The notes below the pieces were generated by a model that was not told the DNA's origin, did not search any database, and saw only the letters and a list, made by a program, of their open reading frames with translations. Of a stretch of 43,787 nt of DNA, positions 1-43,787 are shown piece by piece. The translations under genes were made by a program, and so were the position numbers. The DNA comes from a virus (taxonomy: Duplodnaviria; Caudoviricetes): IMG/VR virus record IMGVR_UViG_3300049564_000005, positions 1 to 43,787 of that record; one strand, 5' to 3'. The stretch's first letter is position 1. Every line of letters starts with the position of its first letter.

Positions 1-1512
1 GAACTGCACCAGCATCGACGTCGGCGCTTGCTGCGGTTCTTGCCATGTCGGGATGATGATCAACAACGACTGCTTGTGCAGTTTCAGTAGCGCACGATCA
101 TCGTCAGTCAGCGTGCTGCTGTTCTCGACCACGAGCTTGTCGCCGCGTGCGAACAGTCGATGTCCTTTCGACAACATCAGCTGTTCGACTTCGTGCGTAG
201 TGAGTTCGTGCACCGGTTCAGTCACAACTGATAGTGTCTCATTTTGAGACACTTTGTCTTCGTCTGCAGACGCGCTAGGGCTCGATTCTACGGGCTCAGT
301 CTCGACTGAAGACAAGAACGCGTCCAGCGGGTTAAAGTCGTCGCCTGCGTCAGCTCTGTCAGCGACAGCAGCGCTCTGCGTCGCATCGTTAAACGCGTCA
401 AGCTCTGACAGTCCTGACGTGTCAGTCAGCACAATGTCGGTGACGTCGATCTGTACCGTCTGCGTCTGCGTCGTGTCGATCATCGGCGGCAGCGCTTCGG
501 GTTCTACCCACTGCCCGGGATTCTTGATTTCGTAGAAGGTCTCACCTTCGCCAGTCTTGCCAAGACCATTCGACGCACTCAAACGTCCTTTGTCTTTGAA
601 GACTTCGTATTTACCCTCAGCGATTTCAATCAGCTTATCGTTCAGCGGATAGATTCTGCTGCCAATGTTGAGCATGAAGCGAGAACCGGGCTTGAGTGCT
701 CGCATCGTGCGATGAATCAATGGCGCATAGAAGCCCTGCACCCAATCTGTAAACGATGCGTACCGATTCATGCTGTTGATCTTTTCGCCGGGCGCATAGT
801 GTTCCGTATCGTAATACGGTGGCGATGTCATCGCGAAGTCATACGCAGCGTTTTCAAGTGTGACGTCTTCAAACGGCGATTCATGAATCTCCGCGTTGAA
901 CTCACGCCGAAAGCTGCGAATGAACGTCAAGATCTGCCGAAGCCCGGCGGCTGTGCGTGCACTCGGTTCACAGCACGTATAGTCGTTCACGACTGCTGAG
1001 AATCCGAGCATGCGTCCGCCCCAGCCCGCGCAAGGATCCAGAATACGGCAGTTCTTGCTCATGCCGTATTCCAGCGCTAGATCGCGTGCGACGTGTGGCG
1101 GAAACTCTTGCACGTATGACGTGCCTTGCACGCCCATGCCAATGGACGCATACAGCAAGTCTTTCGTGTTGCCTTTCTTCTTGTTCAGCAGCACGACGCG
1201 TGCAAGCCCGTTGACGAACGCCGGGTCATGCAATGCCTTGAACAGTGAGATTGGAAATCGCTTCGTGCCCGTATCGAGTCGATGCGGATTGAAGTTCAAC
1301 GAGATGCGCTGTCCAGTTTTTTCGCCGATGCAAAGATTGGCGTAATCCACCACCGCTTCAAACGGATTCGTCAGCATCGTGACGAACTGTTCCAGCGTGA
1401 TGTTCTTCAGCTGCGCGAAGAGCGCACGCGACAACGTATCACGATCAACGTCGGGTGCCGCTGCAATCGCGTCGCCGAATAGATTTGTGTCTTCGTTTAA
1501 CTCAATCGTCAC
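1..1512 (-). CDS. Amino-(N4C/N6A) DNA methyltransferase fused to an acidic linker and a TubC_N-like domain; partial, runs off the left edge
   Basis: Absent from the ORF track because it is open at the edge. Hand translation from GTG 1512 (GTGA overlap with the upstream stop) gives 504 open codons with RILDPCAGWGG (SAM motif I), FAMTSPPYY (motif IV), a D/E/S/T-rich linker, then LSKGHRLFARGDKLVV...LTDDDRALLKLHKQSLL. Confidence 0.85.
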   Translation of the reverse strand, partial: MTIELNEDTNLFGDAIAAAPDVDRDTLSRALFAQLKNITLEQFVTMLTNPFEAVVDYANLCIGEKTGQRISLNFNPHRLDTGTKRFPISLFKALHDPAFVNGLARVVLLNKKKGNTKDLLYASIGMGVQGTSYVQEFPPHVARDLALEYGMSKNCRILDPCAGWGGRMLGFSAVVNDYTCCEPSARTAAGLRQILTFIRSFRREFNAEIHESPFEDVTLENAAYDFAMTSPPYYDTEHYAPGEKINSMNRYASFTDWVQGFYAPLIHRTMRALKPGSRFMLNIGSRIYPLNDKLIEIAEGKYEVFKDKGRLSASNGLGKTGEGETFYEIKNPGQWVEPEALPPMIDTTQTQTVQIDVTDIVLTDTSGLSELDAFNDATQSAAVADRADAGDDFNPLDAFLSSVETEPVESSPSASADEDKVSQNETLSVVTEPVHELTTHEVEQLMLSKGHRLFARGDKLVVENSSTLTDDDRALLKLHKQSLLIIIPTWQEPQQAPTSMLVQF

Positions 1513-1883
1513 TGTTCTTCCTTTAAGAAAGACAACAGCTGCGCCCGATAGATACGCAGATAGTCATCAAGACGCCAGATCGTTCCGTTGGTATCGATGA
1601 GCATGCCGCACACAAGCACAGCACAATGTGCGTCGCCATCTTTCATGCGAAGACACACGATGCCTTGTTCGTCTTCAAGATCGTCAAAACTGCGGGAGAA
1701 TACGAGATTGGTACCGAGTCGCTTCGCTGCTAGCTGTATCGCCGACGTCGTTGCACCGTTGATTTCTGCATCCCACGGAAGCAGATCGCGGGCCGTTTCA
1801 TAATCAACCATGCAGAACATCGCAATACAAGCAATCGCACAGTCAGCGTCTGTGCGATTCTGCTCTATGCGTATTCTGATCAC
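1509..1883 (-). CDS. Peptidase C39-like (papain-fold) protein
   Basis: EQNRTDADCAIACIAM (Q..C catalytic helix) with later AHCAVL...LIDTNG; ATGA/GTGA coupling to neighbours. Confidence 0.7.
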   Translation of the reverse strand: MIRIRIEQNRTDADCAIACIAMFCMVDYETARDLLPWDAEINGATTSAIQLAAKRLGTNLVFSRSFDDLEDEQGIVCLRMKDGDAHCAVLVCGMLIDTNGTIWRLDDYLRIYRAQLLSFLKEEQ

Positions 1884-2029
1884 TTGATGCGCTTGAAAAT
1901 TTGTTCCACTTTGATGGCAGTGACGCCGCAGCCCATCGCATGGAGGTATTTTGGAATGTCAAGCTTGCGCAGCTGTTCAAGCGCACGTCGGAGCTTGACT
2001 GCTTCTGAGATGGTGCGACGTCTTGCCAC
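1880..2029 (-). CDS. Hypothetical small basic protein
   Basis: GTG start after AAGGAG; stop overlaps the next ATG. Confidence 0.55.
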   Translation of the reverse strand: MARRRTISEAVKLRRALEQLRKLDIPKYLHAMGCGVTAIKVEQIFKRIK

Positions 2030-2046
2030 GTGCACTCCTTGATGGG

Positions 2047-2745
2047 TTATGCGCTGACGTTCCAGAAAAGCGTGTCTTCGTTGAGCGTCGCATAGCGCTT
2101 GATGAACTGCCATGCTTTCGCGTCGTAATTACCGCACGAAGGAAACGGCGGCGGTTCTTTCGCGTCTTTCTCAAAGCGCTCTGGCGCACCCATGATCACT
2201 GCTTTGCTGGCGATGGGTGCATGCCCGACTTGGATACCGTAGAACTTCGCATCCGGCCATGCGAGCTGCAGCGCACGACTCAACACACCACTTGATGCGA
2301 TGCTCCAGACTTCTTTCGGTTGAATCGGTATCGCTTTCGCGACGTCTGACAGCGCATAGACGAACTTGGGAGCGTCAAGACCGAACGGCAGCAACATCGC
2401 ACCCGTGCGCTGTGCATACCCAATCGCTTTCGCGGTCACGTTCGACAAGTAACCAAGTGGCACTTCGATAACTTGCGCGCCAAGCTCACGCACGCGCAGC
2501 GTGTTCGCGTGCGGAGTTTTACGAGCTGCGCAGAAGATCGTTGCACGCTTGCCGTGCTCACGAGCTGTATACGCAAGTGCGAGCTGCGCCGCGCCCTGCA
2601 CAGGCGACGCGTAAACGTATTCCTCAACTCTGTCGTTGAAGAACACGGGGATTGCGCGACGTTTCGTCCCGCCCGGCAGTAAGTCGTCACGCAGCACGCT
2701 GATGCCATCATGCACGCGAATGACTGGTGGTGGTAGTTCTGTCAT
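2047..2745 (-). CDS. PLP-dependent fold-type-II enzyme (ACC deaminase/D-cysteine desulfhydrase-like); candidate DNA base-modification enzyme
   Basis: VLRDDLLPGGTKRR (PLP lysine), SPVQGAAQLALA, LLPFG, IASSGVL phosphate loop, NYDAKAW, TLFWNV. Confidence 0.8.
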   Translation of the reverse strand: MTELPPPVIRVHDGISVLRDDLLPGGTKRRAIPVFFNDRVEEYVYASPVQGAAQLALAYTAREHGKRATIFCAARKTPHANTLRVRELGAQVIEVPLGYLSNVTAKAIGYAQRTGAMLLPFGLDAPKFVYALSDVAKAIPIQPKEVWSIASSGVLSRALQLAWPDAKFYGIQVGHAPIASKAVIMGAPERFEKDAKEPPPFPSCGNYDAKAWQFIKRYATLNEDTLFWNVSA

Positions 2746-3164
2746 CGATACCGCCTCAGTTGAAGAATGTTTGCAAGCTGCGCTGCACGTTTCGATGGAC
2801 CAGTGCAGCCGGTTTGAAGATAGAACTTCTTCACGGCGCGTGTGTAATCAAGCTCAAAATCGAATTGGTCGCACGTCAGATCGACGCGCTTGCCTGTGTA
2901 GTCATCGATCAAGAAACGATGCAGCGTGCTGTCACCGGGCACGACAAGCGCCATGGGCGTCAAGTGCGCGGGAGTATGCCAATACACCATCTCTGAAACG
3001 AAGTAACAGCAGAACCGCGTGGGAGACATCGGGCTCCATGCTGTTCGCATCTGCTTCGTGGTCGCTGCGTCGTATGCTTTCAACGCCGCAGGACACATCT
3101 CACGCAACGCTGCGTGCAGCTGTGGTTGCGTGAACTCTACGAACTCAAATCCTGTTGGAGTCAT
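2742..3164 (-). CDS. YunG-like / papain-fold Cys-His-Asp hypothetical protein
   Basis: WSPMSPTRFCCYFVSE...HRFL...VDLTCDQF...PSKRA pattern. Start placed at ATG 3164 because the longer start lies inside a terminator. Confidence 0.55.
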   Translation of the reverse strand: MTPTGFEFVEFTQPQLHAALREMCPAALKAYDAATTKQMRTAWSPMSPTRFCCYFVSEMVYWHTPAHLTPMALVVPGDSTLHRFLIDDYTGKRVDLTCDQFDFELDYTRAVKKFYLQTGCTGPSKRAAQLANILQLRRYR

Positions 3165-3172
3165 GCGCAGAC

Positions 3173-3209
3173 AAAAATGCCCGGGCACTCGTGAGAGAAT
3201 GCCCGGGCA
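3173..3209 (-). terminator. Rho-independent terminator
   Basis: Minus strand TGCCCGGGCATTC-TCTCAC-GAGTGCCCGGGCA followed by TTTTT, just after the stop at 3217. Confidence 0.8.
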
Positions 3210-3216
3210 ATCGATG

Positions 3217-3750
3217 CTACTGCGCGACGGGCTCGGCAGCGGGCGCCGCCGACTCGGCTGCGATCTTCGCCTGCAGCTTTGCGGTGCGCTCCTGCAGCTT
3301 CGCCAGCTTCTGTGCGGGCGTCAGCTTCGGCGCGTTCTTCCGCGCTTCCTTGCGCTGCTCGGGCGTCAGCTTCACCTTCGGGGCCGCGAAGCCCTCGCCG
3401 GTCACGCTGATGCTGGCCGGCACTTCGCCGCCGAACAGCGTCTTGCTGGCGCGGATGCTGCCTCGCATGCCGTTCGCAGCGACGAACACGACGCTGGACG
3501 ACTTGCGGGCCTTGTCGCTCTTGTTGAACGTGACGACGGTTGCGTTCTCGGACATGATGACATTCTCTCCTGATGCTGGGACGTTCTGCTGCTGCGCGTC
3601 ATGCGCAACAACGTTCTCATTCACTGACGACGATTCTACTTGCGACGTCGCGGGCGTGTCAACGACTTTCTTGGAACTCTTTTTCTTGCTCGTCTTGGGC
3701 GTTCCGAGTGGCTTCGCTTCACCTGCGGGCATCGTCTTTGATGGGGCCAT
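3217..3750 (-). CDS. Lys/Ala-rich basic protein, possibly DNA-binding
   Basis: GAGGAG RBS, own terminator, repeated KLTPEQ/KLTPAQ, C-terminal helix. Confidence 0.7.
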   Translation of the reverse strand: MAPSKTMPAGEAKPLGTPKTSKKKSSKKVVDTPATSQVESSSVNENVVAHDAQQQNVPASGENVIMSENATVVTFNKSDKARKSSSVVFVAANGMRGSIRASKTLFGGEVPASISVTGEGFAAPKVKLTPEQRKEARKNAPKLTPAQKLAKLQERTAKLQAKIAAESAAPAAEPVAQ

Positions 3751-3807
3751 GTCTGTTTTCTCCTCTAAAAGTCTGCTGGGTTAAAGTCGTTCGTGCTTGT
3801 GATCAGC

Positions 3808-4713
3808 CTATTCGATGTCGTTCAGGACGTCAACAAGATCGTCCCATCGCTTGCTCGCTTTTTCAAGCAATCGTTTGTGCGTGTTCTCGCGTTCGACTTG
3901 CGCGTCCCACTTCTCTTCGTCAAGCACTGATGCGACAGAATCACGCACGAGCTGCACGAGCAGTGCGGGTTCCATTGCGTCAAGCTCCCAACTGTCGTCG
4001 CCGAACTCGGCAATGTAAGCTTTCGATCTGCTGTCAGTCGTCTTCGCGGGATTCGGCGGCGGCTGGTGCTCTTCGATTTGATCCATGTTGAGTGCGAGTC
4101 GTCGCAGCTCAGTGCCGCCCATGAACAGCTCAAGCCGCTCTTCGATGTCGCGTGTCATGTCTTTCCCGCTCGGGTCATGATCGCCGAAGTGCAAGATCAA
4201 CGTGTTCTGCCCGTTCTGCAGATGCTGCTTCAAGCGCATCGCACCTGCCCACATTTCGCTCTGCGACGTGTAGCCGCGGCAGCTGAAATATGGCACGTCA
4301 AGTTCGCTGCACACGCCTTCGAAGATGCCCGCCAGCGCGTCTTTTTCGATCCACACTTCAACGCGATACGGTTGATCAGCCCACTTGTCGATGCCGAACG
4401 AGTGCGCAGCGCTCTTCATGATTTCGCTGGGCGATGACCAGTGTGGCATGCTGCGCACGTTGCGCGTTCTGTCTTCGATAGCGTTCCAGTCGATGAGCCC
4501 GACAAGTCGCCCGTCGTTGATGATACTCCCAAGCAACGCATATTCCTTCATATTGTTCGCGATGAGTCCGCGACTGACGAACTGGTAATACAGCTGTCGC
4601 AGCGTCAGTCTGAAACCTTGCGACAGATACTCGGCAATGATTTCGTTCGCCTTGTGAATGACAGCAAGTCGCTTGGTTCCAATCTTCTTGTCGATGTATG
4701 CGATCTTAGGCAC
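3808..4713 (-). CDS. TopoVI-A/Spo11-like winged-helix + Toprim protein
   Basis: LTLRQLYY helix, VEVWIEKDAL (Toprim Glu), RGY, FGDHDPSG (DxD), WELDA; GTG 4713 with GGAGG RBS. Confidence 0.8.
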   Translation of the reverse strand: MPKIAYIDKKIGTKRLAVIHKANEIIAEYLSQGFRLTLRQLYYQFVSRGLIANNMKEYALLGSIINDGRLVGLIDWNAIEDRTRNVRSMPHWSSPSEIMKSAAHSFGIDKWADQPYRVEVWIEKDALAGIFEGVCSELDVPYFSCRGYTSQSEMWAGAMRLKQHLQNGQNTLILHFGDHDPSGKDMTRDIEERLELFMGGTELRRLALNMDQIEEHQPPPNPAKTTDSRSKAYIAEFGDDSWELDAMEPALLVQLVRDSVASVLDEEKWDAQVERENTHKRLLEKASKRWDDLVDVLNDIE

Positions 4714-4915
4714 GCTTCTGTTCCTCCGTGTCCGCGTCAAGCACAGCAAGCACTGTGCGCTCGTTGATCTTCATGCTGCGCATGCGACGCTTGAAGCACG
4801 CGAACAGCAACCGCTGGAAAACGTCTTCGCCCGCGAACTGCCGCTGTACCTGCAGCAAGTCGGCGGCGTTCTTGCTGAAGTGCTCTTTCCACATGTCGCG
4901 CAGCTCTTCTTGCAT
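4706..4915 (-). CDS. Hypothetical protein
   Basis: 69-aa ORF translationally coupled to both neighbours. Confidence 0.55.
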   Translation of the reverse strand: MQEELRDMWKEHFSKNAADLLQVQRQFAGEDVFQRLLFACFKRRMRSMKINERTVLAVLDADTEEQKRA

Positions 4916-5229
4916 CACAGCGCCTCGGCTTCGTCGTCGTTGCACCATTCACAGTCGACCGTGTCACACGTCTCAAGCGGCGTCATGTGCTGCAAGTCTT
5001 CAGCAGCACGCTGCCACAGTCTGTCAGTCGTCGGGCCCGCGTTCGCAATGACGACTTCATGCAGATCGTTGAGAAGACGGCCCTTCGGGGCCGTCAGAAC
5101 GATTTCGTGCCAGCCGCCATCGAAATTCGGCGTGACAGTGACGTTGTGCTGCTTCGCCAGACGCTTCACCGTTGCACGAGCGCTTGCAGCAGCGACGCGT
5201 TCAGCGGGTGACGTGTAGTATGCGCTCAT
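4915..5229 (-). CDS. Hypothetical protein with C-terminal CxxxxCxxC
   Basis: Coupled ORF ending CDTVDCEWC. Confidence 0.6.
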   Translation of the reverse strand: MSAYYTSPAERVAAASARATVKRLAKQHNVTVTPNFDGGWHEIVLTAPKGRLLNDLHEVVIANAGPTTDRLWQRAAEDLQHMTPLETCDTVDCEWCNDDEAEAL

Positions 5230-5819
5230 GACAGCACCACGATTGTGCGAACGTTGGGAACGGTCTGGAAGTGCTTCACGGCGGCCGCCTGCGCTTCGCT
5301 GAACAGCCCGTTGAACCAGAAGACGTGCTCCAAGTAGTCTTCGCGATCAGCGTCCTGCGCAGCGCAGAACGCCCAGTTACCGCGCCCGCTGGGCGTCTTG
5401 CCGTAAGCAGCGATGAAGCGCCGCTTGTTGACGTCGATATCGTGCACCTTCTGAACGTAGGGCTTCAGCGCGAACGTGTTCAGCTCGTCACGCCGCGTGA
5501 TCGCTTGCGCGTCGTTCGTGAACTGCTTCGCGACGACTTTGCCGCCGTTGAACGTGTCGCGCACTCGCCAGAGTTCTGTGCCGCGAAAGCGATACGCTTC
5601 GATTTCGTAGCGTCGAACCGTCTCGTTGATGACTTTGCCGTCTTCGTCCATGACAGCGAACAGCGCAATGCGCTTGATGTTCAGATGCGCGTTGCGGCGG
5701 CGCAGCTGCGTCTTCGCGTCAATCAGATTGTCGCTTTGCACGTTGAAGCCGACCGTGTAAACGTGCGCGTTGTTTTCGTCGTCGCGGGTGAACGTCATGT
5801 TGAATGCGAACGTTTTCAT
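5226..5819 (-). CDS. Hypothetical early protein
   Basis: ATG after AAGGGAG directly downstream of the 44-bp element; contains YGKTPSGRGNWAF. Confidence 0.7.
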   Translation of the reverse strand: MKTFAFNMTFTRDDENNAHVYTVGFNVQSDNLIDAKTQLRRRNAHLNIKRIALFAVMDEDGKVINETVRRYEIEAYRFRGTELWRVRDTFNGGKVVAKQFTNDAQAITRRDELNTFALKPYVQKVHDIDVNKRRFIAAYGKTPSGRGNWAFCAAQDADREDYLEHVFWFNGLFSEAQAAAVKHFQTVPNVRTIVVLS

Positions 5820-5827
5820 ATGTGCTC

Positions 5828-5871
5828 CCTTCGTTCGTCTCATTGCGAACGTGAGACAATCTTATCATGAC
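5828..5871 (-). promoter_or_regulatory. 44-bp promoter/hairpin element, copy 1
   Basis: Identical to 8526-8569; extended -10 TGATAAGAT, GTCTCA/TGAGAC stem, leads into the RBS. Confidence 0.75.
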
Positions 5872-5918
5872 TACATGCGATGTGTGCACACAATTGCACA
5901 CTTTCGTATCGTCTTGAT

Positions 5919-5931
5919 AATCAACGACTTA
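5919..5931 (+). promoter_or_regulatory. IHF-consensus site
   Basis: AATCAACGACTTA matches WATCAANNNNTTR exactly. Confidence 0.55.
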
Positions 5932-6142
5932 CAGCACTCCCAGTCCACGTCAGCACGTGGTTTTTCTCGTCCACGAGCTTCGCACGCTTCAGCGTGTCGA
6001 TGATCGTGTTGTATGTCTGCGCGTCAACGAACTGCATCACGCGTGCATAGAACACGCCGTTAGGCACTTCGTGCAGCTCTTGTAGCGCTTCAGCAATCGC
6101 AATCGTCTGCAGCGTCAGTCGTCTGTGATTCGTGCTGCTCAT
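5921..6142 (-). CDS. Small winged-helix-like protein
   Basis: VPNGVFYARVM...IIDTLKRAKLV...HVLTW pattern. Confidence 0.6.
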   Translation of the reverse strand: MSSTNHRRLTLQTIAIAEALQELHEVPNGVFYARVMQFVDAQTYNTIIDTLKRAKLVDEKNHVLTWTGSAVSR

Positions 6143-6453
6143 CGCAGTGCCTTCTGTGCGATTGGAAGCGTTGCGAACAAGAATCCGATCATGTCGTTGA
6201 GCGGAGATCCGGGTGGCAAGTCTTCAAGCTTGGGCCATGCGTGCTGGATGTCTTCAACACCAGAGACAAGCGATGCCAGCGCACGTTCCAGCGCTTCAGC
6301 TCTGATGATCAAATGCGTGAGCAACGTCCATGCTGTGTAGACGTCAGCTGTGTGCGGCGTCGTTGCGCCCGTTTGTGCGTTGAGCCACACGGCTAACGCG
6401 TTCGCGACGTCGCATTGGTTGCGTGTGCGCTTATCGATGTCGTCGCTTGTCAT
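6139..6453 (-). CDS. Hypothetical protein
   Basis: ATG after CAAGGAG; ATGA coupling downstream. Confidence 0.6.
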   Translation of the reverse strand: MTSDDIDKRTRNQCDVANALAVWLNAQTGATTPHTADVYTAWTLLTHLIIRAEALERALASLVSGVEDIQHAWPKLEDLPPGSPLNDMIGFLFATLPIAQKALR

Positions 6454-6781
6454 TGTGACTCCTTGGATGAATGAACACGTTCGAAGATGAGTAAACATCA
6501 TACGGCAGCACGCCGTAGATCAGAATCGGAGAATCGCGTCGCGTGCCGTCAAGACGTCGCGGCGGTTCTTGCTCACGCACTCGGGGTTCCGAGCAACACC
6601 AGACCGCCATACTCTGTTCGACTGTCGGCGGCGCGTGATATTCGCGCTGCTTGAGTGCTGCATAGACGTCTGGGCCAGCGGGCGGGACGTTGTATCGCTT
6701 GCCCAAGTCAGCGTTCGTGATGACTTGGGCAGCGACCGGCGATGCAATCAATAGCACGAGCAGCAACACGTTGACGATCAT
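6431..6781 (-). CDS. Predicted secreted protein with a TNxDL motif
   Basis: Signal peptide MIVNVLLLVLLIASPVAA followed by QVITNADL; ATGA overlap with the upstream stop. Confidence 0.6.
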   Translation of the reverse strand: MIVNVLLLVLLIASPVAAQVITNADLGKRYNVPPAGPDVYAALKQREYHAPPTVEQSMAVWCCSEPRVREQEPPRRLDGTRRDSPILIYGVLPYDVYSSSNVFIHPRSHNDKRRHR

Positions 6782-7017
6782 GACGTGAACTCCTCGTGCC
6801 GTGCGTCTTTGTTGAAGACTGCTGATTCCACGCAGTCTTCGTGGGCGTGTCTGCGCGTTGTTGGCGACGTCACGAAACGTGTGCCGTAGCCGATGACCCG
6901 ATTGCAGAACTTGCAAACGCTCTTCGCCATCAAGCGCGTCTGCGCACAGTCGAGATGACTGCACTTGCGACAGGGCCCGAACTTCGTGCCGGGTTTGCTG
7001 AGTATGCCGGCCGCCAT
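6778..7017 (-). CDS. Cys/His-rich putative Zn-finger protein
   Basis: CRKCSHLDC, CKFC, HEDC. Confidence 0.65.
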   Translation of the reverse strand: MAAGILSKPGTKFGPCRKCSHLDCAQTRLMAKSVCKFCNRVIGYGTRFVTSPTTRRHAHEDCVESAVFNKDARHEEFTS

Positions 7018-7154
7018 CACATCGCCCTGATGGTTGCGTGCACAAGACGTGTGAACGCGTTGCGCAGCACCGTTTCCAGCGAATGCCATTCGTCAGTCGT
7101 CATGTTGGGCTTGATGCGTTTCATTTCGTCTTCCACGAGCTGTTCGATAGTCAT
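7017..7154 (-). CDS. Small hypothetical protein
   Basis: 45-aa ORF with TGATG coupling at both ends. Confidence 0.5.
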   Translation of the reverse strand: MTIEQLVEDEMKRIKPNMTTDEWHSLETVLRNAFTRLVHATIRAM

Positions 7155-7585
7155 CACACGCTCCGTTTCTTGATAGGGTAGTAAAAGATCTTGTGTGTCG
7201 TCGTGTCGCAATCGAAGAAGCTATACACGTCGATGTCATCAAACATGTTGGGATCGTGCACGTTGTCACCTTCGATGGCGCACCAATGCCAGCCCTTGCG
7301 ATAGCTACCGCTGCTGCGCATGCGATGCACGCGCAGCAGCCCGAATGCGTCGCTAGGCAGTTCTGTTGACTTTTTCACTTGCACGCAGTCAAGCAGCGTG
7401 TAGCCGTAGAGCTGCAGTGCGCCGCGCAGCTCGTAAGCGCTCGTGCGATGCTTCCGATTGGAGTGTATCGGCTGTCGCACAAGCTGGATAGTTCGATAGA
7501 CGTGCTCAAACTCTGCGCCAGTCAGCATCGCCACGCACGTGATGCCGCATGACGTCTTGGTCGGTTGCTGCTGATGTGTGATCAT
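7154..7585 (-). CDS. Peptidase C39-like protein (second paralogue)
   Basis: QQPTKTSCGITCVAML...GWHWCAI...VHDP. Confidence 0.75.
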   Translation of the reverse strand: MITHQQQPTKTSCGITCVAMLTGAEFEHVYRTIQLVRQPIHSNRKHRTSAYELRGALQLYGYTLLDCVQVKKSTELPSDAFGLLRVHRMRSSGSYRKGWHWCAIEGDNVHDPNMFDDIDVYSFFDCDTTTHKIFYYPIKKRSV

Positions 7586-7722
7586 GGTGTTTGCTTTTTC
7601 TGCAGCTCAGGGCAGTCCCGGACGACATGCCCGGGATGCCCGCAATACGAGCACGCCCGCTGCTTGGGCTTGTTCTGCTCGACTTGCTTCCACTCGTTGT
7701 CGGACGTGGGACGATCACTCAT
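7582..7722 (-). CDS. CCHC zinc-knuckle microprotein
   Basis: CSYCGHPGHVVRDC = CX2CX4HX4C; ATGA coupling at both ends. Confidence 0.7.
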   Translation of the reverse strand: MSDRPTSDNEWKQVEQNKPKQRACSYCGHPGHVVRDCPELQKKQTP

Positions 7723-7787
7723 CGGTCCCACCCGAAGAACGCTGCTGCGAGCAGCGCGACACATGCGATGACGAAGAGCGTCAGCAT
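7719..7787 (-). CDS. 22-aa hydrophobic membrane micropeptide
   Basis: MLTLFVIACVALLAAAFFGWDR; GGGAG RBS; overlaps both neighbours. Confidence 0.5.
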   Translation of the reverse strand: MLTLFVIACVALLAAAFFGWDR

Positions 7788-7852
7788 GCTGCAAGCTCCC
7801 GCGCCGCGGCCCCAAGGACCGCGGCGACGAAGACGAAGAACAGCGCAAGCAT
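7781..7852 (-). CDS. 23-aa hydrophobic membrane micropeptide
   Basis: MLALFFVFVAAVLGAAARELAAC; TAATG coupling to the upstream stop. Confidence 0.5.
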   Translation of the reverse strand: MLALFFVFVAAVLGAAARELAAC

Positions 7853-8514
7853 TACTTCACATCCTCGGGCTTAAACGCGACGTTGGCGAACTTGCCAGAG
7901 ACGGGCACGAGCGGCTTGACTGACCAGTTCTTGCAGCGCTCAGTTTGCCAAGCGATATACGCTTCCAGCTGACGAACTTCGCGGTTCATGCTGTCAGCGT
8001 GCAGACTGTTATATTTCAGCACGGTCGCTCGGCGCAGCTCTTCGCACGTCGCGCCGGGCATCTCGTACGGTGCGACGCCGTGAAAGCCGCTGCTGTAGTG
8101 TCCGCCGTTCTGATTGTTCGCGTCAGTGTAGCTGTATTCGATGCGCTGCCAGCCGTCAGCTTCAGCAGGCGGCATCGACGCTGTCAGCTCAACCTGCTCT
8201 GTCACGTAGCCGCTACGATATGCGCCGTGCAAGTTCTTGACGTATGTGGAGATGAACATCTTCGTATCAGCGTCGATGTTCGTGCGCAGCTCGTGCTGAT
8301 ACTTCTTGATGTCCTTGATTCTGTTCTTCGCCAGCTGCACGTGCGCAGCGACAAGTTCCATGCTCTGTTCGAACGGCAGCGCTTTCGCGCCAGAGCAGAC
8401 ACCGCTGAAGAACCCGTGAGTCACCGTGTAGCCGTGCAGACTCAGCACGCCCTTGGGAAGCTTCTGAAGCGAACCGCACAGTTGGCAATGTCCTCGATGT
8501 GTCGCAGCAGCCAT
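7852..8514 (-). CDS. Phage early protein with N-terminal Zn-binding motif
   Basis: GHCQLCG...LSLHGY...FSGVCSG...PFE; AAGGAG RBS directly after the 44-bp element. Confidence 0.75.
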   Translation of the reverse strand: MAAATHRGHCQLCGSLQKLPKGVLSLHGYTVTHGFFSGVCSGAKALPFEQSMELVAAHVQLAKNRIKDIKKYQHELRTNIDADTKMFISTYVKNLHGAYRSGYVTEQVELTASMPPAEADGWQRIEYSYTDANNQNGGHYSSGFHGVAPYEMPGATCEELRRATVLKYNSLHADSMNREVRQLEAYIAWQTERCKNWSVKPLVPVSGKFANVAFKPEDVK

Positions 8515-8525
8515 TTCGTTTCTCT

Positions 8526-8569
8526 CCTTCGTTCGTCTCATTGCGAACGTGAGACAATCTTATCATGAC
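8526..8569 (-). promoter_or_regulatory. 44-bp promoter/hairpin element, copy 2
   Basis: Identical to 5828-5871. Confidence 0.75.
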
Positions 8570-8716
8570 GAGCTTTCAAAGTGTTAACTCTTTTTGGAAA
8601 AGCTGTAAGTGCTTTATTTACAGCGATTTACAGCATTTGCAGAAGTGTGCAATCCTGCACTGTGCACCGTGCTTGACTGGATGCAGCTCTGCGTCAAGAC
8701 AGCTCTGCGATTTTGC

Positions 8717-8750
8717 TTGACATCTTCGTTACGTCTTGAGCTAAGCTCAA
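8717..8750 (+). promoter_or_regulatory. Candidate rightward promoter overlapped by a palindromic operator
   Basis: TTGACA-19 nt-TAAGCT (long spacer); TTGAGCT-A-AGCTCAA palindrome at 8736-8750. Confidence 0.4.
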
Positions 8751-8795
8751 CGACGCAGATTAACCCCTGTCAGTTGAGCGACGACGGTCGATCTT

Positions 8796-8827
8796 CGTGT
8801 GGCACTAGCTTGTCCTAGTGCCACACG
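8796..8827. repeat. Perfect 13-bp inverted repeat upstream of the primase
   Basis: CGTGTGGCACTAG-cttgtc-CTAGTGCCACACG. Confidence 0.8.
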
Positions 8828-8887
8828 TCTCAGCTGTCCCTAACTTCACGAGGCAAGCGTGATGCACACATCGATGGCGATCACGAA

Positions 8888-10984
8888 ATGATCGCACCGT
8901 CTGACGTTCTCGATTTTTACTTCAAAAATAATTTCCGACTCGTCTTCTGGCCTCATATCGGTGACGCGAAGGGCCCACGCGAAAAAGGTTGGACTGAAAA
9001 AGTCTATACGCGTGACGACTATCGCGAAACGATGCGCGTTGGACTCATGTGCGGGCACGAGATATCGCCCGGCAAGTTTCTACACGACGTCGATATAGAC
9101 TGGGAACCCGGATCGCGCATCGCTCAAGCGCTTATCCCGCCAACAGAGTTCGTTTTCGGACGAGCAAACAAGAAGATTAGTCACTGTTGGTATACGCTGC
9201 CTGAAGCGGTCGCCAGCTTCAAGTATGAAGATCCAACAGACAAGACGTGCTTAATCGAGCTGCGTGGTTGCAAACTGGACGGGACACTCGGGAATCAAAC
9301 CATGTGTCCGCCCTCAGTCTGGAGCAGAGACAGCGCACGTGAGCCGCTAGAGTTCGTCAAGTTCAGAATCCCATCCCACTTCGAAGACATTCCCAAGTTC
9401 AAACAGAAAGTATGTCTGTCCGCGATTGCGATGCTGCTCGCCAAGCACTTCGGCAAGCAGGGATTCGGGCATGAGATACGACTAGCATGGGCTGGATTCT
9501 TATTGCGAGCTGGTATCAGCATCGAAGAGTGCATTGCCGTCGGCAATGCCATCATGCTCTACACAGGCAACAGCGATAAAACAGACATCAAGTTAGCTGT
9601 TGAGAGTACCAACAAGCGTCTGCTGGACAAGGACAAGAAAGTCAAAGGCGGTCCCGCGCTTGCGAAGATGATCGGCGAGCACGGACGCGCTATCGTCAAG
9701 CGCATCAACGAGTGGCTGGGCAGAGATAGTGACTTCATTCGCAATCAAGACGGGCTGATCATCAAAGATCACCAAGAGAATGTGGTCCGTGCACTGTCGC
9801 TGCTCAACGTGGAACTCAAATACAACGAGTTCGCCGACAAGTTACTGGTCAACAATCAACCGCTTGAAGATCGACAGCTGAACGAAGTGTGGTTCCGCAT
9901 CGATGAAGAGTGCAAATTTCGCCCGCCCATCGACTTCTTTGAGAAAGTGATCAAACGCATCGGGTGGAATAACGCGTTTCACCCTGTGCGTGACTATTTC
10001 AACACGTTGCAGTGGGATGGCAAGCCGCGTATTGACACGTGGCTGATTGATTCTGCGAACGCGTTCGACAATCCTTACATACGCGCCATCTCTGCAATCT
10101 TCTTGATCGCTGCTGTGAGGAGAATCAAACAGCCGGGATGCAAGCATGACGAGTTAATCGTGCTTGAGTCTGAACAAGGGCTGCAAAAATCCTCAGCGCT
10201 GCGTGCACTGTGTCCACATGCTGACTGGTTCAGCGATGATTTTCAGCTCAATGCGACATCGCAGCGCATGATCGAAGCCACGACGGGCAAGTGGATCATC
10301 GAAGTCTCCGAGCTGTCAGGTATGCGTCAGTCGATGGTTGAATTGCTCAAGAGTAATTTGAGTCGTCAAGTCGATGGCCCGGCTCGTATGGCATACGCGC
10401 ATCTGCCTATTGAACGACCGCGACAATTCATCCTGATCGGCACAACAAATTCGAAGAACTATCTGGCGGACAGCACGGGTTCGCGTCGCTTCTGGCCCAT
10501 CGATGTCTTTCGTTTCAACGTCGAATGGATCATTAACAACAGAGACCAGCTCTGGGCTGAAGCTGTGCACCGTGAAGCCTTAGGCGAAAGCAATCGCTTG
10601 CACGAGTCGCTGTGGAAATACGCTGGAGAGGAACAAGAACGACGTCGGGAAGTTGACCCATGGGAAAGTCTCATCAGAACAGCACTGTTAAGTAACTTCG
10701 AAATCCATTACGAAGATGGTTACACGCGTGTTGTCACATCGTTCTTGTGGGATAGTTTGGGCATCGAGCCATCACGCCGTGAGCGCAAGTATCAAACGCG
10801 CTTGAGTGAAATCATGCAACGGCTAGGGTTCGAACGCACTCGGGTGCGCCCGGCGGGTGAGCAAGTGCAAGTGGGTTACATCAGTACCGGACAAGATTGG
10901 GCACGTCGCGCAGCGCTCGAAGACGCTGGCGCCCATGATGTGGTCGCGAGTGCGCAAGTTCCACCCGATCAAAATGACATGTGA
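8888..10984 (+). CDS. Primase-polymerase (Prim-Pol/AEP) fused to VapE/VirE-type helicase
   Basis: N-terminal KGP..KGW, VGLMCG, LHDVDID, H.WY, QTMCPPS; C-terminal FHPVRDY, WDGKPRID, PGCKHD, LESEQGLQKSS (variant Walker A), IIEVSEL, GTTN, DSTGSRRFWP. Confidence 0.9.
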   Translation: MIAPSDVLDFYFKNNFRLVFWPHIGDAKGPREKGWTEKVYTRDDYRETMRVGLMCGHEISPGKFLHDVDIDWEPGSRIAQALIPPTEFVFGRANKKISHCWYTLPEAVASFKYEDPTDKTCLIELRGCKLDGTLGNQTMCPPSVWSRDSAREPLEFVKFRIPSHFEDIPKFKQKVCLSAIAMLLAKHFGKQGFGHEIRLAWAGFLLRAGISIEECIAVGNAIMLYTGNSDKTDIKLAVESTNKRLLDKDKKVKGGPALAKMIGEHGRAIVKRINEWLGRDSDFIRNQDGLIIKDHQENVVRALSLLNVELKYNEFADKLLVNNQPLEDRQLNEVWFRIDEECKFRPPIDFFEKVIKRIGWNNAFHPVRDYFNTLQWDGKPRIDTWLIDSANAFDNPYIRAISAIFLIAAVRRIKQPGCKHDELIVLESEQGLQKSSALRALCPHADWFSDDFQLNATSQRMIEATTGKWIIEVSELSGMRQSMVELLKSNLSRQVDGPARMAYAHLPIERPRQFILIGTTNSKNYLADSTGSRRFWPIDVFRFNVEWIINNRDQLWAEAVHREALGESNRLHESLWKYAGEEQERRREVDPWESLIRTALLSNFEIHYEDGYTRVVTSFLWDSLGIEPSRRERKYQTRLSEIMQRLGFERTRVRPAGEQVQVGYISTGQDWARRAALEDAGAHDVVASAQVPPDQNDM

Positions 10985-10996
10985 GCAAGACGAACT

Positions 10997-11279
10997 GTTA
11001 CCACTGTAACCGTCTTGTACCGTTCTGTTTTTCGCCAGAGTAACTCGCGCAAGTCTCATCACGAGTTGACGATAGAGAAAACGTGATCGCTGTAAGTGTT
11101 GGGTTACCGAAACGCGTTACTCACGAGTTCCAACCTTTAGAAAATGAAAAATATTTTTCTCTGTCGCAGACTTAACTAATCGGTAACAAGGTAACAAGGT
11201 AACAGAGGAAAGCAAGTCAGCTCGTGTCAACAGTTTGCGACGTTACCGACGTTGTTACCGTGAAAACCTTCACGGTAAC
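10997..11279. repeat. Putative replication origin: GTTAC/GTAAC iterons around an AT-rich core
   Basis: 11 GTTAC/GTAAC copies counted, including tandem GGTAACAA-GGTAACAA-GGTAACAG (11182-11205) and an 11-bp inverted repeat (11254-11279). Confidence 0.65.
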
Positions 11280-11350
11280 GAGTGATAAGTTGAGCTTTAT
11301 GCCATGTCTAGTCTCGCGCAGCACAGCCCATTCTGCTAACGTGCGCCATC

Positions 11351-11968
11351 ATGTCAGCTGAAGACACTGCACGCGTTGCCGCGCAGCTCGATGACTTCGA
11401 ACGCGAAGCGCTGGCGCAGTCGTGCAACGAGAAGGAACGCGCCTTCGTGCGCGAATACGTGACTGACTTGAATGGCACTAGCGCTGTGTGGCGTTGTGGA
11501 TGTTTCAACGTCACAACTGATGCGTCGGCAGCTGTCGCTGCGTCGCGCTTGCTCAGTCGCGTTAAAGTTCAGTCGCTCATCGCCGTGACGCAAGCGCAAC
11601 GCGCAATGGCATCTGCGATCACGCAGGAGTCTGTGCTGAGTGAAATGCAATTGCTTTCACACAGCGACATTTCGAACTATATCGTTGACGACGATGGGAA
11701 CGTCAAGCTTGTTGCTGGCGCACCCGAGGGCGCTATGCGTGCGGTGCAAAGCATCAAGCGCAAGAAGACTGTCAAAGAAGACAAGGAAGGTACGCTGACG
11801 ATCACGTATGACGTCGAACTGAAACTGTGGGACAAACCTGCGCCATTGAAGTTGATGGGACGTCACAAGGGGTTGTTCCCAGACAAGGTTGAAGTCAGCG
11901 GGCCAAACGGCGGTCCAATCGATACTGTCACGCGCATCGAGCGCGTCATCATCGACGCGAAGCCATGA
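11351..11968 (+). CDS. terS: Terminase small subunit
   Basis: ERAFVREYVTDLNGTSA...ASRLL HTH, ITQESVLSE, ELKLWDKPAPLKLMGRH, VEVSGPNGGPI. Confidence 0.9.
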   Translation: MSAEDTARVAAQLDDFEREALAQSCNEKERAFVREYVTDLNGTSAVWRCGCFNVTTDASAAVAASRLLSRVKVQSLIAVTQAQRAMASAITQESVLSEMQLLSHSDISNYIVDDDGNVKLVAGAPEGAMRAVQSIKRKKTVKEDKEGTLTITYDVELKLWDKPAPLKLMGRHKGLFPDKVEVSGPNGGPIDTVTRIERVIIDAKP

Positions 11969-12138
11969 CACAGCCGACGATGACATGCGACAAGTGCGGG
12001 CTGCAGCGCACAGTCACGAAGTCGCCAGAAGCCACGCTTGCGTGGTTCAAGAAATGGCACTACAAACATTGCGACGGGACTCCGCAATACCGGGCGGGTC
12101 TACAGCTTGGGATCACACAACTTGAGGGACAGTCATGA
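11965..12138 (+). CDS. Small Zn-finger protein
   Basis: 57 aa, CDKC...HYKHC; ATGA overlaps at both ends; below the ORF-track cut-off. Confidence 0.6.
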   Translation: MTQPTMTCDKCGLQRTVTKSPEATLAWFKKWHYKHCDGTPQYRAGLQLGITQLEGQS

Positions 12139-12335
12139 ACATCAAAGATTTGCTGTGGCGCTGCATCTATGCTGCGGTGTTGCTTGTGGTGCTGGCAGTT
12201 GTGCTGCCACTCATTATCGCAGCTGCGGGCGTGAGTCTGCCGAACGGTCCTGCAATTGATCTGATTCGTGTTGCGTTCGCGCTGCTCATCGTCGTGTATG
12301 TGCTCTTTGGACCGACGCCGCCCAGTCCGTTCTGA
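12135..12335 (+). CDS. Small two-TM membrane protein
   Basis: Two hydrophobic helices; TGATG coupling to terL. Confidence 0.7.
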   Translation: MNIKDLLWRCIYAAVLLVVLAVVLPLIIAAAGVSLPNGPAIDLIRVAFALLIVVYVLFGPTPPSPF

Positions 12336-13666
12336 TGGGCAGAACGTTACAGATTGAAACGCCGCGTGCGTATGTTCCGTTGTTAGCTCCAACGCGATAC
12401 AAAGGCGCACACGGCGGGCGTGGTTCGGCAAAGTCGCATTTCTTCGCAGACTTACTAATCGAATACGCGCAGGTGTTCTACAGCAACGAGCAAGTAGGAC
12501 TGCGCTGGGTCTGCGTGCGTGAAGTTCAGAAGTCGCTTGAACAATCGGTAAAGTTGTTACTTGAGGACAAGATCAAATCGTATGGACTTACAGGCGTCTT
12601 CAACATCATGCACACTGAGATAGTGACACCCGGCGGCGGGCTGATCATCTTTCAAGGTATGCAAGACCACACTGCGAACTCTATCAAGTCGCTTGAAGGG
12701 TATGACGGTGCATGGGTAGAAGAAGCGCAGTCGCTGAGTGATCGCAGCTTGACGCTGTTGCGTCCGACGATACGCAAAGAGAAATCAGAACTTTGGTTCT
12801 CGTGGAACCCAGACTCACCAAAAGATCCAGTTGACAAGATGCTACGCAGCAACGACAAGCCTGATGGCGCTGTCGTCGTGCAGACCACGTTTAGAGATAA
12901 TCCGTGGTTCCCTGATGTGCTGCGCAAAGAACTTGAATGGGACAGGCGTGTCGATCATGAAAAGTATGTCAACGTCTGGGAAGGCGGCTATCAGACGCGC
13001 ACGAACTCCCGCGTGTTCAAGAACTGGCGCGTTGAAGAGTTCGACACGCCAGACAATGCGACGTTCTTCCTCGGCAGTGACTGGGGTTACAGCGTTGACC
13101 CTGCAACGCTTGTCCGCTGCTTTGAAAGTCGCAAAGATTCGAACGGTAATGATTGGCCCCGCAAGCGTCTTTACATCGACCACGAACGCTTCGGCATCGG
13201 GGTTGAGATTGACGATCTGCCCGCACACTTTGATGGCTTACTATGCGGCTGTTCGCCGCCGCTCACGCTTGAAGCAGGCAAGCCCAAGACGCAAGGCACG
13301 ACGTCGTGCGCAAAGCCTCACATTCACGGGTGGGCCCGTGCTCAGCGAATTGTTGCAGACTCTTCGCGCCCGGATACAATCAGCTATCTCAGACGCAATG
13401 GCTACGGAGGCATCGAAGCTTCTAAGAAAGGACCCAACTCGGTAAGAGAAGGGATCATCTTCTTACAAGGTTACGACATCCTCATCCATCCGCGTTGCAC
13501 GCATACGATTGACGAGTTTACCAACTTCAGCTTTGTTATTGACAAGCTGTCTGGGTTAGTCACGAACGAACTTGAAGACAAAAAGAACCATATCATCGAC
13601 CCAATGCGCTATGCGCTTGAACAGCTGCGTGGCGCACTGCAAATCAGGAGAGCAGTATGGGGTTGA
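12335..13666 (+). CDS. terL: Terminase large subunit, PBSX/Terminase_3 type
   Basis: HGGRGSAKS Walker A, WVEEAQ Walker B, LRPTIR, SWNP, GSDWGY, ADSSRP, NHIIDPMRYA. Confidence 0.95.
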   Translation: MGRTLQIETPRAYVPLLAPTRYKGAHGGRGSAKSHFFADLLIEYAQVFYSNEQVGLRWVCVREVQKSLEQSVKLLLEDKIKSYGLTGVFNIMHTEIVTPGGGLIIFQGMQDHTANSIKSLEGYDGAWVEEAQSLSDRSLTLLRPTIRKEKSELWFSWNPDSPKDPVDKMLRSNDKPDGAVVVQTTFRDNPWFPDVLRKELEWDRRVDHEKYVNVWEGGYQTRTNSRVFKNWRVEEFDTPDNATFFLGSDWGYSVDPATLVRCFESRKDSNGNDWPRKRLYIDHERFGIGVEIDDLPAHFDGLLCGCSPPLTLEAGKPKTQGTTSCAKPHIHGWARAQRIVADSSRPDTISYLRRNGYGGIEASKKGPNSVREGIIFLQGYDILIHPRCTHTIDEFTNFSFVIDKLSGLVTNELEDKKNHIIDPMRYALEQLRGALQIRRAVWG

Positions 13667-13845
13667 GGCGGTTTGTTGCGCGTCATATCGTCATGAAGCG
13701 CACGCTGGGACGTCGCTTCATACAGAACGGTTACGTGTGTAGCGAACGAGGCGATCACGTGTATTGCTACTTCTTCGGCATTCGTTGCCCGCTGCGTCTG
13801 GCGATTTGGGCGCATGAACTGAGAGATAAGAATGCCGCTCTTTGA
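13657..13845 (+). CDS. Hypothetical protein
   Basis: AGGAG RBS; overlaps the end of terL. Confidence 0.5.
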   Translation: MGLRRFVARHIVMKRTLGRRFIQNGYVCSERGDHVYCYFFGIRCPLRLAIWAHELRDKNAAL

Positions 13846-14101
13846 CTTTCGCTGTGATGACTGCGGATGTGTGCGTGAACTCTTGATGCCGCATGCGCAG
13901 CTGCGTACCACAGAGCAGTTCTGTCCGAAGTGTGGGCAGACAATGCAGCGCTGCGCGTCTGCGCCATCGCAGTTCAGTGTGACAGGGTTCAACTCAACTA
14001 ACGGTTACTCGCCTGCACGATCAATCAGCAAGCGCGTTGGGCACGTCAAGACAAACGTATCTGGCAATTTCGAAGCCTTTTCTGACGGACTGCACAAATG
14101 A
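13832..14101 (+). CDS. FmdB-family zinc-ribbon protein
   Basis: MPLFDFRCDDCG...CPKCG...MQR. Confidence 0.8.
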   Translation: MPLFDFRCDDCGCVRELLMPHAQLRTTEQFCPKCGQTMQRCASAPSQFSVTGFNSTNGYSPARSISKRVGHVKTNVSGNFEAFSDGLHK

Positions 14102-14700
14102 ATCACAAAACAAAACAAGAACTGCTGGACTCTATCGGCAAGCTGCTTGATCGCCCTGATTGCGTCGTGCGCGTGCAGAGCGAACTGTGCCCAGCGACGA
14201 AGCAACACCCTGCCGACAGCAATCAGTTCGTGACAGGCAATCGACGCACGATCATCGTCGCTGCGACGATCAGCATGCTGTTACTGTGCACGAGCGCACA
14301 CGCGCAGCAGACGACAGGCGAGAAGGTCGCAGACATCGGCAGCACCGTGCTTGTTGGCGTGAATATCGGCGCTGACGGCATCTATAGTTTCAAACATCAT
14401 TGCGGTGCGGGCTTCATCGTCAAGAACGTGGCGAGTATCGCCAGCGCGGAGATGATCAAACATATCATCCCTGAAGACCGCCCCGATCACAGCGACAACA
14501 AGTCATTCCCATCTGAACATTCGTGGCTCGCCGCAGCGAACACCGGCTGGAGCTACAAGATAGGGTGGACGATTACGTTTGGCACGATGGGCGGGCGTGT
14601 GCTTGCGAACAAGCATCATCCGCATGACACGCTGCTTGGTGCGCTGGCTGGTACGGGTGTGCAGTCAATTGTCAGCTTACTGTTGCCATGCCACGACTAG
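14098..14700 (+). CDS. PAP2-superfamily membrane phosphatase
   Basis: KHIIPEDRP (KX6RP), SFPSEH (PSGH variant), GRVLANKHHPHD (RX5HX3D); true start may be GTG 14230. Confidence 0.8.
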   Translation: MNHKTKQELLDSIGKLLDRPDCVVRVQSELCPATKQHPADSNQFVTGNRRTIIVAATISMLLLCTSAHAQQTTGEKVADIGSTVLVGVNIGADGIYSFKHHCGAGFIVKNVASIASAEMIKHIIPEDRPDHSDNKSFPSEHSWLAAANTGWSYKIGWTITFGTMGGRVLANKHHPHDTLLGALAGTGVQSIVSLLLPCHD

Positions 14701-14894
14701 CTATGGACCACGTGTCCAAGTGGCTGATGTGCGAGGGTATCGCGAGGCTAAACGATAGCTTGAAGTTTGCCGCACGCCCACAAATCGTCTTGACTGATAG
14801 TTGGCGTGACGAGCTGCACGACGAACGTCCGAAAGAGTTTCAACACACGTTTCATATCGAGCTGCCGAGGCGATATGCGCAGACACCTGAATGA
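14688..14894 (+). CDS. Hypothetical protein
   Basis: Fills the gap in the operon; start uncertain. Confidence 0.4.
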   Translation: MPRLAMDHVSKWLMCEGIARLNDSLKFAARPQIVLTDSWRDELHDERPKEFQHTFHIELPRRYAQTPE

Positions 14895-15018
14895 CGGTGA
14901 ACACTACTGCGTCAACTGCTGTAAGGTTCTACTGTGGGGCCGTGCTGTGTGCGGTGACTGCATGCGTGCGCTGGGCCTTGGTATCATCGTCGCATTGTTT
15001 GCACGTTGGATACTCTAA
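14875..15018 (+). CDS. Small Zn-finger protein with C-terminal TM helix
   Basis: CVNC...CGDC then a hydrophobic tail; GAGG RBS. Confidence 0.5.
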   Translation: MRRHLNDGEHYCVNCCKVLLWGRAVCGDCMRALGLGIIVALFARWIL

Positions 15019-15344
15019 TGAATGAACCACTTGATCTTGTAGAGTATAAAGAACGCTACAAGCAGAACGCGAGAATGAGCGGGCAAGGTCTGAACGTCAT
15101 GATGTTTGACCCGTGCCCATTCTGCGCCGCACCTGACTTCTGGGTGTACCGCATCATGGACGTCGTGCAAGTCGTCAGTCAAGAACACGTTTGCGAACAC
15201 TGTGCACGTGGCGCACGGGTAATCGTCACGCGCACACCGTCATCAGTCCACTTCGTTGTCGAACAGACTCAGGGACCCGACCAACCAGACTGGTTGATCC
15301 CCAAAGTGCGTCGTGCAGGCGCGGGAGATAATCATGCCGGTTGA
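15018..15344 (+). CDS. Zn-ribbon hypothetical protein
   Basis: CPFC...CEHC; TAATG coupling. Confidence 0.6.
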   Translation: MNEPLDLVEYKERYKQNARMSGQGLNVMMFDPCPFCAAPDFWVYRIMDVVQVVSQEHVCEHCARGARVIVTRTPSSVHFVVEQTQGPDQPDWLIPKVRRAGAGDNHAG

Positions 15345-16806
15345 TAAGCAGCGTGGTGATTACGAGCAGATGCTACCTAAGTGGAAGCGTCTGCGCGACG
15401 TCGGTAAAGGGCGTGACGCGCTGCTGAAGGCGGGTAACGCCTACGTGCCCGACTTACCTGCTGGCGACCGTGCGAGTAACGATAACTATCGCGCTCGTGG
15501 TAACTTCTACAATGCACTGGGACGCACAGTGCAGGGACTGAACGGCGCGATCTTTCAAGAAGCGCCTGAAGTAGAGATGGCAGAATCGCTCAAGCCGATA
15601 CTTGACGATGTGACGCTGACCAATGTCCCGTTCGAAACGTTCGCAGCGTCAGTCGGCAAAGAAGTCTTTTGGATTGGACGTTATGGCGTGCTCGTTGACA
15701 TGCCTCAAGACGTCGTTGCCGCATCGAAGAACTCTGTGGCACGCCCACAGACAGAGATGCGCCCATACTGCGTCGGCTACTGCGCTGAAGATATCATCAA
15801 CTGGCGCACTGAGCGACGTGGCGGCGACGAAATTCTAGTCATGCTGGTGCTGGCTGAGAAAGTCGAAGAGGGCTACTCAGAAGAAGATCCTTTTACCTGC
15901 AACGTGATCGACCAGTATCGCGTGCTGAGTCTAAATCCGCTTGGACAGTGCGTCATATCGCTGTGGCAGAAGAACGGCGACAAATGGCAGATGACTGCTG
16001 ACGGGGAAAAAACGCTGATGCGCAGAGGCGAGGCGCTGACGTTCATCCCATTCGTGTTCTTGGGCCCGACGACAGCTGCACCCGACATCGAACATCCGCC
16101 GTTGCTCGACTTGTGCGACGTCAATCTAGGGCACTGGCGCAACAGCGTTGACTACGAATACGGGCTACATCTTGTCGCGTTGCCGACGCCATGGGTATCT
16201 GGCGCAAAAGGTAGCGGCGGTCAAGGCAACGACATGAAGATCGGCCCAAGTGTTGTCTGGGAGCTGGACGCGAACGGCAGCGCGGGCATGCTTGAGTTCT
16301 CAGGCTCGGGACTTGGAGCGATTGTCGCCGCGATGGAAGAGAAGAAAAAGCAGATGGCATCATTGGGTGCGCGTCTGCTTGAAGACGCACCTGCAGTCAA
16401 CGAGACCGCCGCGGCAGTGCGCATGCGTCACACCGGTGAGACGGCGTCACTCAAGACCGTGGCGCAATCGCTTGAACAAGGGCTTACGCAGATACTGCAA
16501 ATCTGCGTGTGGTGGCAGACAACTGACGAGAAGCCAGCTGACGCGGACACGAACGTTGAACTGAACAAGGAATATATCGACGTCAGAGCAACGCCGCAGG
16601 AGATTCAAGTCGCATTGACTGCGCTGCAAGCTGGCGAGATGTCCTTCGAAACGTGGTACAACTTGCTTGTCACTGGCGGCTGGGCCCGTGAAGGTGTTGA
16701 CTCTGCGCAAGAGTTGAAAGACATCGCGACGCACAAACCTGACGTCACAGAACCTGCTGTGCCGGATGTCCCAATCAATTCTCCGTTCGGGAATCAGAAC
16801 GCGTAA
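15334..16806 (+). CDS. Portal protein (DUF4055-type)
   Basis: About 490 aa after terL; YRARGNFYN, GRYGVLVD, AEDIINWR, IPFVF, PPLLDL..VN..H.RNS.DY, ETA.A. Confidence 0.9.
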   Translation: MPVDKQRGDYEQMLPKWKRLRDVGKGRDALLKAGNAYVPDLPAGDRASNDNYRARGNFYNALGRTVQGLNGAIFQEAPEVEMAESLKPILDDVTLTNVPFETFAASVGKEVFWIGRYGVLVDMPQDVVAASKNSVARPQTEMRPYCVGYCAEDIINWRTERRGGDEILVMLVLAEKVEEGYSEEDPFTCNVIDQYRVLSLNPLGQCVISLWQKNGDKWQMTADGEKTLMRRGEALTFIPFVFLGPTTAAPDIEHPPLLDLCDVNLGHWRNSVDYEYGLHLVALPTPWVSGAKGSGGQGNDMKIGPSVVWELDANGSAGMLEFSGSGLGAIVAAMEEKKKQMASLGARLLEDAPAVNETAAAVRMRHTGETASLKTVAQSLEQGLTQILQICVWWQTTDEKPADADTNVELNKEYIDVRATPQEIQVALTALQAGEMSFETWYNLLVTGGWAREGVDSAQELKDIATHKPDVTEPAVPDVPINSPFGNQNA

Positions 16807-17072
16807 TGGCTCACGTTATCCCTCCCGCAGTTTGGGATGCTGCGATCACAGAAGCGCAGCGCACGATGAAAGAACGCACTGCGCTGATGTTCAAACGTAT
16901 CGACCAGATGCGATTGGACTTTGAAACGAGAAGGGCGATGCTGAAACGAGTCGGACCCAACAAGTATGTTGTCATGTCGAAAGACGGAAAGAAACGGCTG
17001 TCTAAACCGCTATCTCACGGCGCAGCTGTCAAACGTCTGGGACAAATCGAAGCTTACGCGGCGAAAGGATAA
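16806..17072 (+). CDS. Small basic phage protein
   Basis: KYVVMSKDGKKRLS...A.KRL.QIE pattern; possible internal start at 16938. Confidence 0.6.
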   Translation: MAHVIPPAVWDAAITEAQRTMKERTALMFKRIDQMRLDFETRRAMLKRVGPNKYVVMSKDGKKRLSKPLSHGAAVKRLGQIEAYAAKG

Positions 17073-17074
17073 CT

Positions 17075-17353
17075 ATGTTTCAGGACAAACACGGGAAAGA
17101 ACTGCATCAGGGCGACATCGTTGTTGACTCTCATGGGCACGTGTTCCAGTTGAAGGGCACTGGCGCATCGTTCAAGGGTCACGGCGTCGTTCGTGTCGCG
17201 TGGTCCAGCGAGCTGTCGCTGGTGCACAAAGCAGGTTCGCGTTCTATCATCTGGGGCAGCGACATTCAGGAAGCCCAGAAGACCATCGTGTGGGGCGGCA
17301 TCTCACCCGAGACGTCGGGCGCAGACGGCGATACGATCATGTGGGGCACCTAG
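17075..17353 (+). CDS. Small protein with KOW/YopX-like start and three I(I/V/M)WG repeats
   Basis: DKHGKELHQGDIV; SIIWG, TIVWG, TIMWG; AAGGA RBS. Confidence 0.7.
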   Translation: MFQDKHGKELHQGDIVVDSHGHVFQLKGTGASFKGHGVVRVAWSSELSLVHKAGSRSIIWGSDIQEAQKTIVWGGISPETSGADGDTIMWGT

Positions 17354-17399
17354 ACTAGATAGCAGCTGCGCCGTGAGATAGCGCTTTAAGGAGCAGAGT

Positions 17400-17612
17400 A
17401 TGATTGAACCGTTACCGGAACCGACGTTAGAGATACGCATCACGATGACGCAGTCGATGAAGCTCAGCGTTGTTTACCCGCCGGGTAACAAGGTACTGGC
17501 GCTGGGTATGCTGGAGTGCGCACGAGAAGCGATCATCGAGAACGAGAAACGCCTCCAAAGCGGCATCGTCGCACCGCCAGCCGATATGAATCTAGCGGGG
17601 TTACGCGCATGA
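17400..17612 (+). CDS. Hypothetical protein
   Basis: TAAGGAG RBS; ALGMLE.AR motif. Confidence 0.7.
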   Translation: MIEPLPEPTLEIRITMTQSMKLSVVYPPGNKVLALGMLECAREAIIENEKRLQSGIVAPPADMNLAGLRA

Positions 17613-18004
17613 TCACACGACGCAAGCTCATTCAAGTCGCCGTGTCGGTCTGTGTGACTGGCAAAGCTGTGCGTGTCAGCACGCAAGCGCCCAGCGTGCC
17701 CACTGGATTCAAGACGCTGCCTGACGTCGAACTTGACGCAATCAAGCATCACGTCACCGTCTGCACGCAGCTCAGCGAAGACGGGAGCAGCAGCATGAGC
17801 ACTGCAGACGCGAACGTCCCACGCGGCATGCTGCAGTGCGGGCAACGTGTCTTGATTCGTTGCGAGTATTCCAATCACCAGATCATCTTCGTCGGACGTG
17901 TGATCAGTCTGACTATTGGTCTGAACATTCCGAATGGCGTTGATCACGTGCACATGGTTGATGATGCGATGTGGGCAAAGCAGAGGCACTTGTGCCGCGC
18001 GTGA
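17609..18004 (+). CDS. Hypothetical protein with Tat-like N-terminus
   Basis: MITRRKLIQ; ATGA/GTGA coupling. Confidence 0.55.
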   Translation: MITRRKLIQVAVSVCVTGKAVRVSTQAPSVPTGFKTLPDVELDAIKHHVTVCTQLSEDGSSSMSTADANVPRGMLQCGQRVLIRCEYSNHQIIFVGRVISLTIGLNIPNGVDHVHMVDDAMWAKQRHLCRA

Positions 18005-18549
18005 AGGGGCCGTGGTTCCCCAGCTACGATAAACAGCACCTGACTGTGGACAAGAAAGTCATGGTGTGGGCTCCGGGCACGCAGAGTATTCGACAGCGCA
18101 AGAAGTACCTGCGGCAGCGATGCAAGCAAATCATCGACAGTCACGATGACTTAATCGTCATCGTCGGTGATCGTGTCATTCGCGCTGTGTGCGCTGAGCC
18201 CGATCCCGAGTTCTCTGCGCTGCACTTGTTCTGCGCTGCACTTGATGCGTCTGAAGAGACCGGTGAGTCATGGGTGACGTGCATGACTTACATAATGGAC
18301 AAATTTGAAAAGAAAGAACCATCGCATGTCCAAGCGCCAGAAGCGCCAAAAGGAAAAGTCCTTCATCGACTCCGCAGAATACTTCAAAGCTTTGTTCCGC
18401 GCCCGCTTCGTCAAGGCCATGAAGAAGCTGCAGAAAGAAGTGTCAATCAATCAGTTGGCACTGTCGATGCACAGCACGCGAACGTCAGCGGGTGTGATCA
18501 CGAACAAGCAGATCGTGGATGCGTTGACGCCGCTCAAGCAGGTGATTAA
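18001..18549 (+). CDS. Hypothetical protein; 3' part overlaps the next gene
   Basis: GTGA coupling; 224-bp overlap with 18326-18616. Confidence 0.45.
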   Translation: MKGPWFPSYDKQHLTVDKKVMVWAPGTQSIRQRKKYLRQRCKQIIDSHDDLIVIVGDRVIRAVCAEPDPEFSALHLFCAALDASEETGESWVTCMTYIMDKFEKKEPSHVQAPEAPKGKVLHRLRRILQSFVPRPLRQGHEEAAERSVNQSVGTVDAQHANVSGCDHEQADRGCVDAAQAGD

Positions 18550-18616
18550 GGACGCGTATCGCAAAGGCGGAAAGCTTGGCGCTGATCATGTGAAGGCGCT
18601 ACTCAAGAATGGCTAA
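18326..18616 (+). CDS. Basic helical protein resembling the N-terminal part of gp7/Mu F minor head proteins
   Basis: Ends DAYRKGGKLGA directly before the gp7 C-terminal half. Confidence 0.55.
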   Translation: MSKRQKRQKEKSFIDSAEYFKALFRARFVKAMKKLQKEVSINQLALSMHSTRTSAGVITNKQIVDALTPLKQVIKDAYRKGGKLGADHVKALLKNG

Positions 18617-19178
18617 GCACATAGACTTCAAGTTTGATGACACGGCAGAAGACGCCGCGAAGCATGCTGAAGAACTCGCCGCGCAGATGGTCAAAGACAT
18701 CAGCGCCGAGACTGAGCAAGCAATCAGAAATGCTGTCGCTGAAGCTATTCGTGAAGGTATCCCGCCCTACGATGCCGCACGCTTAATAGTTCCGCTCATC
18801 GGACTGACGTCGGCGCAAGCGCAAGCGGTGATGAAGTATCGCGAGAAGTTGATCGACAACGGACTAACGCTTGAGAAGGTCAACGAGAAAGTCGACCAAT
18901 ATGCCGACGACACGTTAGCACGTCGCGGCGATGCTATCGCACGCTCGGAGATACTTGACGCGCTGAACACAGCGCAAGAAGACGCGTGGGCGCAAGCACA
19001 AGACGCGGGCTTACTTAGCCCTGACGCTACGAAGATCGTCATACTCTCAGACAATCCGTGCCAGATCTGTCAAGACATCGAAGCCGAAGGTCCTGTTCCA
19101 ATTGACGAAGGGTTCTCCGAAGACGGTCCACCGTTTCATACAAACTGCGAATGCACAGAGGGTATCGATACACCGTGA
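18609..19178 (+). CDS. Head morphogenesis protein (SPP1 gp7/Mu gpF-like)
   Basis: IGLT, RRGDAIARSE, CQIC, GPPFHTNCEC. Confidence 0.85.
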   Translation: MAKHIDFKFDDTAEDAAKHAEELAAQMVKDISAETEQAIRNAVAEAIREGIPPYDAARLIVPLIGLTSAQAQAVMKYREKLIDNGLTLEKVNEKVDQYADDTLARRGDAIARSEILDALNTAQEDAWAQAQDAGLLSPDATKIVILSDNPCQICQDIEAEGPVPIDEGFSEDGPPFHTNCECTEGIDTP

Positions 19179-19348
19179 AAAAGATTGGTCGAAAGCCCAA
19201 GAAAAAGGAGGAACGATTAAGCGCCCTTGTCTCGTTCGCGTGCACAGAAGCTGAAGAACAGCAGATCTGTCGGGCTGCACGAGTCGAACGCAGTTCAGTC
19301 AGCGCTTATATACGTAAGCAGCTCAAAGACTTGCGAGTTTTGCTATAA
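19175..19348 (+). CDS. Ribbon-helix-helix-like DNA-binding protein
   Basis: GRKPK..ERLSALVSF..TEAE...I..AA....SVSAYIR; GTGA overlap. Confidence 0.65.
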   Translation: MKKIGRKPKKKEERLSALVSFACTEAEEQQICRAARVERSSVSAYIRKQLKDLRVLL

Positions 19349-19395
19349 GAAATAATCGAAAAAGCAGCTCTTCACTTACTCTCTAGGAGAATCAC

Positions 19396-20223
19396 ATGGC
19401 CCAGCTTGCACCTGTCGTTGACGCGCTTGAAGCGGTTGCAGAACCGTTGCGTCAGTTCTACGTTCCGAAAGACGGAAAGTTCGCGCTTGACCTTGGCGGA
19501 ACGCCCGCTGGTTTCGTCCCCGCTGCTGACTTAGCGCTGGCAAACACGCGTCTGGTGGAGTTCAGGGACAACAACATCACGCTGAAGAAGACCGTTGACG
19601 AGTTGACGCCGCTCAAGACAGCGTTCGACGGCATCGATCCCGCAGCTGCACGAGCTGCACTCGCCGCGCAGGAAGAGCTGAAGAAGAAGGGCATCACCAA
19701 GCCCGACGACGTCACAGCGATGCGCGAAGCGATTCTCAACGATGTCAAGACCACGCTGGTTAAGCCGCTGCAAGATCAGCTGCTCACGATCACGACGACA
19801 GCGCAAGAGACACAGAAAGCGAACGATGCGCTGACGTTGCGTCAGTTCATCGGCGAGAAGTTCGGCAAAGCCGGCGGCGAACCGAACGCGCTGAACTTCA
19901 TCGTATCGCAAGCGCAGGGCGTGTTCAAAGTCGTCGGCGGCAAAGTTGTCGCAGAGGCAGCGATGTTCAGCACTGATCGTCCGGGCGAGCCGCTGAGCGT
20001 TGATGAGTGGCTGACGCAGCAGACGAAGAGCAACGCATTTGCGTTCAAGGCGTCAAGCGGCAGCGGCGCTAATCCGACGCCGGGTGGCGCGGGCGGCGGG
20101 GGCAATCGTCCCGCCGGACAATTGATTCTGAAGGACCCGACGCCGCAGCAGTTGGGCACGCATGCTGCCGACATCAAGGCGGGCAAGATGCGCGTCGAAT
20201 ATACGGACCCGGTTCCGAAGTAA
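19396..20223 (+). CDS. Capsid scaffolding protein
   Basis: Position before the capsid gene; LRQFY..KDGKF.LD, EFRDNN, coiled coil, F..SSGSGA Gly-rich tail. Confidence 0.85.
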   Translation: MAQLAPVVDALEAVAEPLRQFYVPKDGKFALDLGGTPAGFVPAADLALANTRLVEFRDNNITLKKTVDELTPLKTAFDGIDPAAARAALAAQEELKKKGITKPDDVTAMREAILNDVKTTLVKPLQDQLLTITTTAQETQKANDALTLRQFIGEKFGKAGGEPNALNFIVSQAQGVFKVVGGKVVAEAAMFSTDRPGEPLSVDEWLTQQTKSNAFAFKASSGSGANPTPGGAGGGGNRPAGQLILKDPTPQQLGTHAADIKAGKMRVEYTDPVPK

Positions 20224-20238
20224 CGATCTACAGCTTGT

Positions 20239-20376
20239 TGCGTCGCCAGCTCGGGGAGTTGGCGACGCAGTCTCAGAGAGACAGCTTTAGAGTAATACCC
20301 GCAACAGAGAAGCGCAGTCGGTGATTGCGCTTCTGGCACACCCCGGTGGGGACCGTGCCCGACTTCGGTGAAGTCG
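20239..20376 (+). promoter_or_regulatory. Array of triloop hairpins in the capsid gene leader
   Basis: Four stems capped by C(GGG)G or C(GGT)G plus a C(AGA)G mini-hairpin; G-U pairs on the + strand. Confidence 0.7.
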
Positions 20377-20417
20377 CTTGGTGACAAACAATACTTGTTT
20401 CCAAGGAGAGTTCACAG

Positions 20418-21566
20418 ATGGCCGGAGCAATGGTAACCACGAACATCCTCGCCACAGCAGTGGCGATGGGTCTTAGCACACTGCGCGAACGTCTCGCGCT
20501 TGTGCTCATCGCCAACCGCAATTACGAGCAGGAAATCACTGGCGCGAAGAAGAACGCGACCGTGAACGTTGCCGTGCCCGCTGCGGTCGGCACGCGAGCT
20601 GTCACGCCCGACGTCGTGCCGCCCGCGGTCAGCGCGACGACGCCCACCAGCGTCCCCGTCACGCTCGACCAGTGGCAAGAAGCGCCGTTTGCGATGGACG
20701 ACAAGGGGCTGGTGCAGGTCGACAACAACATCCTGCCGATGCAGGCGAACGAAGCGGTGAAGGCGCTGGCGAACTTCATCGAAGACAACCTCTGGACGAA
20801 GATCACGGCGGGCGTGTTCGCGTTCGCAGGCACTGGCGGTGTGACGCCCTTCGCGACCGACCTGACAGCGTACCTCGATGCTCGAAAGCTTGGGAACAAG
20901 AACTTGATGGACTTGGACCCGCGCTATGTCGTGCTCGACACGGACGCTGAAGCGAACGCCCTCGGGCTTCGTGCGTTTCAGGATGCTTCGTTCGGTGGTG
21001 GCGACGGCGTCATCATGAACGGACAGATCGGGCGCAAGCTCGGTGCAACGTGGATGATGTCGCAGCGCGTTCCGACCCACACGGGCGGCACGCTGACGGG
21101 CAGCGGCACGACTGTCACCGGTGTCAACGCAATCGGTGCAACAACGATTGCACTGTCGGGCGGCGCGTCTGGCACGTTGCTTGCTGGTGATATCATCCAG
21201 TTCGGTGCAACGTCGAAGTTTACCTACAACGTGGTCTCCAGCGTCGGCGGCAGCACGCCGTCCAGCGTCACGATCACGCCCGGTCTCTTCGCTGCGACTG
21301 CGGGCGCTGAAGTCGTGATCAACAAGGGCACGTTCGTCCAGAACTTGCTCATTCACCGCGACTGTCAGACGTTCGCGATGGCGCCCCTGCTCGAAACGGT
21401 GCAGGTGCCCGGCGCGACTCTGCAGGCGACTGCGATTGACGAGATCTCCGGGCTGTCGCTGCGCTTGGAAGTTTCGCGTCAATACAAGCAGTACCAGTGG
21501 TCGTTCGACGCTCTGTGGGGCAGCAAGGTCATCCGCGCCAACGCGGGTGTCTACATCGCCGGATAA
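20418..21566 (+). CDS. Major capsid protein (HK97 fold, P22 gp5-like with insertion domain)
   Basis: 382 aa, AAGGAG RBS, NRNYE..I, TVNV.VP, GQIGRKLG, LLAGDII insertion, HRD..FAM.PL, FDALWG. Confidence 0.9.
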   Translation: MAGAMVTTNILATAVAMGLSTLRERLALVLIANRNYEQEITGAKKNATVNVAVPAAVGTRAVTPDVVPPAVSATTPTSVPVTLDQWQEAPFAMDDKGLVQVDNNILPMQANEAVKALANFIEDNLWTKITAGVFAFAGTGGVTPFATDLTAYLDARKLGNKNLMDLDPRYVVLDTDAEANALGLRAFQDASFGGGDGVIMNGQIGRKLGATWMMSQRVPTHTGGTLTGSGTTVTGVNAIGATTIALSGGASGTLLAGDIIQFGATSKFTYNVVSSVGGSTPSSVTITPGLFAATAGAEVVINKGTFVQNLLIHRDCQTFAMAPLLETVQVPGATLQATAIDEISGLSLRLEVSRQYKQYQWSFDALWGSKVIRANAGVYIAG

Positions 21567-21587
21567 CACCACAAACAACGGCTGGGA

Positions 21588-21615
21588 GGGCGGCGCTTAA
21601 TTCTGAGCGCCGCCC
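21588..21615 (+). terminator. GC-rich hairpin after the capsid gene (attenuator or stabiliser)
   Basis: GGGCGGCGCTTA-attc-TGAGCGCCGCCC; no clear U-tract. Confidence 0.5.
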
Positions 21616-21647
21616 CGACATTCCTACGCGATGTAAGGAGACCGTTC

Positions 21648-22124
21648 ATGGCAGACATTCGCAATTACCCGGAAGGCCGGGGCGCGGTAGTCGAACGTTA
21701 CATCAAGGACGTCTTCGTCCAGTTCGGCTTCGCCAAAGCAATCAGAACACGCTTCACCCTCGCACAGCTCAACGCAGGTCAGACGCTGCTTCCAGCACTG
21801 CCCGGCGTGAAGTGGAGCTTGCTGTGGGCACAGTTCATCGCCGTCGGTGGCGCTGCGACTGCTGCCACGTCGGTCAACATCGCTGCGACTCAAGCAGCGT
21901 CAGCAGTCCAGCTCTGGGTAGTCACGATTGCAGCGCTGACGCGCAGCGCTGTCGTTCAGACGGGCGTGACGCCCGCTGCGGGCTCACAGACGCTGCTTGC
22001 TGACGGTGCGTCGTTCGCACCGAACGACAGCAATACAGCAGTCACGCTTGCGAACGTCGGGTCGGCAATGACGACGCTGACGAACATCGACGTGACGTAT
22101 GAATACGTCGCCATCGCTGGGTAA
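21648..22124 (+). CDS. Putative capsid decoration/virion protein
   Basis: TAAGGAG RBS; A/T/V-rich beta composition; follows the capsid gene. Confidence 0.6.
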   Translation: MADIRNYPEGRGAVVERYIKDVFVQFGFAKAIRTRFTLAQLNAGQTLLPALPGVKWSLLWAQFIAVGGAATAATSVNIAATQAASAVQLWVVTIAALTRSAVVQTGVTPAAGSQTLLADGASFAPNDSNTAVTLANVGSAMTTLTNIDVTYEYVAIAG

Positions 22125-22132
22125 TAACGAAC

Positions 22133-22660
22133 ATGGCTGCTGATGCGCTCATCACCACGCCGGGTGCAGCAAACGCGAACGCCTATTGTGACGTCGCGTT
22201 TGCTGACCAATATCACGCGAACCGACCTCCAGTCGGTGTAACGTGGGCGTCGGCGAGCACGGATCAGAAGAACGCTGCCATTCTGTGGGCGACGATCTTG
22301 ATGGATCGTCTCTGGCACTGGAACGGCTACGTTGTCGATACGACACAGATACTCCTGTGGCCACGGCAAAACATGCTGGAGCCAAATCAGCTTCAGTTTG
22401 TGCCGATCACAGAGATACCGATTCAGTTGAAGCAAGCGACTGCAGAGTATGCACGGCAGCTGCTCGTTGCGGACCTTGCTGGCAACAGCGACATCGAGAC
22501 ACTTGGGATCACGCAGTTCAAAGCGGGTCCTGTCGCGTTCAGCTTCAAGAACGATGTTGTGGCGAAAGCTGTCCCTGATACGGTTTACAACTTGATCCCG
22601 CCTGACTGGGGTTATGTGCGGGGACGCAGCACCGGTGTGCGCAATCTTCAGAGGGCTTAA
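22133..22660 (+). CDS. Head-tail adaptor (DnaT-like phage family)
   Basis: ANANAY...ADQYH, W...AILWAT, QILLWPR, IPIQLKQATAEYA. Confidence 0.8.
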   Translation: MAADALITTPGAANANAYCDVAFADQYHANRPPVGVTWASASTDQKNAAILWATILMDRLWHWNGYVVDTTQILLWPRQNMLEPNQLQFVPITEIPIQLKQATAEYARQLLVADLAGNSDIETLGITQFKAGPVAFSFKNDVVAKAVPDTVYNLIPPDWGYVRGRSTGVRNLQRA

Positions 22661-23104
22661 ATGAGTCTGATCAGATCGTCAATCGGTCGACGCACGAGCG
22701 ACGGCACAGCTGCAGCAGCTGCGCTTGAAATCATCGCTGGCAGCCGTGGTGCTATTGTTCGTGACATCACCGTTTCACTGGCAGCTGCAACGGCGTCAAT
22801 CTACGGGTTGGGACGTCCAGCTGCAAAAGGTCAAACGCCGACATCGCCAGTGACGTCACTGGTAGAGGGTAGTATTGATCCTTCGAACGTCGCACTTCAG
22901 ACCGCGATTGCATGGGCGGTCGGTCCGACAGTTCCTGCGAACTTCTTTCGACGTATCGGGTTCCCGGCGACTATCGGGTCCACCATCGTGTGGACATTCG
23001 GTCAAGGGCTGTTCATCCCGTCTGGCACAACTGTTGTGCTGTGGAACATCGGCACGAATGGCGTTGCTGACGTCACGATTACTGCCGACGAACCGGGAAT
23101 CTGA
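22661..23104 (+). CDS. Putative virion structural protein
   Basis: Beta-rich ORF inside the connector cluster. Confidence 0.55.
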   Translation: MSLIRSSIGRRTSDGTAAAAALEIIAGSRGAIVRDITVSLAAATASIYGLGRPAAKGQTPTSPVTSLVEGSIDPSNVALQTAIAWAVGPTVPANFFRRIGFPATIGSTIVWTFGQGLFIPSGTTVVLWNIGTNGVADVTITADEPGI

Positions 23105-23457
23105 TGTCTCTGATTGGTCAGCTTGTCGCGCTCGGGAATCAACTCACGCAGTCGCTTGGCGCAGCGGCGACTGTGACATACATCGCTGCAGCGACGACTG
23201 ACGGCGCTGGGAAAGAGATTGCTCCGAGTGTGCCAAGACAGCGTCCAGCGATTGTGAACAAGTCGCAGAAAGTCATCAAGACGGCATCTGGCGAACTCGT
23301 CATGAGTACCGCATATGTTGCCTTTCTTGATCCCGCGCCCGTCAGTGAGTATGACAAGATCATCTTACCTGACGGGAGCACAGGGCCGATCTTGCAAGTA
23401 ACCGCGTTCTTTGACGGGAGTAACGGGCCGATACTATCGGAAGTATATCTTGGGTAA
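23104..23457 (+). CDS. Head closure protein
   Basis: Size and position; GELVMSTA, DKIILPDG. Confidence 0.7.
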   Translation: MSLIGQLVALGNQLTQSLGAAATVTYIAAATTDGAGKEIAPSVPRQRPAIVNKSQKVIKTASGELVMSTAYVAFLDPAPVSEYDKIILPDGSTGPILQVTAFFDGSNGPILSEVYLG

Positions 23458-23842
23458 ATGGTCGACGTTCACTGGGTGCGATGCGGCGATTGCAGATATC
23501 AAAAAGCTTCGCTTGTTTTCGCCAGACCAGTTCGCTGTCGCACTGTACCAAGAGGGCCAAATCGAGCTGACAGAAGTAAAGAAGCGCACGCCAGTTGACA
23601 CAGGTGCGCTGCGTGCGAGTGAACGCATAGAGGGGCCAATACGTGAAGGACGCCGTATCTACATTTACATCGTTGCTGGTGGGCCCTCGGTAGAATACGC
23701 GTTTGCTGTGCACGAAGACTTAGAAGCGTTTCACAAGATTGGAGAAGCGAAATACATTGAACGTCCGCTAAACGAAAGCGCTCCTTACATGAGTGATCGC
23801 ATCGCGAAACGGATTGACCTCAATGCAGCGCTGAAACGGTAA
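23411..23842 (+). CDS. HK97 gp10-like tail completion protein
   Basis: RTPVDTGALRAS, YA..VHE, GEAKYIERP; true start possibly TTG near 23450. Confidence 0.85.
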   Translation: MTGVTGRYYRKYILGKWSTFTGCDAAIADIKKLRLFSPDQFAVALYQEGQIELTEVKKRTPVDTGALRASERIEGPIREGRRIYIYIVAGGPSVEYAFAVHEDLEAFHKIGEAKYIERPLNESAPYMSDRIAKRIDLNAALKR

Positions 23843-24300
23843 TGCCAGCTCCGTCGTCAACGTTCAGCGTCGATCTGATCTACTTGTTGCAGCATCCGAC
23901 GCAGTTTGATCCGACAGTAACACTTGGACTGACGTATGGTACAAACTTGTTCAAGGGTCAAAAAGCAAGATTGCCAGACGGGCCGGGGCCGTTTGTTACT
24001 ATCTATCGGACTGGTGGTCATGGTGCTGAAGGTACCCACAACAGTGTCGATGAGCCCGCGTATGAGCAGCCTAGTGGTCAGCTCGTTGTGCGTGGCGATG
24101 ATTACGACGTCGTTGAAACGAAGATGCTGGCAATACACGCGTTCATGTGGCCACTGCAGAACGTGTTCATCAACGGCACGTGGTGGCGTGAACTGAACGT
24201 GGATTCTGAGCCGTTCGATTTACCGCTTGACGAAAAGGGACGCGTTCGGCAAGCGTTTAACATCAGCAGTGTCAAACGCGTGTCACCGTCAAATAGCTAA
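23842..24300 (+). CDS. Tail terminator (minor capsid-type)
   Basis: LPDGP, TGG, P..Q..VRG..Y, DEKGR...FN. Confidence 0.75.
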   Translation: MPAPSSTFSVDLIYLLQHPTQFDPTVTLGLTYGTNLFKGQKARLPDGPGPFVTIYRTGGHGAEGTHNSVDEPAYEQPSGQLVVRGDDYDVVETKMLAIHAFMWPLQNVFINGTWWRELNVDSEPFDLPLDEKGRVRQAFNISSVKRVSPSNS

Positions 24301-24314
24301 AAGGAGATTCTGAA

Positions 24315-24815
24315 ATGGCCGCTACCGTCGCATCCAAGCTCAATCTGTCGTTCACGTCACTGCTGCAGAATGCCATCGGTTTGGCAGCAGCGCAGGCGAG
24401 CATCGAAAAATCCCTGATTGTCTCCCTCGCCACGGGCACGGGTGCCAATCAGGCAGATCGCATCTTCTCAGAAGCTGCGAAGACGATTTCTGTATCGACC
24501 GATATCGACTTGTCTGGCGCACTAGTTGACGCGTTGGGCGCCGCGTGCGTCTTCGTTCGTGTCAAGGCGCTGCTGGTCACGGTTGACGCAGCAAGCGTCA
24601 GCAACCTTGTCGTCGGCGGCGACGCCAACGCAGCGCTCATCGGATTCGGTGCTGTCGCGCACACGGTCACCATTCGCCCCGGTGGCGCGCTGCTCATCTA
24701 CTCGCCCGATGCGACCGGTTACCCGATCACTCCCGGCACGGGCGACATTCTGCAGTTCGCTCCCAGCGGCGCTTCCGCGCTGTTCGATTACGCGGTTCTG
24801 GGCTGCAGCGTCTAA
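24315..24815 (+). CDS. Putative virion structural protein
   Basis: AAGGAG RBS; GTGANQAD, IDLSGALVDALG, IRPGG. Confidence 0.65.
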   Translation: MAATVASKLNLSFTSLLQNAIGLAAAQASIEKSLIVSLATGTGANQADRIFSEAAKTISVSTDIDLSGALVDALGAACVFVRVKALLVTVDAASVSNLVVGGDANAALIGFGAVAHTVTIRPGGALLIYSPDATGYPITPGTGDILQFAPSGASALFDYAVLGCSV

Positions 24816-24852
24816 CCCGGGGCCCACAACCTTTCAATAGGAGAACCGTGTC

Positions 24853-25266
24853 ATGTCGAATGCAGTCACATCAACTGGGATCCTCGTCAAGCGTTCGCCC
24901 GGCGCGAACACCACGTCTTTCGTGACGATTGCGGAGATCACCGAAGTGGGTCCCGGCGGGATGTCGCGCAACAAGATCGAAACGTCAACACACAACGACG
25001 GGACGGAGTCGCACGTGCTCGGCATTCTGCGGCAGGATGATCCGACGCTCAAGATCAACTTCTTGGGCAACGACTCGTCCCACATCAATCTGCTGAACGA
25101 CATCGCGAACAACGTCAAGAACTCGTTCCAGATCCTGTTCCCGTCTGGCAAGATCCGGCAGGGAAACGCTTACGTCCAACAGTTCAAGTTCGATGATGCG
25201 CCCGTCGATGGCAAGCAGGGCGCGACACTCGCACTGACGTGGGCGGGCATCGTCGCAGAGTCGTAA
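24853..25266 (+). CDS. Tail tube (major tail) protein
   Basis: TIAEITEVGP..MSR..IETSTH, GI, F.I.FP, AYV. Confidence 0.85.
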   Translation: MSNAVTSTGILVKRSPGANTTSFVTIAEITEVGPGGMSRNKIETSTHNDGTESHVLGILRQDDPTLKINFLGNDSSHINLLNDIANNVKNSFQILFPSGKIRQGNAYVQQFKFDDAPVDGKQGATLALTWAGIVAES

Positions 25267-25293
25267 ACAACCGTAGCAGACAAGGAGAAGTCA

Positions 25294-25683
25294 ATGTCCC
25301 AGCCATTGACTTCCGCATCCCAAATTCTCGATGCGGAAGATCTCACGCACGAAGACATCACCATCCCCGAGTGGGGCGATCTTGAAGCACGTATTGCGCA
25401 GCTGAACGCTGAAGAAACGCAGGCGTTCACACGTGACATGTCAGCGCAGCCCGCAGGCGATAACAACGGGATGTACCTGATTCTGATTCATGCACTGCGC
25501 ACACGTCAGCACGAACGCGTGCTGGACATGTCCCACATCGACGGTCTCAAGAAAAAGAACATCAACGTCCTGAATCGCCTGCAACAGATCGCGTTGCGCG
25601 TGAACGGCATGGGCGAAATTGGAAGAGAGGCCCTAAAAAAGGACTTGAGCGGGGCGCCGACAGGCGTTTCCGCTACAAGCTAG
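25294..25683 (+). CDS. Tail assembly chaperone (gpG-like)
   Basis: IL.AEDL..E.I.IPEWG; lies between the tail tube and tape measure genes. Confidence 0.85.
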   Translation: MSQPLTSASQILDAEDLTHEDITIPEWGDLEARIAQLNAEETQAFTRDMSAQPAGDNNGMYLILIHALRTRQHERVLDMSHIDGLKKKNINVLNRLQQIALRVNGMGEIGREALKKDLSGAPTGVSATS

Positions 25684-25985
25684 GGCGCATCCTCGGCAGA
25701 GCTGACGTCGATGAGATGTGGGAATCGCTATCGCTGCGACAGCAGAACGAATGGCGGGTGTTCTTCGAACTTGACCCACCCGAAGAAGATCGCACCGAGT
25801 ATGGGTTAGCTCGCATTGTTCAAGTGCTCGTGCGCAGTGACAAGCCGTTAGTTGACATGTTACTGCCGTTCGGTGATCGACCGCGTCGAACAGTCGCGCA
25901 GACACTGCAAGACGCTGAAAGAAAGTTAGACGCGTGGATCATCGGTAGTAATGCACAGTTTCGGCAGGGTGTAAAACGTGAGTGA
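25635..25985 (+). CDS. gpT-like extension made by programmed -1 frameshift
   Basis: A-AAA-AAG at 25635-25641; the -1 frame is open: GLERGADRRFRYKLGRILGRADVDEMWESLS...EWRVFFELDP. Confidence 0.8.
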   Translation, partial: KKGLERGADRRFRYKLGRILGRADVDEMWESLSLRQQNEWRVFFELDPPEEDRTEYGLARIVQVLVRSDKPLVDMLLPFGDRPRRTVAQTLQDAERKLDAWIIGSNAQFRQGVKRE

Positions 25986-28323
25986 TATTGCACCAATTAA
26001 AGGTCTCATCGAACTCACTGATAATTTTACCAGTGAGTTGGGACTGGCTGAAGCTGCACTTGGCAACTTCACAAAGACCAATCAAGAAAGTCTGAAAGCT
26101 GTCAGCATCGCCGCTGGACTGGTTGCAGGTGGTATTACTGCAATCGGTGTAGCGGCGCTTGAACTTGGCAAACGCGGTTCAGAAATCAACGACGTCAACA
26201 CGACGCTTGAGCACTTCGCCGGAGGTACGAAAGAAGCAAAAGCCGATCTTGATGCGCTCGTTGCTGGCACTAAAGGGACCGTTGATAACTTCCAGCTGGC
26301 GTCTGACGCTGCGAAGTTACTGCAAGCGAACGTTCGACTGACAGCAGACGACTTCGGCATCCTCGGACAAGCTGCGTTTGTGCTGCAGAATCGCGGCTTG
26401 GGAGGTACAAAAGAACAACTGGACCTAGTGTCCGATGCGCTCGTGACTGGCAAAACGAAAGCGCTGGCGCACACTCTAGGTGTCATCGAGAACACGCAGG
26501 CTGAAGAACAGTATGCCGAAAAACTGGGGATCACCAAAGATCAACTGTCGGCGACGGGACTTGCGGAAGCGCACCGCATCGAAGTCATGCGGATACTCAA
26601 TGCCGCTGTCAAGGATGCAGGCGTTCAAAATCGCGACTTCGGCGAAGAACTCCAATTTGCGAAGACGCAGGTTACCAACTTCGTTGATGACTTAGCGTCA
26701 GCTGTCGCAAGCAGCAAAGTATTCGCCGCAGGCTTCAAGGCGATTGAAGACGCTGTGGCAAGCGCATTCGAAGGTTCACAAGAGAATGCGATCAAGACCG
26801 TTGTGCATGCGCTTGAACAGGGCGCAATCACCGTGCTCGACTTCGGACAAACGGCTATCACGATGGCACGAGTCTTTGAGGGTGCATGGTATGGAATCAA
26901 GACCGTCATTCTAGGAGTTGAGACAACGGTTGTAGGTTTCGCAGCTGCAGCTGTCGATGCCATCGATCTTGTCGCATCTGCTGGCGCGAAGCTGCATATC
27001 ATCTCGCCCGAAGCTGCCAAAGCTGTCTCTGACGTCAGCGTGCAGATCAATGCGATGACAGCAGACCTTGCGAAGCAGACGTTGGAAGCTGGCAAAGCTG
27101 TCGTCGGACATACAGAGTTCGACAAGACGCTTGACGGCCTTAGCGAGTCGCTGGCAAAGGTCACCGGCTCGATGCGCAGCGCATCAGAAGAGACCGATAA
27201 GAATAGCGACACGACAGATATTGCTTCAAAGAACGCCGCGAAACTTAAGCAGACGCAGGACGAGCTGAACAAGAGCATGATTGATCAGAGCAAGATCACT
27301 GCTGCACTGGTCAAGAGCACGACTGAACTGAACGGGATTTGGAGCGATTACTTCGCGCTGGTTTCAAAAAATACCCAGACGTCGGGGCAAGCCCAGCGTG
27401 CTGAAATCCAAGCGACGTTCGACAAGCAGGTAGCCGCACTTGACGCGCTGGACCCGCTTTACAACGCGAAGTATGATGCGTATCGCAAGATCGCTGACGA
27501 GTCGTTGAAAGCGGTCGGCTCTGACTGGGACAGCGTTAAGGACCAGTCTATCGAAGGCCTGCAAGAACAAGCCGACAAAGCTGAGAAGACCTACGATCAA
27601 ATGGTCAACAGCAGCTTACACTTCACGCGTGACGCGCTCGATGCGCAGCGCGACAAGTGGATTGCTGCGCAGCAAGCTGCTAACGGATGGAGTACCTCTG
27701 TTAAACAGGCGATTCAAGATACTGCTGACAAAGTGAAGATCCTTGATCATGCATGGGTAGACGACGCTGACATCGCGGCAGCGACGATCAACAAAACTAC
27801 CATCATGGTTAAGACGCTCAGCGGCGAGCTGATATCGCTGGCAGAAGCGCAGAAACGACAGCAAGCAGGCGGCACGCAAGATGTGACGTCGCTGAACTTC
27901 GCCCAGATGCTGACCCAGATCATCACCAGCGGAGGCTGGAATCCAAGCGGCGCAGGATCAAACATCGACGTCAACAAAGCGTATGATCTGGCACATCAAG
28001 GATATTCGTTCGCAGAAATTATCAGCATTTTCAACCAGATGAAGACTTCAACTGGTAACCCGAAACTCCCGCCGCCGCAGGGCCCACGTATTCCCGGGTT
28101 CGCGCAGGGAGGTACGGTCGCTGTCAGACTTGGAGAAAACGGTCCAGAGACTGTGCGCATTCCTATCGGTTCGCAAGTCGCGCCGAATGGTACGAGCTTC
28201 GGCGGTGGCCCAACTATCGTGCTCACCTTCAATGTCAATGGGACTGGCGTGCAAGTCGCGCAACAGATCAAGGACGTGATCATGCGTCAACTGAAACAAG
28301 TGCGCCAGTTCGGCGCAGCGTAG
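25978..28323 (+). CDS. Tape measure protein
   Basis: 781 aa, Ala-rich helical; C-terminal PGFAQGG...GENGPE. Confidence 0.9.
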   Translation: MSDIAPIKGLIELTDNFTSELGLAEAALGNFTKTNQESLKAVSIAAGLVAGGITAIGVAALELGKRGSEINDVNTTLEHFAGGTKEAKADLDALVAGTKGTVDNFQLASDAAKLLQANVRLTADDFGILGQAAFVLQNRGLGGTKEQLDLVSDALVTGKTKALAHTLGVIENTQAEEQYAEKLGITKDQLSATGLAEAHRIEVMRILNAAVKDAGVQNRDFGEELQFAKTQVTNFVDDLASAVASSKVFAAGFKAIEDAVASAFEGSQENAIKTVVHALEQGAITVLDFGQTAITMARVFEGAWYGIKTVILGVETTVVGFAAAAVDAIDLVASAGAKLHIISPEAAKAVSDVSVQINAMTADLAKQTLEAGKAVVGHTEFDKTLDGLSESLAKVTGSMRSASEETDKNSDTTDIASKNAAKLKQTQDELNKSMIDQSKITAALVKSTTELNGIWSDYFALVSKNTQTSGQAQRAEIQATFDKQVAALDALDPLYNAKYDAYRKIADESLKAVGSDWDSVKDQSIEGLQEQADKAEKTYDQMVNSSLHFTRDALDAQRDKWIAAQQAANGWSTSVKQAIQDTADKVKILDHAWVDDADIAAATINKTTIMVKTLSGELISLAEAQKRQQAGGTQDVTSLNFAQMLTQIITSGGWNPSGAGSNIDVNKAYDLAHQGYSFAEIISIFNQMKTSTGNPKLPPPQGPRIPGFAQGGTVAVRLGENGPETVRIPIGSQVAPNGTSFGGGPTIVLTFNVNGTGVQVAQQIKDVIMRQLKQVRQFGAA

Positions 28324-28333
28324 GAGACAGGTT

Positions 28334-28894
28334 ATGCTTTACGGACAATCGTTCGGAGAAGTGCTCATCGAAGCGCAGAGCGACGGCCCTACGCTGACAG
28401 CTGCCGCTGCAGCGTCGTGCATCCCGACAGCTTCGAAGTTTCCCCTGCCCGGTCAGTATTTCAGCTGGATCGGCAAGAAGCTGCGCGTTGACATGTCCGG
28501 GCGTGTTAGCACTGTTGTGACGACGCCCGGCACGTTTCGAATTGACATCCGTTTCGGCGGCACTGTCGTATTCGACTCGGGAGCCATCGCGTTAGCGACA
28601 GCTGACGCATACACGAATCAAGGCTGGCGCTTTCATTGCGACTTGATCGCCCGCAGCGTCGGTACTGCGATGTCGTTGTTTCCAGAAGCGTGGTGTGTGC
28701 TGCCGAACATGGCGGGTGTTGCATCGACTCCGCCCAAGGCAATGGGCGTCGCGATGCTTCCGTGGAACACTGCACCTGCTGTCGGCAACACGTTCGACGG
28801 GACAGTCCAGCAAGTCGTGGATGTTTTTTTCACGCAGACTGTTGCCACAGGTTCGGTGACTGTGCACACTTACGAGCTGGTTTCGCCGAACTAA
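28334..28894 (+). CDS. Putative tail-associated virion protein
   Basis: AGGAG RBS; beta-rich; directly after the tape measure gene. Confidence 0.6.
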   Translation: MLYGQSFGEVLIEAQSDGPTLTAAAAASCIPTASKFPLPGQYFSWIGKKLRVDMSGRVSTVVTTPGTFRIDIRFGGTVVFDSGAIALATADAYTNQGWRFHCDLIARSVGTAMSLFPEAWCVLPNMAGVASTPPKAMGVAMLPWNTAPAVGNTFDGTVQQVVDVFFTQTVATGSVTVHTYELVSPN

Positions 28895-28895
28895 G

Positions 28896-29444
28896 ATGAT
28901 CATTCGTCCACTGCCGGGGATTCTTGGAATCCCCGGTAAACATAAAGTCATCAGCGGGCAAGGAAACGGCCCGCTTGTTTCGTCTATAGCTCCTGCAACG
29001 GGATCTATCAAGGGCGGAACAAGCGTGACGATCACCGGGCAGAACTTCGCTGCTGATGGCTTTGGTAACGTCGGTGTCACGTTCGGTGGTAAGTCTGCGA
29101 CAAGCATCGTGCTTGTGAACAGCACCACGATCACATGCGTGACACCGAGTCAAGTATCGACTGGAATCGTTGACGTTGTTGTGTCATGTGGCACGCAAAC
29201 AGCAACGTTGTTCGGCGGGTTCTCGTATTACACGATTACGATTCTCAGTGTTGTCCCAAGCTTTGGTCCGTTCGCTGGAGGTACGAACGTCATGATCAAC
29301 GGGATCGGGTTCTCGCTTGGGTGCACCGTCAGCTTTGACGGTATCCCAGCAACGAACGTGATCTTTATTGACAGTTCGCACATGCGTGCGACGACGCCAA
29401 GTCATTCGGCCGGATTCTCTGACGTTACGGTCACTGAGGCATAA
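28896..29444 (+). CDS. Tail protein with two IPT/TIG domains, the second lacking its last strand
   Basis: P..GS..GGT.VTITG.NF...VTFGG..AT.....T.ITC.TP pattern twice; ends FSDVTVTEA-stop. Confidence 0.85.
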   Translation: MIIRPLPGILGIPGKHKVISGQGNGPLVSSIAPATGSIKGGTSVTITGQNFAADGFGNVGVTFGGKSATSIVLVNSTTITCVTPSQVSTGIVDVVVSCGTQTATLFGGFSYYTITILSVVPSFGPFAGGTNVMINGIGFSLGCTVSFDGIPATNVIFIDSSHMRATTPSHSAGFSDVTVTEA

Positions 29445-30571
29445 TGGCGAACGTCGTTGATACTCAGGTTGGTGTAGACGGCAGCGGCACTGGCACGATT
29501 GCGCTGTCGTCGTTCGCGTCTAATGCGCTTGCTGGCGATGCTATTGTCGTCTCCGTTGTGTGGTTCAATGACACAGCTGGACACATCGGTGACGCTGGCA
29601 ATGCGCCGACTGATAACAAGAGCAACACTTACGTCAAAGTTGGCACGATACAAGGTCCGAATAACACCGGCGGCCTTGCGTATACTCAAGTCTTTTGGCT
29701 AGCTAGCAACGTCGCAGCTGGCGCCACGAACGTCACGCTTCACGGGACTGCTGGTGCTCTGCGTCTTGGCATCGCGAGTCTGTGCACAGCGGTTGCAGTC
29801 TCACCGAATAACGGGGATTATGCTGGAACGAACTTCACATCATTCCTGAGCACAGCGACGTTCCCGCAGACGACAGTTACTCCGCCTGCCAACTCGCTGT
29901 TCTTCAGCTCAATGTTCAGACACGCCATAGGAACATCGACAGCCCCGGGTGGTTGGAGCACGGCAGATCGACAGAACTGGGCGACGAATGCGCATATTGT
30001 GATGTCGCATATTGTCGCTTCAGCGAAACAAACTCCTGTATGGAGCATTCCAGATACTGATTACTGGTCAGGTGGCACGTTCTCGCTTGCACCGCTGCCG
30101 CCGAATCCAACGCCGACTAGTGTTGCCCCAGTGACTGGCGCGACTGTTGGTGGCGAACAAGTCACAGTAACTGGAACGAACTTCACAGCTGACACCACGA
30201 TCACGTTCGGCGGCGTCGCTGCAACAGGTGTGATCTTTGACTCTGTGACGCAAATCCGTTGCACACCTGCAGCGCACGCTGTCGGGTCTGTTGACGTCAT
30301 CACAACCAACTCCTTCGGCACAGGTGCGACACTCGTAAACGGATACACGTATGCTGTGCGTCCAATTCCCGTGAGCATCATGCCGCAATACGGACTGAAT
30401 GGGCATCTTTCAAGTGTGACGATCAAAGGCTCGGGATTCGTGAACGGGCTCACTGTCACGTTCGACGGGACGCCCGCCACGAGCATCGTCGTTGTGGACT
30501 CAAGCACGATTACTTGCACGCCTCCAGCGCATGCCGACGGCACAGCTGTCGTAACGGTGACGAACCCTTAA
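29444..30571 (+). CDS. Tail protein: beta-rich N-terminal domain plus two IPT/TIG domains, the last lacking its final strand
   Basis: AGDAIVVSV..TDNKSNTY N-terminal domain; TIG repeats; ends GTAVVTVTNP-stop. Confidence 0.85.
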   Translation: MANVVDTQVGVDGSGTGTIALSSFASNALAGDAIVVSVVWFNDTAGHIGDAGNAPTDNKSNTYVKVGTIQGPNNTGGLAYTQVFWLASNVAAGATNVTLHGTAGALRLGIASLCTAVAVSPNNGDYAGTNFTSFLSTATFPQTTVTPPANSLFFSSMFRHAIGTSTAPGGWSTADRQNWATNAHIVMSHIVASAKQTPVWSIPDTDYWSGGTFSLAPLPPNPTPTSVAPVTGATVGGEQVTVTGTNFTADTTITFGGVAATGVIFDSVTQIRCTPAAHAVGSVDVITTNSFGTGATLVNGYTYAVRPIPVSIMPQYGLNGHLSSVTIKGSGFVNGLTVTFDGTPATSIVVVDSSTITCTPPAHADGTAVVTVTNP

Positions 30572-30572
30572 C

Positions 30573-33500
30573 ATGGGACTGAGCGGCTCACTCGGCGCTT
30601 CGCAGTTCACATACATCACCGGGAGTGGGAACCCGGCGAGTGCGACTCTGCGTCATGGTTTTCAGTTCACGCTGCTTAATCGTGGACAGGACATTCGACG
30701 TCAGCCCGGCATCACGATTCAAGACGCGCTGAACAATGCGCCGAATACTGCGACGTATCGCATTGACGGCAATGCGCCAGTGCCTCAAATCGGAGAGAAA
30801 GTCGAAATCCGAGATGAGAAAGACAATGATCGCAGACTGTTTGGCGGGACTGTTCTCGACGTCGAACAAATCTATGAAGGGACAACCGATCAATTAGCTT
30901 ACAACGTTACCGCCACAGACTTTACGACGCTTTTTAATAAGCGACGTCCCTACGGCACATATATCAATCAGTCTGTGTCAGACATCGTGATCGACCTTGT
31001 CAGTAAGTATGCGCCCGGGTTTACGACAGCCCACGTGCAGACGAACTTGGCAAAGGTCTCAATCACACTTGACGGGTCACGCGACTTCGTCACTGTGTTA
31101 TCTGATCTTGCGACTGCGATTGGTGGCGGCCACTGGTACATGGACTACGATATGGATTTGCACTTCTTCCATATCGCTCCTCCCGGTGTTGTTCTACCTC
31201 CGACACCGCAGCCCGTCGCAGCCCTGGCGCACATGACTGTCGCCGAGGGCGCGGCTAATCCCGGCTCTGCGCAATACAAGAGCGGGTATTACCTATTCAC
31301 CCACTCGTTTATCTATAGTGACGGAACAGAATCAGCGGTGCAGGGCGTGTCCAACATGCTCTTCGCGTCGGGTCTCAACAGCTTATCCTTCACGAATATT
31401 CCGCTTGGTGTCACACTTGGAACTTCGGTGTGCATTGGGCGACGCATCTATTACAACGACTTCATCAGCGGTTACACTGACGGCGAGAAGATCGAAAAGC
31501 TGAATCAGTTCGTTCAGATCAACGATAACACGACCACTGCGTTTACGACTCAATGGAAAGCGAATGGCGCAAGTGTTGCGACTATCGTATCCCTTGGGTA
31601 TGTGCAGACATTCTCAACGCCGTTAGTAGCGACTCCGGGCACTGGAAGCATTGCTTGGGTGTTGTTGAGTGATCAAGCTGCAGCACTCAACTTAGAAGGC
31701 GGCGTTTCTAACGGTGTTTACGGAAATCCAAATGCCTCGCTAGTTTCTCCACCTGCGTTTCCGGGCGCGGTCTCAACTGCGAACTCGTTACCTGCAGGTT
31801 GGCCTGTCGGCGCGACACTGCATTATAATTTTACAGCTTCAAACGCAAACGGAGAAACGACTCTTGGCGTCGATGCCACTGTAGTTATCACAAACGCAGG
31901 CTTGTTCTTCACCGCACCAATTCCATTACCGACTGGTGCGAACACGATGAACTTGTATCTGTCTTTGGATGGCGTGACATATCGTCGTCATTCAGCAGGG
32001 ATTTTTCCCGGACAGCGTTTCTTACTTTCGTCAACGTTCGCGTTCTGGTCAACAAACCCGACAGCACCAACACAAAATACTGCGATCATCGGCATCTACC
32101 GCGGTTGGGTCGGGTTCAATGGCGTAACACAAATTCCAGAAGGGCAATGGGTTCAGCCGCATGCTGGCGGCTCAAACAATATCGTTTACTTTGCTACGGC
32201 AGACGTCGCTATCGCGCTTGAGAATGCGGCACGTAATCGAGCGCTGCAACCGCCTGTGCGCTCTGCGACGTCGCACCCGTCGCAGCCCTTTGACCCGATC
32301 ACAGGGTTTGTTGAAGGTATTCAGAACTCTTCGTTCTGGAACGGCGGCAAGTTTCAGTTCAAGTATGCGTACCTCTACCGTGATGGTACGGTATCGTTCG
32401 CGTCGAAAGCATCGCCGACGATTGAAAAACTTCGCATCAACGGAGAGGGGATCAAAGGCTTCACGCTGCAGAACATCAACGTCGGGCCGCAAATCGGTAA
32501 TCTTGACGTCGTCGCACGCTTCATTTACTTCTGTCAGGGAAAGTCATCAAGCCCGAATGCTGTCGGTGTATCGGGTAATACGTCACCTTCGAACACTGGT
32601 GTGCCAGTTGGGACGCTATGGCCGATTCCTGACAACGACCCAGATTGGACGGCGCCTTGGGGTGTAATCATCATCCCAGACAACACCTCAACAACGTTGT
32701 CGCAGTTCTCGTTGAACTCGCTTGGCTCAACGTTTACAGATGGCACGTATGGCGGGCTTGTCTGCGGTGCAGGCAATCTGCCGTATGTCAATCCGAATGA
32801 TGACCCGCTGTCAGTAGATCCAATTCCGATGTGGCCGAATCCTGACGGCCCAAGCCTTGAGAACGATACGCCGCCGCAAGACATCACGAACACGAACTCC
32901 TTCTTGCTGTATGACGAGCAGGGAGGTAGTCAAGCGTTCAAAGTCTGGACTGATGGTTCACAGCTGCGCAATCGCGTCATTGTAATCGGGTCGGGCAGTG
33001 TTACAACGCTGACTGCTGCCATCGGCGACTTGAAGCTTTACGTTGCAGACGTCTCTGCCTTTTCGCCACATGGTGGGACGCTCAAGTATGACGACGATGC
33101 AACAGGAACGTTTGTCATCTTAGGTTATGCAGGCGTCGGCGGCGTTGTAGGACAAGCATACGTCATACTTGCGAAAGCGCTTGATCGACTCGTGCCGCAA
33201 GGCGTCAACATCGCGAACTTCTATCAAGCTGACGACATCGACTCCCAGAAATTGCTGTCGAAAGTTGAGCTTGATGCCAACGGCAAAGCGACTGACGGCA
33301 TCCACGAATACACGATTGTTGATACTTCGCTAAAGGCGCAGTTTCAACTGTTCATGCGGGCTCAAGCAGAACTGGAGCTTTTCTCAAAGCCCATCGTGAA
33401 GATCACGTATGCCACACGTGACCCGACGCGCAGCGGACAGACCGTGCACGTTGACTTGGACGACCCGCCGTGCTTCGGTGATTTTCTCGTGCAGAGCGTC

Positions 33501-34400
33501 ACGATTGATCAGATCCATGACGAGTCAGACGCGCTGAACCCGCGCTATACTGTCACAGCGTCGTCTGTGCGTTTCGAGCTAAACGATCTATTACTGCAGA
33601 TCTTGACAGCTCAACAGAACACAGGCAGCGGCAATAGCAGCGCTGGTGTTGTCGCAGCAGCCGGTGGCGGTGGAAGCAGCTCGGGACTTCCCAAGCGCAC
33701 GTCTTCAGTCTGGGTGAACTTCGGCGCTGGTAACGCGCTGCCGATTGGTGTCGGTGCACAAGCATCGTTTGTTAATGCCGTCATCGACTCGACTGAGATA
33801 GCGCCGCGTTCGCATCCTGCCGTGTTCAATGCGGGCACGATTTCAGACGATACGTGGGCGACGCTGACGACATCGACAGCGAACGGTTCAACCGCGAGTG
33901 CGATCAGTGCTGCGCAGTGCATGCTTGAAGACCGAGTGGACTGCTGGTTCGAAGTGCAGACGCCTCAGTCACTCGTTGATGTGTGCTTGTGGGTCGGTCT
34001 GCAAGAACTCTGGACACCTGCACCTCCGGGCGGTTCGAACGTGTCTATGTGCTCGTTCAGATACTCGCCGAATGACGGTGATCAAGGCTGGGTGGCACAG
34101 ATACAGCCGACAGGTGTTGGGCATGCTCGCACGATTCAGTTAGTCGCGCCTATTCAAGCAGGTACGAAATACATTATGCGTCTGCAGACGTTTGTGGGCG
34201 CATCGTTCGACACCGCGACTGTGACGTTTACTGTTGGCAACATCAGTAAGGTAATTCCTTACGATGCGAACTTCCCCGTTGCTGGTGTTGGATACGGCGG
34301 TTCAAATCGCATGCAGCCCGGTGTGGGCGTCTACAATGTTTCGGTCGCAAGCGTCGCAGCTAAGTTCAACTTCCGACGTTTCTCCATCATTACGGACTAA
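30573..34400 (+). CDS. Tail-tip / baseplate-hub host-specificity protein with large insertion
   Basis: 1275 aa; ITIQDALN.APNTA, LFGG.V, WY.DY..DLHFF, D.SQ.RNRV.V.G, R.GQTV.V.L hub-like motifs; C-terminal beta domain. Confidence 0.8.
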   Translation: MGLSGSLGASQFTYITGSGNPASATLRHGFQFTLLNRGQDIRRQPGITIQDALNNAPNTATYRIDGNAPVPQIGEKVEIRDEKDNDRRLFGGTVLDVEQIYEGTTDQLAYNVTATDFTTLFNKRRPYGTYINQSVSDIVIDLVSKYAPGFTTAHVQTNLAKVSITLDGSRDFVTVLSDLATAIGGGHWYMDYDMDLHFFHIAPPGVVLPPTPQPVAALAHMTVAEGAANPGSAQYKSGYYLFTHSFIYSDGTESAVQGVSNMLFASGLNSLSFTNIPLGVTLGTSVCIGRRIYYNDFISGYTDGEKIEKLNQFVQINDNTTTAFTTQWKANGASVATIVSLGYVQTFSTPLVATPGTGSIAWVLLSDQAAALNLEGGVSNGVYGNPNASLVSPPAFPGAVSTANSLPAGWPVGATLHYNFTASNANGETTLGVDATVVITNAGLFFTAPIPLPTGANTMNLYLSLDGVTYRRHSAGIFPGQRFLLSSTFAFWSTNPTAPTQNTAIIGIYRGWVGFNGVTQIPEGQWVQPHAGGSNNIVYFATADVAIALENAARNRALQPPVRSATSHPSQPFDPITGFVEGIQNSSFWNGGKFQFKYAYLYRDGTVSFASKASPTIEKLRINGEGIKGFTLQNINVGPQIGNLDVVARFIYFCQGKSSSPNAVGVSGNTSPSNTGVPVGTLWPIPDNDPDWTAPWGVIIIPDNTSTTLSQFSLNSLGSTFTDGTYGGLVCGAGNLPYVNPNDDPLSVDPIPMWPNPDGPSLENDTPPQDITNTNSFLLYDEQGGSQAFKVWTDGSQLRNRVIVIGSGSVTTLTAAIGDLKLYVADVSAFSPHGGTLKYDDDATGTFVILGYAGVGGVVGQAYVILAKALDRLVPQGVNIANFYQADDIDSQKLLSKVELDANGKATDGIHEYTIVDTSLKAQFQLFMRAQAELELFSKPIVKITYATRDPTRSGQTVHVDLDDPPCFGDFLVQSVTIDQIHDESDALNPRYTVTASSVRFELNDLLLQILTAQQNTGSGNSSAGVVAAAGGGGSSSGLPKRTSSVWVNFGAGNALPIGVGAQASFVNAVIDSTEIAPRSHPAVFNAGTISDDTWATLTTSTANGSTASAISAAQCMLEDRVDCWFEVQTPQSLVDVCLWVGLQELWTPAPPGGSNVSMCSFRYSPNDGDQGWVAQIQPTGVGHARTIQLVAPIQAGTKYIMRLQTFVGASFDTATVTFTVGNISKVIPYDANFPVAGVGYGGSNRMQPGVGVYNVSVASVAAKFNFRRFSIITD

Positions 34401-34410
34401 GGAGTTCAGC

Positions 34411-34689
34411 ATGCAGTATGTGATCGACCTTCATCTGCCGGAAACGAAAACGGTTCCCTGCACGATTCAGCCCAGCACAGCATCGCCCGGCAAGTTTCTC
34501 TGCGTGCTGGAGAACGGCAAGACCGTCTGCGTCGAACCAGACGGGTCGCACTCACGAGACATCGACGCGGGCGCGGACAATTGGGATTCTCCGTGGACGT
34601 GGGCGTCGCGCATCGGTGACAAGCTCGTCTACCGCTCAGCCAATCAAGACAGCAAAGGCGAGCCTCGCACGTTCTTGGTGATCGAATGA
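34411..34689 (+). CDS. Small beta-rich protein, possible glycan-binding partner of the next gene
   Basis: TAAGGAG RBS; V.V.PDG, W.SPW; ATGA coupling. Confidence 0.6.
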   Translation: MQYVIDLHLPETKTVPCTIQPSTASPGKFLCVLENGKTVCVEPDGSHSRDIDAGADNWDSPWTWASRIGDKLVYRSANQDSKGEPRTFLVIE

Positions 34690-35768
34690 ACGGGCTGAAA
34701 GTCGCAACGCTGACAGGCAAGTCATACGTCCCGCCTGTGCGTCGCACGCGAGAACAAATCTGCTCGTTCTTCTTGCGTTTCGCCGGGCTATCAGTGTCGA
34801 TGCCCTACGGCACGACGTTGCCGTGGTTCGAACCTGCGCTGTCTTGTGATTCGATTTGTCCAGACAGAGCGTCGCGTAACGCGGTCTATGCTGCGAAGCG
34901 TGCAGCTGGCGATACGCACTGCTTGATCGATTTCTCACAAGGCGGCATTCTTTACGACGAAGGCGGGCAGCCGTATCAAGTACCTCAGCCCGACTTTGAG
35001 GCGAACCCTTCGCAGTTCAGAGCGCTTGTGCAGGAGATTCTGTCTGTGGGATTCGTGCCGACTATCGCTTTCAACGGCGACAACGGCGACAATCCTGTTG
35101 ACGGATACCCGAATGCGCTGCGACAGATCCCGATTCTGAAAGACGTCTTGAACGGGCTGCATGACAGCGTGTTGTATGCACGCTTCTATGATGGCGTCTT
35201 CTACGGCTCGGACCCAGCGAACATTCAGCACTTCGGGCAAGAGTTCACGCGCATCATGCGACAAGGCGGCGCAGCTGCTGCGCATCTCATCATCGAGCAT
35301 CAGCCCGGACGTATTCCAGTCGGGCGAGGAAAGGAAGATTACGATCCGGGCGGCCGCATGATCGATTACGACGGCGTTTTTGGCGAATACGAATGCTGGG
35401 TCAACGGGTCGCTCAGCAAAGATCGCAACGGCCCCGGTTCAGTGTATATTCCTGAAGCTGGGCATCGTGAGTCTGAATACGAGCAAGCGATGGGCAACGT
35501 CTGGGAAGTCTGTTCGCGTTTGGGCGGCGACACGTATCACCGCCCGCCAGATCAGCCCGCAGATAATGACCCGAATGTGCAGACATCGTATCTGCGCAGC
35601 GGGAGTCCACGAGGTCCCTACGTTTGGGGAATCATGGAAACTGGCGGTGACGGACCAGCGCAGCCGGGTGTGTATGACTGGGTTCGCAACAACTGCACTG
35701 TTGCTGACCTAAAAAAGGTTGGCGATTACTTTCGTTCACTCAATGCGCCACTGGTGTGCTTGCCGTGA
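34686..35768 (+). CDS. Putative TIM-barrel glycoside hydrolase-like protein (endolysin candidate)
   Basis: 360 aa soluble, aromatic/acidic, alternating beta-alpha pattern (GDTH..I, GFVP, GEYE, GIMETG); lies before the holin-like genes. Function is inferred. Confidence 0.45.
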   Translation: MNGLKVATLTGKSYVPPVRRTREQICSFFLRFAGLSVSMPYGTTLPWFEPALSCDSICPDRASRNAVYAAKRAAGDTHCLIDFSQGGILYDEGGQPYQVPQPDFEANPSQFRALVQEILSVGFVPTIAFNGDNGDNPVDGYPNALRQIPILKDVLNGLHDSVLYARFYDGVFYGSDPANIQHFGQEFTRIMRQGGAAAAHLIIEHQPGRIPVGRGKEDYDPGGRMIDYDGVFGEYECWVNGSLSKDRNGPGSVYIPEAGHRESEYEQAMGNVWEVCSRLGGDTYHRPPDQPADNDPNVQTSYLRSGSPRGPYVWGIMETGGDGPAQPGVYDWVRNNCTVADLKKVGDYFRSLNAPLVCLP

Positions 35769-35793
35769 AGAGTTTCCCCGGGGATCTTAATCC

Positions 35794-36309
35794 ATGGAAC
35801 CAATCGATGAACAGGAAGCTGAAGACGTGGAACATCATCGTCGCTCCGAAGATCGGGACAAATTGATTCATGAGCGTCTTACAACGATTGAGAAGGAGTA
35901 TCGCGCTCTGGCGACGACTGTGAACAAGCTTGAGCAGACGGTTACAATCGTGCAATTGGAGCAAACCCACTTCAAAGAGATGATGACAGCGCATCTCCGT
36001 CTGGTGGAAGAAAGCAACAAACAGCAGTTGACGAAACTTGAACTTATCGGGCGCGACATTCAGCAGATGGGCAGCGACGTAGACAAGACACCGGTTGCGC
36101 GTCAGCTCGATACACGCTTGACGAACGTGGTAGCATCGATTGACGAGTGCAACGACAGAATCAACAAGCACGAAAGTTTGCACACGCTTTACAAAGAGTG
36201 GCAAGACAGCGTCAAAGGGATTATCGTGCTGTTGAAGTGGATCGGGTTCGGCAGTCTCATCGCTATCGGCATCGCCGCGATCAAATTTTTGCAATACATC
36301 CTGCGCTAG
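35794..36309 (+). CDS. Coiled-coil protein with C-terminal TM helix (XhlA-like lysis accessory)
   Basis: Heptad-rich body with hydrophobic C-terminus. Confidence 0.6.
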   Translation: MEPIDEQEAEDVEHHRRSEDRDKLIHERLTTIEKEYRALATTVNKLEQTVTIVQLEQTHFKEMMTAHLRLVEESNKQQLTKLELIGRDIQQMGSDVDKTPVARQLDTRLTNVVASIDECNDRINKHESLHTLYKEWQDSVKGIIVLLKWIGFGSLIAIGIAAIKFLQYILR

Positions 36310-36317
36310 GAGGCTCG

Positions 36318-36566
36318 ATGTTTCAGAAGATGAGTCTGACCGGGTTCTTTACTGGGCTTGTTGCGTTCATCGGCGCTGCCAGTGAAGTCGTGCACGAACA
36401 CACGCAATGGAACGACTTCTTGACGCCGTTCGGCGTGCTGCACATTCTCGTCATCGGTGCAGCGTTCGTCGTCATGATCGCAGGCGCACTCGGAGTGCAG
36501 CTGCCCAGAAACGAAAACACGAACTATGGCGACAGACGGACCGACCCGAAGCCGCCGGCAAACTGA
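36318..36566 (+). CDS. Holin-like two-TM protein
   Basis: AGGAGG RBS, M-F-Q-K-M possible dual start, two TM helices, charged C-terminus. Confidence 0.65.
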   Translation: MFQKMSLTGFFTGLVAFIGAASEVVHEHTQWNDFLTPFGVLHILVIGAAFVVMIAGALGVQLPRNENTNYGDRRTDPKPPAN

Positions 36567-36601
36567 GCAAGAAGCACGAGCGTTACTTAGTGAGGTGATA
36601 C

Positions 36602-37324
36602 GTGAGACGTTTGATCGTCACGATGTCTATCATGATGGCGTGTTTGTTGGCTATCTGTGGACTGAGCGTCGCGCAATCTTTCATCACCGTCACACCGCAG
36701 TCAGTCGCAGGATGGAATCCCTCACCTGACAACGATGTGATGGTCGGCGACCAGCCGAAGGTCACGAACTATCTTGCAGAGTTCTTTTTGCCGTCTGACG
36801 TCTCTGCGGGTGTCCCGACTGCTGGCGCGGCGTTTACTGCAGACTTCGGCAAGCCGCCTGTTGTCAACAACGAGCAGCACAGCCAGCCGCTGGCAAAACT
36901 GTTGACGCCCGGGATTCCTTATGTCGTGTTCTTGTCTGCCACTGGGCCCTTCGGGACGTCGCCGCGCACTGTTGGCGTTGGACCAATCATGGTACCTGTG
37001 CTGCAGGACCCTTGCACGATTTCAGGGCAGACGCACGCGATCACGATTCAAATTGAAGATTGGACGCAGAGTGTCAAGATTAGCTTTCAGGGCAAGGTTT
37101 ACTTTTCGCTGACGAATGCGTTTCCAATCGTGCAGCTGCAGGTCAAGCTTGCCAGCAACAATCAAGTCATCGGCGAGATTAATGGCAACGAGCTGCGCGG
37201 CGTCGCTGCGTTAAAGTTCTCTGTGCCGAGCGTCGCTGGAACGTATGACTTCGTCGTGGCGGCGAAAGACTCGACCGGGTGCGCTGCGCAGACATTGACT
37301 CAGCGTTCTTTCAAGGTGTCCTAA
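36602..37324 (+). CDS. Exported beta-sandwich protein
   Basis: GAGGTG RBS; signal peptide; Fn3/Ig-like GTYDFVV.A.D..GC end. Confidence 0.65.
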   Translation: MRRLIVTMSIMMACLLAICGLSVAQSFITVTPQSVAGWNPSPDNDVMVGDQPKVTNYLAEFFLPSDVSAGVPTAGAAFTADFGKPPVVNNEQHSQPLAKLLTPGIPYVVFLSATGPFGTSPRTVGVGPIMVPVLQDPCTISGQTHAITIQIEDWTQSVKISFQGKVYFSLTNAFPIVQLQVKLASNNQVIGEINGNELRGVAALKFSVPSVAGTYDFVVAAKDSTGCAAQTLTQRSFKVS

Positions 37325-37839
37325 TGCCCGATGTAGTTGTCAACATCAGTGTCAAGATCGACGGCGAGGAATGTGTTCCGCAACCTCGCCCAAAGCTGCA
37401 GCTGCACGCGTTCGGCCCCGTGCTCAAGCAGAAACTAAACCTAGGGCTGAGTGAAGGTACTCCAATGCTTGGTATTCTGCAGAACGACCAGCAGGCCGTC
37501 GTCACGTATGGCGGTCCGGTGGACAAGAACGGTCAGCCCGCTCCCGTGGAGAAGCTGGTGTTTCAGTCCACGAACGAGAAGGTGGCAACGTTCGTAGCGG
37601 GCGTCATCGACCCGACGACGTTGCAGGTTGTGCCCGACACGGCGAATGACGGATTCATCCGCGGCGTCGTGATCGCACAGTCGAACGGTGTGGCGCAGGT
37701 TCGCATCTCCGCGGACCCGGACCTCAGCGACGTCGTTGCAGAGATTGACGGCGAGTTCGTTGACATTCAGGTGACAGGCGGACAGGCGGTCGGGTTCGGC
37801 GCGCCCGTCTTCGGTACGCCCGTGAACAAGCCCGCGTAA
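37324..37839 (+). CDS. Ig-like (Big_2-type) domain protein
   Basis: VDKNGQPAPV...FQSTNEKVAT...GVAQV.ISAD; possible internal start at 37465. Confidence 0.7.
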   Translation: MPDVVVNISVKIDGEECVPQPRPKLQLHAFGPVLKQKLNLGLSEGTPMLGILQNDQQAVVTYGGPVDKNGQPAPVEKLVFQSTNEKVATFVAGVIDPTTLQVVPDTANDGFIRGVVIAQSNGVAQVRISADPDLSDVVAEIDGEFVDIQVTGGQAVGFGAPVFGTPVNKPA

Positions 37840-37886
37840 GCGAGCTTTCAAGACAGCAGCAACAGGTACCCGCCTAGAGCTGCTTA

Positions 37887-37943
37887 GAGCGTCGCTGCTG
37901 CATGATGCTTTGCTGGGAGCTAGTGCAGCAGCGGCGTTCGTTT
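37887..37943 (+). terminator. Terminator hairpin where the two transcription arms converge
   Basis: GAGCGTCGCTGCTGCA...TGCAGCAGCGGCGTTC then GTTT. Confidence 0.6.
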
Positions 37944-38187
37944 AAGACCGATTGGCGAGCTTGCTAGCGCGTCTGAGCGACTCCGCTACATGACGAGACA
38001 TCAAGAGCGCTAGCCCCTCAGAGTCAGTCAGCGCTTCCACGATCTGCATCAGCGCATCATCGTCTGACATCAACCACGAATCTTTCCCGTGCACCGCTTC
38101 ATACAAATCTTTGATGTAGCGGCGCAGCAGTTCGAACGCCAGAACTTGCTGCTTCGTCTTCGTGCGACCAGTTCGTGGAACGGACAT
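37942..38187 (-). CDS. Hypothetical protein
   Basis: AGGAG RBS; TGATG coupling. Confidence 0.6.
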   Translation of the reverse strand: MSVPRTGRTKTKQQVLAFELLRRYIKDLYEAVHGKDSWLMSDDDALMQIVEALTDSEGLALLMSRHVAESLRRASKLANRS

Positions 38188-38501
38188 CAAATTCTCCTGT
38201 GCACGTGATACAAGCACTCAGCGCAGACTTCGTCAATCATCACGGCGCAATCGTGCTCAATGCAATATGCGACCAAGATGTAATGACGATACGCATGCGC
38301 GTGCGTCGTCACTTCTAACGGGTGGAAAAATATTCCGTGGCTGATTGCTTGCGGATTGATCACATCAAGAACAGCTTTCGCTTGACGCCACGACCACGTG
38401 CCGCTCGGGTCAATCGACAACGCTTCTTTCGTCATGGGCTTCCTGGTCAGCTGTCGCAGATAGTATCTGCACGCATCTGCATGGTTTTGACGGTATCGCA
38501 T
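38187..38501 (-). CDS. Hypothetical His/Cys-rich protein (start 38501 or 38435)
   Basis: CIEHDC...CAEC C-terminus; the longer ORF extension crosses structured non-coding sequence. Confidence 0.5.
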   Translation of the reverse strand: MRYRQNHADACRYYLRQLTRKPMTKEALSIDPSGTWSWRQAKAVLDVINPQAISHGIFFHPLEVTTHAHAYRHYILVAYCIEHDCAVMIDEVCAECLYHVHRRI

Positions 38502-38607
38502 CCACCTACTGAGAACTTGCCGAAAATGTCGCGGGAGCAAGCGTCGCACTCGATTCCCGCTGAAACCGAGCTGCAGGCTTGACTTGCCTGCGACGTTCTC
38601 AGCGTGG
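38502..38607 (-). ncRNA. Candidate structured RNA (multibranch)
   Basis: Outer CTGAGAAC/GTTCTCAG stem enclosing several hairpins with G-U pairs on the minus strand. Confidence 0.35.
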
Positions 38608-38702
38608 GTAAGGGGTAAGCTAGGGGTCTGACGCAGAGTCCGCCAAATCGACTCTAATAGCGTTTGGCGGGTGGTTCGCTGTTTCTTCGCGTCTGACAGC
38701 TC

Positions 38703-38744
38703 AAAACTGACCAAGAAGGCATGCGAAAGAGCGGTCTTGGTCAG
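38703..38744 (-). terminator. Rho-independent terminator
   Basis: CTGACCAAGA...TCTTGGTCAG then TTTT, after the stop at 38755. Confidence 0.65.
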
Positions 38745-38754
38745 CATTCAACTG

Positions 38755-39033
38755 TCAACCGGTGACGAGTGTTTGACGCAGTCGCACGAGCTGATGCATA
38801 ACGTCCACATCAGCGCTGAGCGTTTCGATCATTTTGTCGGCGGTCTTGATGTCCGCTTGCGCTTCAGCAATCGAGCGCTGGGCCCGCACGCGCTGCGCGT
38901 CATACATGCTGACGAGTGTTGACGCGTGGTCGATGCGCGACTGGATTTCTGCTGTGCTCAAGTTCATGTGCTGTTCAGCGACTGCCGACAGCCGTGCTTT
39001 CTGCACTGCGTTTTTCATACCGGGACGTCTCAT
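38755..39033 (-). CDS. Coiled-coil hypothetical protein
   Basis: AAAGGAG RBS; ATGA coupling. Confidence 0.65.
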   Translation of the reverse strand: MRRPGMKNAVQKARLSAVAEQHMNLSTAEIQSRIDHASTLVSMYDAQRVRAQRSIAEAQADIKTADKMIETLSADVDVMHQLVRLRQTLVTG

Positions 39034-39410
39034 AAGTCTCCTTTGAAGTGGCTGGGAATCCATTCAACCGAATTATCAAGATTCAACTTCAGTGCAGTCT
39101 CCGCTTTTGCGAGCTGCCAGCGCAGTAAGCGTGCTTGACGTCGCTTGCGTGCGTGAAACGATTCTAACGCTTCCTCCTTTGTCGCCCATGCGTAACGCTT
39201 GCGGGCATTCGTGTTGACGAACTTCTTGCTACCGTAGTGATCGATCCAAACGCCGCATGGCGTGTGCTTGATGACGACGAACGCCATCATGTTCAACATC
39301 ATTTTTGATTCCGTATACATCGTCTCTTGGAATCGATAGAACTGCTCACGCGGTTGATGCACCATTCTGACGTCGCTGCGAATGATCAGCTGGATGTTAC
39401 CTTCAGCCAT
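39030..39410 (-). CDS. Phage hypothetical protein
   Basis: VIKHTPCGVWI...ARKRYAW.T.EEALESF.ARK pattern. Confidence 0.7.
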   Translation of the reverse strand: MAEGNIQLIIRSDVRMVHQPREQFYRFQETMYTESKMMLNMMAFVVIKHTPCGVWIDHYGSKKFVNTNARKRYAWATKEEALESFHARKRRQARLLRWQLAKAETALKLNLDNSVEWIPSHFKGDL

Positions 39411-39609
39411 CGTGATTACCTTTTTCTTTCAATGGCTTGTCCCGAAGCTTCCAAAACTGCCCGTAACCGCCTTCATACCATTCCCAGCGTTTGTCGAACT
39501 CTTTCAACAGATCGTCAGCTTCAGCTGCTGCCGCCTTCGCATTCATCTGACGCGTGATCGCTGCAGCTGCGAACATCGCCCAGAACTTAGCACGCGGGTT
39601 AGGATTCAT
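39403..39609 (-). CDS. Hypothetical protein
   Basis: FAAAA...A..AD.LL helix pattern. Confidence 0.6.
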   Translation of the reverse strand: MNPNPRAKFWAMFAAAAITRQMNAKAAAAEADDLLKEFDKRWEWYEGGYGQFWKLRDKPLKEKGNHDG

Positions 39610-39613
39610 TCTT

Positions 39614-40981
39614 TCAGTTGTGCCCGTCTTCAATGAAGACTGAGACGTCGGACGCGTTCTTCGTCACAATCTCCATGAGCACTTGTCCGCCCGCTTTCGC
39701 AGCGGCGTCAGCAACCAGCGCGTAACTGTCTTCATCGAGCGCGTTGCCGTTCTTGATGCAGAGCAGCTTGAGCGCGGGATTAAGTGCAAACCCGATTGCT
39801 GTGCTGACTCGGATCTGCTCTGCGGTCGATGCTTGCTTGAACGCGATACCGTTGAACGTGACGACGCCGTTGTGGTTCAATCCCAGTCCATCGACAGGGA
39901 AACGCGTTTCACGAATGATCTTCGCACGCAGCGCGTCAAGCTCGTTGATCAACGTGTCTTGTTCTTCTGCCGACTTCTGATGCTTGACGACAGTGTCCAT
40001 GACGCTGCGTCGTGCGATGTTCGCACGAATCATGCTGTTCTTATCTTCGATGTCGTGCAGCTTCGCGTGAATGGCGTCCATGCTTGGCAGCATCGTTTTT
40101 GCAACGTCTGCAGCATTACGCAGCTTGACTTGCTGCAGCTCTTTTTCAGCACGGTTCGCAACGAGTTCTCCAATCACCTTGCGCTTCTCGTCCAACTGCA
40201 CTTGTAGTTGTGCGATCTGCGCTTCGATGTCGGCAACACGATTTTCTTGAAATTCGATTGCGGTGTTGACGCGTGCGACTTCGATGCCGGCATCCGTCGC
40301 CGCTTTATCAAGCACAGCGTATTCCTTGCGCATCAAGTCAGCATTCGCCAGATCAGCGACGACTCCAGCTGTGCTCAGCTCTTCGTCGGGCACGTCGTCG
40401 TATTTCGGCATCGCATCGAGCAGCACCAGATTGTCCTTGTATTGCTTGCTATAGATGGCGCGACGCTCATACGCAATGCTGCGCTTCTCATCGTGCGCAG
40501 AGAAGTCAAGTCCGACGATCTGGCGCAGCGTTTCAGCTTGCTTCTTTTCGTCGTCGTTGACGAACGCGAACGGATCGATTGTGCGCTTGTCGATGAGTCG
40601 ATCAAGCAGACGCTGTGCGGGTTCTTGCTTGATGCCCTCTGCGTTCTTGACGATAAGGCGTGACTTCGTTTCGCCGTATGCTGGCGGGCCCTGCATCGGC
40701 TGCTCGGAGAGCAAGTCGCGCCAGAACTCTCTGCGCACGACAAGCCCGTCCAAGTTCAGTTCAACGAAGCCGCGTGACTCGCCGCGCTTCAACGGTTCAT
40801 CAGGGCAGAGCGCCATGCCGCCGAGTGCAGCTGCGATTGCGTTCATCACGCTTGATTTGCCCGCGCCGTTCTTACCTCCGAGTGTGAGAACGTTCTGATC
40901 CTTTTTCCATTCGAACTTGATCGCACTCAGACGAAGGATGTTCGACGCCTGCAACGACAACACACGAATCGGTGTTTCCAT
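39614..40981 (-). CDS. SMC/Rad50-like coiled-coil ATPase
   Basis: GKNGAGKSS Walker A, long coiled coil, QASTAEQ signature, LCIKNGNALD (atypical Walker B/D-loop). Confidence 0.85.
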   Translation of the reverse strand: METPIRVLSLQASNILRLSAIKFEWKKDQNVLTLGGKNGAGKSSVMNAIAAALGGMALCPDEPLKRGESRGFVELNLDGLVVRREFWRDLLSEQPMQGPPAYGETKSRLIVKNAEGIKQEPAQRLLDRLIDKRTIDPFAFVNDDEKKQAETLRQIVGLDFSAHDEKRSIAYERRAIYSKQYKDNLVLLDAMPKYDDVPDEELSTAGVVADLANADLMRKEYAVLDKAATDAGIEVARVNTAIEFQENRVADIEAQIAQLQVQLDEKRKVIGELVANRAEKELQQVKLRNAADVAKTMLPSMDAIHAKLHDIEDKNSMIRANIARRSVMDTVVKHQKSAEEQDTLINELDALRAKIIRETRFPVDGLGLNHNGVVTFNGIAFKQASTAEQIRVSTAIGFALNPALKLLCIKNGNALDEDSYALVADAAAKAGGQVLMEIVTKNASDVSVFIEDGHN

Positions 40982-40990
40982 ATCAACCTT

Positions 40991-41194
40991 TCAGCGTTGC
41001 TTCCGCACCTGAATGGGCGGGCAAATCGGGTCATGTTCATACACTTCAATCTTCGTGCGCAGCGTCAGCTGATCTTTGTAGAGACCTAGCCCGCCGATCT
41101 TCTCTACGTGGCCCGTTGTCGTGCAGCGCAGCTTGTCGCCTTCAATAAACGGACCGCTGCACTTCGAACACTTTATTCTTGACGTGATGAACAT
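40991..41194 (-). CDS. Small Zn-binding hypothetical protein
   Basis: CSKC...HDPIC. Confidence 0.55.
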   Translation of the reverse strand: MFITSRIKCSKCSGPFIEGDKLRCTTTGHVEKIGGLGLYKDQLTLRTKIEVYEHDPICPPIQVRKQR

Positions 41195-41460
41195 GACAAT
41201 CTTTCTAGTGCTTCTTTGTAGCGCTGGGCCCGCTCCAGATAGAATGACGCATTCGGCGAGCACTCAGCACGCAACGCGGCATCCAGATCGCGACGATAGC
41301 AATAGTGCAGCTGCATCGCTTCAGACCACGACAGAAAGCGCGCCTGTGGCACTTCGTCCCAGTCGTCAAGTTCATCTTCTTGTTCGATGGCGGGAGCTTG
41401 CTCTACCGGCTCATCGAACAGTGACGGTGTTAAATCGCTTCGATGCTGAACTCTTCGCAC
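41173..41460 (-). CDS. Hypothetical acidic protein
   Basis: Fills the gap in the operon; start uncertain. Confidence 0.45.
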   Translation of the reverse strand: MRRVQHRSDLTPSLFDEPVEQAPAIEQEDELDDWDEVPQARFLSWSEAMQLHYCYRRDLDAALRAECSPNASFYLERAQRYKEALERLSCSSRQE

Positions 41461-41678
41461 GTCAGTCCCAGCGCATCGACTGCAAACGCTATTGCTGTCG
41501 TCATGAAGTCAAACGGCAGCGCGTGCTGCGCGTTGCTGAACCACTTGTGGTTCGCTCCCGCGAAGACGCCCACTGCTGTGAGCTTGACGACGTAACGCGT
41601 CCGCTGTGGTGCATCCTCGACTGCTACAGCGTGCGACAGATTGCGTGAGTATTCGAAGATCGCTGAATTTGTTGTCAT
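41430..41678 (-). CDS. Hypothetical protein
   Basis: ATG after AGGAG, which sits in the stem of the 41691-41727 hairpin. Confidence 0.55.
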   Translation of the reverse strand: MTTNSAIFEYSRNLSHAVAVEDAPQRTRYVVKLTAVGVFAGANHKWFSNAQHALPFDFMTTAIAFAVDALGLTCEEFSIEAI

Positions 41679-41690
41679 TGATGAAATCTG

Positions 41691-41756
41691 CTCCTGCAGC
41701 AAGTATACAACGTTCTTGCTGCAGGAGTCCGTCCCGTGCAGGACTGCGCAGTCCTG
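41691..41756. repeat. 13-bp perfect hairpin plus 18-bp perfect palindrome after the SSB-like gene
   Basis: CTCCTGCAGCAAG-11 nt-CTTGCTGCAGGAG (41691-41727); CAGGACTGCGCAGTCCTG (41739-41756). Confidence 0.75.
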
Positions 41757-41759
41757 ATC

Positions 41760-42557
41760 TTACATTTCCGCATCGTCTGCCGCGGTCGCCGGCTGCTGCG
41801 CGTCTTCGCTGCCGTTCGCTTCTTGCTGCTGCTCAACGTCGTTTTCGTCGCGCTCGATGTCGAACTTGGCGCCCTTGTAATCGTTCGCCAGAATGCTGCA
41901 GTGCTGACGAGTCTCCAGCGGCGTGATGCCGGGTGCCGTTGCGAGATTGTATCCCGCCCACGCGTATTTCTTGTCCTGCTGCATCGTCGTCGTCAGCACA
42001 TACGTGCGTGCCCACGCCGGCGGGTTCACGAGAATCTTGCCGCCTGTCTTCAACGGGTTCTTGAGCAGCCCGTTGAGCTTCAGCGCGTTCTTGATCTGCG
42101 TGCTCTTGAACGACAACGCGCACACCTCGTGATGCTCCGTCAGCCACACGATGTAATCGTAGAACTGCGTCGCCACTGGCTTGACGCGCTCGCCGTCTTC
42201 GTTCTCCGTCCACTGTGCACGCGGATCGTCTTCTGGGACGTCGCGATCAACAACCTGAAGATCCTTGTTGAACTCGACCCAGTGCGTGCCTAGCATCTTG
42301 ATGACAGTGAACGTGAGCGAACGTCCGTAGATTTCGCCGGACAACGAGTTGAACAGATCCAACTCCTGCAGTCCCGGGATCTGCTTCTCGTTGCCTTCCT
42401 TGCGCTGCGGGCTGCCCGACTGACACAGCACGATGCGCGGCGGACGAACGTCCTTGGATCGAATGTTCTCCGTGCCGCGTCCCGCGTCTGCGATCAAATC
42501 ATCGAACGTGTCCAGCGCTGTCGTCTGCTGCTCTTTCGCTTGCATGTCTGTGCTCAT
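41760..42557 (-). CDS. Putative phage ssDNA-binding protein
   Basis: PPRIVLCQSGSPQ...FNSLSGE, LSFKSTQ.K; very acidic C-terminal tail; replication/recombination context. Confidence 0.6.
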   Translation of the reverse strand: MSTDMQAKEQQTTALDTFDDLIADAGRGTENIRSKDVRPPRIVLCQSGSPQRKEGNEKQIPGLQELDLFNSLSGEIYGRSLTFTVIKMLGTHWVEFNKDLQVVDRDVPEDDPRAQWTENEDGERVKPVATQFYDYIVWLTEHHEVCALSFKSTQIKNALKLNGLLKNPLKTGGKILVNPPAWARTYVLTTTMQQDKKYAWAGYNLATAPGITPLETRQHCSILANDYKGAKFDIERDENDVEQQQEANGSEDAQQPATAADDAEM

Positions 42558-42570
42558 CTCATCTCCTGTG

Positions 42571-43227
42571 TTAGAACGTCATCTCTTGCACGTCGGTCGG
42601 CTGTTCTGACACCTCCGTTGTCTTGAGTGGCGTATAGACGACTTTCGTCCGCACGTATGTTTCTACGCCGGTGGGTTCCTTCTCAGCGTTCAACAGAATG
42701 TTCTTCAACAAGTCTGTCATGGGCTTGACGGGAAGTTCCATCTTGTTGCGCAAACCGTGCGCAAAGCACCATTCCCTAAACGCCGCCTTGTCTTTCGCAA
42801 TGGGGTAAATCTCGGGCTGCAGTCTGATGCTGCCTCCATCCAGCATCTTGATCGCTCTGTCGCTGGCGCCGAATGCGCCCCACGCGTCATCTGGCACTTC
42901 TCTGTCGTGCGTCGCAATCAGCAGCTGAACAATCGCTTCCAGCTCGTTCGACGCTTGCGACATGACCATGGCGAGCATTTCGATATTCGCCCGCTGCTGC
43001 GCGTAAAGCAGCGCAAGTATCTGTGCGTTCAGCTTGCGCTTGCCGGTACCGTCGCAGTGCTGACACGCGCTGCCGTCTTTAGCACTGCCCGTCGCGTTGC
43101 ACGAGTCGCAGATGCGCAGTGCCTTCTTTTCGTCGTCGATCTTCTGTTGCGCAGTCAAGTCCTGCGGTGGCAACGGCTTGAGCTTGCAGAGAATGTGATC
43201 GTATTTGCCGGGTTTCCGTTTCGCCAC
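42571..43227 (-). CDS. Replication-module protein with DnaJ-type Zn finger
   Basis: CDSCNATG...CQHCDGTG; C-terminal DKAAFREW...P.GV. Confidence 0.65.
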   Translation of the reverse strand: MAKRKPGKYDHILCKLKPLPPQDLTAQQKIDDEKKALRICDSCNATGSAKDGSACQHCDGTGKRKLNAQILALLYAQQRANIEMLAMVMSQASNELEAIVQLLIATHDREVPDDAWGAFGASDRAIKMLDGGSIRLQPEIYPIAKDKAAFREWCFAHGLRNKMELPVKPMTDLLKNILLNAEKEPTGVETYVRTKVVYTPLKTTEVSEQPTDVQEMTF

Positions 43228-43386
43228 TGACGTCTCCTGTGATGCGTGAGAACTGCGCAGTCAGACTAGCACGCTTGACTGATGCACGTGGATGCTGCCT
43301 GCGCGTTTCTTCACACGAAAATTTTCGATTCTTGTGATCGTAGTGTAGCGATACGAGCAGCCCGCAGATGCACCGCCCGTTGCGCT

Positions 43387-43620
43387 TCATTCGGGGTCCA
43401 CACACGCAACGAGGGCCCACGCGTTCGACGGGTCTGCTTGGCTCAGTGCGCGAACCTTGAACGAGTGGCGTGCTGGCTCGTCTCCGCCCAGCTGCCCATA
43501 AAGCCCGACGTGCTCCCAGACGCCGTAAGGTTCGCGCTTCGTGTCAGCAAGACGCTGTGCGTATTGCACAGCGTCTGCTTGGGTCGGGTTCAATGCGATG
43601 GCGATTCTTGTGTTGTTCAT
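43387..43620 (-). CDS. Hypothetical protein
   Basis: 77-aa ORF directly after the helicase stop. Confidence 0.55.
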   Translation of the reverse strand: MNNTRIAIALNPTQADAVQYAQRLADTKREPYGVWEHVGLYGQLGGDEPARHSFKVRALSQADPSNAWALVACVDPE

Positions 43621-43623
43621 ATG

Positions 43624-43787
43624 TTAGCTCACATACACCAGTGAAGACTTCGCACGCGTGATAGCCACATACGAGATGTTGCGCTCTTCGTCGTTGTCAG
43701 TGCGCAGCGTCTTGGCGAGCACGAACACGCGTTCCGCTTCAAGGCCCTTCGCACGATGCACTGACGAGCAGGTAATCATGCCCGCCT
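43624..43787 (-). CDS. UvrD/Rep-like SF1 helicase, C-terminal fragment (partial)
   Basis: Hand translation: [20 protein letters not shown]...[17 protein letters not shown] (motifs V and VI). Confidence 0.9.

Follow-up and report, generated by a model that had tools for sequence, protein, structure and literature searches.

Split IPT/TIG domains and candidate strand complementation in trans at a phage tail tip

Main Finding

Three consecutive genes of an uncultured tailed phage (here A, B, and C) divide two IPT/TIG domains between separate proteins: the last domain of both A and B lacks its final (G) strand, and C, a tail-tip hub-like protein, opens with both strands. The genes lie in a 43,787-nt stretch of DNA (IMG/VR record IMGVR_UViG_3300049564_000005), hereafter the window. 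Sequence comparison and structure modeling suggest that strand complementation in trans, without a chaperone, probably tethers A and B to C, with A-TIG2 predicted to pair with C 22–32 and B-TIG4 with C 1–14. Since the G-less domains are on A and B and both strands are on C, each strand likely slots into the groove of its partner, and A and B would be held on C without a covalent link, via the completed folds.

Gene Layout and Domain Content

A check against the sequence recovered every reading frame, stop, and peptide where the earlier note had placed it. The features are as follows.

28334–28894, + strand: gene U, 186 aa; upstream landmark, unnamed phage beta-sandwich
28896–29444, + strand: gene A, 182 aa; brief N-terminal stretch rich in Pro/Gly, then TIG1 and a TIG2 without G strand
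28971–29234, + strand: A TIG1, complete (G strand 29196–29228)
29235–29441, + strand: A TIG2, limited to strands A–F; C strand 2 is predicted to dock here
29444–30571, + strand: gene B, 375 aa; unnamed cargo domain (~220 aa), TIG3, and TIG4 without G strand
29444–30106, + strand: B cargo domain; no Pfam match
30107–30358, + strand: B TIG3, complete (G strand 30320–30352)
30359–30568, + strand: B TIG4, limited to strands A–F; C strand 1 is predicted to dock here
30566–30575, + strand: B/C junction, reading CCT TAA C ATG, with a single base between stop and start; possible +1 shift site of non-canonical sequence
30573–34400, + strand: gene C, 1275 aa; tail-tip hub-like protein
30573–30614, + strand: orphan strand 1 (C 1–14); G strand of the B-type TIG4, intact in homologue P0128
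30615–30635, + strand: linker of 7 aa between strands 1 and 2 of C
30636–30668, + strand: orphan strand 2 (C 22–32); G strand of A TIG2, continuing into the hub

The Pfam family PF01833 (IPT/TIG) matches A at 99.9 bits and B at 73.2 bits (cut-off 20.9), in two stretches of each, and a model of a fused homologue resembles the IPT domains of Met and plexin. TIG1 and TIG3 are complete; TIG2 and TIG4 end in the F–G loop, with the G strand missing from their own chain. Specifically, A terminates with FSDVTVTEA at a TAA (29442–29444) that overlaps the ATG of B, and B terminates with AVVTVTNP at a TAA (30569–30571) followed by one base and the ATG of C at 30573. The groove is absent from C, and the donor strand is absent from A and B. 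Coordinates, Pfam, and homologues together confirm what was first read from the letters: two TIG domains cut before the last strand, and a downstream protein that opens with both strands. No clear Shine-Dalgarno sequence precedes C, nor does one precede A. The spacing of stop, one base, and ATG is also seen at the U/A junction.

Gene C is located after the tape measure gene. Its match to Phage_GPD (E 4e-4, 20.1 bits) is under the Pfam cut-off of 30.1, tblastn gives weak matches to late control D/tail proteins, and the model of a C homologue weakly matches a Haloferax virus tail chain (a fold match, E 9e-6); a comparison of C with PDB sequences gave no match with E <0.14. Gene U, which has no Pfam or PHROG match and whose relatives in the Atlas are unnamed viral clusters, lies upstream of the TIG-hub gene in relatives too and is a conserved neighbor. 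The predicted fold of the B cargo domain matches unnamed phage proteins and unnamed bacterial enzyme domains (TM ~0.8). Gene A has its homologue in the N-terminal region of the fused tail protein that relatives encode. The proposal of two exchangeable adhesins goes beyond the evidence: A is the former N-terminal part of C itself and has two TIG domains only, and the cargo domain is found only in B.

Strand Assignment and the Predicted Complex

Strand 2 ranks second of 40,144 window 11-mers (16.3 bits) on a G-strand matrix from whose building the window strands and hub-adjacent strands were excluded; the two genuine G strands hold ranks 1 and 3, and the next score is 5.5. Fused homologues assign it to A TIG2. 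Strand 1 falls outside the top 12 of this ungapped scan of the window because it carries a one-residue bulge, and was identified instead through homology to P0128, in which a B-type last TIG is intact and runs on into strand 1, linker, and strand 2. That intact domain is the best non-self match (63%, among 271 alignments) to the last TIG of P0199, the B orthologue. Distant hubs that lack TIG domains begin with a strand near where strand 2 ends, so hub folding could account for the retention of part of strand 2.

The pieces are conserved. P0199, only 42% identical to B, terminates at the same residue. Conservation in C peaks at strand 1, whose mean identity across six homologues is 0.86 (linker, 0.50; hub N-domain, 0.65; middle, 0.43). 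Between strains, 28 of 30 substitutions are synonymous, including all three in TIG4.

The three-chain A/B/C model, in which only C was scored, reaches 0.65 (best of three controls, 0.03) and passes a mark attained by 116 of 157 solved pairs and 2 of 215 mismatched pairs—a pass that can stem from likeness to intact IPT domains, as with any split gene. At least 93% of contacts agree between runs, and partner pLDDT is 76 or higher. Each of the 25 top pairs lies between A-TIG2 and C 24–32, and strand 2 is modeled beside the F strand of A in antiparallel register. Insertion of a peptide as the terminal strand is predicted by the model for A; no pair of B with strand 1 is among the 25 listed. That the strands would be supplied in trans, strand 2 to A and strand 1 to B, is a prediction well supported by the comparative evidence and this model.

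Breaks Recur at the F–G Loop

Loci L001–L066 were collected without knowledge of stops. Of their 61 distinct TIG domains, 7 contain a stop, always at profile positions 72–74 of 85; in L028, an eighth break, reading continues from the F–G loop into another domain. Unrelated control contigs have stops in 0 of 17 TIG domains; these contigs came from single-protein scans, the TIG alignment being too variable for scanning. In the window and in L001, L015, and L028, whole genes lie between the two TIG halves; in L054 and L056 there is no insert, only an in-frame TGA followed by ATG; and the split junctions of L085 and L028 are −1 overlaps. Stop-pattern scans returned 13 and 8 stretches, in which a truncated TIG was found only in a P22-like contig; the others were rejected (one intact TIG with Trp, the rest chance). 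Such loci were excluded from the positional tally because the pattern itself selects the stop. The L016 hub has a candidate orphan strand, seen by eye only and outside the matrix top 6.

Fused Relatives and Intermediates

In most relatives A and C are fused in one protein, and strand 2 completes A's domain. The hub match begins at the G strand in 134 of 183 hub-matching proteins. Among these 134, the TIG is in cis with a normal loop in 96; 12 carry an in-frame loop insertion of ~20 aa (11 judged by eye) and one (P0081) an in-frame insertion of ~310 aa; 22, the window included, have an orphan strand (two strands in 12, one in 4, and 6 after a complete other Ig domain); one (P0128) carries a spare strand in addition to a complete TIG; and two flagged rows were discarded as false. 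Each of the 12 two-strand hubs has its called start at a Met heading strand 1, and none of the 134 is cleanly separated after a complete TIG2 with the G strand kept on A. The 2:2 count of strands and cut domains is seen directly in the window and indirectly for P0199 and the two-strand hub P0067, whose longest contigs are equal in length; a scan of viral contigs for two-strand hub DNA gave no hits. A protein search with A returned generic TIG proteins only and none of the split A homologues known from loci, and this search is therefore insensitive here.

On a tree of 138 hub sequences, parsimony needs 15 changes to explain the hub-adjacent split, 5 to explain the two-strand state, and 2 to explain the TIG1 split; as backbone support is weak, these show scatter rather than a number of origins. 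We envisage that B, with its last domain, was inserted into the TIG2 F–G loop, severing A, and that B was later severed at the TIG4 F–G loop. Selection may have retained only breaks at the F–G loop because the piece stays attached there. Assembly would require no chaperone, and the B cargo domain would be displayed at the tail tip, where it may aid adsorption.

Alternative Explanations

That the stops are sequencing or assembly errors, or reflect a changed genetic code or an intron spliced from the RNA, is very improbable and largely refuted. The stop evidence does consist of contigs: those of run X1, possibly the source itself, bridge both stops without a gap, and the A stop is covered by X1 contigs only. 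The B stop, however, recurs in a contig from another study (X3; 30539–30692, three substitutions, no gap), just at the bridging limit of 31 letters, and in P0199; a further contig (X2; 30396–30597) contains it but extends 26 letters beyond, under that limit. A-type stops recur in L001 and L015. The in-frame TGA of L054 and L056 would suit a code change, yet their hub frames contain 9 and 8 TGG codons and zero TGA. As to an intron, Rfam has no matches in 28000–31500, and no repeat marks the insert ends. It is unlikely, though less so, that a programmed +1 shift at CCT-TAA fuses B and C, which would complete TIG4 in cis and leave only A tethered in trans. A one-base shift does give back an intact domain, C lacks a strong ribosome binding site, and the conserved B stop is equally compatible with a programmed site. 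In phage SPP1, a tail protein is extended by a +1 shift on the proline codon that precedes the stop (CCCUAA), and gp17.1* there resembles the present case in the proline codon, the TAA ending a tail gene, and a next frame at +1 (PMC6316719). SPP1, however, slips from CCC to CCU (PMC6316719); the codon here is CCT (CCT-TAA, not CCC-TAA) and the +1 codon would be Leu, the break falls within a domain, and an in-frame Met heads the downstream piece, as it does in all 12 two-strand hubs. The same stop–base–ATG arrangement separates U and A, other split-loop junctions vary (in frame in L054 and L056, −1 overlap in L085 and L028), and a +1 shift cannot account for A, which no frameshift can join to C.

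The layout might also be a relic of nested insertions, with no remaining interaction between the cut domains and the orphan strands and with A and B dispensable or attached by other surfaces; we regard this as slightly less probable still than a programmed shift. The insertion history is real, as the fused relatives and intermediates attest; the F–G loop takes in-frame insertions and so is perhaps merely the least harmful break point; and the hub may use part of strand 2. On the contrary, strand 1 is the best-conserved part of C and plays no part in the hub, the B stop is retained at 42% identity, none of the seven TIG-domain stops falls elsewhere in the domain, none of the 134 hubs is cleanly split after a complete TIG2, and substitutions are mostly synonymous. 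The nested insertion that the earlier note had offered as an alternative is correct as history and not as decay, since the pieces stay conserved.

Comparison with Known Systems and Wider Meaning

The closest precedent for tethering by a strand in trans is the BppU–BppA joint of the Lactococcus phage Tuc2009 baseplate, a split Ig-like domain known from a crystal structure (PMC4742702). There too, at a siphophage tail tip, a cargo-bearing accessory protein terminates in an Ig-like domain that is incomplete, its sheet being completed by a short segment from a core baseplate protein, and the available part of the paper describes no chaperone (PMC4742702). The Tuc2009 donor, as given there, is a 25-residue C-terminal beta-hairpin of BppU forming a titin-like composite (PMC4742702), whereas here a single G strand at the N-terminus of the hub-like C would be the donor, the fold is IPT/TIG, the docks come as a tandem pair, fused ancestors and intermediates exist, and the complex is a predicted one. 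As to a carbohydrate-binding module of the BppA type, B 1–220 has no Pfam match and a fold common to unnamed domains, and A has no cargo domain. The principle is known, then, from Tuc2009, which the earlier note does not mention; new here are the IPT/TIG fold, the two tandem N-terminal docks, and the recurring splits. Our searches for literature on a phage IPT/TIG or donor-strand case found none; the same searches missed the Tuc2009 paper, so absence is not established.

The strand missing in pilins is the last (G) one. In chaperone-usher pili, an N-terminal extension of FimA completes the Ig-like fold of another chain by providing its missing strand (PMC6615685), as is predicted here for the N-terminus of C. 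Unlike FimA, the present proteins have no signal peptide and form no polymer, neither acceptor has a donor strand and C has no groove, the fold family differs, and no chaperone or usher is recognized (none among 15 and 22 window proteins scanned, of 160 ORFs; record ~76% complete). Archaeal cannulae are chaperone-free donor-strand filaments that need no accessory proteins for strand complementation, as is proposed here, and differ in being polymeric, calcium-driven, of the TasA superfamily, and non-viral (bioRxiv 10.1101/2024.12.30.630787).

Fused gene, loop insertion, one split, and two splits form an unusually complete natural series, which shows how a single tail protein can become a multi-protein assembly without a newly evolved interface. 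From it one can predict how tail tips gain and exchange accessory host-binding modules. It also accounts for "truncated" TIG genes that annotation would label broken, and provides compact natural pairs of strand and groove, with a domain of 70 residues and a peptide of 14.

A broader reading, which we hold tentatively and somewhat doubt, is that the IPT/TIG F–G loop is a general phage plug-and-socket: any gene product ending in a G-less TIG would dock wherever a virion protein exposes a G strand, hubs would be multi-socket adaptors, and unrelated phages would share the code. If so, hubs would gather several tandem strands, strand/groove pairs would be natural orthogonal sets of peptide tags and catchers, and a P22-like podovirus would decorate its particles by the same code from its head-gene region. 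A single-protein scan found no close relatives of the two-strand gene of the P22-like contig. In that unrelated contig all three TIG domains end at the same place and one gene starts with strand-like peptides, which also favors strand complementation in the window; the count there, however, is three cut domains to two candidate strands, of which the second is weak (0.3 bits).

Gene anatomy

The window record (43,787 bp; ~76% complete) carries terminase, portal, major head, connector, lambda-like tail tube and tail chaperone genes by profile matches, and its tail module is siphophage-type. The tail chaperone is followed by a tape-measure-like gene and then, in order:

28334..28894, +, gene U, conserved, 186 aa
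28896..29444, +, gene A: IPT/TIG Ig-like domains TIG1 and TIG2, the latter without G strand
29444..30571, +, gene B: cargo domain, TIG3 and TIG4, the latter without G strand
30573..34400, +, gene C: 1275-aa tail-tip hub-like protein opening with two orphan G strands (strand 1, residues 1-14; strand 2, residues 22-32)

Re-reading the window DNA and translations bore out every coordinate, stop and peptide that the earlier note reported for A, B and C. Pfam places two TIG stretches in each of A and B, and a TIG alignment shows that TIG2 and TIG4 stop after strand F. Scored against a G-strand matrix, strand 2 ranks second among 40,144 11-mers of the window, and a one-residue bulge keeps strand 1 out of the first 12. 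The B stop recurs in two further contigs: one, from another study, lies right at the limit for bridging, the other below it. The A stop is seen only in contigs of X1, the possible source run of the window. Strain substitutions are mostly synonymous (28/30).

Gene U (28334-28894) belongs to a widespread family of phage beta-sandwich proteins (92-587 members per Atlas cluster), has no Pfam or PHROG match, and occupies the usual place of a distal tail protein. A and its fused homologues open with a 25-30-aa Pro/Gly/Arg-rich peptide (28896-28970), possibly a further attachment arm.

Fused and split homologues

In most homologues TIG-TIG-hub is a single protein, in which strand 2 completes TIG2. 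Among 183 hub-matching (i.e., C-type) proteins, 49, mostly distant, lack a G strand before the hub. The other 134 comprise fused TIG-hub proteins with a normal F-G loop, the break site between the last two strands (96), short in-frame insertions at this loop (12), a 310-aa insertion there (1), orphan strands (22) and an intermediate form, P0128 (1); two were flagged wrongly and dropped. Twelve of the 22 orphan-strand proteins, the window's C included, carry two strands straight after Met, and in 7/96 normal-loop fused proteins it is TIG1 whose G strand is orphaned, with a DNA-level counterpart in locus L037.

In P0128, a complete TIG of B-TIG4 type runs into the linker and strand 2; this TIG ranks first among the non-self matches of the closing domain of P0199, a B orthologue (42% identity) whose C-terminus falls at the identical residue. 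Strand 1 is therefore the G strand of TIG4. The contigs of P0199 and of the two-strand hub P0067 are equally long, which hints that the two represent one locus.

Eleven proteins (P0021, P0026, P0031, P0041, P0046, P0048, P0057, P0058, P0091, P0104, P0109) have a ~20-aa in-frame TIG2 F-G loop insertion with F-x-P-x-I-F repeats, which could be a peptide binding another virion protein. By eye, the first N-terminal strand of P0018 and P0024 is similar to the strand that ends the other Ig domain in LLxEDG-type hubs, suggesting that the same split arose in a second Ig family.

Position of the breaks

Hub or U queries retrieved related loci L001-L066, with 61 distinct TIG domains. Seven have an internal stop (0/17 in unrelated control contigs), and, as the earlier note had proposed checking, stop position is kept: 7/7 lie at positions 72-74 of the 85-position profile, and P0199 ends at B's residue. 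In L028, reading continues on from the same F-G loop. The stops collapse to about four events (L001/L015, L054/L056, L017/L018, L037), for which the chance of all falling in the six-residue loop, if evenly spread, is ~3 in 100,000 by our own arithmetic; decayed breaks elsewhere in TIG are harder to detect, itself a prediction of selection. Inserted genes vary from case to case (L054 and L056 have none), gene U lies between cut domain and hub in L016, and split forms are scattered over a weakly supported hub tree. The split-TIG layout is real, conserved and recurrent.

In L016 (4365-6800) and L019, a cut TIG forms the C-terminus of a propeller-like protein; its gene is the second one upstream of the hub gene, gene U being the one in between. 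The hub there starts with a long Gly/Ser N-terminus, in which a candidate G strand can be seen. L001 (4750-5960), L015 (7110-8060), P0029, P0084, P0096, P0097 and P0128 show a fibre-like insert gene starting MADxKIS and a hub N-terminus in which the motif LLxEDG is repeated; this motif may be a second docking code.

Structure models

In an AlphaFold2 model of a fused homologue (pLDDT 87), residues 163-172 form a strand immediately after F; the model matches IPT domains of Met and plexin. Modelled together as three chains, A-TIG2, B-TIG4 and C 1-40 gave a score of 0.65 vs 0.03 for the best control (the mark is reached by 116/157 solved and 2/215 mismatched pairs), with contact agreement of at least 93%, partner pLDDT of at least 76, and cut-domain confidence of 90 with C vs 56-59 in controls. 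This speaks for fit rather than binding, since split-gene halves pass through likeness to intact domains. In the 25 best pairs listed, A's F and first strands join C 24-32 antiparallel, in agreement with the homology prediction; the equivalent B groove and C 1-18 lie in the interface but are absent from those pairs.

Mechanism and alternatives

Each G strand would insert alongside its partner's strand F and so would hold A and B on C; we consider such tethering probable, and strand complementation is the likely, predicted mechanism. No segment of C is better conserved than strand 1 (mean identity 0.86; hub domain 0.65; six homologues compared), which has no role in the hub. A and B may act as adhesins; B's cargo domain matches only unnamed domains by fold, and A has none.

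Joining of B to C by a +1 shift is unlikely: the site differs from the CCCUAA of SPP1 (accessible part of PMC6316719), Met heads the strand in 12/12 two-strand proteins, and junction frames vary between loci. Between A and its strand lies a whole gene, which rules out joining A to C by any recoding. Artefact, recoding or intron is very improbable as an explanation overall. Neither a repeat nor an RNA family was found to mark the insert of the window. That the layout is a functionless relic agrees with its history but is at odds with its conservation, and we give this little credence.

The predicted mode of attachment of A and B resembles donor-strand complementation, yet this is not a chaperone-usher pilin. 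Completion of a split Ig-like domain in a phage baseplate is already known: in the accessible part of PMC4742702, a 25-residue hairpin of Tuc2009 BppU completes a sheet of the BppA C-terminal domain, giving a titin-like composite, and BppA bears a carbohydrate-binding module. Our literature search, which Tuc2009 also escaped, found no IPT/TIG case, and the accessible part of PMC13370021 does not mention strands.

A P22-like contig

A stop-pattern scan returned one unrelated P22-like contig (L085), whose TIG domains (3/3) are all cut at this one position, in:

a LamG-TIG gene
a 102-aa gene with two strand-like peptides at its start
a third gene

Cut domains and candidate strands stand at 3:2, the second peptide being weak by G-strand matrix score; a further donor may lie outside this 35%-complete record. 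The three genes (6107-8898; G001) sit between portal and coat, and the two tandem peptides look duplicated.
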